Virus record (IMG/VR): IMGVR_UViG_3300017909_000575
Location: 1 to 36,062 of that record
From: a virus
Taxonomy: Duplodnaviria > Caudoviricetes
DNA length: 36,062 bases
Strand: one strand, 5' to 3'
In this document: positions 1-36,062 of the stretch, in pieces
Numbering within the stretch: the stretch's first letter is position 1
Layout of the letters: each line of letters opens with the position of its first letter
Translations under genes and position numbers: made by a program
The notes under the pieces: generated by a model
Databases searched by the model: none
What the model was told of the DNA's origin: nothing
What the model saw: only the letters and a program-made list of their open reading frames with translations

Positions 1-815
1 CCATCGTTTGTAAACTCAGTTGGCTTCCAGCCTTTCAGTTTCTTCAAACGGTCAGCAACATGGTCACGGCTACCGGGGTTGAACTCTACCTTCTTAACCT
101 TGAATGTAGGGACACCCTTTTCGTAGCCAAACTTCTTGGAGTTTACCTTCGGAGTAAACGGCGTTTTAATCTCCCAATCAGGGAACGCCTTCTTGAGTTC
201 CTCTTCAAGCTCGTGTTTCCGGGTAGCGAGTTGACCATATAGAGAAGAAGCACCCTGTCTGTCAAAGGCAAATCCACAAGTTTCTTGCTGGAAAATAATT
301 TCTGCCAGTTCATGCTCTAGCTCCATAGCCTGTTCACTGTAGTCCTTGGCAACAATCTTTTGCCAAAGCGTGTTGGTTACCTCGACATCCTGTATGCAGT
401 ATTCCCACATCTCCTGATTGAACGCTTCCCAGCCCCCCTGATAATCATCTTTGTAATTACCAATGCGGTGACCCCATGCTCTCAGGCTGTGTGAGCCAAT
501 GAGCTTGGTAGGAAACTCAGTCCGTGTGAAATCTGATTGCTTGATGTCTGCCCAGATAAGCCGGGTGCAGACCAGCGTGTCACGAACCAGACCCTTCGGT
601 TGGAACGTGCCAAGCTTTTGAAGTACAGGAATGTCGTACTTGATGATGTTGTGCCCTACAATCAGGTCAGCATCTTCTAACCTCTTAGCACCTTCAGGCC
701 AGTTATCGGTGTAGCTGATAATCTCACCTGAGTCGATGTCCTTGAGGATGAGACAGTGTATGGTAGAGACATCATCAAGTAATCCGTCAGTCTCTAAATC
801 AAACACATATCTCAT
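1..815 (-). CDS. DNA polymerase family A (T7 gp5-like), N-terminal 3'-5' exonuclease part; truncated at the window edge
   Basis: Not in the ORF track. Hand translation gives MRYVFDLETDGLLD (Exo I DxE), GHNIIKYD (Exo II), SHSLRAWGHR and YCIQDV (Exo III). The ATG overlaps the upstream TGA (ATGA). Confidence 0.93.
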   Translation of the reverse strand, partial: MRYVFDLETDGLLDDVSTIHCLILKDIDSGEIISYTDNWPEGAKRLEDADLIVGHNIIKYDIPVLQKLGTFQPKGLVRDTLVCTRLIWADIKQSDFTRTEFPTKLIGSHSLRAWGHRIGNYKDDYQGGWEAFNQEMWEYCIQDVEVTNTLWQKIVAKDYSEQAMELEHELAEIIFQQETCGFAFDRQGASSLYGQLATRKHELEEELKKAFPDWEIKTPFTPKVNSKKFGYEKGVPTFKVKKVEFNPGSRDHVADRLKKLKGWKPTEFTND

Positions 816-1228
816 AGCAAACCTTTCATGCTAGGTGGGCAGTAGTTCTCACCCTTGAGTACCTTGCCGCCAGCGTCAACCACAGGCTTGCCATCCACGA
901 GCTTGCTCATGTTGGAGTGGTGAACACGGACAAAGGCTGGTTGGACAGGAAGACCAAAGGTAACAGCAAACCCTGACACCACATACATGATGTCACACAG
1001 TTCTTTCAGGATGTTCTCTTGGACTTCATCAGAAACTTTGGCATCCCAATCTAACTGTTGTCGTGCTTTATTAACTTCAGCTTCTAGCTCTTTGACTTCC
1101 TCATTGATGAGCCGCATCCGTAAATGCAAATCACCTTTTGAGTAAGGTACATCAATAGGTTGTCCCATTGCTTTCTGGAACTGAGACACCATCATTTCTC
1201 GTGTTACATCTTTCATGTTAGAACTCAT
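812..1228 (-). CDS. MazG-like / all-alpha NTP pyrophosphohydrolase
   Basis: LRMRLINEEVKEL...KELCDIMYV...VHHSNMSK...GKVLKG pattern; lies between primase-helicase and polymerase; GAGGT SD. Confidence 0.85.
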   Translation of the reverse strand: MSSNMKDVTREMMVSQFQKAMGQPIDVPYSKGDLHLRMRLINEEVKELEAEVNKARQQLDWDAKVSDEVQENILKELCDIMYVVSGFAVTFGLPVQPAFVRVHHSNMSKLVDGKPVVDAGGKVLKGENYCPPSMKGLL

Positions 1229-2861
1229 TCTCTACCTCTTCAAAATCTGGATTACACTCCTGCATCCGTCCCGTCAGTGGATTGTACTTGGCGTGACAAG
1301 CTACCCCACACTCACCACTAAAGCGGTTCTTTAGCACCCGGATAGTTGTGACGTTGGAGTCTTCACCCTGTTGGTTACGCTCAAGGCCAATCACCATGTC
1401 CGATAGCTGGGCGATAGCATGACTACCACGAAGCTGTGACAGGCTAGTATGTGCGCCTTCTTCGTGGCCTCTGTTACCATCAGGCCGCTTGAGGTGTGAC
1501 ACTAATATCAATCCCACACCTGTCTCTTGTACCAGAGTACGAAGTGCAGTCATAGCATTATCAATCAGTCGTCTTTCATCACCGTCCCCAAGACCAGAAA
1601 CCACAATAGAAAGGTGGTCAAGAATAACCCAATCGCACTCTTCTCCCTTAGCAAGAAACTTGATTCTACCCAAGAGATTTTCGATAGCGGTGCTACCAAA
1701 AGCATCATAGAAATAAACCCGGCCATTACCGATGACACTATCAAACGCACTCCGAAGCTCATCACTTTCAACAGGTGATAAACCCAGATGTAAAGGCTTG
1801 TCGAGGTGTAAACCCATGAGGCCAAGAGCCGTTCTCTTAACGGTTTCTTCAAGCATGATGAAGCCAACTTTCTCTCCCTTTTGGATTAGGTCATAGCCAA
1901 TCTCACGAACCAGTGCTGACTTACCAATGCCTGACCCGGCAGTGATAGTTGTAAGCTCTGACTTGCGAAGGCCATGTGTCTTTTCGTTGAGGCCAACGAA
2001 GGGGTAATCCACAGTGTAGACAATCTCGTTGGTTGATAAGGTAGCCCAGAGGTCAGAGCCAGACACAATACCGTCTGGTCTGAATGTCTTGGCTTCCCAG
2101 ATGGCAGAGATAATCTCTTTCCCTCTGTTCGCCATGAGCATTTCATTGGCATCCTTGAGGGGTAGCTGTGCAATCTTTGCCTTACCCGGCGTGAGTACAG
2201 AGGCACAGGCTCTGGCGGCAGACTGCCCAGCTTCATCCATGTCGAACATGAACACCACTGTCTCAAAGCTCTCAAGCCATTCAAGAGATTTCTGTACGTC
2301 ACGCTTCGCCCCCTGTGCCCCATTTTTAACGGACACGGTAGGCCATTTGTTTTGCTGTATCATGCTGACGGAAAGGCAGTCGAGTTCACCTTCGGTGACC
2401 ACTACCATTTTACCACCGTCACGCCACAGCCACTGACCATAAAGCCCGGTGTAGTTCCCTACCCACTTGAATGTTTTGTCAGGGAATCGGAACTTCTGTG
2501 CAACAAGCTTTTGGTTCTGATGATAGTTTGCTACCTGACAGGATACCCCGTTGTGTTTCGCAACACGGTAGTCAAACTTGCGACAGGTATCTTCGTTGAT
2601 ACCTCGTTTTGAAAGGGCTTTGATTTGCCCTTTCGTGAATACACTTTCTTCGACTTCACTACCCTCGTCTTGTACTGGGGTGAAGCCAAACTCTTCGCCA
2701 CTGGATTGGAACATTTCTTCTTCAGCTTTCTCATAATAACCACATCCGAAACAGTACCCATGCCCGTCAGAGTAGCGGCCTAGGTTATCCCTAGAACCGC
2801 ACTCTGGACATGGCTCGTGGCGAACACAGACTGACTCAGGCAGAGCCTCTGTATCCGTCAT
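1218..2861 (-). CDS. DNA primase/helicase (T7 gp4-like)
   Basis: Zn finger CPECGS...CFGC, TOPRIM EGELD and FDMD, Walker A AGSGIGKS, ILDHLS, LRGS, LKNRF. Confidence 0.97.
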   Translation of the reverse strand: MTDTEALPESVCVRHEPCPECGSRDNLGRYSDGHGYCFGCGYYEKAEEEMFQSSGEEFGFTPVQDEGSEVEESVFTKGQIKALSKRGINEDTCRKFDYRVAKHNGVSCQVANYHQNQKLVAQKFRFPDKTFKWVGNYTGLYGQWLWRDGGKMVVVTEGELDCLSVSMIQQNKWPTVSVKNGAQGAKRDVQKSLEWLESFETVVFMFDMDEAGQSAARACASVLTPGKAKIAQLPLKDANEMLMANRGKEIISAIWEAKTFRPDGIVSGSDLWATLSTNEIVYTVDYPFVGLNEKTHGLRKSELTTITAGSGIGKSALVREIGYDLIQKGEKVGFIMLEETVKRTALGLMGLHLDKPLHLGLSPVESDELRSAFDSVIGNGRVYFYDAFGSTAIENLLGRIKFLAKGEECDWVILDHLSIVVSGLGDGDERRLIDNAMTALRTLVQETGVGLILVSHLKRPDGNRGHEEGAHTSLSQLRGSHAIAQLSDMVIGLERNQQGEDSNVTTIRVLKNRFSGECGVACHAKYNPLTGRMQECNPDFEEVENEF

Positions 2862-3258
2862 ACCATTCTCCTACATTAAAAGTTGGACAAGCTTTGGATG
2901 AGATATCGTTGTGCCCAATGACATTTGCATCTGGGTACTTTTCTTTCAGGTCATCCACCAAGTTTTCCAACGTACTCCACTGGTCTGCGGTAAAGTTTGT
3001 CTCAGGTTCATTGTCCTCAGACAGACCACCTACCATACAGATGCCAACAGAGATAGCGTTGTGGCCTTTGGCGTGTGCCCCAACCTCTTCCAGTTCACGG
3101 CCTGTCTCGACAGTACCGTCACGCTTGATAACAAAGTGGTAGCCGATTTTCAGCCAACCACGCTCCCGATGCCATCGGTCAATATCCGATGCACCGATGT
3201 CCATGCTGGGCTTTGTTGCCGCACAATGGACAATTATTTCTTTCGTTTCTTTTCGCAT
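2836..3258 (-). CDS. N-acetylmuramoyl-L-alanine amidase endolysin (T7 gp3.5-like)
   Basis: IIVHCAAT, IGYHFVI, GAHAKGHN, GHND, KACPTF. Start moved to the ATG of MRKETK. Confidence 0.95.
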   Translation of the reverse strand: MRKETKEIIVHCAATKPSMDIGASDIDRWHRERGWLKIGYHFVIKRDGTVETGRELEEVGAHAKGHNAISVGICMVGGLSEDNEPETNFTADQWSTLENLVDDLKEKYPDANVIGHNDISSKACPTFNVGEWYDGYRGSA

Positions 3259-3680
3259 CTTACTAAGCAAAGACTTGCTTCCTTCTGTTGAGGGGATAGC
3301 TCCTCGTTCAACCAGCTAGTAGGAATGGACTTGTCTGCATACTCAAAGCCGTAGCGACTGCACCACATTCCGTAGGTTGTTTTAGATTTACTCCCGATTT
3401 TTGTTTTAGAGTTTGAGAAGACAAACCTAATTACTAAGTCAGGGTTCTGTTCTTTGATTAGCTTATGCTTGGAACGGTCTGAACTGAGGAACTGTCCTTT
3501 TGTCTCAACGATGATGCCGTTGGGAAGAACAAAATCAGGTTTGTATTTTGAGTGGGGCTTGCGGTATTGAACCCAGCCGGGTGGCTCGTAATGAAACTTG
3601 ACACCAAGCTGGGTTAATTCATCGGCAACCTTCTCTTCTAGTCCACTTCTATAAATAGATTTCTTAGAAGTCTTCATCAT
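3234..3680 (-). CDS. Endonuclease I / Holliday junction resolvase (T7 gp3-like)
   Basis: YRSGLEEKVA, YKPDFVLPNGIIVETKG, IRFVF, TTYGMWC. Start moved to the ATG overlapping the end of the SSB gene. Confidence 0.95.
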   Translation of the reverse strand: MMKTSKKSIYRSGLEEKVADELTQLGVKFHYEPPGWVQYRKPHSKYKPDFVLPNGIIVETKGQFLSSDRSKHKLIKEQNPDLVIRFVFSNSKTKIGSKSKTTYGMWCSRYGFEYADKSIPTSWLNEELSPQQKEASLCLVRCEKKRKK

Positions 3681-4287
3681 CAGAGAAGTCCGATTCCGTG
3701 GCTGTCTCTGTCTGGGACGAAGTAAATCCTTCGGTTGCGGAAAATCCATATGCCGAAGCATCAGCACCCCCACCTGTTTTCAGGTCAATGATTTGAACAG
3801 CCTTCAAGCGCAGAGACACGCCAGCACCCACAGCGGCAACGTAATATGGGATAAGGTCTGCCGATACACACAGCTTTGACCCACCCCAGATGTCATCACA
3901 CTCGTTAATCAACGAGCCTTGTGCATCAAAGAGCTTCGGAGCTATGTCGATAGTCCGTCCGTCTTTGTTAATCTGGGCGTTCATCTTAAATTTGAACACC
4001 ACTCTGCCTGTCTCTTGACCTTCATCATCAAGCTCGTTGAAGTAAGGGGCATCTGATTCCTTCTGCTTTTTGCCTTGGGGAATCATAGACAGTGCAACTT
4101 TTTTGTTTGCCTCAATCTTTTCGATGATAGGTGTAGCTTCTTCCTGTGACAGAGAGAGGTTCACCTTGTACTGAGGCTTGCCTGAGATACCAGACTGAGG
4201 GTCTTTGTACACATCAGGGCGATTAAGATGAGGGTAAATTGCAATACCTTGAGGTGTTACAATTCCTTCATATTCTTTTCTAGCCAT
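3664..4287 (-). CDS. ssDNA-binding protein (T7 gp2.5-like)
   Basis: TPQGIAIYPHLNRPD, IWGGS, GVSLRLKAVQIIDL, acidic tail ending DDEDF; GGAGG SD. Confidence 0.93.
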   Translation of the reverse strand: MARKEYEGIVTPQGIAIYPHLNRPDVYKDPQSGISGKPQYKVNLSLSQEEATPIIEKIEANKKVALSMIPQGKKQKESDAPYFNELDDEGQETGRVVFKFKMNAQINKDGRTIDIAPKLFDAQGSLINECDDIWGGSKLCVSADLIPYYVAAVGAGVSLRLKAVQIIDLKTGGGADASAYGFSATEGFTSSQTETATESDFSDDEDF

Positions 4288-4411
4288 AAGCTAAATCCTC
4301 CAATGGATAGTTATCTTCAATTATGAAACCATAAGTACCTATGGCTTCGGTGAGGACATCTACAGGTACTGCGACATCCATTTCTTCATAAAATTCAAGG
4401 AGTTTTTCCAT
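4280..4411 (-). CDS. Small acidic hypothetical protein (43 aa)
   Basis: Hand translation MEKLLEFYEEMDVAVPVDVLTEAIGTYGFIIEDNYPLEDLAYG; GAGG SD; first ORF after the phage promoter. Confidence 0.7.
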   Translation of the reverse strand: MEKLLEFYEEMDVAVPVDVLTEAIGTYGFIIEDNYPLEDLAYG

Positions 4412-4451
4412 AGCGTCCTCTTTAGGGAAGACCACCAGAAGATTCTGATGG

Positions 4452-4470
4452 TCTAATATGGTGGGTATTA
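4452..4470 (-). promoter_or_regulatory. Phage RNAP promoter (replication genes)
   Basis: TAATACCCACCATATTAGA directly downstream of the RNAP gene; identical to 11646-11664 and one mismatch from 33451-33469. Confidence 0.85.
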
Positions 4471-4473
4471 AAT

Positions 4474-4485
4474 GCCTTAGTGGAT
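4474..4485. promoter_or_regulatory. Putative operator GCCnnAGTGGAT
   Basis: GCCTTAGTGGAT, 3 bp from the upstream edge of the phage promoter. Confidence 0.65.
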
Positions 4486-4489
4486 TGCA

Positions 4490-6916
4490 TCAGGCAAAGA
4501 AAAATGGGCTGTCCTCTACGACACGAATGTCAAGGTCACCCTTCGGTGGTATGGGGTCAATCTCTGCATGACGATGCGCTGGGAGTACATCCAACAGGTC
4601 AATGCGGAAGTCTTCCAAGACATCCACCTGACAGTACATCTCAACGAAAGCCTTGCGGAGACACCACCACATCAACTCTGCGTCTGCCGCATGAGTACCG
4701 TAACTGTCATGCACCATTGCAAAGTTGTAGATTTCACACTGCTTGGCAACGTCAATCGTTATCATCATGTGTGCCGCATCGATGCTGTGAACAAAGTTGG
4801 GGCTGATGCCATTGGACTGACGGTTCTTATCCAGCTTGCCTGTTTCTTTGTACAAGGCAGGACGGAAAGCAGAACCAAGAAGCTTAGTCTCAATCCTGAA
4901 CGGACGGGTTTCTGGGTAGGCTTGAAGCACCGGGAAGTTACATGGGGTATCCCACCTGATTGGTAAGCCCTCGCTACTGGCAACCCGTGATGCTTTCTGA
5001 AGCCATGCCATCGCATCCGTTGCGGCATGGACAATCTCACCAATCGAGTCCCAGATAACCTTGGCAAGAAAGGTTGATGCCTTGAACGCATCGTCACCAA
5101 AGGGGTGCATATTACCTTTCTCTTTCTGCTCTACGATGTAGTCCATCACAAAGTCAGAGAAGGAATACTGCTTGCCGCCGTAAGGAAGCACCATACAAGG
5201 ACGCTTGGTGCATCCACGCTGGACACCAAACTCCAGCCAGAGTTTTGCCAGAGGGTCATCCATCGTGCCAAGCTTCTCAGTCACCCGGTCAGCTACCTTC
5301 TGATAGATGTCCTGTGGTTCATCATCAGGGATGAGGTTGACTTCCTTGCCTGTGGTAGATGACCGAAGCATGGCGGCGAAGTGTTGCAGTCCATTGCACG
5401 AGCCATCGGCAGAGACAGGAAGGTGAGAGACAAAGCCATCACCCTGCTCAACCCAGCCAGCCCACTCAAAGCAGAAGGCGAGGAACTGGAATGGTGAGTC
5501 AGCTTCTTTTGCCCACCACAGGTCACCCAGTGGGTCAGATGCACAAGACAGGATTTGCTCCTGATTTTTTTGCACCCAATCAATCCGGTCTTGCAGAGAT
5601 ACCTTGTCAAACCCGAAGCAGTTAGCTCCGTGGATGGCAAGGTGGCAAGCTCCCCCCTCGTCTATTTCTTTACCATGAGCAAAGACCAACAGTGACTTGG
5701 CAAAGTCAGTGCCCTGTGGGTTAAGATAGTTGGGGACACAGTACGCCCTGCCACGGAAGTCTAGCTGGTAGACCATGTACAACTCTGGCTCATCCTGAAA
5801 CTTGTCAGCCACTTCGATGGTCTTCCTCAACAAGAGCCGCTTGGAGTCGAGCCTGTTGTTTTCGGTGTGGATGATTACCGCTTCCCGTTTCCACGCTGTC
5901 CTTGCTTCCTTGTTGGTTGCAATGTCCTGTGGCTTTGCCGGGATGGGATAGTTTTCAGATGGTGGCAGAGTAGGCAAGTCGATGCCCGTGTTCCATATCT
6001 CACGAAGCACATCCAAGATACCCTTGTTCACCTTGAACGGTGTCCTCTGCATGGCATTGACTGCACCATATACTTGAGGCATCTCAAAGTGTTTCAATTC
6101 CGACAGGTAATTGTGGTTATCCGTCTTCACCATAGTCAGCGGCCTGATGTGGTGAGAGTGATAACCCCCATCGTAGGGGCTAGTCCAATCACGGGGTGGA
6201 ACAACACAAGGATAGAAGTCAGGCTTCAGAATTTCCTTGAAGGCGTTCAGGTCTTTGATGGCTTCCATCGTAGTGTCGGTTGGAAGAACCAGCCTACGTT
6301 TCTTGCCGCCAGAGGTGACCATCTTGTGAGTGATAAGCCCCGTGTTCTGGATGGTCAGGTCAATCATGGCGTTACCCACCAAGAGGCGTTCACGCTGTGT
6401 CCATGACTGCCACTCAACACCGTCACGCCTTGCTGATTCAATCAGCTTCCTGCGCTTGTATGAGTAGGACGATGAGCGAGACTCAAGGTCTTTCATCACC
6501 ACTTTCATCAGCCGTGGGTTGTTCTCCTCAAAGGCACGGATGCGAAGCTCATCCTCAATCGCCATGCCCAGCGACACGGCAGTCGATGTGAAGGCACGTT
6601 GCCTTGTGATTTGGTTTAGCACCACCTTGAGAGTGATGATGGCAAGCACCGATGGTTCAAGGCTTGATACAAGCACAGCCCCCGTTGCCGCCTTGCCAGC
6701 CTTACCATTGAGGCTGGACTCTACATAATCAGCAATCGCTGTCTCAAGACTTTCAAGGGTAGCCCTGAGAAGGTGCTGTCCATAGTCCGTAGTGGACTCT
6801 TGTTGACGTTCAGCTTTCTTGAAGTTGTTTTTGTGATAGCGTGACAATCCATGTTCACGCATTTCACGCTCCAACAATACCTGTTTGTCGTTGATATTAC
6901 TGATGTTATCAGTCAT
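4490..6916 (-). CDS. Single-subunit DNA-directed RNA polymerase (T7 gp1-like)
   Basis: DFRGR, DGSCNGLQH, R..TKRPCMVLPYG, PNFVHSIDA, VHDSYGT, C-terminal FFA. Start set at the ATG 8 nt after AGGAG. Confidence 0.98.
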   Translation of the reverse strand: MTDNISNINDKQVLLEREMREHGLSRYHKNNFKKAERQQESTTDYGQHLLRATLESLETAIADYVESSLNGKAGKAATGAVLVSSLEPSVLAIITLKVVLNQITRQRAFTSTAVSLGMAIEDELRIRAFEENNPRLMKVVMKDLESRSSSYSYKRRKLIESARRDGVEWQSWTQRERLLVGNAMIDLTIQNTGLITHKMVTSGGKKRRLVLPTDTTMEAIKDLNAFKEILKPDFYPCVVPPRDWTSPYDGGYHSHHIRPLTMVKTDNHNYLSELKHFEMPQVYGAVNAMQRTPFKVNKGILDVLREIWNTGIDLPTLPPSENYPIPAKPQDIATNKEARTAWKREAVIIHTENNRLDSKRLLLRKTIEVADKFQDEPELYMVYQLDFRGRAYCVPNYLNPQGTDFAKSLLVFAHGKEIDEGGACHLAIHGANCFGFDKVSLQDRIDWVQKNQEQILSCASDPLGDLWWAKEADSPFQFLAFCFEWAGWVEQGDGFVSHLPVSADGSCNGLQHFAAMLRSSTTGKEVNLIPDDEPQDIYQKVADRVTEKLGTMDDPLAKLWLEFGVQRGCTKRPCMVLPYGGKQYSFSDFVMDYIVEQKEKGNMHPFGDDAFKASTFLAKVIWDSIGEIVHAATDAMAWLQKASRVASSEGLPIRWDTPCNFPVLQAYPETRPFRIETKLLGSAFRPALYKETGKLDKNRQSNGISPNFVHSIDAAHMMITIDVAKQCEIYNFAMVHDSYGTHAADAELMWWCLRKAFVEMYCQVDVLEDFRIDLLDVLPAHRHAEIDPIPPKGDLDIRVVEDSPFFFA

Positions 6917-6940
6917 ACACATAACTCCTGTGGTTGTGAC

Positions 6941-6972
6941 ATCCACTCTAGCAACTGTCTACCAGAGTGGAT
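6941..6972. promoter_or_regulatory. Inverted operator pair upstream of the RNAP gene
   Basis: ATCCACTCT-N14-AGAGTGGAT. Confidence 0.6.
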
Positions 6973-7131
6973 GATGGGCTTTTTCTACTGCCCTTTTGGT
7001 TTAAGAGTCGATGTATGCCGAAGTGGATATATAGAACTTATAGAATCAGTTACTAACTAACTGCTCGTAAGCCCTTCTGCCGCAACGACATACGTGTCAC
7101 AATGTCACCATTATGCCACAAGTTTTGTCAC
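6973..7131. other. Candidate attP region
   Basis: Non-coding gap immediately 3' of the integrase. TGTCAC/TGCCAC repeats at 7095, 7103, 7114 and 7126, an inverted GTGACA at 6936, and an IHF-like AATCAGTTAC. The core sequence was not identified. Confidence 0.45.
7017..7028. promoter_or_regulatory. Putative operator GCCnnAGTGGAT
   Basis: GCCGAAGTGGAT in the integrase-RNAP intergenic region. Confidence 0.55.
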
Positions 7132-8112
7132 CTTGTTGACAGGTTCAAGAACCTTCACTGCATCTTCCAGATTTGTTGGACACAGATGGGAATACTTCAG
7201 GGTCATCTGAATGTCAGCATGACCTAACCATTCCTTAACAACAAGAAGGGGAACACCCCTCTGCACGAGGCGAGAGGCACACGTATGGCGAAGGCAGTGA
7301 GGCACAAATTCTTTGTCATGCCCCATGCCCATCGCACGTTTCACCTTGTTCCAAGAATACTGCACCTTATCAGGTGTCATTGAAAGGTCACCGTTACGCC
7401 GAACAAATATTTCTTTTGCCCGTGTTGTTAGTACAACAGTGCGAGGTTTCCCACTCTTGGTTTTCCAGACAGTCAACCGACTGCCATTGAGGTCATCGAA
7501 TTGGATGTTACGTAGCTCACCCACACGCATCCCGGTATCTATCAGGAACATGAAAGTGTCTAGCTCGTCATACATCCGCATCTGACGAAACATTTTCCAC
7601 AACATAAGTTCTTCTTCTTCAGTGACGAACCTGATGCGGCCTCTGCCCTCGTCAAGCCATTCGATGTTGAGCTTTGTTTTACGCCAGCCACGTTTGAAAC
7701 CAAAGTTACAAGCCTTGGATAACACCGACAGTTTCTTGTTGATTGTACAATTCCCATTGCCCTTTCGTTTGAAGAAAGCAATTAGGTCATCAACAATATT
7801 CTCGTCAATCTGGCTGGCGAGGCATCTCTTACCAACGACATCGACAATCTCTTGTGATGTGCGGATGGCAGTCATGCCCCAATTTGTTTCAGACCAATAT
7901 CTGTTAGCTGTTTTCTCAAACAGTTCACCGATAGTCATGGCCTGTGGCATAGCACAGTCTGGGTCAGGAAGAGGTAAGCCCTTGGATATGGCATCCTCAA
8001 CCTGAACCAGCATGGCATTTGCCTGTTCTTGTGTTGGGTAGTTGTGGCGAAACTTGATGCCCTGCTTACGGACATCAACTTGCCACGAACCACCCCTCTG
8101 ACGTACTGGCAT
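7111..8112 (-). CDS. int: Tyrosine integrase
   Basis: DTGMRVGE (R), KTKSGK (K), HCLRHT (HxxR), LGH, terminal Y in MTLKYSH; N-terminal arm-binding-like segment. Confidence 0.96.
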   Translation of the reverse strand: MPVRQRGGSWQVDVRKQGIKFRHNYPTQEQANAMLVQVEDAISKGLPLPDPDCAMPQAMTIGELFEKTANRYWSETNWGMTAIRTSQEIVDVVGKRCLASQIDENIVDDLIAFFKRKGNGNCTINKKLSVLSKACNFGFKRGWRKTKLNIEWLDEGRGRIRFVTEEEELMLWKMFRQMRMYDELDTFMFLIDTGMRVGELRNIQFDDLNGSRLTVWKTKSGKPRTVVLTTRAKEIFVRRNGDLSMTPDKVQYSWNKVKRAMGMGHDKEFVPHCLRHTCASRLVQRGVPLLVVKEWLGHADIQMTLKYSHLCPTNLEDAVKVLEPVNKVTKLVA

Positions 8113-8123
8113 AGGCAGTCTCC

Positions 8124-8507
8124 CTAAAAGGTTGTTGAAACCCTCTGGAAAAATCGTTGACCTTTCGCAGTGAGCTTCACAAGTTTGCGCCTACGTTCTG
8201 TTGGGTCTTCATATGCGTCCAACAACCCGTGGCCTTTCTTATGATGTCGATTGACACTGCCAAGGTAAGCCACGTTGCGGCTCACAGATGATTGTGCCAA
8301 TGACAATCTGTTACCAATATCTGCCATCTTCATGGGATGCGGATGGTTGGCAACAGTTAAAAACACAGCCACTGACTGTGCTTGTATTTCAGGGTCAATA
8401 TCACGAAACATTTCGATAACCCTTAACAACCCTAAACCGATTTCTGTTTCGCTCTGGTTCGTTACCAGAGGCATAGGCTTTGTCATTACTCTCCTTATTC
8501 TTACCAT
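8124..8507 (-). CDS. MarR-like winged-HTH regulator (candidate repressor or directionality factor)
   Basis: MADIGNRLSLAQSSVSRNV HTH; DPTERRRKLVKLTAKG wing; adjacent to the integrase. Start uncertain. Confidence 0.88.
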   Translation of the reverse strand: MVRIRRVMTKPMPLVTNQSETEIGLGLLRVIEMFRDIDPEIQAQSVAVFLTVANHPHPMKMADIGNRLSLAQSSVSRNVAYLGSVNRHHKKGHGLLDAYEDPTERRRKLVKLTAKGQRFFQRVSTTF

Positions 8508-8673
8508 GTTCTCTCAATAGTGAGTTGGATGAGGACAGGATTGCCCTCACCCTGCCGCAATACAGGAAAAGCTCTCCGTTTTCCAATTCGGCTGACCAGA
8601 TGCTACTGTTGTCTCTGTTATATTCGATATACAAAGCACCCAGATACTTGTTTCGTTTATACATATAGTTCAT
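8401..8673 (-). CDS. Hypothetical protein
   Basis: 90-aa ORF just downstream of a sigma70-like promoter; its 3' end overlaps the MarR ORF. Confidence 0.55.
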   Translation of the reverse strand: MNYMYKRNKYLGALYIEYNRDNSSIWSAELENGELFLYCGRVRAILSSSNSLLREHGKNKESNDKAYASGNEPERNRNRFRVVKGYRNVS

Positions 8674-8723
8674 AAAGGTTTCTTTCCGGCTGACCTCAGC
8701 ATGAAAAAGTGTGGAGCATGAAG

Positions 8724-8753
8724 ATTATCGCCTGAGTGGATAGATAGTGTCAA
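8724..8753 (-). promoter_or_regulatory. Sigma70-type promoter with an operator in the spacer
   Basis: TTGACA-18-GATAAT; the spacer contains ATCCACTCAGGC (8730-8741). Confidence 0.65.
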
Positions 8754-9244
8754 GCAAAAATTCTCATGGCATACCACGCTGGCATTTCGGTGTGTGCCCA
8801 CTTTGCAAAGTGTGACTTAGCACCAACGTAAAAATTATGGTACGACTGCACGGAACAGTGTTCCTTGTATTCGTCTGGCATACACGGTGGTGGCTGTGTG
8901 AAACCAGCATCGTCTATGTTGTCAGGGATGACAGACAAGGGATGAAGCAGGGCAGTGTAAACGTGTGGTGTACCGAAACGCTTGAGCTTCTGGTCACACA
9001 GGTGATGCAACAACTGCAACATCCAATGGTAATGGTCAACGCTGGAGCGAACCCAGATGGTTGACGGATGGTTGATGTGGGTTGACTTGACGAGGCCAAC
9101 GCTGTCTGCCCACTCGTCACCGTCAAGCACACGGTGTGCGGTGGACATCATCTGTACAGTTTCTTTTATCATACAGACAACGTGCTTGTCGCAATGGTAA
9201 GCGGCGGCAATCTCTGGGTCATCATCAAGATAGAATATGTTCAT
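8750..9244 (-). CDS. Pyrimidine-dimer DNA glycosylase-like protein (DenV/endonuclease V-related)
   Basis: MNIFYLD...CDKHVV.M..E..QM.ST, HINHPSTIW, CMPDEYK family pattern; GAGGGGAG SD. Confidence 0.8.
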   Translation of the reverse strand: MNIFYLDDDPEIAAAYHCDKHVVCMIKETVQMMSTAHRVLDGDEWADSVGLVKSTHINHPSTIWVRSSVDHYHWMLQLLHHLCDQKLKRFGTPHVYTALLHPLSVIPDNIDDAGFTQPPPCMPDEYKEHCSVQSYHNFYVGAKSHFAKWAHTEMPAWYAMRIFA

Positions 9245-9437
9245 GTGTTACTCCCCTCTGTTAAAGTTAAACTAGAAGGGAACAGGATGCGTGAGGTGAG
9301 GACACCCTGCTCCCATCTAGTGCAACTCCCGTCATCACCCTGCCGCTTACAGCATCGGATTGCTACGCAGACTATCGACTACCCCTCGCAGGGCATCCGT
9401 CCCGGTTATTTGTTAGGCCACCGGGAATGGCTTATTT
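9245..9437 (-). ncRNA. Putative structured leader RNA / sRNA
   Basis: About 190 nt without a credible ORF, after a strong promoter. Stems 9400-9406/9420-9426, 9338-9343/9388-9393, and a long hairpin at 9271-9321. Confidence 0.45.
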
Positions 9438-9440
9438 ACG

Positions 9441-9505
9441 AAAGTATAGACGGAACAAGATGGTGTCAAGAGGGTTGGACAAATATTTTTTATTTTTTTT
9501 TTTAT
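9441..9505 (-). promoter_or_regulatory. Strong sigma70-type early promoter with A-tract UP element
   Basis: TTGACA(9469-9464)-17-TACTTT(9446-9441), preceded by a long poly-A tract. Confidence 0.7.
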
Positions 9506-9561
9506 TCCAGCGGAACAAGAGGGAACAAGACCGTCCTGATGGTGTGTTTGTGGTGGCTCAG

Positions 9562-9621
9562 AATGTTAGCCTTGCCTAACTTTTGATGGGCTGGCTTAAA
9601 ATGTTAGCCTTGCCTAACTTT
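9562..9621. repeat. Two exact 22-bp direct repeats, each with an internal palindrome
   Basis: AATGTTAGCCTTGCCTAACTTT at 9562-9583 and 9600-9621; GTTAG-N6-CTAAC dyad. Confidence 0.9.
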
Positions 9622-9633
9622 GTTTGAGGTCAC

Positions 9634-9668
9634 AAAAAAACCGCCAGATATTTATACCTGACGGTTTT
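9634..9668 (-). terminator. Rho-independent terminator
   Basis: CCGTCAGG-loop-TCTGGCGG followed by T7, just after the GP88-like gene. Confidence 0.8.
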
Positions 9669-9671
9669 AAT

Positions 9672-9683
9672 GCCTGAGTGGAT
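9672..9683. promoter_or_regulatory. Putative operator GCCnnAGTGGAT
   Basis: GCCTGAGTGGAT between the stop codon and the terminator. Confidence 0.6.
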
Positions 9684-9686
9684 AGT

Positions 9687-10388
9687 TTACCCAATAACAA
9701 AGCCTGATTTATCCTGTTTAGCCTTACCCTTGGCATATAATGCGACAACGTGCCCGGGCTTGTCTAAAAAGCGCAAATCATCTTTATCACCATCTAAAAC
9801 AGGTAAACCCAAAAAGGTTTTGGGAATATCTGATTTATGGCGAAAAACTACGGCCATATTTTTGCCCGTAGTTTGTGCGGCTTGTTTAACTAGGTTGGCA
9901 TATTCCGGGTTTTTCTCAGAATATGACAAGGTTAAGTGATAGTTAGCTGGCAAGCTACCATATGCCCGTTTTATGTCTTTTGTGTAATCATAAAACTGAA
10001 CATTCGGGAAGTCTTGCATAATGCCAAAACGCTCAAAGCGTATATCAGAAGTGCCATTTAATCTGACACAAGCCTGAACACCCTTTTTGCGGCAATAATC
10101 AGCAAACTTTGCAATATCAGCCCGTAAATAATCCAAGAATAAATCCCGGTTATCACGATATAATATTGTTTTACGTATTCTTGCCGCCTGAACATTGTTA
10201 AAAGCACCCCGGCCAGCCGTATAGAGACAAGCCTTTTCACATCCAGCCATTACAGCCATAGGGCATAAGTTTATACCCTCAACCTGTTTAGCTGGCGCAA
10301 GATATAGGATTGCGGTTAGATATTCTGAACCGTCACCTTTAACAGTCTTGGCATTATTACCAACACCTAGCAATTTATATTTAGTCAT
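9687..10388 (-). CDS. GP88-family radical-SAM-like Fe-S protein
   Basis: NLCPMAVMAGCEKACL (Cx7Cx3C), RLNGTSD, FYDYTK, NYHLTLS, DGDKDDLRFLD; GAGGTG SD. Confidence 0.7.
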   Translation of the reverse strand: MTKYKLLGVGNNAKTVKGDGSEYLTAILYLAPAKQVEGINLCPMAVMAGCEKACLYTAGRGAFNNVQAARIRKTILYRDNRDLFLDYLRADIAKFADYCRKKGVQACVRLNGTSDIRFERFGIMQDFPNVQFYDYTKDIKRAYGSLPANYHLTLSYSEKNPEYANLVKQAAQTTGKNMAVVFRHKSDIPKTFLGLPVLDGDKDDLRFLDKPGHVVALYAKGKAKQDKSGFVIG

Positions 10389-10411
10389 TCTTCACCTCAC
10401 TAAATGTTACA

Positions 10412-10449
10412 ATCCACTAAAGATTATAATGCCTTAGTGGATATATCAA
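10412..10449 (-). promoter_or_regulatory. Sigma70-type promoter straddled by an inverted operator pair
   Basis: TTGATA-17-TAATCT; ATCCACTAA-N13-TTAGTGGAT (10412-10442) brackets the -10 element. Confidence 0.7.
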
Positions 10450-10508
10450 GATTTATTTAGTAAGGCTTATCAGGTATCACCGTAGCAATACGGTGACCCC
10501 GTTGAAGT

Positions 10509-10592
10509 TTACCAGATTAGAAGTAGCGGAATGGCTACCATCCAAGCCGTTGTTAGGCTAACGGCTAGAAGAAACTTTGCGATTTTTATCAT
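10509..10592 (-). CDS. 27-aa hydrophobic single-TM peptide
   Basis: Hand translation MIKIAKFLLAVSLTTAWMVAIPLLLIW; GAGG SD. Confidence 0.5.
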   Translation of the reverse strand: MIKIAKFLLAVSLTTAWMVAIPLLLIW

Positions 10593-10692
10593 CACGTTTT
10601 GCCTCTTTCTTTTTCTGTTTATGTGCAACCCATTTAGATATGCGAATTTGCCGCAATATCTTTTCTTCATTACGTTCCCAATAAGCCGCCAT
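10558..10692 (-). CDS. 44-aa basic hypothetical protein
   Basis: MAAYWERNEEKILRQIRISKWVAHKQKKKEAKRDDKNRKVSSSR; TAATG coupling to the upstream ORF. Confidence 0.6.
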   Translation of the reverse strand: MAAYWERNEEKILRQIRISKWVAHKQKKKEAKRDDKNRKVSSSR

Positions 10693-10907
10693 TATTTCAC
10701 CGCCAGATAGCGTTGGTTTAATGTGCGACCACTTGCCGGGAATGCATAGGCTGAAAGCTTGCCAAAATGAAAGCCTATTGAATGCTTGCCGAATGACAAG
10801 CCGTAGCGGTTATCACGGGCACGACGGCGAGTAAGCCAACGGCGAGAAATAACAACAGCTAAAGACAAGGCTACAATAGCGGCAATGGTTACATATGTAT
10901 TAGTCAT
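10692..10907 (-). CDS. Small N-anchored membrane protein; probably the first gene of the genome
   Basis: N-terminal TM helix followed by an Arg-rich segment; GAGGT SD. Confidence 0.7.
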   Translation of the reverse strand: MTNTYVTIAAIVALSLAVVISRRWLTRRRARDNRYGLSFGKHSIGFHFGKLSAYAFPASGRTLNQRYLAVK

Positions 10908-10997
10908 GATTTACCTCACTAGGTTTTGAGTGATACCGGGAAGCTACCCGGCAAGGTATCAAAAGGTGATACCTGATAAACCTTACTAAATGCGATA

Positions 10998-11032
10998 TTT
11001 ACAATTTCAAACAGCGTTAGGGCAAAACCCTA
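10998..11032 (-). promoter_or_regulatory. boxB-like hairpin followed by a boxA-like antitermination sequence
   Basis: Minus strand reads TAGGG-TTTTG-CCCTA-A-CGCTGTTTGAAATTGTAAA; compare boxA GCTCTTTAA(C/A)A. Confidence 0.5.
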
Positions 11033-11049
11033 TAATTAGAGAATATACA

Positions 11050-11353
11050 TTTATTTGTTTGATTGTGTTCTGAATGCGACACTAAAAACCCTGATTGCGT
11101 CACTATGAGAAAAAAAATAGACCACAAGACAAACAAGCCTAAACAAAAAATCAAAAGGCTTGCCCGTCACCATGCCCGGTTGATTGCTATTCTATCGGAT
11201 ACCCTTTTATTGCTTGGCTTGTGGCCGTATGTCGTGACAAATTCCGTGACAAGTGGGGTGGCCGCTTGCCTTTTTTTGGGGTGGCCGAGAGGTGGCACGG
11301 GGGAATTTTGGCCGGGACACTCTACGTACCCCTCTCAGATTTTTTTACCAAAT
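11050..11353. other. Probable genome-terminus / collapsed terminal repeat region
   Basis: Non-coding junction between the last late gene and the first early gene, with short repeats (GTGGCCG, CGTGACAA) and homopolymer runs. Confidence 0.55.
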
Positions 11354-11557
11354 TTAATGGTAGGACATCCCCTCTAGTAACCGATATTTAGCCGCTTCCA
11401 GCATCATAACTATCGTATCAAGCTCAGAGTTAGACCCAATAGACAGCCCATCTTCATCCAAAGATAGCACTACTACAGCCTTCTCACCCTTTACTAAGTC
11501 CTGAATCTTATCCTCAATGGACTCAAACAGTTTAACTACGTTGTCATTGTCGTTCAT
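11354..11557 (-). CDS. Hypothetical protein (last gene, after terL)
   Basis: 67-aa ORF with GAGGA SD, downstream of a phage promoter. Confidence 0.7.
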   Translation of the reverse strand: MNDNDNVVKLFESIEDKIQDLVKGEKAVVVLSLDEDGLSIGSNSELDTIVMMLEAAKYRLLEGMSYH

Positions 11558-11645
11558 ATAGTCCTCTATAGGTTAACTATAGGTTCATTCTTACTATTTA
11601 TTCTTATTACTAATTCTTGTAGGTGAACCTATAGTGTCCCTTTTA

Positions 11646-11664
11646 TCTAATATGGTGGGTATTA
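11646..11664 (-). promoter_or_regulatory. Phage RNAP promoter (end-proximal, phiOR-like position)
   Basis: TAATACCCACCATATTAGA immediately after the terL stop. Confidence 0.85.
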
Positions 11665-11665
11665 A

Positions 11666-13321
11666 TTATCTCAACCCTATCCAGTTCTCTGTATTTGGCT
11701 TTCTTCCCACAGAGGCTTCCATGAATTTAGCCAGTTCGATGTCTAATAGTTCTCTCTTATGGTCTGCTACGGCTTGCTGAATGTCTCTATCTAGGGTTTC
11801 TACCCAGTAGTTTACAGCTATAGACAGAGCATCAAGCCTATCGTCATGTATCAGAGAGCCTTTATCTCGTGTCAACCTTGTCAGTTGGTAGAAGAGTTTG
11901 TATTTAAGGTCTACCTCAGATTGATAGTCCTGCAATATCACCTTTTCATCCACCACAAGTCTGTGTTGGTTGAGGATAGGCTCTAGTGTGTCTATCATCC
12001 TCTTTTCTTTAGAGGTGTTGTGGCGTACCTCTTCGATGCTCACAGGGTGAATCTTAGACAACACAGGCTTCAACAACTGGGTAAACATACCGTCACCGAA
12101 GTTGCTTTCTGTAATAATTTTATTGACGTTCTGTTGCTTGGCAACCTTACTGAGAACCTCTAGGCTTTCCTCTGAGTAGCCATTCTGTAGGCCACCAGCG
12201 GCTGTCAGGTACAACTGACCCTTCATCATCTTGACTACAGCATAGGCAGATTCATCTTTACCTCTACCAGCCGGGTCAGTAGACATCACTGCACCGTCCC
12301 AAGGGGCTGTCTCATCAGAGATAGTCATGGGGGCACACCAGTAGTCGCCCTTCAGTCCCACATTAGGTAGGTGCTTGTAGGCATCTAACTGCTCTTTGCC
12401 GCTTGCCCATTGCACTTTTACAGGGGCATCTGTCCAGCTAGAGCAACCAGATACGACCATAAAGTCGTTAAGCTTGAGAGGATACTTATCAGCATCTGAT
12501 AGGCTAACATCAAGCATGAATTGTAGAGCAAAACCAGACTTTCCATAGGATGCTTCCCTTTCTAACAGGTCATCGGAGTCAAATCGCTGGGGGTCAGTCG
12601 GTTGACCCTCAAGTGTGTCTACATCTGCTACGATGGGGGCGAGTTTGTACCCGAAGGCAGTCTTCAGCCTGTCATCTGGATACCGGGAAGGCCATATCCT
12701 TGTCCTATATCCACGCTCATCTAGCAGATTGTAGATTGACATCTCTGTCTGAGGCGTACCTAGGAAGACAATACGTCCACCCGGCTTGATGATAGCCTCA
12801 AATTCCTTAATGGTTTCTGCCAGCTTGTCCCTCATCATCTGTGTCATAGAGTTATTTGCTGACTCTACGTCATCAGCAATAATAAGGTCAGCACGGCTAC
12901 CTGTAAGTTGTCCTGTAATCCCTAAAGACTTAACACTAGGGGCGTGTGAAGCCTTGGCAGGGGCGACATCAAAGCTAATCTTTGACATCCTCTGTCCATC
13001 TTTGGGCTTCAGGTGTGCCAGTATGGGCATCTCGTGGATGAGGCGTAGGGTAAAGGTAGAGAAATCATCTGCCCTAGTCTTCGATGCTGATACCACGAGG
13101 ATGTTTTTCTGTGGGTTCAGCAACAGTTGGTGGCAAACATAGGCAGATGTAATCCATGACTTACCAACGCCACGGAAAGCTTCGATGACTACCCTACGTC
13201 CTTCCTCATCCTGTAGATAATCTGAGATGTCGTACTGTAGAGGTGTTGGGTTTGGTAGGTTCAAGTGCTTCCATGCCATGTAAAGAAAGTTCTTGAAGTC
13301 CTTGATTCTATTATCTACCAC
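11666..13321 (-). CDS. terL: Terminase large subunit (T7 gp19-like)
   Basis: AFRGVGKSWIT, GSRADLIIADDVE, LGTPQ, DPAGRGKDE, HDDRLDAL. Confidence 0.97.
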   Translation of the reverse strand: MVDNRIKDFKNFLYMAWKHLNLPNPTPLQYDISDYLQDEEGRRVVIEAFRGVGKSWITSAYVCHQLLLNPQKNILVVSASKTRADDFSTFTLRLIHEMPILAHLKPKDGQRMSKISFDVAPAKASHAPSVKSLGITGQLTGSRADLIIADDVESANNSMTQMMRDKLAETIKEFEAIIKPGGRIVFLGTPQTEMSIYNLLDERGYRTRIWPSRYPDDRLKTAFGYKLAPIVADVDTLEGQPTDPQRFDSDDLLEREASYGKSGFALQFMLDVSLSDADKYPLKLNDFMVVSGCSSWTDAPVKVQWASGKEQLDAYKHLPNVGLKGDYWCAPMTISDETAPWDGAVMSTDPAGRGKDESAYAVVKMMKGQLYLTAAGGLQNGYSEESLEVLSKVAKQQNVNKIITESNFGDGMFTQLLKPVLSKIHPVSIEEVRHNTSKEKRMIDTLEPILNQHRLVVDEKVILQDYQSEVDLKYKLFYQLTRLTRDKGSLIHDDRLDALSIAVNYWVETLDRDIQQAVADHKRELLDIELAKFMEASVGRKPNTENWIGLR

Positions 13322-13572
13322 GCCTTACAACTCCAGTAACGTGCTGTTGTCTTATCTTTGGCGGTAGCGCAGTTGTGTCTTGCTCTGAAGTTCTTTCTAC
13401 GACCAGATTGGTTCTTCTTAATCTTCATCTTAGGGTCACCAAACATAACCTTAATGACACGCTTGCCCTTCTTGACATAGACCTTAGATTTCTTTCGTCC
13501 ATATCCCGGTTCACCCTTCGATATGCGGCTAGGCTTATTTAGGGTTACCGACTTACCTTTATATTGAGCCAT
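13315..13572 (-). CDS. Basic hypothetical protein
   Basis: MAQYKGK...KVMFGDP...RRKNFRARHNC...ARYWSCKAW; start moved to the ATG after AGGA. Confidence 0.75.
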   Translation of the reverse strand: MAQYKGKSVTLNKPSRISKGEPGYGRKKSKVYVKKGKRVIKVMFGDPKMKIKKNQSGRRKNFRARHNCATAKDKTTARYWSCKAW

Positions 13573-13687
13573 CTTTTTGTTTCCTAAATCTGTGTCTGAA
13601 GAACACAATGACGTTTATTGTGGTGTTCAAAGTAATCATTATTAGTAGCCACCACTGCCACCACAATAAACTGTAACCTTCAATCAT
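13559..13687 (-). CDS. 42-aa membrane peptide
   Basis: MIEGYSLLWWQWWLLIMITLNTTINVIVFFRHRFRKQKDGSI; fills the gap and overlaps its neighbours. Confidence 0.6.
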   Translation of the reverse strand: MIEGYSLLWWQWWLLIMITLNTTINVIVFFRHRFRKQKDGSI

Positions 13688-13705
13688 TTCTTCTTTGGTT
13701 TCTTC

Positions 13706-13813
13706 TTATAGCCCATCTTTTTTTACTTCCTTAACTGGTGATTTATAGGGAACTCTTCGTTTCCTATTTTTTAGCCTACTAAAATCAAAGTATTTTCTTC
13801 GACGTAAACTCAT
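13706..13813 (-). CDS. 35-aa highly basic peptide
   Basis: MSLRRRKYFDFSRLKNRKRRVPYKSPVKEVKKDGL; starts 2 nt after the upstream stop. Confidence 0.5.
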   Translation of the reverse strand: MSLRRRKYFDFSRLKNRKRRVPYKSPVKEVKKDGL

Positions 13814-13815
13814 TA

Positions 13816-13959
13816 CTAAGCCTTACGTTTTTTCTTAGGTGCAAATCCACCCTTCTTGAGTTTCATCTTCCGATAAATCTCTGGTGAGATAGTTGATTTA
13901 CTTTTAGGCCGACTTGTACCAGCCTTCTTTCTTGCGTTCATGTTTCTGTAGAGGGACAT
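13816..13959 (-). CDS. 47-aa highly basic peptide
   Basis: MSLYRNMNARKKAGTSRPKSKSTISPEIYRKMKLKKGGFAPKKKRKA; GGAG SD. Confidence 0.7.
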   Translation of the reverse strand: MSLYRNMNARKKAGTSRPKSKSTISPEIYRKMKLKKGGFAPKKKRKA

Positions 13960-14043
13960 TTAGTTCTCCAATAGGTGTTTAATGGCGATTTAAGCCCCTC
14001 TGAGTGGGGTCTTAGGGGGTGTCTGGTGGGTAGGTAGCCCAGA

Positions 14044-14259
14044 CTACTGTATGAGGTCTTCCTGCTCGTTAAATGGAAGCTCTTCTAATAGTTGAGCTAG
14101 AGCATTATTGTCTGCCGGGATAGCTGTAATATCGTTATCCTTGAGGAATTGACGGGCAACATTGAGGTCAGAAGCTTTAACTTCTGGGTCACGGATGCGT
14201 TCCAGTAGTTTCATCCCTAGTTCTGAGTGAAGGGCTTCCATGAGTTCATCTAATTTCAT
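14044..14259 (-). CDS. terS: Terminase small subunit (T7 gp18-like)
   Basis: LH..L...LL.RI...ASDLNVARQFLKDNDI...LPF pattern; position before terL. Confidence 0.85.
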   Translation of the reverse strand: MKLDELMEALHSELGMKLLERIRDPEVKASDLNVARQFLKDNDITAIPADNNALAQLLEELPFNEQEDLIQ

Positions 14260-14555
14260 TGGAATCTCCCCCCTGATAAAACTAACTTTAGCTTTTCTAC
14301 TTCAATTTCTAGTTCCTGTACCCTAGCTACGGTGTTTTGTACTTCTTTTGGTGGCTCAAAGCTGTCAATCCAGTGGTCATTCTCTTCGACTTCCTGCATT
14401 GTCAACTCAAGATTGTGTTCCAAGAAAGATATTCGCTCTGTCAACCCGAAGTAGACCCACACAGACACGGCTGTGAAGGCAATCATGGATACAAGGTTTC
14501 TCAATGGGATAGTAATCTCACTGCCCTCATTGAGTCGAGTTACTGCTCTGGGCAT
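14256..14555 (-). CDS. Membrane-anchored coiled-coil hypothetical protein
   Basis: One TM segment followed by heptad repeats; translationally coupled to its neighbours. Confidence 0.7.
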   Translation of the reverse strand: MPRAVTRLNEGSEITIPLRNLVSMIAFTAVSVWVYFGLTERISFLEHNLELTMQEVEENDHWIDSFEPPKEVQNTVARVQELEIEVEKLKLVLSGGRFQ

Positions 14556-14941
14556 TATTTCTTACCCCCGAACATCTTGGTTGCGCCTTTGATACCAAAG
14601 GATGCTGATACGATTACACCAAGGGTATATTTGTACCAATCAGGTGTGAGTGCCAACGCCGCAAAGCCACGTTCAACGTACTCGACAGTCCACGGCAGGA
14701 AACAAAGCAACAGGGGAATCGAGAACAAAATTGTTAAATACTCGTCCTTCCAGCTTTCCTTTGAGCCTTTGACTGCTTCTACGTCCCATTCGATTTCACC
14801 AGCAATTTGCTTTTCCATGAGGCTAGTTTCTGCCTCAATCTTGACGAGCTTTTGCTTGGCCTTTGCTTTCTTAGTTTCGATGAAACCTTCGACAGCATTA
14901 CTGGCTACACCAAACAGCCCTTGTAGTAATACGTTAATCAT
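14555..14941 (-). CDS. Putative holin (GTA 3TM holin-like)
   Basis: SWKDEYLTILFSIP...GFAAL...PDWY...ASFGIK pattern; position before terS. Confidence 0.7.
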   Translation of the reverse strand: MINVLLQGLFGVASNAVEGFIETKKAKAKQKLVKIEAETSLMEKQIAGEIEWDVEAVKGSKESWKDEYLTILFSIPLLLCFLPWTVEYVERGFAALALTPDWYKYTLGVIVSASFGIKGATKMFGGKK

Positions 14942-15408
14942 TAGTTTGTCCTAACTGCAATCGAAAGCATCCACAGGAAGTAAGCTAATATAGCTCCCCC
15001 TAGTAGAATAAAAATACCAGCTACGGCATATTCTATAATCTGTTCACGCTTTCGTTTTATTTCTTCGGCTTGCTGTTGACGCTTTTTACGAGCTTCAACC
15101 TGAAACCTGACCCAATCGCTGTGGAGTCCCGGCCTACCGTACAGCTTCATGGCAGACTCTAGTTCAGCTTTCTTAGCCCGAAGCTGTTCCAGAGCCATAA
15201 ACTCTTCTAGGTCATCCCCAGCGTTACCGCCTACTTTGCGCCAGAAAGAGTTTTTCTTTTGATTACCACGTTTCTGTAGTTCGTCCTCTGCATTGACAAA
15301 CTGGGCGATAGCTTTACCAGCGGAAGCGAGTTCCCTACCGTTGGCAAGAGTTTGTTTTATAACGGAAAAAGCGGCGTTAGCCGCCGCCAACTCTGCCAAC
15401 ATAAGCAC
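14941..15408 (-). CDS. Hypothetical protein with C-terminal TM
   Basis: Helical, charged body followed by one TM; GTG start with AGGGG SD. Confidence 0.75.
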   Translation of the reverse strand: MLMLAELAAANAAFSVIKQTLANGRELASAGKAIAQFVNAEDELQKRGNQKKNSFWRKVGGNAGDDLEEFMALEQLRAKKAELESAMKLYGRPGLHSDWVRFQVEARKKRQQQAEEIKRKREQIIEYAVAGIFILLGGAILAYFLWMLSIAVRTN

Positions 15409-15427
15409 ATCCCCCTAGTTTTTCATG

Positions 15428-15604
15428 TTACATTTTCATAAGAAGTGAAGAAGCAAGGCCAACCACAATTACCGTTGACCCCATAATCATAGCTTCAAGT
15501 CGCCACATTCGTTTGTCGAGTGCGTCCAGCTTGTCCTGTACGGAAGCATATCGGATAGCACACTCTCGCTCGTGAGCGTCTAGTTGTGCTTGTGTCTCAT
15601 CCAT
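15428..15604 (-). CDS. 58-aa coiled-coil + TM protein (XhlA-like architecture)
   Basis: MDETQAQLDAHERECAIRYASVQDKLDALDKRMWRLEAMIMGSTVIVVGLASSLLMKM; TAATG coupling. Confidence 0.7.
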   Translation of the reverse strand: MDETQAQLDAHERECAIRYASVQDKLDALDKRMWRLEAMIMGSTVIVVGLASSLLMKM

Positions 15605-15831
15605 TATTCACCATCCGATACAGCAAGTTCTCCAGCTTCCATCCGCATAAACAGATTTTCGGTGTCTGGACTTATAGTCAGCGAACCTTCTTGGCTTCTC
15701 CGCAGTATTTCCGCATAGTGAGAATTATCAGGTTCAATAGGTACATAAGATTCAGTACCATCAATCGTAGCTATGATACAAGCTGGGTTGCCGTTTGAAT
15801 CATTTAGATATCTTGCATCGGTAATATTCAT
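15604..15831 (-). CDS. Small tail-fibre-associated protein (possible chaperone)
   Basis: VPIEPDNSHYAEIL motif; follows the fibre gene. Confidence 0.65.
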   Translation of the reverse strand: MNITDARYLNDSNGNPACIIATIDGTESYVPIEPDNSHYAEILRRSQEGSLTISPDTENLFMRMEAGELAVSDGE

Positions 15832-15833
15832 TT

Positions 15834-16940
15834 TTAAAACTCCGCATTTGCTGTGTATGTCATAACATACGATGTAGCCGCCGCACCGTTAATACAGGAA
15901 TGAGCAAATCCATTTGAGTCTTTACACGCCACGCCACCAGCAAAGCCTAAATTGATAGTACCACCGTAAACATTGTTTGCGGTAACATTAGCTTTATCTA
16001 AAATTGGCGCAATTCTTTTAGTTTCCTTAAAACTAACAAACCCACCACTATAACCTGAACCAAAGCTTAAGCCACCAGATGCACCTGTTGCACCCGTTTC
16101 ATAATAGCGTTGACATCTACGAACCGTGGTGCTGTAGTCTTCATGTTCAAACGGCGTGGCTGTCTCACCTACCTCAAACTGAACGCCAGTTAAATCAAAA
16201 GTTGCGCTAGATGTACCTGCCCAATTCACGATATCGGTGGGCAAATACACTGATGAATTGAATGCAACCCAACTATCTAAATTTGCACTGGCATCGGTGT
16301 AATCTGACCCCATCCACGCTTCAATAGCTAACGTTAAGCCAATACCGTTATCGTTATTAAAAACTAAATTAGAATTTCCGCTGATTGTTTTGGTCACTTT
16401 TGTCCAAGTGTTTGCCGATAAAGTTTCTGTAAAAGCAAACTGATAAGCTGGTGAATCGTTTGTTACCAAAACGATGCCATATTTACCAGCAACACTTGTA
16501 CGCACCCAAAAACTTAATGTTAAATAACTGCTTGTGCTTGTATAATTCCAACCAGAATTAGCTATATTTTGCGCTTCGATTTGTTGAACTATCTGTCGAT
16601 AGTCACCAGTGCCAGATGCTGTCGCTGTATTTGTCAGTCTAAAAAAGTTCCTAAAACCTAAACCATAAGGCGTATCACTTGAAGTTAGGCTTTCTTGTGA
16701 CCCTGTTGAAGTGCCACCGCTATAACTATTTTGCCAACGGTCAACGCTTCCATAACCATTGGTCGTGCTACTAGTGCCACGCTGGGCTATAGCCATATTT
16801 CCATTGATTACAATATTTTTGTGTGCCTTAAATGCACTATCATTAATCTTAGGTGTAGTAATAGCGTCATCCGCAATACTAGCTGTTGCAATCGTTGTCC
16901 CCGAACCAAGGAGATTTGATAAGTTTCTTGCATTACTCAT
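15834..16940 (-). CDS. Tail fibre / receptor-binding protein with carbohydrate-binding-like domain
   Basis: MSNARNL start, KNIVINGNMAIAQRG...DRW...LTGVQFEVG..ATPFEH...CQRYY; GGAG SD. Confidence 0.75.
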   Translation of the reverse strand: MSNARNLSNLLGSGTTIATASIADDAITTPKINDSAFKAHKNIVINGNMAIAQRGTSSTTNGYGSVDRWQNSYSGGTSTGSQESLTSSDTPYGLGFRNFFRLTNTATASGTGDYRQIVQQIEAQNIANSGWNYTSTSSYLTLSFWVRTSVAGKYGIVLVTNDSPAYQFAFTETLSANTWTKVTKTISGNSNLVFNNDNGIGLTLAIEAWMGSDYTDASANLDSWVAFNSSVYLPTDIVNWAGTSSATFDLTGVQFEVGETATPFEHEDYSTTVRRCQRYYETGATGASGGLSFGSGYSGGFVSFKETKRIAPILDKANVTANNVYGGTINLGFAGGVACKDSNGFAHSCINGAAATSYVMTYTANAEF

Positions 16941-16950
16941 GTTTATCTCC

Positions 16951-17559
16951 TTATTCAAACTCTGTTAAAACAACAGTGCTTACTGGATTAGTATCATAAT
17001 GGGTGGCCTGTTGATTACCTTGTGACCTATTAATATAAAAAGCATAACTTTGCCAAAGATAATGAGTTAGTGCGAAATTATAGGTAACTTGCGATGTTGT
17101 ATTTGGGTGGTCAAGCAAACTCATACTAACTGCCTCTATTTCATAAAGGGGAGTAACAGTTGTATTGTAATTATTGTGAACCCCTGTACCTCTTGGTGCA
17201 CTACCTGATGCTTGTCCCCGTATAGCATTACCACTTGCATCAGTAAGATAAGAACCACCACAAGGCGATGTATCGGCAGAGTTGAGTGTTGTTGTTGAAA
17301 CCGTTGAAGTGGCATTTTTAATAATATGAATACCCACATCATACGCATGGTTAAAACCAAGATAAACTGTAGCTTGATAAAGTATTTTACTGTTTCTTGA
17401 CCTTGGCGTAATAGAACAATTTAAACCTGTCACAACTTCCATTTTACCATTGTCTGCGGCGGAACCTGTTGCATTTAAAGTAAATGCAAAATCATCTGGA
17501 TAGTTTGTTGTGACGCATTGTAAAACTCTCCCTGCATCTTTGCCTATTAATTTTGGCAT
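16951..17559 (-). CDS. Tail fibre-related protein
   Basis: GRVLQCV...GLNCSITP...SKIL...LDHPNTTSQVTY...STVVLTE beta-sandwich pattern. Confidence 0.65.
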   Translation of the reverse strand: MPKLIGKDAGRVLQCVTTNYPDDFAFTLNATGSAADNGKMEVVTGLNCSITPRSRNSKILYQATVYLGFNHAYDVGIHIIKNATSTVSTTTLNSADTSPCGGSYLTDASGNAIRGQASGSAPRGTGVHNNYNTTVTPLYEIEAVSMSLLDHPNTTSQVTYNFALTHYLWQSYAFYINRSQGNQQATHYDTNPVSTVVLTEFE

Positions 17560-17921
17560 CAGCTAATCTCCTCATAAGAAATCAAGATGTCCAAGTCACT
17601 TGCCGCAGACGCACCGCCTCTAATGCTTGTGCCTTCTTCAAGATAAAGAACGCTGTTTTTGTCAGTCAGGACAAGGGTACTGTCTGCCGGGACAGCGATT
17701 GTCTTGCCGATGAAACGAGAGTTTGAACCATCATAATATTCAACGGTGACATCTGCGCTGTTTGTGCCATCGACATTTGAAACTAGGATTGTGTTCACCT
17801 TGAAAACCTTGCCTGATGATGCGCTGTTTGCCAGAAGAGATGTTGTTAGTGATGTTGTCAGTGCCGCCCCTACTGTTTTAGCAGTGATGGTACTTACGTT
17901 TACGATATTAGGTGCGGCCAT
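17559..17921 (-). CDS. Tail fibre-associated structural protein
   Basis: MAAPNIVNV...NVDGTN.ADVT...VPADSTL...YLEEG...SYEEIS; GGAGG SD. Confidence 0.7.
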   Translation of the reverse strand: MAAPNIVNVSTITAKTVGAALTTSLTTSLLANSASSGKVFKVNTILVSNVDGTNSADVTVEYYDGSNSRFIGKTIAVPADSTLVLTDKNSVLYLEEGTSIRGGASAASDLDILISYEEIS

Positions 17922-17922
17922 T

Positions 17923-19494
17923 TTATCCTCCGAATACAATAGCCATAGCTATCGCCTTTCCTGTTGTGGCGACATCTGCGCCGTTGATTTGAATATTACC
18001 AAGGAAGTTACCCCCTGATGCTTTTGATACTGTGTCAGCAACCGTGAATGATTTGAAAGCGTAGATGACAATCTCCGAACCTACAGCCGCATCTGATGTA
18101 AGAACAATGGATGTACCTGTGGTTGAGGTATAGTCATCATCGTGCAGAGTAACACCATCTTTAACTACAATGATGTTATCTTGGGTGTAAGATAGGGTTG
18201 CTCCATTATCGTCTACCCCTGAAAATGTATCAGTTGGTGAGCCTGATACAGTGTACTCAAAGATATTCATTGAGGCAGACCCAGCCGCAGAAGCCGCAAT
18301 CCAGTTTGCACCATCATAAACACGCATCTCATTGTTAGTCGTGTTGTAGTATAATGCACCTGTAACTAGAGCGTCACCATCGTTGTCTGTTGATGGGCCG
18401 TCAGTGCCACTGTCAAATGTTCCATAGACACCATGTGCTGAGAAGGTTGATGTAGTCCCAGTTCCAGCGGCAGTAGCAGAGTTATCTAGGTTTATCGTTG
18501 TTCCACTAATACCAATAACATTTGTTCCAGCCGGGATATTGGCAGATGTTACTTTCATACCAATAGATATACCCGTTGCGTCATCTACTGTTATCTCAGC
18601 CGAACCATTAGTGGTTGTAATGTTAGGAGTTTGATTTGCTGGGGCAGTAGCTCCATCAGCCATCGTTCCCAAGTATCTGTCATCAAAGTTATCAAGAGCC
18701 GCACCCATTGCCGCAGAGATAGCCTTTGCCGCATCTCTTGCCGCTTCTGCCGCAGTTGCATTTGCTGATGCGCTTTGGACAGAACTAATATTTGTAGCTA
18801 CTGTTTGGATAGCGTCTGTTGCGTCAGTACCATCCTCAATATGAGCGAGGGTTGTAATGTCTGCGCTGATATCTGCCAGCGTATCCATGTCAGCAACAGT
18901 TGCCGCTGTACCTAATGTGTTCATATCCGCTACAGCGTCAGTTGTACCAAGACGAGTAAGCTCTGTGGATAGCCCAGCTAATGAAGTAACTTCCGTACTA
19001 AGCCCAGCAACCGTTGTGATGTTGGGTATATTAGTAGAGATAAACTGCTTGTTGACCGCATCTTGGTTGTCTACAGGGTCAGCAACATTTGTGATGCGAG
19101 TATTGTTAGCATCCCAGCGGTTGTTAGCGTCAAGTGTGATGGCATCGTTAGCAATATCAATGGCCTCTTGTGCCATGAAAAACGCTTGCTCAGAGTCAGT
19201 ATCGAGGTCAGCTTCCTTAAACACTGAGCCAGCCGCATAGTCCACTAGGCGTGAAGTTTGGCTGGTTGCTCTGGAGATAAAGATAGAGTGACCGTTTGGG
19301 GGGTTACCAAGAGGGGACGAACCTTGAGAAAAGTCAATGATTGTACCCCCTGTGGTCACTCTAAAGTGTGTATTTAGGGTCTGTGTTACACCATTGACTT
19401 TCACGATTAAGTCGGTTTCATCCCTGTATGAAAAACCGATGGCAAAGGTAGAAATACCACCAGTACCAGATGTTCTTGTAATCGCAAAAGACAT
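17923..19494 (-). CDS. Tail fibre protein (T7 gp17-like N-terminal adapter)
   Basis: FAIGFSY...RAT...LVDY..GSV..EADLD...Q.FFMAQEAID, RITNVADP...DAVNK; follows gp16. Confidence 0.9.
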   Translation of the reverse strand: MSFAITRTSGTGGISTFAIGFSYRDETDLIVKVNGVTQTLNTHFRVTTGGTIIDFSQGSSPLGNPPNGHSIFISRATSQTSRLVDYAAGSVFKEADLDTDSEQAFFMAQEAIDIANDAITLDANNRWDANNTRITNVADPVDNQDAVNKQFISTNIPNITTVAGLSTEVTSLAGLSTELTRLGTTDAVADMNTLGTAATVADMDTLADISADITTLAHIEDGTDATDAIQTVATNISSVQSASANATAAEAARDAAKAISAAMGAALDNFDDRYLGTMADGATAPANQTPNITTTNGSAEITVDDATGISIGMKVTSANIPAGTNVIGISGTTINLDNSATAAGTGTTSTFSAHGVYGTFDSGTDGPSTDNDGDALVTGALYYNTTNNEMRVYDGANWIAASAAGSASMNIFEYTVSGSPTDTFSGVDDNGATLSYTQDNIIVVKDGVTLHDDDYTSTTGTSIVLTSDAAVGSEIVIYAFKSFTVADTVSKASGGNFLGNIQINGADVATTGKAIAMAIVFGG

Positions 19495-22400
19495 TTAATT
19501 ATTTCCTTGAAACATTATGTTAGGGACATAGTTCTGCCCTGATTTGTTGAGTTCACTCCGTCTTACCGCTTCACGATAAATGTCAAGCATACCCTGCTCT
19601 TTCATAAGCCTGATAAATGCTTGCTCTCTTACCAGATTAAGTGTTTTCTTTACTTCACGTTCTGCAAAGCCTACGTCTGATGCCGTCCCCATAGGTAGGT
19701 TCATTAGACTACCTACACGTTCAACTACACCAGCCTCACGAGTGTACTTCATCCACCTATCATACAGAGACTCTTGACCATCTTTGGTCTTCTCTTTGCG
19801 TAAGTCATAGCCGGGAAGATATTTGTTCTCGTAAGGTGCAGTAAAGTGTGTGTCACCTACTTGTGCTAGGCGGTATAGAAACTGTTCTACCTTTAGTTCA
19901 GATTCAGACATACCACGTTTGCGTTCCTCGTTAGTAATACGGTCAAAGTAAACTAGGTTTTGCATTGGGTTGGATAACCGTCTTGGATTACCTAGTGCCG
20001 TATATTGTTTAGGAACTAATGGGTCATCAGGGTTTACACGCTGACGAATAAACTGCTCTAGTGTTGCCGGGTCACCAAGGACGGGATTGTCCAGCATCTG
20101 TATCTTATAGAGCGTATTAGGTACAAAGGTCTGCACCTTCTGTCCAATCAGCTTAATGATTTGGTCAGAGCTTTCTGGGTCTTGTGCATCCTCAAAACCT
20201 TTGATGATTGCATCAACACCTGATGCCAAGTTAGCGTCACGGATAGATTGAGCAATAGAGCCAAGGGCGATAGCCGCCATGCCATATGCTTTTTCAAAAG
20301 CAGTATTGTCAATCTTCTCCCCCTGCTCTTTCCTATACATCAATGTTTCGTAACGCTCTAAGGCGTTGACCATGATTTTAATAGGTGTAGCAAACGGGTC
20401 TAGGTTACGATAACTAAAGGTACTACCATCGTTGAAACGGATAGTGTACGGCTCTAGCTCACCAGCGTTTTCTGCTTGTCTACGCTGTTTGTAATCTTGG
20501 CCTAGCGAACCTGTGATGTTACCTGTGGAGTATAATGAGAAGACTGAACCAGCAATCGCATAGGATGCTAGTGCCTCACCTTGTGCCCTTATCTGGCGTA
20601 GCTCACCATTCTTACCTTGCAAATCTGCAAAGAATTTAGGAGAGATAAGGTTTAGTCCGGGCGTTAGTCTGATACCTTCTTCAAATACACGAACAGGTGT
20701 ACGGAAGAATAACTGTCCTGCTAGTCGCATTACAGGGTTTCTATTAACAAAACCTTCGTATCCTTTTGCTAACGCTGAAGCTCCACCCTCACCAGAGAAG
20801 TCTCGCTTAAACAACACATCCTGCACATAATCCTTACCACCTTTGTTAGTGGCTGTAAGAAATGCAGATGAATTATTGTCTAATTCCTTCTTGATAAAGT
20901 TTTCTAGCTTCTTGCCAGAAAGACCACGAGAGATGCCATCATCACGGAGAACATCAATAGCGTTAGGTTCAGGCGAGTAGCCTTCATCAACAGCTTCTTT
21001 AACTTTCTTAGCAACATAAGCATCTAGTTTTGTCTTTGACATCTTCTTGGCAATACCGTCTTCCATAGCCCCGGCTGTTGCCTGACCGACTAGAAATGCC
21101 CGGTAGTGAATCTGCTCAAAGTAAGCATCGGATGCCAATAGAAGCCTAGGGAAGAAACGTATAACACCCCCCACGGGAATGGGGATACGTCTGCCAGCAA
21201 CCGTCAAGTACTTAGGAATTGTGTTGTAACCCTCTATAAACTTAGATGAGTCGCCTGTAAGCATGGAGCGTTCATATTTCCATGCTGATATAGCTGACCT
21301 CAAGGCTGTGCCCTGCATCGATAGAATAGAAGAATACGCATCCATCAATGCTCTACCAGATGCCCGACTCAACCCACTCTTCATAAAGTTGTTAAGTAGG
21401 GGCTTGTAGACCATCTTGGCAATAGAAGGAACGATGTTCACAATCACAGTGGATGGTGAGAACACAAAGCTAATCATAATCTCGTTCATAACTTTGATAG
21501 GCTTGTTTATGGCATTATAGATACCTGACATACCTTTACGCTTGAACTCAGCGTTTTTGAACTCTAACTCTTTTGTGTCCTTCTGCTTCTTGAGAGTAAT
21601 ATATTCTGGGATGTCGCCACGTTGTCTTGCGGCTTCAATCTTGATGTTTAGGTCACGGATTTCCTGCTTTGCTTCAAACTTAGCTTCCTTGTCCCTGACC
21701 AGACTTTCAAATTGCTTTTGTGCATCTGTTCGTGACAGCCCTTGTTTACGAAGAATCGTTGGATTTACACCTCGTAGGTCACCTGTATTGATACCCTCTT
21801 GCCGTGCCCGTAGTCGTTGCCCGGTTATGGTGGACAAGGCGGCATCAAGCTGGTCAATAGGTGTGATTACCTCATCAATCTTGTCAATCTCATCAGATAT
21901 TTTTTGAGCTTCATCTCCAACTTTTGTCTTCTGTAACTCAATAAGGTTGGCTACCCGTCCCTTCAAAACTGATACTGTTTGGTTGGTTACAACCTCAAGT
22001 GCCTGACTTTGACCATCTGTTAGGTCTGCCTTCAGAAGATAATCAACAAACTCATCGTTGTTTTTAATAGCGGCTTTTGTCAGTAGCTCTTTGATGGGAG
22101 CAATAGTTTCCACCAGTTCAGTCATGTTCTGAACACCATCGTCACCAACAGCGGCAACTTTCCCGGCAGGAACTGTCTTCTTAATCTTTTTAACTACAGC
22201 ATCCATAGTGGTGCGGAGTCTGCCAGCCGGAGTGTTAGAGGCTAATTTCTCTACATCCGTCATCTCTGGAAGCTCGTCTACCAGCTTTGGTAATGCTTCT
22301 GTTTTAGGTGTGACATCTTTCTTTTTAGCCGCACGAACAGCCTGTACCTTTTTTACACCAGCCGTTACACCACCACCTAGAACTCCACCTGTGGCAAAGC

Positions 22401-23073
22401 CAATCAAGCCAGCGGTAGCCGCTTCTTTGGCATCAATGTCCTCACCAGTTACAGATGTTTCTACTACTTGTCTGTTGATGTTGTCAGCAACTGCATAGAC
22501 GCTACCTTCTACACCAGCAATCACACCACCCTTAACGGACTGTCTGAGGAGTGACTTAACGCCTTCCTTAGTAGCTACTGCCGTACCTTTAGCGGCGGCT
22601 GTACCAAGCCCAAATGTAGTGATACCGATGTATGTTGTAGGGTCAGTAAGAACGCCTTTGAAGAAACGCCCTGTGCCAGCAAATGACATCCCAAGGTCAT
22701 CATATGAGTCCATCATGTAGAGGAACGCACGTTTCTGACCGTCAGTTGCCCCGGTGATGCGAGAAGCATCAAGGGTCATTTTGGGTAAGTTGTAGTTAAA
22801 CCACCCCATCATTTCGATGCCATACTTGGCATACGCATCATCTGTAAGTGGTTCAGCATACTTGCTGTTATTCATCTCATAGATGACTTTTGATGCCGCT
22901 ACAAAATCACGGTCATTGATAAGGTCTTCATCATAGAGAGTGATATCGGATGGGTTACTGTAGGTTTGATTAAACCCACCCGTGTTAGCTTGTTGTGGCT
23001 GTGTCGAGAATGATGGTTGGGTATCCCCTTGGTTTGACCTAATAAAGTCAGAGTATGTACCCATTTCATTCAC
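19495..23073 (-). CDS. Internal virion / ejection protein (gp16 position)
   Basis: About 1190 aa, helical, FFRTP motif; synteny. Start may be 23064-23073. Confidence 0.8.
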   Translation of the reverse strand: MNEMGTYSDFIRSNQGDTQPSFSTQPQQANTGGFNQTYSNPSDITLYDEDLINDRDFVAASKVIYEMNNSKYAEPLTDDAYAKYGIEMMGWFNYNLPKMTLDASRITGATDGQKRAFLYMMDSYDDLGMSFAGTGRFFKGVLTDPTTYIGITTFGLGTAAAKGTAVATKEGVKSLLRQSVKGGVIAGVEGSVYAVADNINRQVVETSVTGEDIDAKEAATAGLIGFATGGVLGGGVTAGVKKVQAVRAAKKKDVTPKTEALPKLVDELPEMTDVEKLASNTPAGRLRTTMDAVVKKIKKTVPAGKVAAVGDDGVQNMTELVETIAPIKELLTKAAIKNNDEFVDYLLKADLTDGQSQALEVVTNQTVSVLKGRVANLIELQKTKVGDEAQKISDEIDKIDEVITPIDQLDAALSTITGQRLRARQEGINTGDLRGVNPTILRKQGLSRTDAQKQFESLVRDKEAKFEAKQEIRDLNIKIEAARQRGDIPEYITLKKQKDTKELEFKNAEFKRKGMSGIYNAINKPIKVMNEIMISFVFSPSTVIVNIVPSIAKMVYKPLLNNFMKSGLSRASGRALMDAYSSILSMQGTALRSAISAWKYERSMLTGDSSKFIEGYNTIPKYLTVAGRRIPIPVGGVIRFFPRLLLASDAYFEQIHYRAFLVGQATAGAMEDGIAKKMSKTKLDAYVAKKVKEAVDEGYSPEPNAIDVLRDDGISRGLSGKKLENFIKKELDNNSSAFLTATNKGGKDYVQDVLFKRDFSGEGGASALAKGYEGFVNRNPVMRLAGQLFFRTPVRVFEEGIRLTPGLNLISPKFFADLQGKNGELRQIRAQGEALASYAIAGSVFSLYSTGNITGSLGQDYKQRRQAENAGELEPYTIRFNDGSTFSYRNLDPFATPIKIMVNALERYETLMYRKEQGEKIDNTAFEKAYGMAAIALGSIAQSIRDANLASGVDAIIKGFEDAQDPESSDQIIKLIGQKVQTFVPNTLYKIQMLDNPVLGDPATLEQFIRQRVNPDDPLVPKQYTALGNPRRLSNPMQNLVYFDRITNEERKRGMSESELKVEQFLYRLAQVGDTHFTAPYENKYLPGYDLRKEKTKDGQESLYDRWMKYTREAGVVERVGSLMNLPMGTASDVGFAEREVKKTLNLVREQAFIRLMKEQGMLDIYREAVRRSELNKSGQNYVPNIMFQGNN

Positions 23074-23075
23074 CT

Positions 23076-25145
23076 TTAATTATTTGCAGACATAAACTGC
23101 TCAACAAGTTTCTGTATAGCGATTTCGCCTGTTTTATCAGCACCATCAAGACCGCCAAATCTAAAGCTACTATCGTCTTGAACACCAAGAACCTGTGCAA
23201 TAATTTCTTGCACTAAGTCTTCGTTCATGTCTCTGCCTTCTAACAGCTTATTGATTTCAGCTATTTGATTTTCGTTTAAGTTAATTGACTGACTACCAAC
23301 ATCTAACTGTTCATCTCTATTCAGAGGTAGACTAGCAACCCTATTGGACTCAGCTAAATCTGCGTCAGCTTTTGCTTTAGCCTCTTCGTTAGCTTTAATA
23401 AAGTCATCAATACGGTCTGCATCAAGAGGGTCTTCAGGGTCAAGGATACGGAAGTTTTCATCATTATTAGGGTCACCGCCCAAGAAGATGCCGTAAGTAT
23501 TTTCCCCAAGCTGGTAAGTACGGTTTGTTTGTAACTCCGCTGGACGAGAAGTCTGGTCATTTGGAATAGCTAAATTAACTAGCTCATTAAATTCTTCACG
23601 AGCTACAGCGTTTGCTCTATCTAAGAACTCATCCTTCTGTGCTGTAGGTAGTTCTTGTCCGGGGTTTTCTTTCTGCCACCTACGATATAGGCGAGAGAAC
23701 TCCCGGTTAAATGTTTGTGTAACCTCAAGCTCCAAGTCCAAGTTGTTTTCAAACTTGAGAAGCCCTGCGTCAATCTTGGTTCGCATAAAGTTGGATATAC
23801 GCTTCCCAATGTTAGCTCCGAAGAAATCTTGTGTGTCTTTGTCACGAAGAATAGAGAAACCTTTTTCAGCGTCTTCTAGTCCTGCCTTAACAGCTTCAGC
23901 GTGTTCAGGACGGATAGACTGACCATCAATGTAGGTTCGTAGCTGTGCCATCGAAGGCGTTTGTCCTGCTTCCATACCCATCCATGTAAAGTCACCGCTT
24001 TCATAGGCAGAGTTAATTTTATCTGCAAGGTTCTGAGCGTCTGTAGAGCTTTGCTGTGGGTCTAGTGTAGAGGTAAATTGCTTCCGTTCTGCATAGTCAA
24101 ACAATTCAGAATTATCTTTGTAATCTGCTAAGTTAATTGGGTCACCATTGATGAGCTTTTGGTTAATCTCGTTTTTCCCTGCTTCAACTTCTAGCCGTTC
24201 AGCTTCAGCGTTCATGGTTCTGTTTTGATTCCATCTTTGAAATCTAGCAGAATCAATCTTACCCCGGTTCTCACTTAACTTAGCCGAAGTAACTTCACCT
24301 TTTAGAAAAGGCATAGCGTCAATAATTTTTTCAGCAAGAGGCTCTTTGTCAGGGTTGTTAATGTCGTACTCAATTAAAGCATCAACAATAAGTCCTTTAC
24401 GCCCTACTTTATCAAAAGAAGAAACCTCAGAATCAATAGCGGTAATACCATCAACAAGTAATTGAAGTGACTCTTCGTCACCATTCCAGTTTCCAAGTGT
24501 GTCTAAAAGATTGTAAACTTTGCCAGTAATTACCTTACCTTCACGGTCACGAGTAATTCCATCTCGTTTAATAGCATGGTTAATACTCATCTCTTTGATG
24601 GCACGGTTTACACCATCTAGCGCACCACCTTGAGCAAACTCAAAAGACTCTTTTGTCTCTTGGTTAGTTGTTGCTTTGATTGCTGATTGCTCAAGTTCAT
24701 TATAGATACCTTCAAGAGCAGTCTTATCCATGATGATGTCATCACCAAGGGTTGACAGCTTTTGTTTTGCCATCGAATAGAAAGAACTAGAAGTTTCTCC
24801 TGAAACAATCTTGGCGATAATTGCATCTGAAAGGTCAGCATAATGCTCTTTTAATTGGATAGCGGTAATCACCCCGTTATCAGATTCAGCCACCATACGA
24901 CTTGCATGGGCTTGGGCTTTCTGTGTATCCAGCGCAATCCGTTCTTTTTCACGTTTTGCTTCAGCTTGTTGAGAAGCTTTTGTCCCTGCCGCACCTAGGT
25001 TACCAAAAGCTTTAGCTAGTTGGTCAGCCGCTGTGTTTTGTGGCATGGGCGGTGGGGGTGCAAAAGCATCAATCGGACGGGCGGCAGAGATGCTTGTCTC
25101 ACCTTCTCCCGGCAGATTGCCTATCGGCCTTCTTGGTTCTGCCAT
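23076..25145 (-). CDS. Internal virion / ejection protein (gp15 position)
   Basis: Size, helical composition and synteny. Confidence 0.75.
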   Translation of the reverse strand: MAEPRRPIGNLPGEGETSISAARPIDAFAPPPPMPQNTAADQLAKAFGNLGAAGTKASQQAEAKREKERIALDTQKAQAHASRMVAESDNGVITAIQLKEHYADLSDAIIAKIVSGETSSSFYSMAKQKLSTLGDDIIMDKTALEGIYNELEQSAIKATTNQETKESFEFAQGGALDGVNRAIKEMSINHAIKRDGITRDREGKVITGKVYNLLDTLGNWNGDEESLQLLVDGITAIDSEVSSFDKVGRKGLIVDALIEYDINNPDKEPLAEKIIDAMPFLKGEVTSAKLSENRGKIDSARFQRWNQNRTMNAEAERLEVEAGKNEINQKLINGDPINLADYKDNSELFDYAERKQFTSTLDPQQSSTDAQNLADKINSAYESGDFTWMGMEAGQTPSMAQLRTYIDGQSIRPEHAEAVKAGLEDAEKGFSILRDKDTQDFFGANIGKRISNFMRTKIDAGLLKFENNLDLELEVTQTFNREFSRLYRRWQKENPGQELPTAQKDEFLDRANAVAREEFNELVNLAIPNDQTSRPAELQTNRTYQLGENTYGIFLGGDPNNDENFRILDPEDPLDADRIDDFIKANEEAKAKADADLAESNRVASLPLNRDEQLDVGSQSINLNENQIAEINKLLEGRDMNEDLVQEIIAQVLGVQDDSSFRFGGLDGADKTGEIAIQKLVEQFMSANN

Positions 25146-25157
25146 GTCTCGTCCTCT

Positions 25158-25694
25158 CTATGTTCCAATGTTTGTCTCAAACCAATTATCAAATGCTTCA
25201 GCCGCCGAGCCTGTCATATTATTCGCACCAATATTGATTGCTGTTGCCAACAGGTTGGGTGTCTGAGGGGTTGGTAAACTATTCATTCTAGCTACCATTC
25301 TGTTAATAGCTTTGGTGTTTTGGTCACGGATGCTTGCCATTATGCTTTCATAAGACTTGTCATCTCTTGTCTTTATTTCACCTTCTTTGAACTTAATAGC
25401 ACGTTGCTGTGCCCGGACAGAGTTACCACTTACGTTGCCTTCCCCAGCCATAACAGTAGCCTGTGAAGCTACTTCCATAGCGGCTCGTCCTCTATCGACA
25501 CTGCGCTGGGAAAACTTGTCGGCTTGCTCACGGGTTTGCCTAAGAAGGATAGCTTGGTCAATGTCTAAAGCAGATTGAGCATTAGCTGTAGCAATCTGAT
25601 TTCGTAGCCCTGTCATCCTGTAGTTGGCTTGTGATTGGGCGTAAGCTGACCCAATTTGCAACCCACTTGTAACTGCGGCAGTTGGCGTACACAT
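25158..25694 (-). CDS. Internal virion protein (gp14-like)
   Basis: MCTP start, GEGNVSGNSV motif; synteny. Confidence 0.82.
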   Translation of the reverse strand: MCTPTAAVTSGLQIGSAYAQSQANYRMTGLRNQIATANAQSALDIDQAILLRQTREQADKFSQRSVDRGRAAMEVASQATVMAGEGNVSGNSVRAQQRAIKFKEGEIKTRDDKSYESIMASIRDQNTKAINRMVARMNSLPTPQTPNLLATAINIGANNMTGSAAEAFDNWFETNIGT

Positions 25695-25696
25695 CT

Positions 25697-26155
25697 CTAA
25701 ACATCCTTAATAAGCAAGTGAAAATCTTCACCGCCTTGTTTGTAAATTTTATCTGTATCTACAGTAAATCCATTCCATTTAAGCCAGCGAATACTTTTCG
25801 TGTTTGTTTTATGAACAAAGTTGAATACATATTTGTAAGGTGAGCTAATTTGGTCTACCCAATATTTAGATATTTTAAGAAAGTCTTTTTTTAGCTCATC
25901 TAATTCATCTGAAGCTAACATCCAGATACAGCCAGCATCTTTATTATCTGGTGACTGTACACACCCAAACATAAATACAACTTGTTCTTTACTATTTAAG
26001 CCAGAGTAAACCACACTATTAGGCATAGTAAATCCACTATATAATGCTTCGTATGGAGTGTGGTCTACGGCTTTTACTTCTAGCAAATCTATTTGCCGTA
26101 GTTTAGGTGCTAAATACATAGCATCCATAGGGTGAGCCTCAACGATTTTAAGCAT
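25697..26155 (-). CDS. gp13-like protein with GNAT/acetyltransferase-like fold
   Basis: LRQIDLLEV, IWML, NFVHKTNTKSIRWLKWNGF. Confidence 0.82.
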   Translation of the reverse strand: MLKIVEAHPMDAMYLAPKLRQIDLLEVKAVDHTPYEALYSGFTMPNSVVYSGLNSKEQVVFMFGCVQSPDNKDAGCIWMLASDELDELKKDFLKISKYWVDQISSPYKYVFNFVHKTNTKSIRWLKWNGFTVDTDKIYKQGGEDFHLLIKDV

Positions 26156-26166
26156 TTAATTTTACC

Positions 26167-26355
26167 TTAAACTTGGCGTGAACCTACAATCGTGCATTTA
26201 TACTCAATTGTTTTCCAGTTACCGTCTTGAGGTAACTCTTCATGTAACTGTTTCATTTCGATACATTGTGGCTTTTCTTCAAACCATTGTACTGTTTGAT
26301 TAACACAATGTAATTCACCACAAACGGTCAACAGTAAACTCCATATTACTTCCAT
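26167..26355 (-). CDS. Small Cys-containing protein (DUF1482/YebW-like pattern)
   Basis: WSLLLTVC....C......F....QC; AGGAG SD. Confidence 0.65.
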   Translation of the reverse strand: MEVIWSLLLTVCGELHCVNQTVQWFEEKPQCIEMKQLHEELPQDGNWKTIEYKCTIVGSRQV

Positions 26356-26370
26356 AATATGTCTCCTAAT

Positions 26371-28707
26371 TTATATCCGCTGTGACCTGATTGTATAATG
26401 ACCTTCCCACTCAGCGTTTTGTATTTGTACTGGTAGGTAACTATCAGATGTAAGTTTTATTGATACTTGGTCATTTTTGGCTTGAACGGGAAAACGGAAA
26501 GTACCATCAGAAAGAATAACATCTTCGATAGTAGAGGACGCTTGGTTAAGTACAACACCTGTAAACTCGTACTCGTAAGTCTGTCGTGCTTCTGGTGTTA
26601 CCTGTACCTTAAAGTAACCAGTGTCCTCATAGTTAATCCGCATGGTTCTTAACTGTAGTCGCCCGGACTGTACTGACTGTGCCCCACCTTTTTCTCTAAC
26701 GTGTTGTGTAGAGAACTCGTAGGTCATGTCATAGGGTATTCCAACAACTACATCACGTTGGGTATAAGTTCCATTTGGATTGAGAACTTGGTCATGGTTA
26801 CCTGAAGCCCTGACAGTTGTCGGACTTGGGCGTGTAGTAGTAATGTCTGTACCTATCCTATCCCCAAAATTTTGTTGCTTGATAACTTTCACTTCTGTTG
26901 CAGTATCAATACTGTAAGGGAGTGTCCAAGTTGTGTAGTCATTTATAGAGTCATATATTGCACCACCAAATCCATTTACTACTGCTTTTCTATCTAACCG
27001 AATGTGAAAATCAAGCAGACTATCATTAGGATATTGCAATGGAAGCTTTTCTAAATATACTCCATCGGAATTATTAACAACCATGTACAAATCGTTATCA
27101 ATAATTTCTATATCTAAAATACCTTCATAGGCACTATTAGACGAAGTTACATATTGGTTGTTACTAAAATCCCATGTAGACCAACTAGATTGTAGTTTTT
27201 GCCTACCGTCAGTAAACCATTTATATACAAACAATTTCCATCTGTTGTCTGCATCATGTGATAGAGCAACGAGTGTATCTTCGTTACTTGATGTTGCTAG
27301 TTTAATTACATTATTAGGAATGTATTTAGGAACGTGTGCGGTAATTTCTAAGGCATCTGTAATCACTGTGTCAGAAGCAATAAAATATTCTCTTACACTA
27401 GAAAAGTTTCCTTTTTGTGTAACAAAGTATAGTGAGTTACCAGCACCTACGGGAGATACATTTACCTCATTTTCAAACTCTGTACTTGGAACAATAGCAA
27501 TATTTTGAGGTGTAAGATTACCAGCCGTCGAAATTGTAAACTGTGTGTGGTCACTAAATAAAGTTAGTGATTCGTTAAATGCAATCGCATGATTTAGTAA
27601 CGAAATTTTTGTGTGACTAACAGCTACATCAATAGGGTCACCAGCGAGTAGTGTGGTTACCGTGTCAGGGAAGAACCTAAAGAAATCCCCTGAAGCTGAC
27701 ATGATAATTTTATCTTCAGCCAGAAAACCTAGACGGTTCTTGAAGAAGAAAATGTCGTTTAATTTAAGCCCTACAAAGGATGGGTTCGGTGCGGAGTCTT
27801 CGTCACCAACTGTTCTATCTTCCCATGTACTATGTTGAAGTGTAAACATAGTTGGGTTAGTAGAAGCGTTGGGTACAAGCTTAACTGGGAGCGTAGTTTC
27901 ATCTAACTGATATGTAATGCCCGGTTTAACAGTTTCCTCGTAAGATGTCCCACTAAGTGATTTTACATAGTAGTTATCAAAGGAACTATTTTCATCCCCG
28001 ACAACTTCGTAATATTGTCCGGCTGGGGGGCGTTCAAAAATAACAATACTTGCACCACTAGCCGGGGCAGAAGTTAATTGAACCCGTGAACTATCTCCAC
28101 CTTCAATACTAAAACCAACATTAGAGCTATTTACTCTTACAGCAAGATTTATAGCCTTTCCGTATTGAAACCCTATAGAAAATCGAGTTTGGCTACCATC
28201 ACCTGTGTAGTGAGTTTCTTTGTCAGTAGGAAGGTCAGAAAAGCTTTGGTATTTTGTAGTATTTAAAGCACCGGGTGTAGTGGCTGTTTTCATAGCCACA
28301 GTTTTTGTTTTGTTCAGAATAAATGTTGTATCCGCTATAGTTAGAAACTTTAAGTCTCTCTGTGGATTATCTGTATAGAGGTATTGGTCAGCATTACTGA
28401 CAACATTACTCGTAAGTGATGTGCCATTAATATTAAACATATAAACAGTAGCAGAAGATGCTGTAGCAACAACTACGGCAATATGTCTGTTATCCACCCC
28501 TCTATCAATAATATGGATAGCCGCATTATCAACTGATGAATTTAGTATCTTTGCAATATGTTCTGTAGCTGGACGCTTAATAAGTCCATCAATAACTGAT
28601 GACAAAGCGTTGACTTGAGTTTCTCCCTGAGTCAACTGTCGTAGTGACGATGGCTGTTGACTAACCCCATTAAGTAGATTTGGGATACTGGTAGAAACTA
28701 GAGGCAT
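26371..28707 (-). CDS. Tail tubular protein B / nozzle (gp12-like)
   Basis: SIPNLLNGVSQQP, GLIKRP, PSFVG, FFKNRLGFL, DPID, QSSWS, GRLQLR. Confidence 0.95.
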   Translation of the reverse strand: MPLVSTSIPNLLNGVSQQPSSLRQLTQGETQVNALSSVIDGLIKRPATEHIAKILNSSVDNAAIHIIDRGVDNRHIAVVVATASSATVYMFNINGTSLTSNVVSNADQYLYTDNPQRDLKFLTIADTTFILNKTKTVAMKTATTPGALNTTKYQSFSDLPTDKETHYTGDGSQTRFSIGFQYGKAINLAVRVNSSNVGFSIEGGDSSRVQLTSAPASGASIVIFERPPAGQYYEVVGDENSSFDNYYVKSLSGTSYEETVKPGITYQLDETTLPVKLVPNASTNPTMFTLQHSTWEDRTVGDEDSAPNPSFVGLKLNDIFFFKNRLGFLAEDKIIMSASGDFFRFFPDTVTTLLAGDPIDVAVSHTKISLLNHAIAFNESLTLFSDHTQFTISTAGNLTPQNIAIVPSTEFENEVNVSPVGAGNSLYFVTQKGNFSSVREYFIASDTVITDALEITAHVPKYIPNNVIKLATSSNEDTLVALSHDADNRWKLFVYKWFTDGRQKLQSSWSTWDFSNNQYVTSSNSAYEGILDIEIIDNDLYMVVNNSDGVYLEKLPLQYPNDSLLDFHIRLDRKAVVNGFGGAIYDSINDYTTWTLPYSIDTATEVKVIKQQNFGDRIGTDITTTRPSPTTVRASGNHDQVLNPNGTYTQRDVVVGIPYDMTYEFSTQHVREKGGAQSVQSGRLQLRTMRINYEDTGYFKVQVTPEARQTYEYEFTGVVLNQASSTIEDVILSDGTFRFPVQAKNDQVSIKLTSDSYLPVQIQNAEWEGHYTIRSQRI

Positions 28708-28710
28708 AAC

Positions 28711-29322
28711 TTAGAACCTTACTGCTCTGCGAGGCGAACCTCGTGATAGAATTTTATATGTATCAAAGTTGTCTGACAGAATGTTGTTGTCTTCGTTCAA
28801 CTTTTCTGCACGTTCAAACTGAACCATCGCTTCACGTTCATCTATCTCTGTAAACCCACCTAGGCTCTCAGAGCCAATGTAACGTCCTTGGAAGCGTCTA
28901 GCGGCTTTTACAGTAGCGTAGCGTCTAACGTGCTGTGGTAGGTCTTCAAAGTCCAACAACAGAACCATCTCAACACGGAGTGTTCCTGTGAATGATGTAA
29001 AGCTTCGTTCTCCCCGGTCATACAGACGGTTGCCACGCTGAGTTACATCTATATCAGCCGATGTTTCTGTGGTGTCAATTCGTACACAGTTGGTAGGTAC
29101 AATGATTTCGCCATTAACATTAGCTGTTAAGGGGTAGTTGATTTCAGTGTTACAGTGTAGTCCCTGTGTTTGGATATCTACTGAAGTCTCATCTAATATG
29201 GACTCAGCCAAAGACACATCCACCAATGACGGGTTGTTCAGACTAGATACAGGAGACTCACCGATGGCTGAAAGCATAATATTTACAGCCTCAATCTTTG
29301 AGGTTGGTGCAATAAGAGCCAT
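28711..29322 (-). CDS. Tail tubular protein A / gatekeeper (gp11-like)
   Basis: EAVNIMLSAIGESPV, RGNRLYD, FEDLP...AARRF. Confidence 0.95.
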   Translation of the reverse strand: MALIAPTSKIEAVNIMLSAIGESPVSSLNNPSLVDVSLAESILDETSVDIQTQGLHCNTEINYPLTANVNGEIIVPTNCVRIDTTETSADIDVTQRGNRLYDRGERSFTSFTGTLRVEMVLLLDFEDLPQHVRRYATVKAARRFQGRYIGSESLGGFTEIDEREAMVQFERAEKLNEDNNILSDNFDTYKILSRGSPRRAVRF

Positions 29323-29342
29323 GATGTTAGTTCCTTAAATGT

Positions 29343-29376
29343 AAAAAAAAGCGGAAGCCCCGAAAGACTTCCGCTA
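29343..29376 (-). terminator. T-phi-like terminator after the capsid gene
   Basis: AGCGGAAGTCT-TTCG-GGGCTTCCGCT followed by a T run. Confidence 0.9.
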
Positions 29377-29382
29377 TAGGAT

Positions 29383-30336
29383 TTATGCAGACTGAATCTG
29401 TACAGCCGCTTCTGGACGCAGGACACCATGTCCCATTGCGTACTTCGCAACCATAAGAGTACCTTGACGGCGAATGTCATAATCTGACTCAACAGCCAAG
29501 TCCATCAGCTTCACAGTACCTACGGCAGAGGTATGTGCAACGAGGGCAGTCGTATTGGACGCATCAACAGCTTGTGCTGAGTTAGCACCACCAGCATCAA
29601 CGCCAGTACCAGTAATGTTTGTGGTAGGCAGATGTGATGTCTTAATCAGGTTAAGACCAGCAAGCTGTGGGACTTGACCAGTGGCGATAGAGCCTTGGCC
29701 TGAGAAGTCCACGTTAATTGCGTTAGAAGCATTAGCCAACAGATAATACTGTTCTGGCTTCAGGAATGCGTAGCGGCCTTCGGATGGTACATAAGCATCA
29801 TCCAGAGCTTCGGCGGCATCATACAGTGCGGCAATCAAGTCAGCGGCGGCTGTACCTGAGTTTGCGCTAGTGATGATTGTACCTGAAGCATAGCCAGTGT
29901 CAGCTACGTTAGCTGAAGCGGCGGCGGCTTGAAGCATAGTCTGAAGAACGTGCTTGTCCATTTGGAAAGCAAGTGCCCGTCCCATCTCTTGCGAGTAGAC
30001 TGAACGAACATCGTAGTGGTTCTTAGCTTCATCGATATTTGCAATGAAGTGGCTTGAAATCAACAGGTCATTGATTGTGATGACCTTCTCGTTATGGTTG
30101 ATATCAGTGCCAGTAATTTCATTGCCCGGAGTGTGATATGCCGCTGAACTGCGACCCATCACTGGGAACTGTGCTGACTTACCGTTAGCAATAGTACGAA
30201 TCATATGCTTATCGGCAGTCACAGTAGCTTGTTCAAAACTGGTAAGGACTTCTCCTGCAAACACCTTCAGAAAGAGGGCATCAGCAGTACCAGTATTATT
30301 TACCTTACCAATTTCGGATACGTTAGCATTAGCCAT
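29383..30336 (-). CDS. Major capsid protein (gp10-like)
   Basis: ALFLKVFAGEV, RTIANGKSAQFP, EKVITINDLL, YAMGHGVLRPE. Confidence 0.97.
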   Translation of the reverse strand: MANANVSEIGKVNNTGTADALFLKVFAGEVLTSFEQATVTADKHMIRTIANGKSAQFPVMGRSSAAYHTPGNEITGTDINHNEKVITINDLLISSHFIANIDEAKNHYDVRSVYSQEMGRALAFQMDKHVLQTMLQAAAASANVADTGYASGTIITSANSGTAAADLIAALYDAAEALDDAYVPSEGRYAFLKPEQYYLLANASNAINVDFSGQGSIATGQVPQLAGLNLIKTSHLPTTNITGTGVDAGGANSAQAVDASNTTALVAHTSAVGTVKLMDLAVESDYDIRRQGTLMVAKYAMGHGVLRPEAAVQIQSA

Positions 30337-30477
30337 TTTCGTTTCCTCAAAAGTTAAAATTAAAGTTGGTTGTTATTCTGCTAATCACTACTCGCCAGAA
30401 AGGGTGTTCTCCGCAGAGAGCCAAACGGTTTATTAGGATAGAAATAACTTTTTAACAGCCTTGATAGGCTGGTTAAG

Positions 30478-31212
30478 TTATGAAGGATTACTCCTCGCCA
30501 GTTTATTAGACACAGCCTGTCTATACGCTGGGTCTTTCTTGTACTCAGGTTTTGCCATATCAGCGGTTACCTGTGCCCAGCTTGCATAAGTGTCTACTGA
30601 TGAAGATGCTCTACCACCCACAAGGTTAGGGGCTGAACCATTATCTTTCACATAACGTGAATGTAGTGCTTCAATCGCCAGCTTTGCTTGTGATGGGTTA
30701 CCTGAAACGATTGCATCGTTATAGGCATCTATCTCATCGTCAGACATATTGTCAGAAGCCCATTCGGACATCTGCTCGTAGTTCTCTTCACCCCCTACAT
30801 AACTGTAGAGTTCGCCTTGGTATTCGGCGGCAAGAGATTTTTGACCTTCAATATACGAGTCCACCATTTCTCGTGGGATACCTCGTGCCTGTAGGTCATC
30901 GTAAGTTTTATTAGATAGTTCGCCAGAATCAGCAAATTCGTTTTGCAACGCTTCAAAGTCTAGCCCTGCATTTTCTACAGCCTGTCGAGCATCCGCTGTA
31001 GCTTCTGGTTCAGGCTCTGAAGTATCACTTTGATTAGCTTCTTGGCGGCTCTGAGTGAATTGTTTTTCCAACTCACCATATGCCTTAGAAAGTTCTTCAG
31101 GAGACTTAAACTTTTCTGGTAGCCACTCAGGACGGTCTTCAGCAACTTCTGGTACTGGTGCTTCACTGCCTGTGACATTGCCTTCTACCTGTATTGATTG
31201 TGTTTCAGCCAT
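30478..31212 (-). CDS. Capsid scaffolding protein (gp9-like)
   Basis: RPEWLPEKF, YGELEK, GGEENY...WA, DPAYRQAV..KL.RS. Confidence 0.93.
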   Translation of the reverse strand: MAETQSIQVEGNVTGSEAPVPEVAEDRPEWLPEKFKSPEELSKAYGELEKQFTQSRQEANQSDTSEPEPEATADARQAVENAGLDFEALQNEFADSGELSNKTYDDLQARGIPREMVDSYIEGQKSLAAEYQGELYSYVGGEENYEQMSEWASDNMSDDEIDAYNDAIVSGNPSQAKLAIEALHSRYVKDNGSAPNLVGGRASSSVDTYASWAQVTADMAKPEYKKDPAYRQAVSNKLARSNPS

Positions 31213-31370
31213 TATTTAGACGCTCCCAACTGTATGATGTTGCCTTTTTTGTTGATATATTTCTTACCAACTTCAGCAACCTCTCGTCCCGGCCACGCTG
31301 GATACTCAGGCTTCTTTACCTTTTCTTCCTTTGGGTTATCGTTCTTCAAAGTCATTTTGGGTGTTGTCAT
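31212..31370 (-). CDS. 52-aa hypothetical protein between portal and scaffold
   Basis: MTTPKMTLKNDNPKEEKVKKPEYPAWPGREVAEVGKKYINKKGNIIQLGASK; AAGGA SD; TAATG coupling. Confidence 0.7.
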   Translation of the reverse strand: MTTPKMTLKNDNPKEEKVKKPEYPAWPGREVAEVGKKYINKKGNIIQLGASK

Positions 31371-31372
31371 AA

Positions 31373-32902
31373 TTATCCTTGCTGTTTTACAGCTTCTTTA
31401 ATCACATCTGGTGCGGCATCTTGGATTGTTTGGTTTATCATCGCTTGTTGCTGTTGTTCAGCTTGCGCTTCCATTTCTGCTTGTAGTTCTTGGTCAGTCT
31501 TCATTAGACCAATAGTGTCGATGCCGTGCCCTGTAGCCAAACGGTTTACAAGGTCACCAAAGTTTACTCGTGATATTGTCTCAGGACTTACTCCAGCTAA
31601 CTGAACAAGGTCAGCCATATATGCCCTAAGTTTGTTGAGGTCATTCCCACGCCCCAAAGCTTCTACACCTGTAACAATAACAGGGGTGACTGTTCCCTTT
31701 GGTAGCTTGGGGATTTTCTTAGATGCAGACATACTGTCCATAAGTATCTTTACTACAGGCAGTTGCATCTCTTGTGACAGGATTGAGTACACACCACCAA
31801 GGGCTGACTCTAGTTCCTGTGCCATAAAGCGTATCTCTTCAGCCGTTACCCGTTCAGCATTACGCTGGATAGCGGTGTTGAGAAGGAACGCATAAGAAAG
31901 ACGTTCTTCAATGCGCTGTACGGTTTCCAGTACAACACGCATATCTGGATACTTTTCAGTCTGAAGTACACGGACATCATTGGGGTCACCCAGAATAACA
32001 TCACCGTTCTTAGAACGTGCGAGGTCAGTTCTTCGGACACTAGCATTTGGCCTCACCATAAATACTAGCTTTGCGCTGGCGGCGGCAGAGCTTACCAACG
32101 CTTCCATCAAGCCTTCTAATGACTTGAGGTCACCTAGATACTCTTCCACGAAAGAGCGTCCATAATCTTCACCATCCAAGTGTACCATCCGCAGTGCAAT
32201 CCACGGCATTAGTGCTTTCTTGTATTGGCCTTCAGAGCCGGGGACTATTTGTCCCTCGACTTCCTGATAGACATAATAGTTGTCGGAATCGGTTCTATAA
32301 ATTTTTGTGTAAATCTTGAGGTCTTCATCGCCTGTGTAATCAATATTTTCGATGCCTTCAGGCAGTGCCCGTGGGGACACCTTTTCCTCTAGGATAACCT
32401 CAAGTAATTCCCCTTGTGGGTCACGTTTGGTGACGAAGCTGGACAGAGGAAAAACTCTGAGTCCACCTTTTTTTGGGAGATGAATAAGAACATTCCCAGA
32501 AACAATCAGATGCTTGAGAGCTTCAAAAACGTGTACTCTCAAAGCACGGGATTCAATTTCTCCCATGACTTCTCGCTCAACGCCAGCAAGTCCCTGTTCG
32601 ATTTCTGCCCTAAGTTCACCTTCACCATCTAGTTCTGTCTTGGTTTTAGTATCCATCGCCAGACGGAAGAAGGGAGAGTTAGGTGGGAAAAGTAGAAGCA
32701 TTAGTTTTGATGCCAGATTATTGACACCCCTCGCACCAATGCTTTGGAAGGGTTGATATAGGTCAGTAGCTGAACTAAACCCTTCTGGGGTAATAAGGGC
32801 AGGGAGAGTTAATTCCGAACACTCTCTAGCTCTGTCGAGGTAAATCTCCCTGTCAGCCGCAAGTTTGTAATACCGCTTAGAGCAGGAAGCATTCTCGTGC
32901 AT
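31373..32902 (-). CDS. Portal / head-tail connector (gp8-like)
   Basis: QSIGARGVNNLASKL, GEDYGRS..EEYLGDL, ERVTAEEIR, LGGVYS. Confidence 0.97.
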   Translation of the reverse strand: MHENASCSKRYYKLAADREIYLDRARECSELTLPALITPEGFSSATDLYQPFQSIGARGVNNLASKLMLLLFPPNSPFFRLAMDTKTKTELDGEGELRAEIEQGLAGVEREVMGEIESRALRVHVFEALKHLIVSGNVLIHLPKKGGLRVFPLSSFVTKRDPQGELLEVILEEKVSPRALPEGIENIDYTGDEDLKIYTKIYRTDSDNYYVYQEVEGQIVPGSEGQYKKALMPWIALRMVHLDGEDYGRSFVEEYLGDLKSLEGLMEALVSSAAASAKLVFMVRPNASVRRTDLARSKNGDVILGDPNDVRVLQTEKYPDMRVVLETVQRIEERLSYAFLLNTAIQRNAERVTAEEIRFMAQELESALGGVYSILSQEMQLPVVKILMDSMSASKKIPKLPKGTVTPVIVTGVEALGRGNDLNKLRAYMADLVQLAGVSPETISRVNFGDLVNRLATGHGIDTIGLMKTDQELQAEMEAQAEQQQQAMINQTIQDAAPDVIKEAVKQQG

Positions 32903-32923
32903 AACGATTTACCTTCTAATTAG

Positions 32924-33235
32924 TTAGGCGATATTAACGCCAGTTCCCGAAGCTCCACCCATTCCTAGGGTGTTCATCGCCGCACCAGCAGTTTTCTTAA
33001 CTTTAAGCTGGTCAGTGCCTGTATCTGCCAGACCTGTTTTCTTAATAAGGTTTGGATTAACGGCTTCTGCTTGTTGCTGTTCTAGGAACTTCTTGTTAGC
33101 TTCATCGGCTCTTCTTTGAGCTTCTTCTTGTTGCTGTTTCATCTGCCTTTCTTGCTTCTTAGCGGCATCGTCAGTAATTTTTTTTGTGACGAGGGCAGAT
33201 GCGACAGTAGCAATAACCATTGGTACACTACACAT
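32924..33235 (-). CDS. Small virion protein (gp6.7/7.3 position)
   Basis: MC start, C-terminal G..GVNI, upstream of the portal gene. Confidence 0.7.
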   Translation of the reverse strand: MCSVPMVIATVASALVTKKITDDAAKKQERQMKQQQEEAQRRADEANKKFLEQQQAEAVNPNLIKKTGLADTGTDQLKVKKTAGAAMNTLGMGGASGTGVNIA

Positions 33236-33238
33236 ATA

Positions 33239-33442
33239 TCACTCCTCAGTGTTAGGGTTTTCATCCCGTCTTTTTAACTCTAACAACCAATTTACTACAG
33301 AGCGTTGACCAGCCTTTACCCAAACCTCTCTATCTGACCATTCTAGTCGGGCAGATTCTTCAGGAAATACATGGTCTAGTGTGTCGATTAGTTGAACTAC
33401 TGTGACGGGTAAGTGTTCTACTTGTTTATTTTCTTTAGACAT
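33239..33442 (-). CDS. Conserved hypothetical protein (first late gene)
   Basis: L...FP...GQRSVV.WL pattern; GAGGA SD just after the phage promoter. Confidence 0.78.
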   Translation of the reverse strand: MSKENKQVEHLPVTVVQLIDTLDHVFPEESARLEWSDREVWVKAGQRSVVNWLLELKRRDENPNTEE

Positions 33443-33450
33443 TCTAGTCC

Positions 33451-33469
33451 TCTTATATGGTGGGTATTA
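33451..33469 (-). promoter_or_regulatory. Phage RNAP promoter (late/structural genes)
   Basis: TAATACCCACCATATAAGA; its TAA is also the RNR stop codon. Confidence 0.85.
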
Positions 33470-35161
33470 TTCGCAGGACTTTAGACCAGTATCCGGGTCA
33501 ATAAAGCAAGCCTCTGCTTTTGGCTCGTCTTCTTTTACCTCGTTCAAAATTCCATACCTTTTTCCAGCGGCACGGAAGGTAGTTATTCCTTTGCATCCTT
33601 GTTTCCACGCATCGTAATACAGGTTCTTAAACTCATCGTAGGTCACATTGTCACCTACATTACAGGTCTTAGAGACAGCACTATCGACAAACTGAGAAGC
33701 TAGAGCCAGAACAGCTAGGTGTTCCTTTGCTGAAATCTCGTTGGCAGTACGGCCTGATACACCCTGACGGTAGGCATAATCCTCTACACGTTGTACCTGA
33801 TGCCCGTCAAACTGTTGGATAGTACGGTCATAGTAGAGGCTGAAGGGTGGCTCAATGCCACTCGACACGTTGTCAGCGGTGAGGCTGATAGTCCCGGTAG
33901 GTGCAATAGATGTCAGGTGTGAGTTACGAATGCCCTGACGCTCAATCTTTTCCTGTACCCATGTCGGCAGGGTCTTGATAAACTTGCTCTGCATATAGTG
34001 GTATTGGTCATACAGAGGGAAAGAACCTTTTTCTTCTGCAAGGTCAGCCGAAGCTGAGTAGCAATGGTCACGAAGTGTTTCTAAGACAGTCTCAGTAAAC
34101 TCCATAAACCCTTCAGAGGCATATGGAAAGCCACACATCTCACCAGCGTTAGCCAATCCTGTAACACCAAGCCCCATCCTGCGTTTGTTCTTAGCCTCAG
34201 TTTCCTGTTCTTGCAGTGGATATGTTGTACGGTCAACAATGTTGTCCATCGCCCTGACAACCTGATAGATGTCATTAACAAACAGGCCGTAGTCAAACTT
34301 ACCATCAAGCACATACTTAGGTAGGTTGAAAGAACCAAGCAGACACGCACCGAATGGTGGTAGAGGTTGCTCCCCACATGGATTAGTGGCTTCGATTTTC
34401 TCACAGTAATGTAGGTTGTTCATCTTGTTGATGGTGTCAATAAACAGAACACCCGGCTCTGCCCAATCCCATGTGCTTCGCATCACCATGTCCCAGAGGT
34501 TTTCAGGGTCTACCTCTTTGTAGACCTCACCTTCAAACTCCAGAGGGAACGGAGTGCCATCTTCCAAGCACCGCATGAACTTGTCTGTCACACCGATGGA
34601 GATGTTAAACCCTGTCAGCTTGTCGCTGTTGTTCTTGGCTGTGATAAACTCTTCGATGTCAGGATGGTCAATGCGGAGAACTCCCATTTCTGCTCCACGC
34701 CTGTGACCAGATGACGCAATGGTCTGGCACACAGCATCAAAAATTCCCATGAAGCTGATAGCACCAGATGCTTTGGAGTCGAGTGATTTGATGCGGTCAC
34801 CTCGTGGGCGAAGACGGCTGAAGTCATAACCTATACCACCCCCACGCCGCATGGTTTCTGCGGCCTGTGTCGCCCGGTGCATAATAGAGTTCATGCTATC
34901 TTCGATAGTGCCGGAGACAAAGCAGTTGAAAGCTGTTGTCTGTCTCGCCGCACCCATAGCATTTTGCACTCTACCAGCCGGGAGAAACCTCATGTGGCGA
35001 AGAATGTCTTTGAATGTTTCAAAGTGTATTGGGTCATCCTTCAACGCCCCAGCAATACGGACAACCTTTGAGTAAAAATCTTCCCCTGTCTGTCTGTATT
35101 TAATAGCGTCAATTTCTTCAGAGATGGGGAGTGTCATCCCGTAGTGCTGGTTTGGTATCAT
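33467..35161 (-). CDS. nrdJ: Class II (adenosylcobalamin-dependent) ribonucleotide reductase
   Basis: NCFV, GGGIG, TNPCGEQPL, ACLLGS, RRMGLG, APTGTIS, KGITTFR, C-terminal Cys pair. No YY pair and no beta-subunit gene nearby. Start moved to the TAATG-coupled ATG. Confidence 0.88.
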   Translation of the reverse strand: MIPNQHYGMTLPISEEIDAIKYRQTGEDFYSKVVRIAGALKDDPIHFETFKDILRHMRFLPAGRVQNAMGAARQTTAFNCFVSGTIEDSMNSIMHRATQAAETMRRGGGIGYDFSRLRPRGDRIKSLDSKASGAISFMGIFDAVCQTIASSGHRRGAEMGVLRIDHPDIEEFITAKNNSDKLTGFNISIGVTDKFMRCLEDGTPFPLEFEGEVYKEVDPENLWDMVMRSTWDWAEPGVLFIDTINKMNNLHYCEKIEATNPCGEQPLPPFGACLLGSFNLPKYVLDGKFDYGLFVNDIYQVVRAMDNIVDRTTYPLQEQETEAKNKRRMGLGVTGLANAGEMCGFPYASEGFMEFTETVLETLRDHCYSASADLAEEKGSFPLYDQYHYMQSKFIKTLPTWVQEKIERQGIRNSHLTSIAPTGTISLTADNVSSGIEPPFSLYYDRTIQQFDGHQVQRVEDYAYRQGVSGRTANEISAKEHLAVLALASQFVDSAVSKTCNVGDNVTYDEFKNLYYDAWKQGCKGITTFRAAGKRYGILNEVKEDEPKAEACFIDPDTGLKSCE

Positions 35162-35436
35162 TAGTTTTGTTCCTCTTCGATTTTCTTTTGTAGATTTGCC
35201 ATAGCTCTCCAAGCTACCTGTGCCCAATCTTCGTCAATGATATGACGCATCATGGCATCAAGCTCGTCACCTGACTTAGACCTGTCCCAATGCAATGTCT
35301 CAGGTGTTTGCCCATGTTGGATGCCACCTTTCAGTGACACCTTGGCAACAGCGGCTATTGCATCAGGGAAGTATTTGACGAACCCGGTATAGACGGGGAT
35401 GGCCTTACGTTCCTCTGCGTTGGTTGGTAGTTTCAT
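35161..35436 (-). CDS. dATP/dGTP diphosphohydrolase-like protein (DUF5664-type)
   Basis: RK..P......YFPDAIAAVAKVS..G..QH...W.RSKS...DA..RH...AWRA.A.LQ pattern; ATGA coupling. Confidence 0.7.
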   Translation of the reverse strand: MKLPTNAEERKAIPVYTGFVKYFPDAIAAVAKVSLKGGIQHGQTPETLHWDRSKSGDELDAMMRHIIDEDWAQVAWRAMANLQKKIEEEQN

Positions 35437-36062
35437 GCAGGACTCCAAATAATTGGTTGGTCAAACTCAAAGTTGTAATCACTAGCCCGGAGAATACGAG
35501 CAAGCTGTGCTTGGACGAGAGCGTCAGCTTCGGTCTGCCCAGCCTTCTCAAAGGCTTTGACTACAGTTTCCCATGTAGGTGTCTTGAGTAGCTCTGTTGC
35601 TCTCTTGTCACCCACACCACGCAAGCCGGGGTAGCCATCGGTAGCATCACCCACAAGGGTCTGATACAGGTGGTTATAGTCGGCCTCTTCCTGACTGATG
35701 TTAAGCATCTCACCTGAACGCCAGAGCAAGCCGGGAATGGTCTTGAGGTCTTTGTCTTCAGAGACAATAACCTTCTCACCTTCCAGCATTGTTGACGTAG
35801 CCATGATGCCCATCACATCGTCAGCTTCTAGCCTGTCCCAAGTCTCAGTCTTGTACTCGTCTGTAATCCATTGCTTGAGTGCTTTGTAACAGACAGGCTT
35901 GCGTTTACCTTTGCGGTTTGATTTGTAGTTGGAGTCGATGTCCTTACGGAAGTTATCCTTGTCGCTGAAGCAAAAGATAAAATCATCTGCCGCAGTTTCA
36001 TCAACGAGAATGTCGATGTATTGTAGGATTAACTGTTGAGCTTCCTTGGCATCAGCCCACAA
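35433..36062 (-). CDS. 5'-3' exonuclease (T7 gp6-like), 5'-truncated
   Basis: NFRK...YKSNR, LEADDVMG, SEDKDL, GDATDGYPG..GVG, ARILR. Confidence 0.95.
   Translation of the reverse strand: MWADAKEAQQLILQYIDILVDETAADDFIFCFSDKDNFRKDIDSNYKSNRKGKRKPVCYKALKQWITDEYKTETWDRLEADDVMGIMATSTMLEGEKVIVSEDKDLKTIPGLLWRSGEMLNISQEEADYNHLYQTLVGDATDGYPGLRGVGDKRATELLKTPTWETVVKAFEKAGQTEADALVQAQLARILRASDYNFEFDQPIIWSPA

Follow-up and report, generated by a model that had tools for sequence, protein, structure and literature searches.

A boxA site and a gene-enclosing long-range stem in a marine podophage suggest an early-gene leader resembling those of ribosomal RNA operons

The presence in a marine phage genome of three very small genes, enclosed by the two arms of a long inverted repeat and preceded on the transcribed strand by a boxA-like site, raises the question of whether this arrangement works in the manner of a ribosomal RNA (rrn) operon leader, or whether the site and the repeat serve unrelated purposes. 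The locus is found in the window, the complete 36,062-nucleotide stretch of virus DNA that was analysed, which represents a 36-kb record with an estimated completeness of 94%. By its sequence, the phage is a temperate T7-like marine podophage which encodes an RNA polymerase, an integrase, a MarR-like regulator and a GP88-family protein, all on the minus strand. Among cultured phages, HTVC019P-type pelagiphages have the closest polymerases (42-47% identity). The phage occurs in seawater metagenomes; among 20 runs listed, none is an RNA dataset containing it, which counts neither for nor against its transcription. We infer a host within the class Alphaproteobacteria; when 401 genomes of this class were searched for related prophages, two distant matches were obtained (RNA polymerase identities of 46% and 33%), neither of which names a host. 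The cassette is flanked on one side by the last genes of the late region (terminase, then a gene for a 67-aa protein) and on the other by the GP88 gene (PF17338; 9687-10388, minus strand), which is the first gene outside the loop and the sole match in a blastn comparison of the cassette region against cultured phages. The gene order is the same as in HTVC309P, while the DNA upstream of the cassette shows moderate likeness (59% mean column identity) to the left ends of HTVC019P and HTVC309P. On this basis the cassette region can reasonably be taken to be the DNA that enters the cell first.

All elements of the cassette are encoded on the minus strand, and their positions, the distance between the arms and the nature of the mismatch as given in a preliminary description of the locus were all correct on rechecking. 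A small hairpin (11018-11032; 6 bp; -6.9 kcal/mol) occupies the boxB position directly before a boxA of the alphaproteobacterial rrn type (10996-11016), which matches the leaders of the host class and includes the boxA-like 16-mer at 11016-11001. The 5′ arm of the long-range stem (10965-10991; pair probability: 0.79-1.0), located 24 nt from the boxA start, pairs with a 3′ arm (10455-10481) at a separation of 483 nt, forming 26 Watson-Crick pairs and one mismatch. The latter is a U-G pair on the minus strand (duplex: -42.4 kcal/mol) but A-C on the plus strand (-38.1 kcal/mol). The stem score of 26.2 compares with a best score of 17.8 in 20 shuffled genomes and a runner-up of 13.5 in the real genome, it is the sole match in a scan of the minus strand (688 tiles), and the cassette region has a folding z-score of -5.7. 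At 27 bp, the stem furthermore exceeds the duplex threshold of 22 bp or more given for RNase III (bioRxiv 10.64898/2026.03.17.712431). Two additional hairpins are found at the inner side of the arms. The first, between the 5′ arm and the ribosome-binding site of the first enclosed gene (10924-10964; -15.4 kcal/mol), was not equalled in any of 200 shuffles, while the second, just inside and overlapping the 3′ arm (10476-10497), is weaker, with 1-15 of 200 shuffles as good. Runs X3 and X4 as well as L001 carry the loop of this second hairpin (10485-10488) in inverted orientation, representing a hairpin-loop micro-inversion. No convincing promoter was found upstream of the cassette within the window, and an Rfam scan of the element returned nothing above cut-off and no rRNA.

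The loop contains three open reading frames, ORF1 (10692-10907; 71 aa, with an N-terminal hydrophobic helix followed by a basic region), ORF2 (10558-10692; 44 aa, basic, with a different ORF in its place in the sister subclade) and ORF3 (10509-10592; a 27-aa hydrophobic peptide), all on the minus strand. All three look like real genes, most clearly ORF1, for which 24 synonymous and four non-synonymous changes against L001 indicate purifying selection; ORF3 differs from its counterpart in L315 by six synonymous and four non-synonymous changes. The 29 ORF1 homologues are all close, and no family was found for this protein in PHROGs, Pfam or the ESM Atlas. An N-like family is likewise absent among the 40 proteins scanned against PHROGs and among the loop ORFs in Pfam, and ORF1 was rejected as an N-like candidate, as its arginine stretch comes after the hydrophobic helix and is altered in L085. 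The short, hydrophobic nature of ORF3 is what would be expected of a type I toxin-like mRNA, in which pairing of the 5′ and 3′ ends silences the peptide, an alternative raised in the preliminary description. The arms, however, overlap no ribosome-binding site within the loop, antisense promoter sites occur at chance level only, the Rfam PtaRNA1 match reaches 22.8 bits against a cut-off of 47, and the cassette elsewhere carries unrelated genes of 93-269 aa. With no sequestration of ribosome-binding sites, the toxin reading is not supported and we consider it very improbable.

The boxA and a stem of 24-27 bp closing after ORF3 are kept in six relatives, which use two unrelated arm sequences between them. 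The arms of L001 and L315 are those of the window with one compensatory change, while in L002, L003, L085 and L087 the other arm sequence occupies the corresponding position, 22-26 nt downstream of the shared boxA-like motif, and the stem closes after their own third small gene. The GP88 protein of L002 is 96% identical to that of the window, yet the arm sequences of the two are unrelated. In the sister family of four sequences two columns (45 and 48) are fully compensated, a count that is low because the covariation alignment placed the L085 3′ arm wrongly. A search of viral contigs with the exact arm pattern gave zero matches, so that the arms are not conserved in sequence. The layout proposed earlier thus proved to be conserved, with compensatory changes present, and as judged from this comparison the stem is a structure that has been maintained while its sequence was replaced. 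The RNA duplex is almost certainly under selection. The hairpin just inside the 5′ arm is present at the same place in all seven sequences, falling into two sequence families, while a hairpin comparable to that before boxA is present in four of the seven and weak in the other three, with no common sequence. The boxB part of the suggested leader is weak. Among 80 GP88 loci, most of which are without such a structure, 15 have a stem (score of at least 17) closing within 70 nt of GP88, and several of these 15 have no adjacent boxA. Gene-enclosing stems are also observed in L004, L006, L036, L043 and L090, where the 5′ arm overlaps sigma-70-like promoter hexamers and the 3′ arm adjoins the next ribosome-binding site.

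The origin of the boxA motif can be sought in the bacterial host, and a scan of species genomes gave matches mainly in Alphaproteobacteria. The same boxA 20-mer as in the window is located 128 nt before the 16S gene of a marine Rhodospirillaceae MAG (L249), where the 15-mer pattern is present once in the genome, at that 16S leader; in two genomes the 15-mer pattern is unique and sited in the rrn leader. In an independent sample of 30 loci, of which 28 were usable, 13 of the 28 alphaproteobacterial 16S leaders contain a site within three mismatches of the window 15-mer, compared to 4/300 shuffled windows, while 15/28 lie beyond this limit. The stem enclosing 16S starts 16-27 nt after boxA in all 13 matching leaders, and the corresponding distance in the window is 24 nt. 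Both the sequence and the boxA-to-arm spacing therefore match those of rrn leaders of the host class, and the boxA is very probably functional. Among 120 motif loci in host genomes, 16 are followed by an rRNA gene, 13 share the arms of those leaders and 91 have no rRNA link, as judged within the fetched DNA only. Given these 91 unlinked loci and the 15 unmatched leaders, the motif is not specific to rrn operons. Many intergenic boxA 20-mers with no rRNA nearby can be observed in MAGs of Robiginitomaculum, Aestuariivirga and other Alphaproteobacteria (L164, L166, L168, L182, L193, L196 and others), and the first ORFs behind the non-rRNA host motifs show no common pattern.

The motif could instead represent the -35 element of a sigma-70 promoter (TTGA(C/A)A), with transcription starting inside the 5′ arm and the repeats serving as DNA sites. 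The window, L001 and L002 have a TA dinucleotide at spacer 16, which, like the overlap of the 5′ arm with promoter-like hexamers in L004, L036, L043 and L090, would agree with this. The TA spacing is, however, lost in L003, L085 and L087, most other families have no -10 element there, and in L095, L102 and L124 a clear sigma-70-type promoter is located upstream instead. As the same motif furthermore sits inside host rrn leaders, the promoter explanation is highly doubtful.

The combination of boxA and stem is not restricted to the relatives of the window. Among viral contigs, 67 motif matches were found, 56 of them with sufficient downstream DNA, and a stem starts within 40 nt of the motif in 28/56 matches (8/24 clusters), compared to 13/1089 random starts and 0/54 upstream starts; the other half has a boxA without a long stem. 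A second motif pattern gave stems at 8/20 new loci. The arms belong to about six independent families, several clusters having a common core. Two complete records in one family have no match to a T7-type polymerase and another family resembles HTVC023P-type phages, indicating that the arrangement occurs in more than one phage type. A ribosome-binding site is located 17-39 nt past the arm in 27/28 loci, near-identical arms are found around different genes (L089/L107, L126/L146 and L101/L155), and in L116 and L095 a second arm starts directly after the first stem. In L126, L328 and L343 the boxA lies within the stem, and its closure would displace anything bound there. The same boxA is also observed before a phage tRNA array in L093 (1480-3499) and seven related loci, with no long stem; the tRNAs of L093 were the only Rfam matches above cut-off among 13 viral loci.

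This survey also bears on the suggestion that the locus is an invertible DNA segment, for which the tyrosine integrase of the phage or an invertase of the host would be the candidate recombinase. The inverted repeat of 27 bp is near-perfect and an integrase gene lies 2.3 kb away, which would be in keeping with such a segment. The 28 distinct arm pairs, however, contain 49 G-U against 11 A-C mismatches (symmetric scoring; the pairs are not independent), and the longest loop ORF is on the sense strand in all 28 loci, which together argue for RNA pairing rather than DNA inversion. The loop genes are similarly in the sense orientation in the window and its close relatives (7/7), no strand-changing joint was present in contigs of four runs from one study, although contigs drop rare variants, and the wholly different arms of close relatives leave no conserved recombinase site. 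With a second orientation not seen, the inverton alternative is not supported and is the least probable of those considered.

Cultured phages provide further instances of the parts and of the combination. In coliphage T5 (L370), the first-entering DNA harbors a boxA followed by a 28-bp stem with arms at 4978-4951 and 4707-4680 and a 243-nt loop around T5.008 (4988-4680, minus strand), while the T5-like phage Ace has a boxA, a stem and then a second boxA. A second T5 stem, of 30 bp, encloses hegG (6289-5282, minus strand). T7 has a perfect boxA 63 nt past promoter A3, with no long-range stem after it, and LUZ100 (L323, 648-787) has a perfect boxA past promoter P2, 42 nt downstream of the mapped host start site (PMC10134795 Table S7). 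A mapped RNA 3′ end at 732 of LUZ100 falls within a local stem, in its 5′ arm, and is described by the authors of the mapping as terminator T1 (PMC10134795). This arm lacks a U tract, and in our own reading the end may be an RNase III cut. Lo5R7ANS and TRX32-1 likewise have a boxA without a long stem, and long stems without a matching boxA nearby are found in L004, L006, L036, L043, L050, the pelagiphages HTVC309P and HTVC134P and the fosmid phage S42-C7. The stems of the latter three enclose genes and are placed back to back in HTVC309P (L280; 897-1348 and 1348-2488) and S42-C7. A back-to-back pair is observed in L281 (2037-2417 and 2415-3536), and in both L280 and L281 the stems enclose the first gene, then GP88 and the next gene, with no alphaproteobacterial boxA match. 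The combination of boxA and long stem was absent from the stretches fetched for HMO-2011, HTVC019P, HTVC023P, CRP-143, DSL-LC04, Lo5R7ANS and TRX32-1.

Taken together, the conservation of the layout, the match to boxA of the host class and the single DNA orientation seen in contigs support the rrn-leader-like reading put forward in the preliminary description, and we suggest that boxA and the conserved stem probably work, by analogy, like an rrn leader and processing stalk for the three early genes. The boxA-nucleated complex of E. coli holds the 5′ RNA in place at the polymerase exit channel and is considered to bring it together with the complementary sequence beyond 16S (PMC8632103). In vitro, elongation with the E. 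coli complex is twice as fast, and the share of a long-range helix that RNase III cuts co-transcriptionally rises from 12% to 56%, on a construct whose loop is the 16S 5′ domain (bioRxiv 10.64898/2026.03.17.712431). In the phage, host polymerase would transcribe the cassette from an upstream promoter, SuhB and the Nus factors of the host would assemble at boxA, and the complex would keep the 5′ arm on the polymerase while 483 nt loop out, before handing it to the 3′ arm so that the 27-bp stem closes. Host RNase III is predicted to cut this duplex, which would likely yield an mRNA with paired ends, backed up by the inner hairpins. Paired RNA ends resist exonucleases. The expected benefit, during the opening minutes of infection, would be transcription that is quicker and resistant to Rho, and a message that withstands exonucleases. 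Covalent circularisation of the released mRNA, also raised in the preliminary description, is possible at most as an outside chance.

The main rival to this reading holds that boxA and stem are both real but independent. The boxA would then provide antitermination for the whole early region and aid DNA entry, as the lone boxA of T7 may do, while the stem would be a long-range duplex of the usual kind, either cut by RNase III or stabilising, that needs no Nus factors to form; a cut in it may simply detach the Nus complex or start decay. Each element is indeed found without the other, RNase III duplexes of 10-36 bp spanning up to 505 nt are reported in B. subtilis mRNAs (PMC11780869), and 12% cutting takes place in vitro without a stable complex (bioRxiv 10.64898/2026.03.17.712431). 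Independence would, however, leave unaccounted for a boxA-to-arm spacing like that of rrn leaders in about six unrelated arm families, and the cassettes of L089, L107 and L126 precede convergent genes, so that little is located downstream to antiterminate. We therefore regard it as unlikely. Next in order is a translational timer resembling that of lambda N, in which the enclosed genes stay untranslated, blocked by a Nus loop, until synthesis of the 3′ arm allows RNase III to free the message. Repression of lambda N is relieved by RNase III, and the boxA is located about 95 nt ahead of the ORF1 ribosome-binding site. Nus loops repress suhB and lambda N translation in a boxA-dependent manner (PMC5725501), which by analogy could oppose fast expression and is a point against the rrn-like reading that we favor. 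Transcription of about 0.5 kb would, however, delay translation by mere seconds, and no ribosome-binding site in the loop is covered by the arms, making the timer improbable.

The rrn leader shares with the phage cassette an alphaproteobacterial-type boxA, a stem arm about 20 nt after boxA, a duplex of more than 22 bp enclosing a long loop, a G-U bias and tandem units, the latter in phages Ace, HTVC309P and L116. It differs in that the phage cassette encloses three protein-coding ORFs and no rRNA, and is as such not an rrn operon, although it may work like one. The phage arms moreover differ from one phage to the next and are unrelated to those of the host, a conserved boxB is lacking, and binding of the rrn antitermination complex (NusA, B, E, G, SuhB and S4) and cleavage are predictions in the case of the phage. 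The phage family, the position and a perfect boxA in the early leader are shared with T7, whose RNase III sites are intergenic local hairpins and which lacks a long-range stem after boxA. RNase III processes the early mRNAs of T7 (PMC6938266). The lambda nutL/N leader also combines boxA and Nus factors in an early phage leader, but there boxA is followed by boxB and N protein is required, whereas no N-like family was detected in the phage studied here, the stem of which encloses genes rather than being placed ahead of them. In the lambda N leader an RNase III site follows boxA. The B. subtilis mRNAs, with duplexes of 10-36 bp whose arms are up to 505 nt apart and which are cut by RNase III, are similar in their pairing across hundreds of nucleotides, while the section covering these sites describes no boxA or gene-bracketing cassette (PMC11780869).

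The individual parts of this arrangement are known, while searches of the open-access literature returned no account of a phage boxA combined with stems that enclose protein-coding genes; subscription articles and older studies of T5 and T7 lay outside the scope of these searches. What is new here is the alphaproteobacterial version with its host-leader control, along with the direct checks in T5, T7 and LUZ100. In its most general form, which we put forward tentatively and at slightly less than even confidence, unrelated phage lineages would have turned the host rRNA production line into a general first-wave cassette (promoter, boxA, 5′ arm, exchangeable payload and 3′ arm), in which Nus/SuhB looping is required for stem closure and the mRNAs that RNase III then frees are end-paired and nuclease-resistant. 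The Nus/SuhB complex is usually viewed as a machine for stable RNA and, on mRNA, mainly as a repressor. If the general form is correct, it could be hijacked as an mRNA chaperone without a phage N protein, the cassette would flag unknown early genes that phages prioritise, and a portable route to stable bacterial mRNA would be suggested. As T5 has the cassette, the idea is directly testable in E. coli.

Additional elements can be observed elsewhere in the window. A likely promoter of the phage RNA polymerase is present in three copies (4452-4470, 11646-11664 and 33451-33469), and a motif of about 14 nt starting with ATCCACT is repeated on the minus strand at 10442, 9683, 8741, 7028, 6972 and 4485, between genes of the early and lysogeny regions, with one copy adjoining the phage promoter at 4470. 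These copies are candidate operators of the MarR-like regulator. Furthermore, two near-identical 35-nt direct repeats, each with a short palindrome, are located between GP88 and the next gene (9549-9621) and possibly represent an operator or an integrase site.
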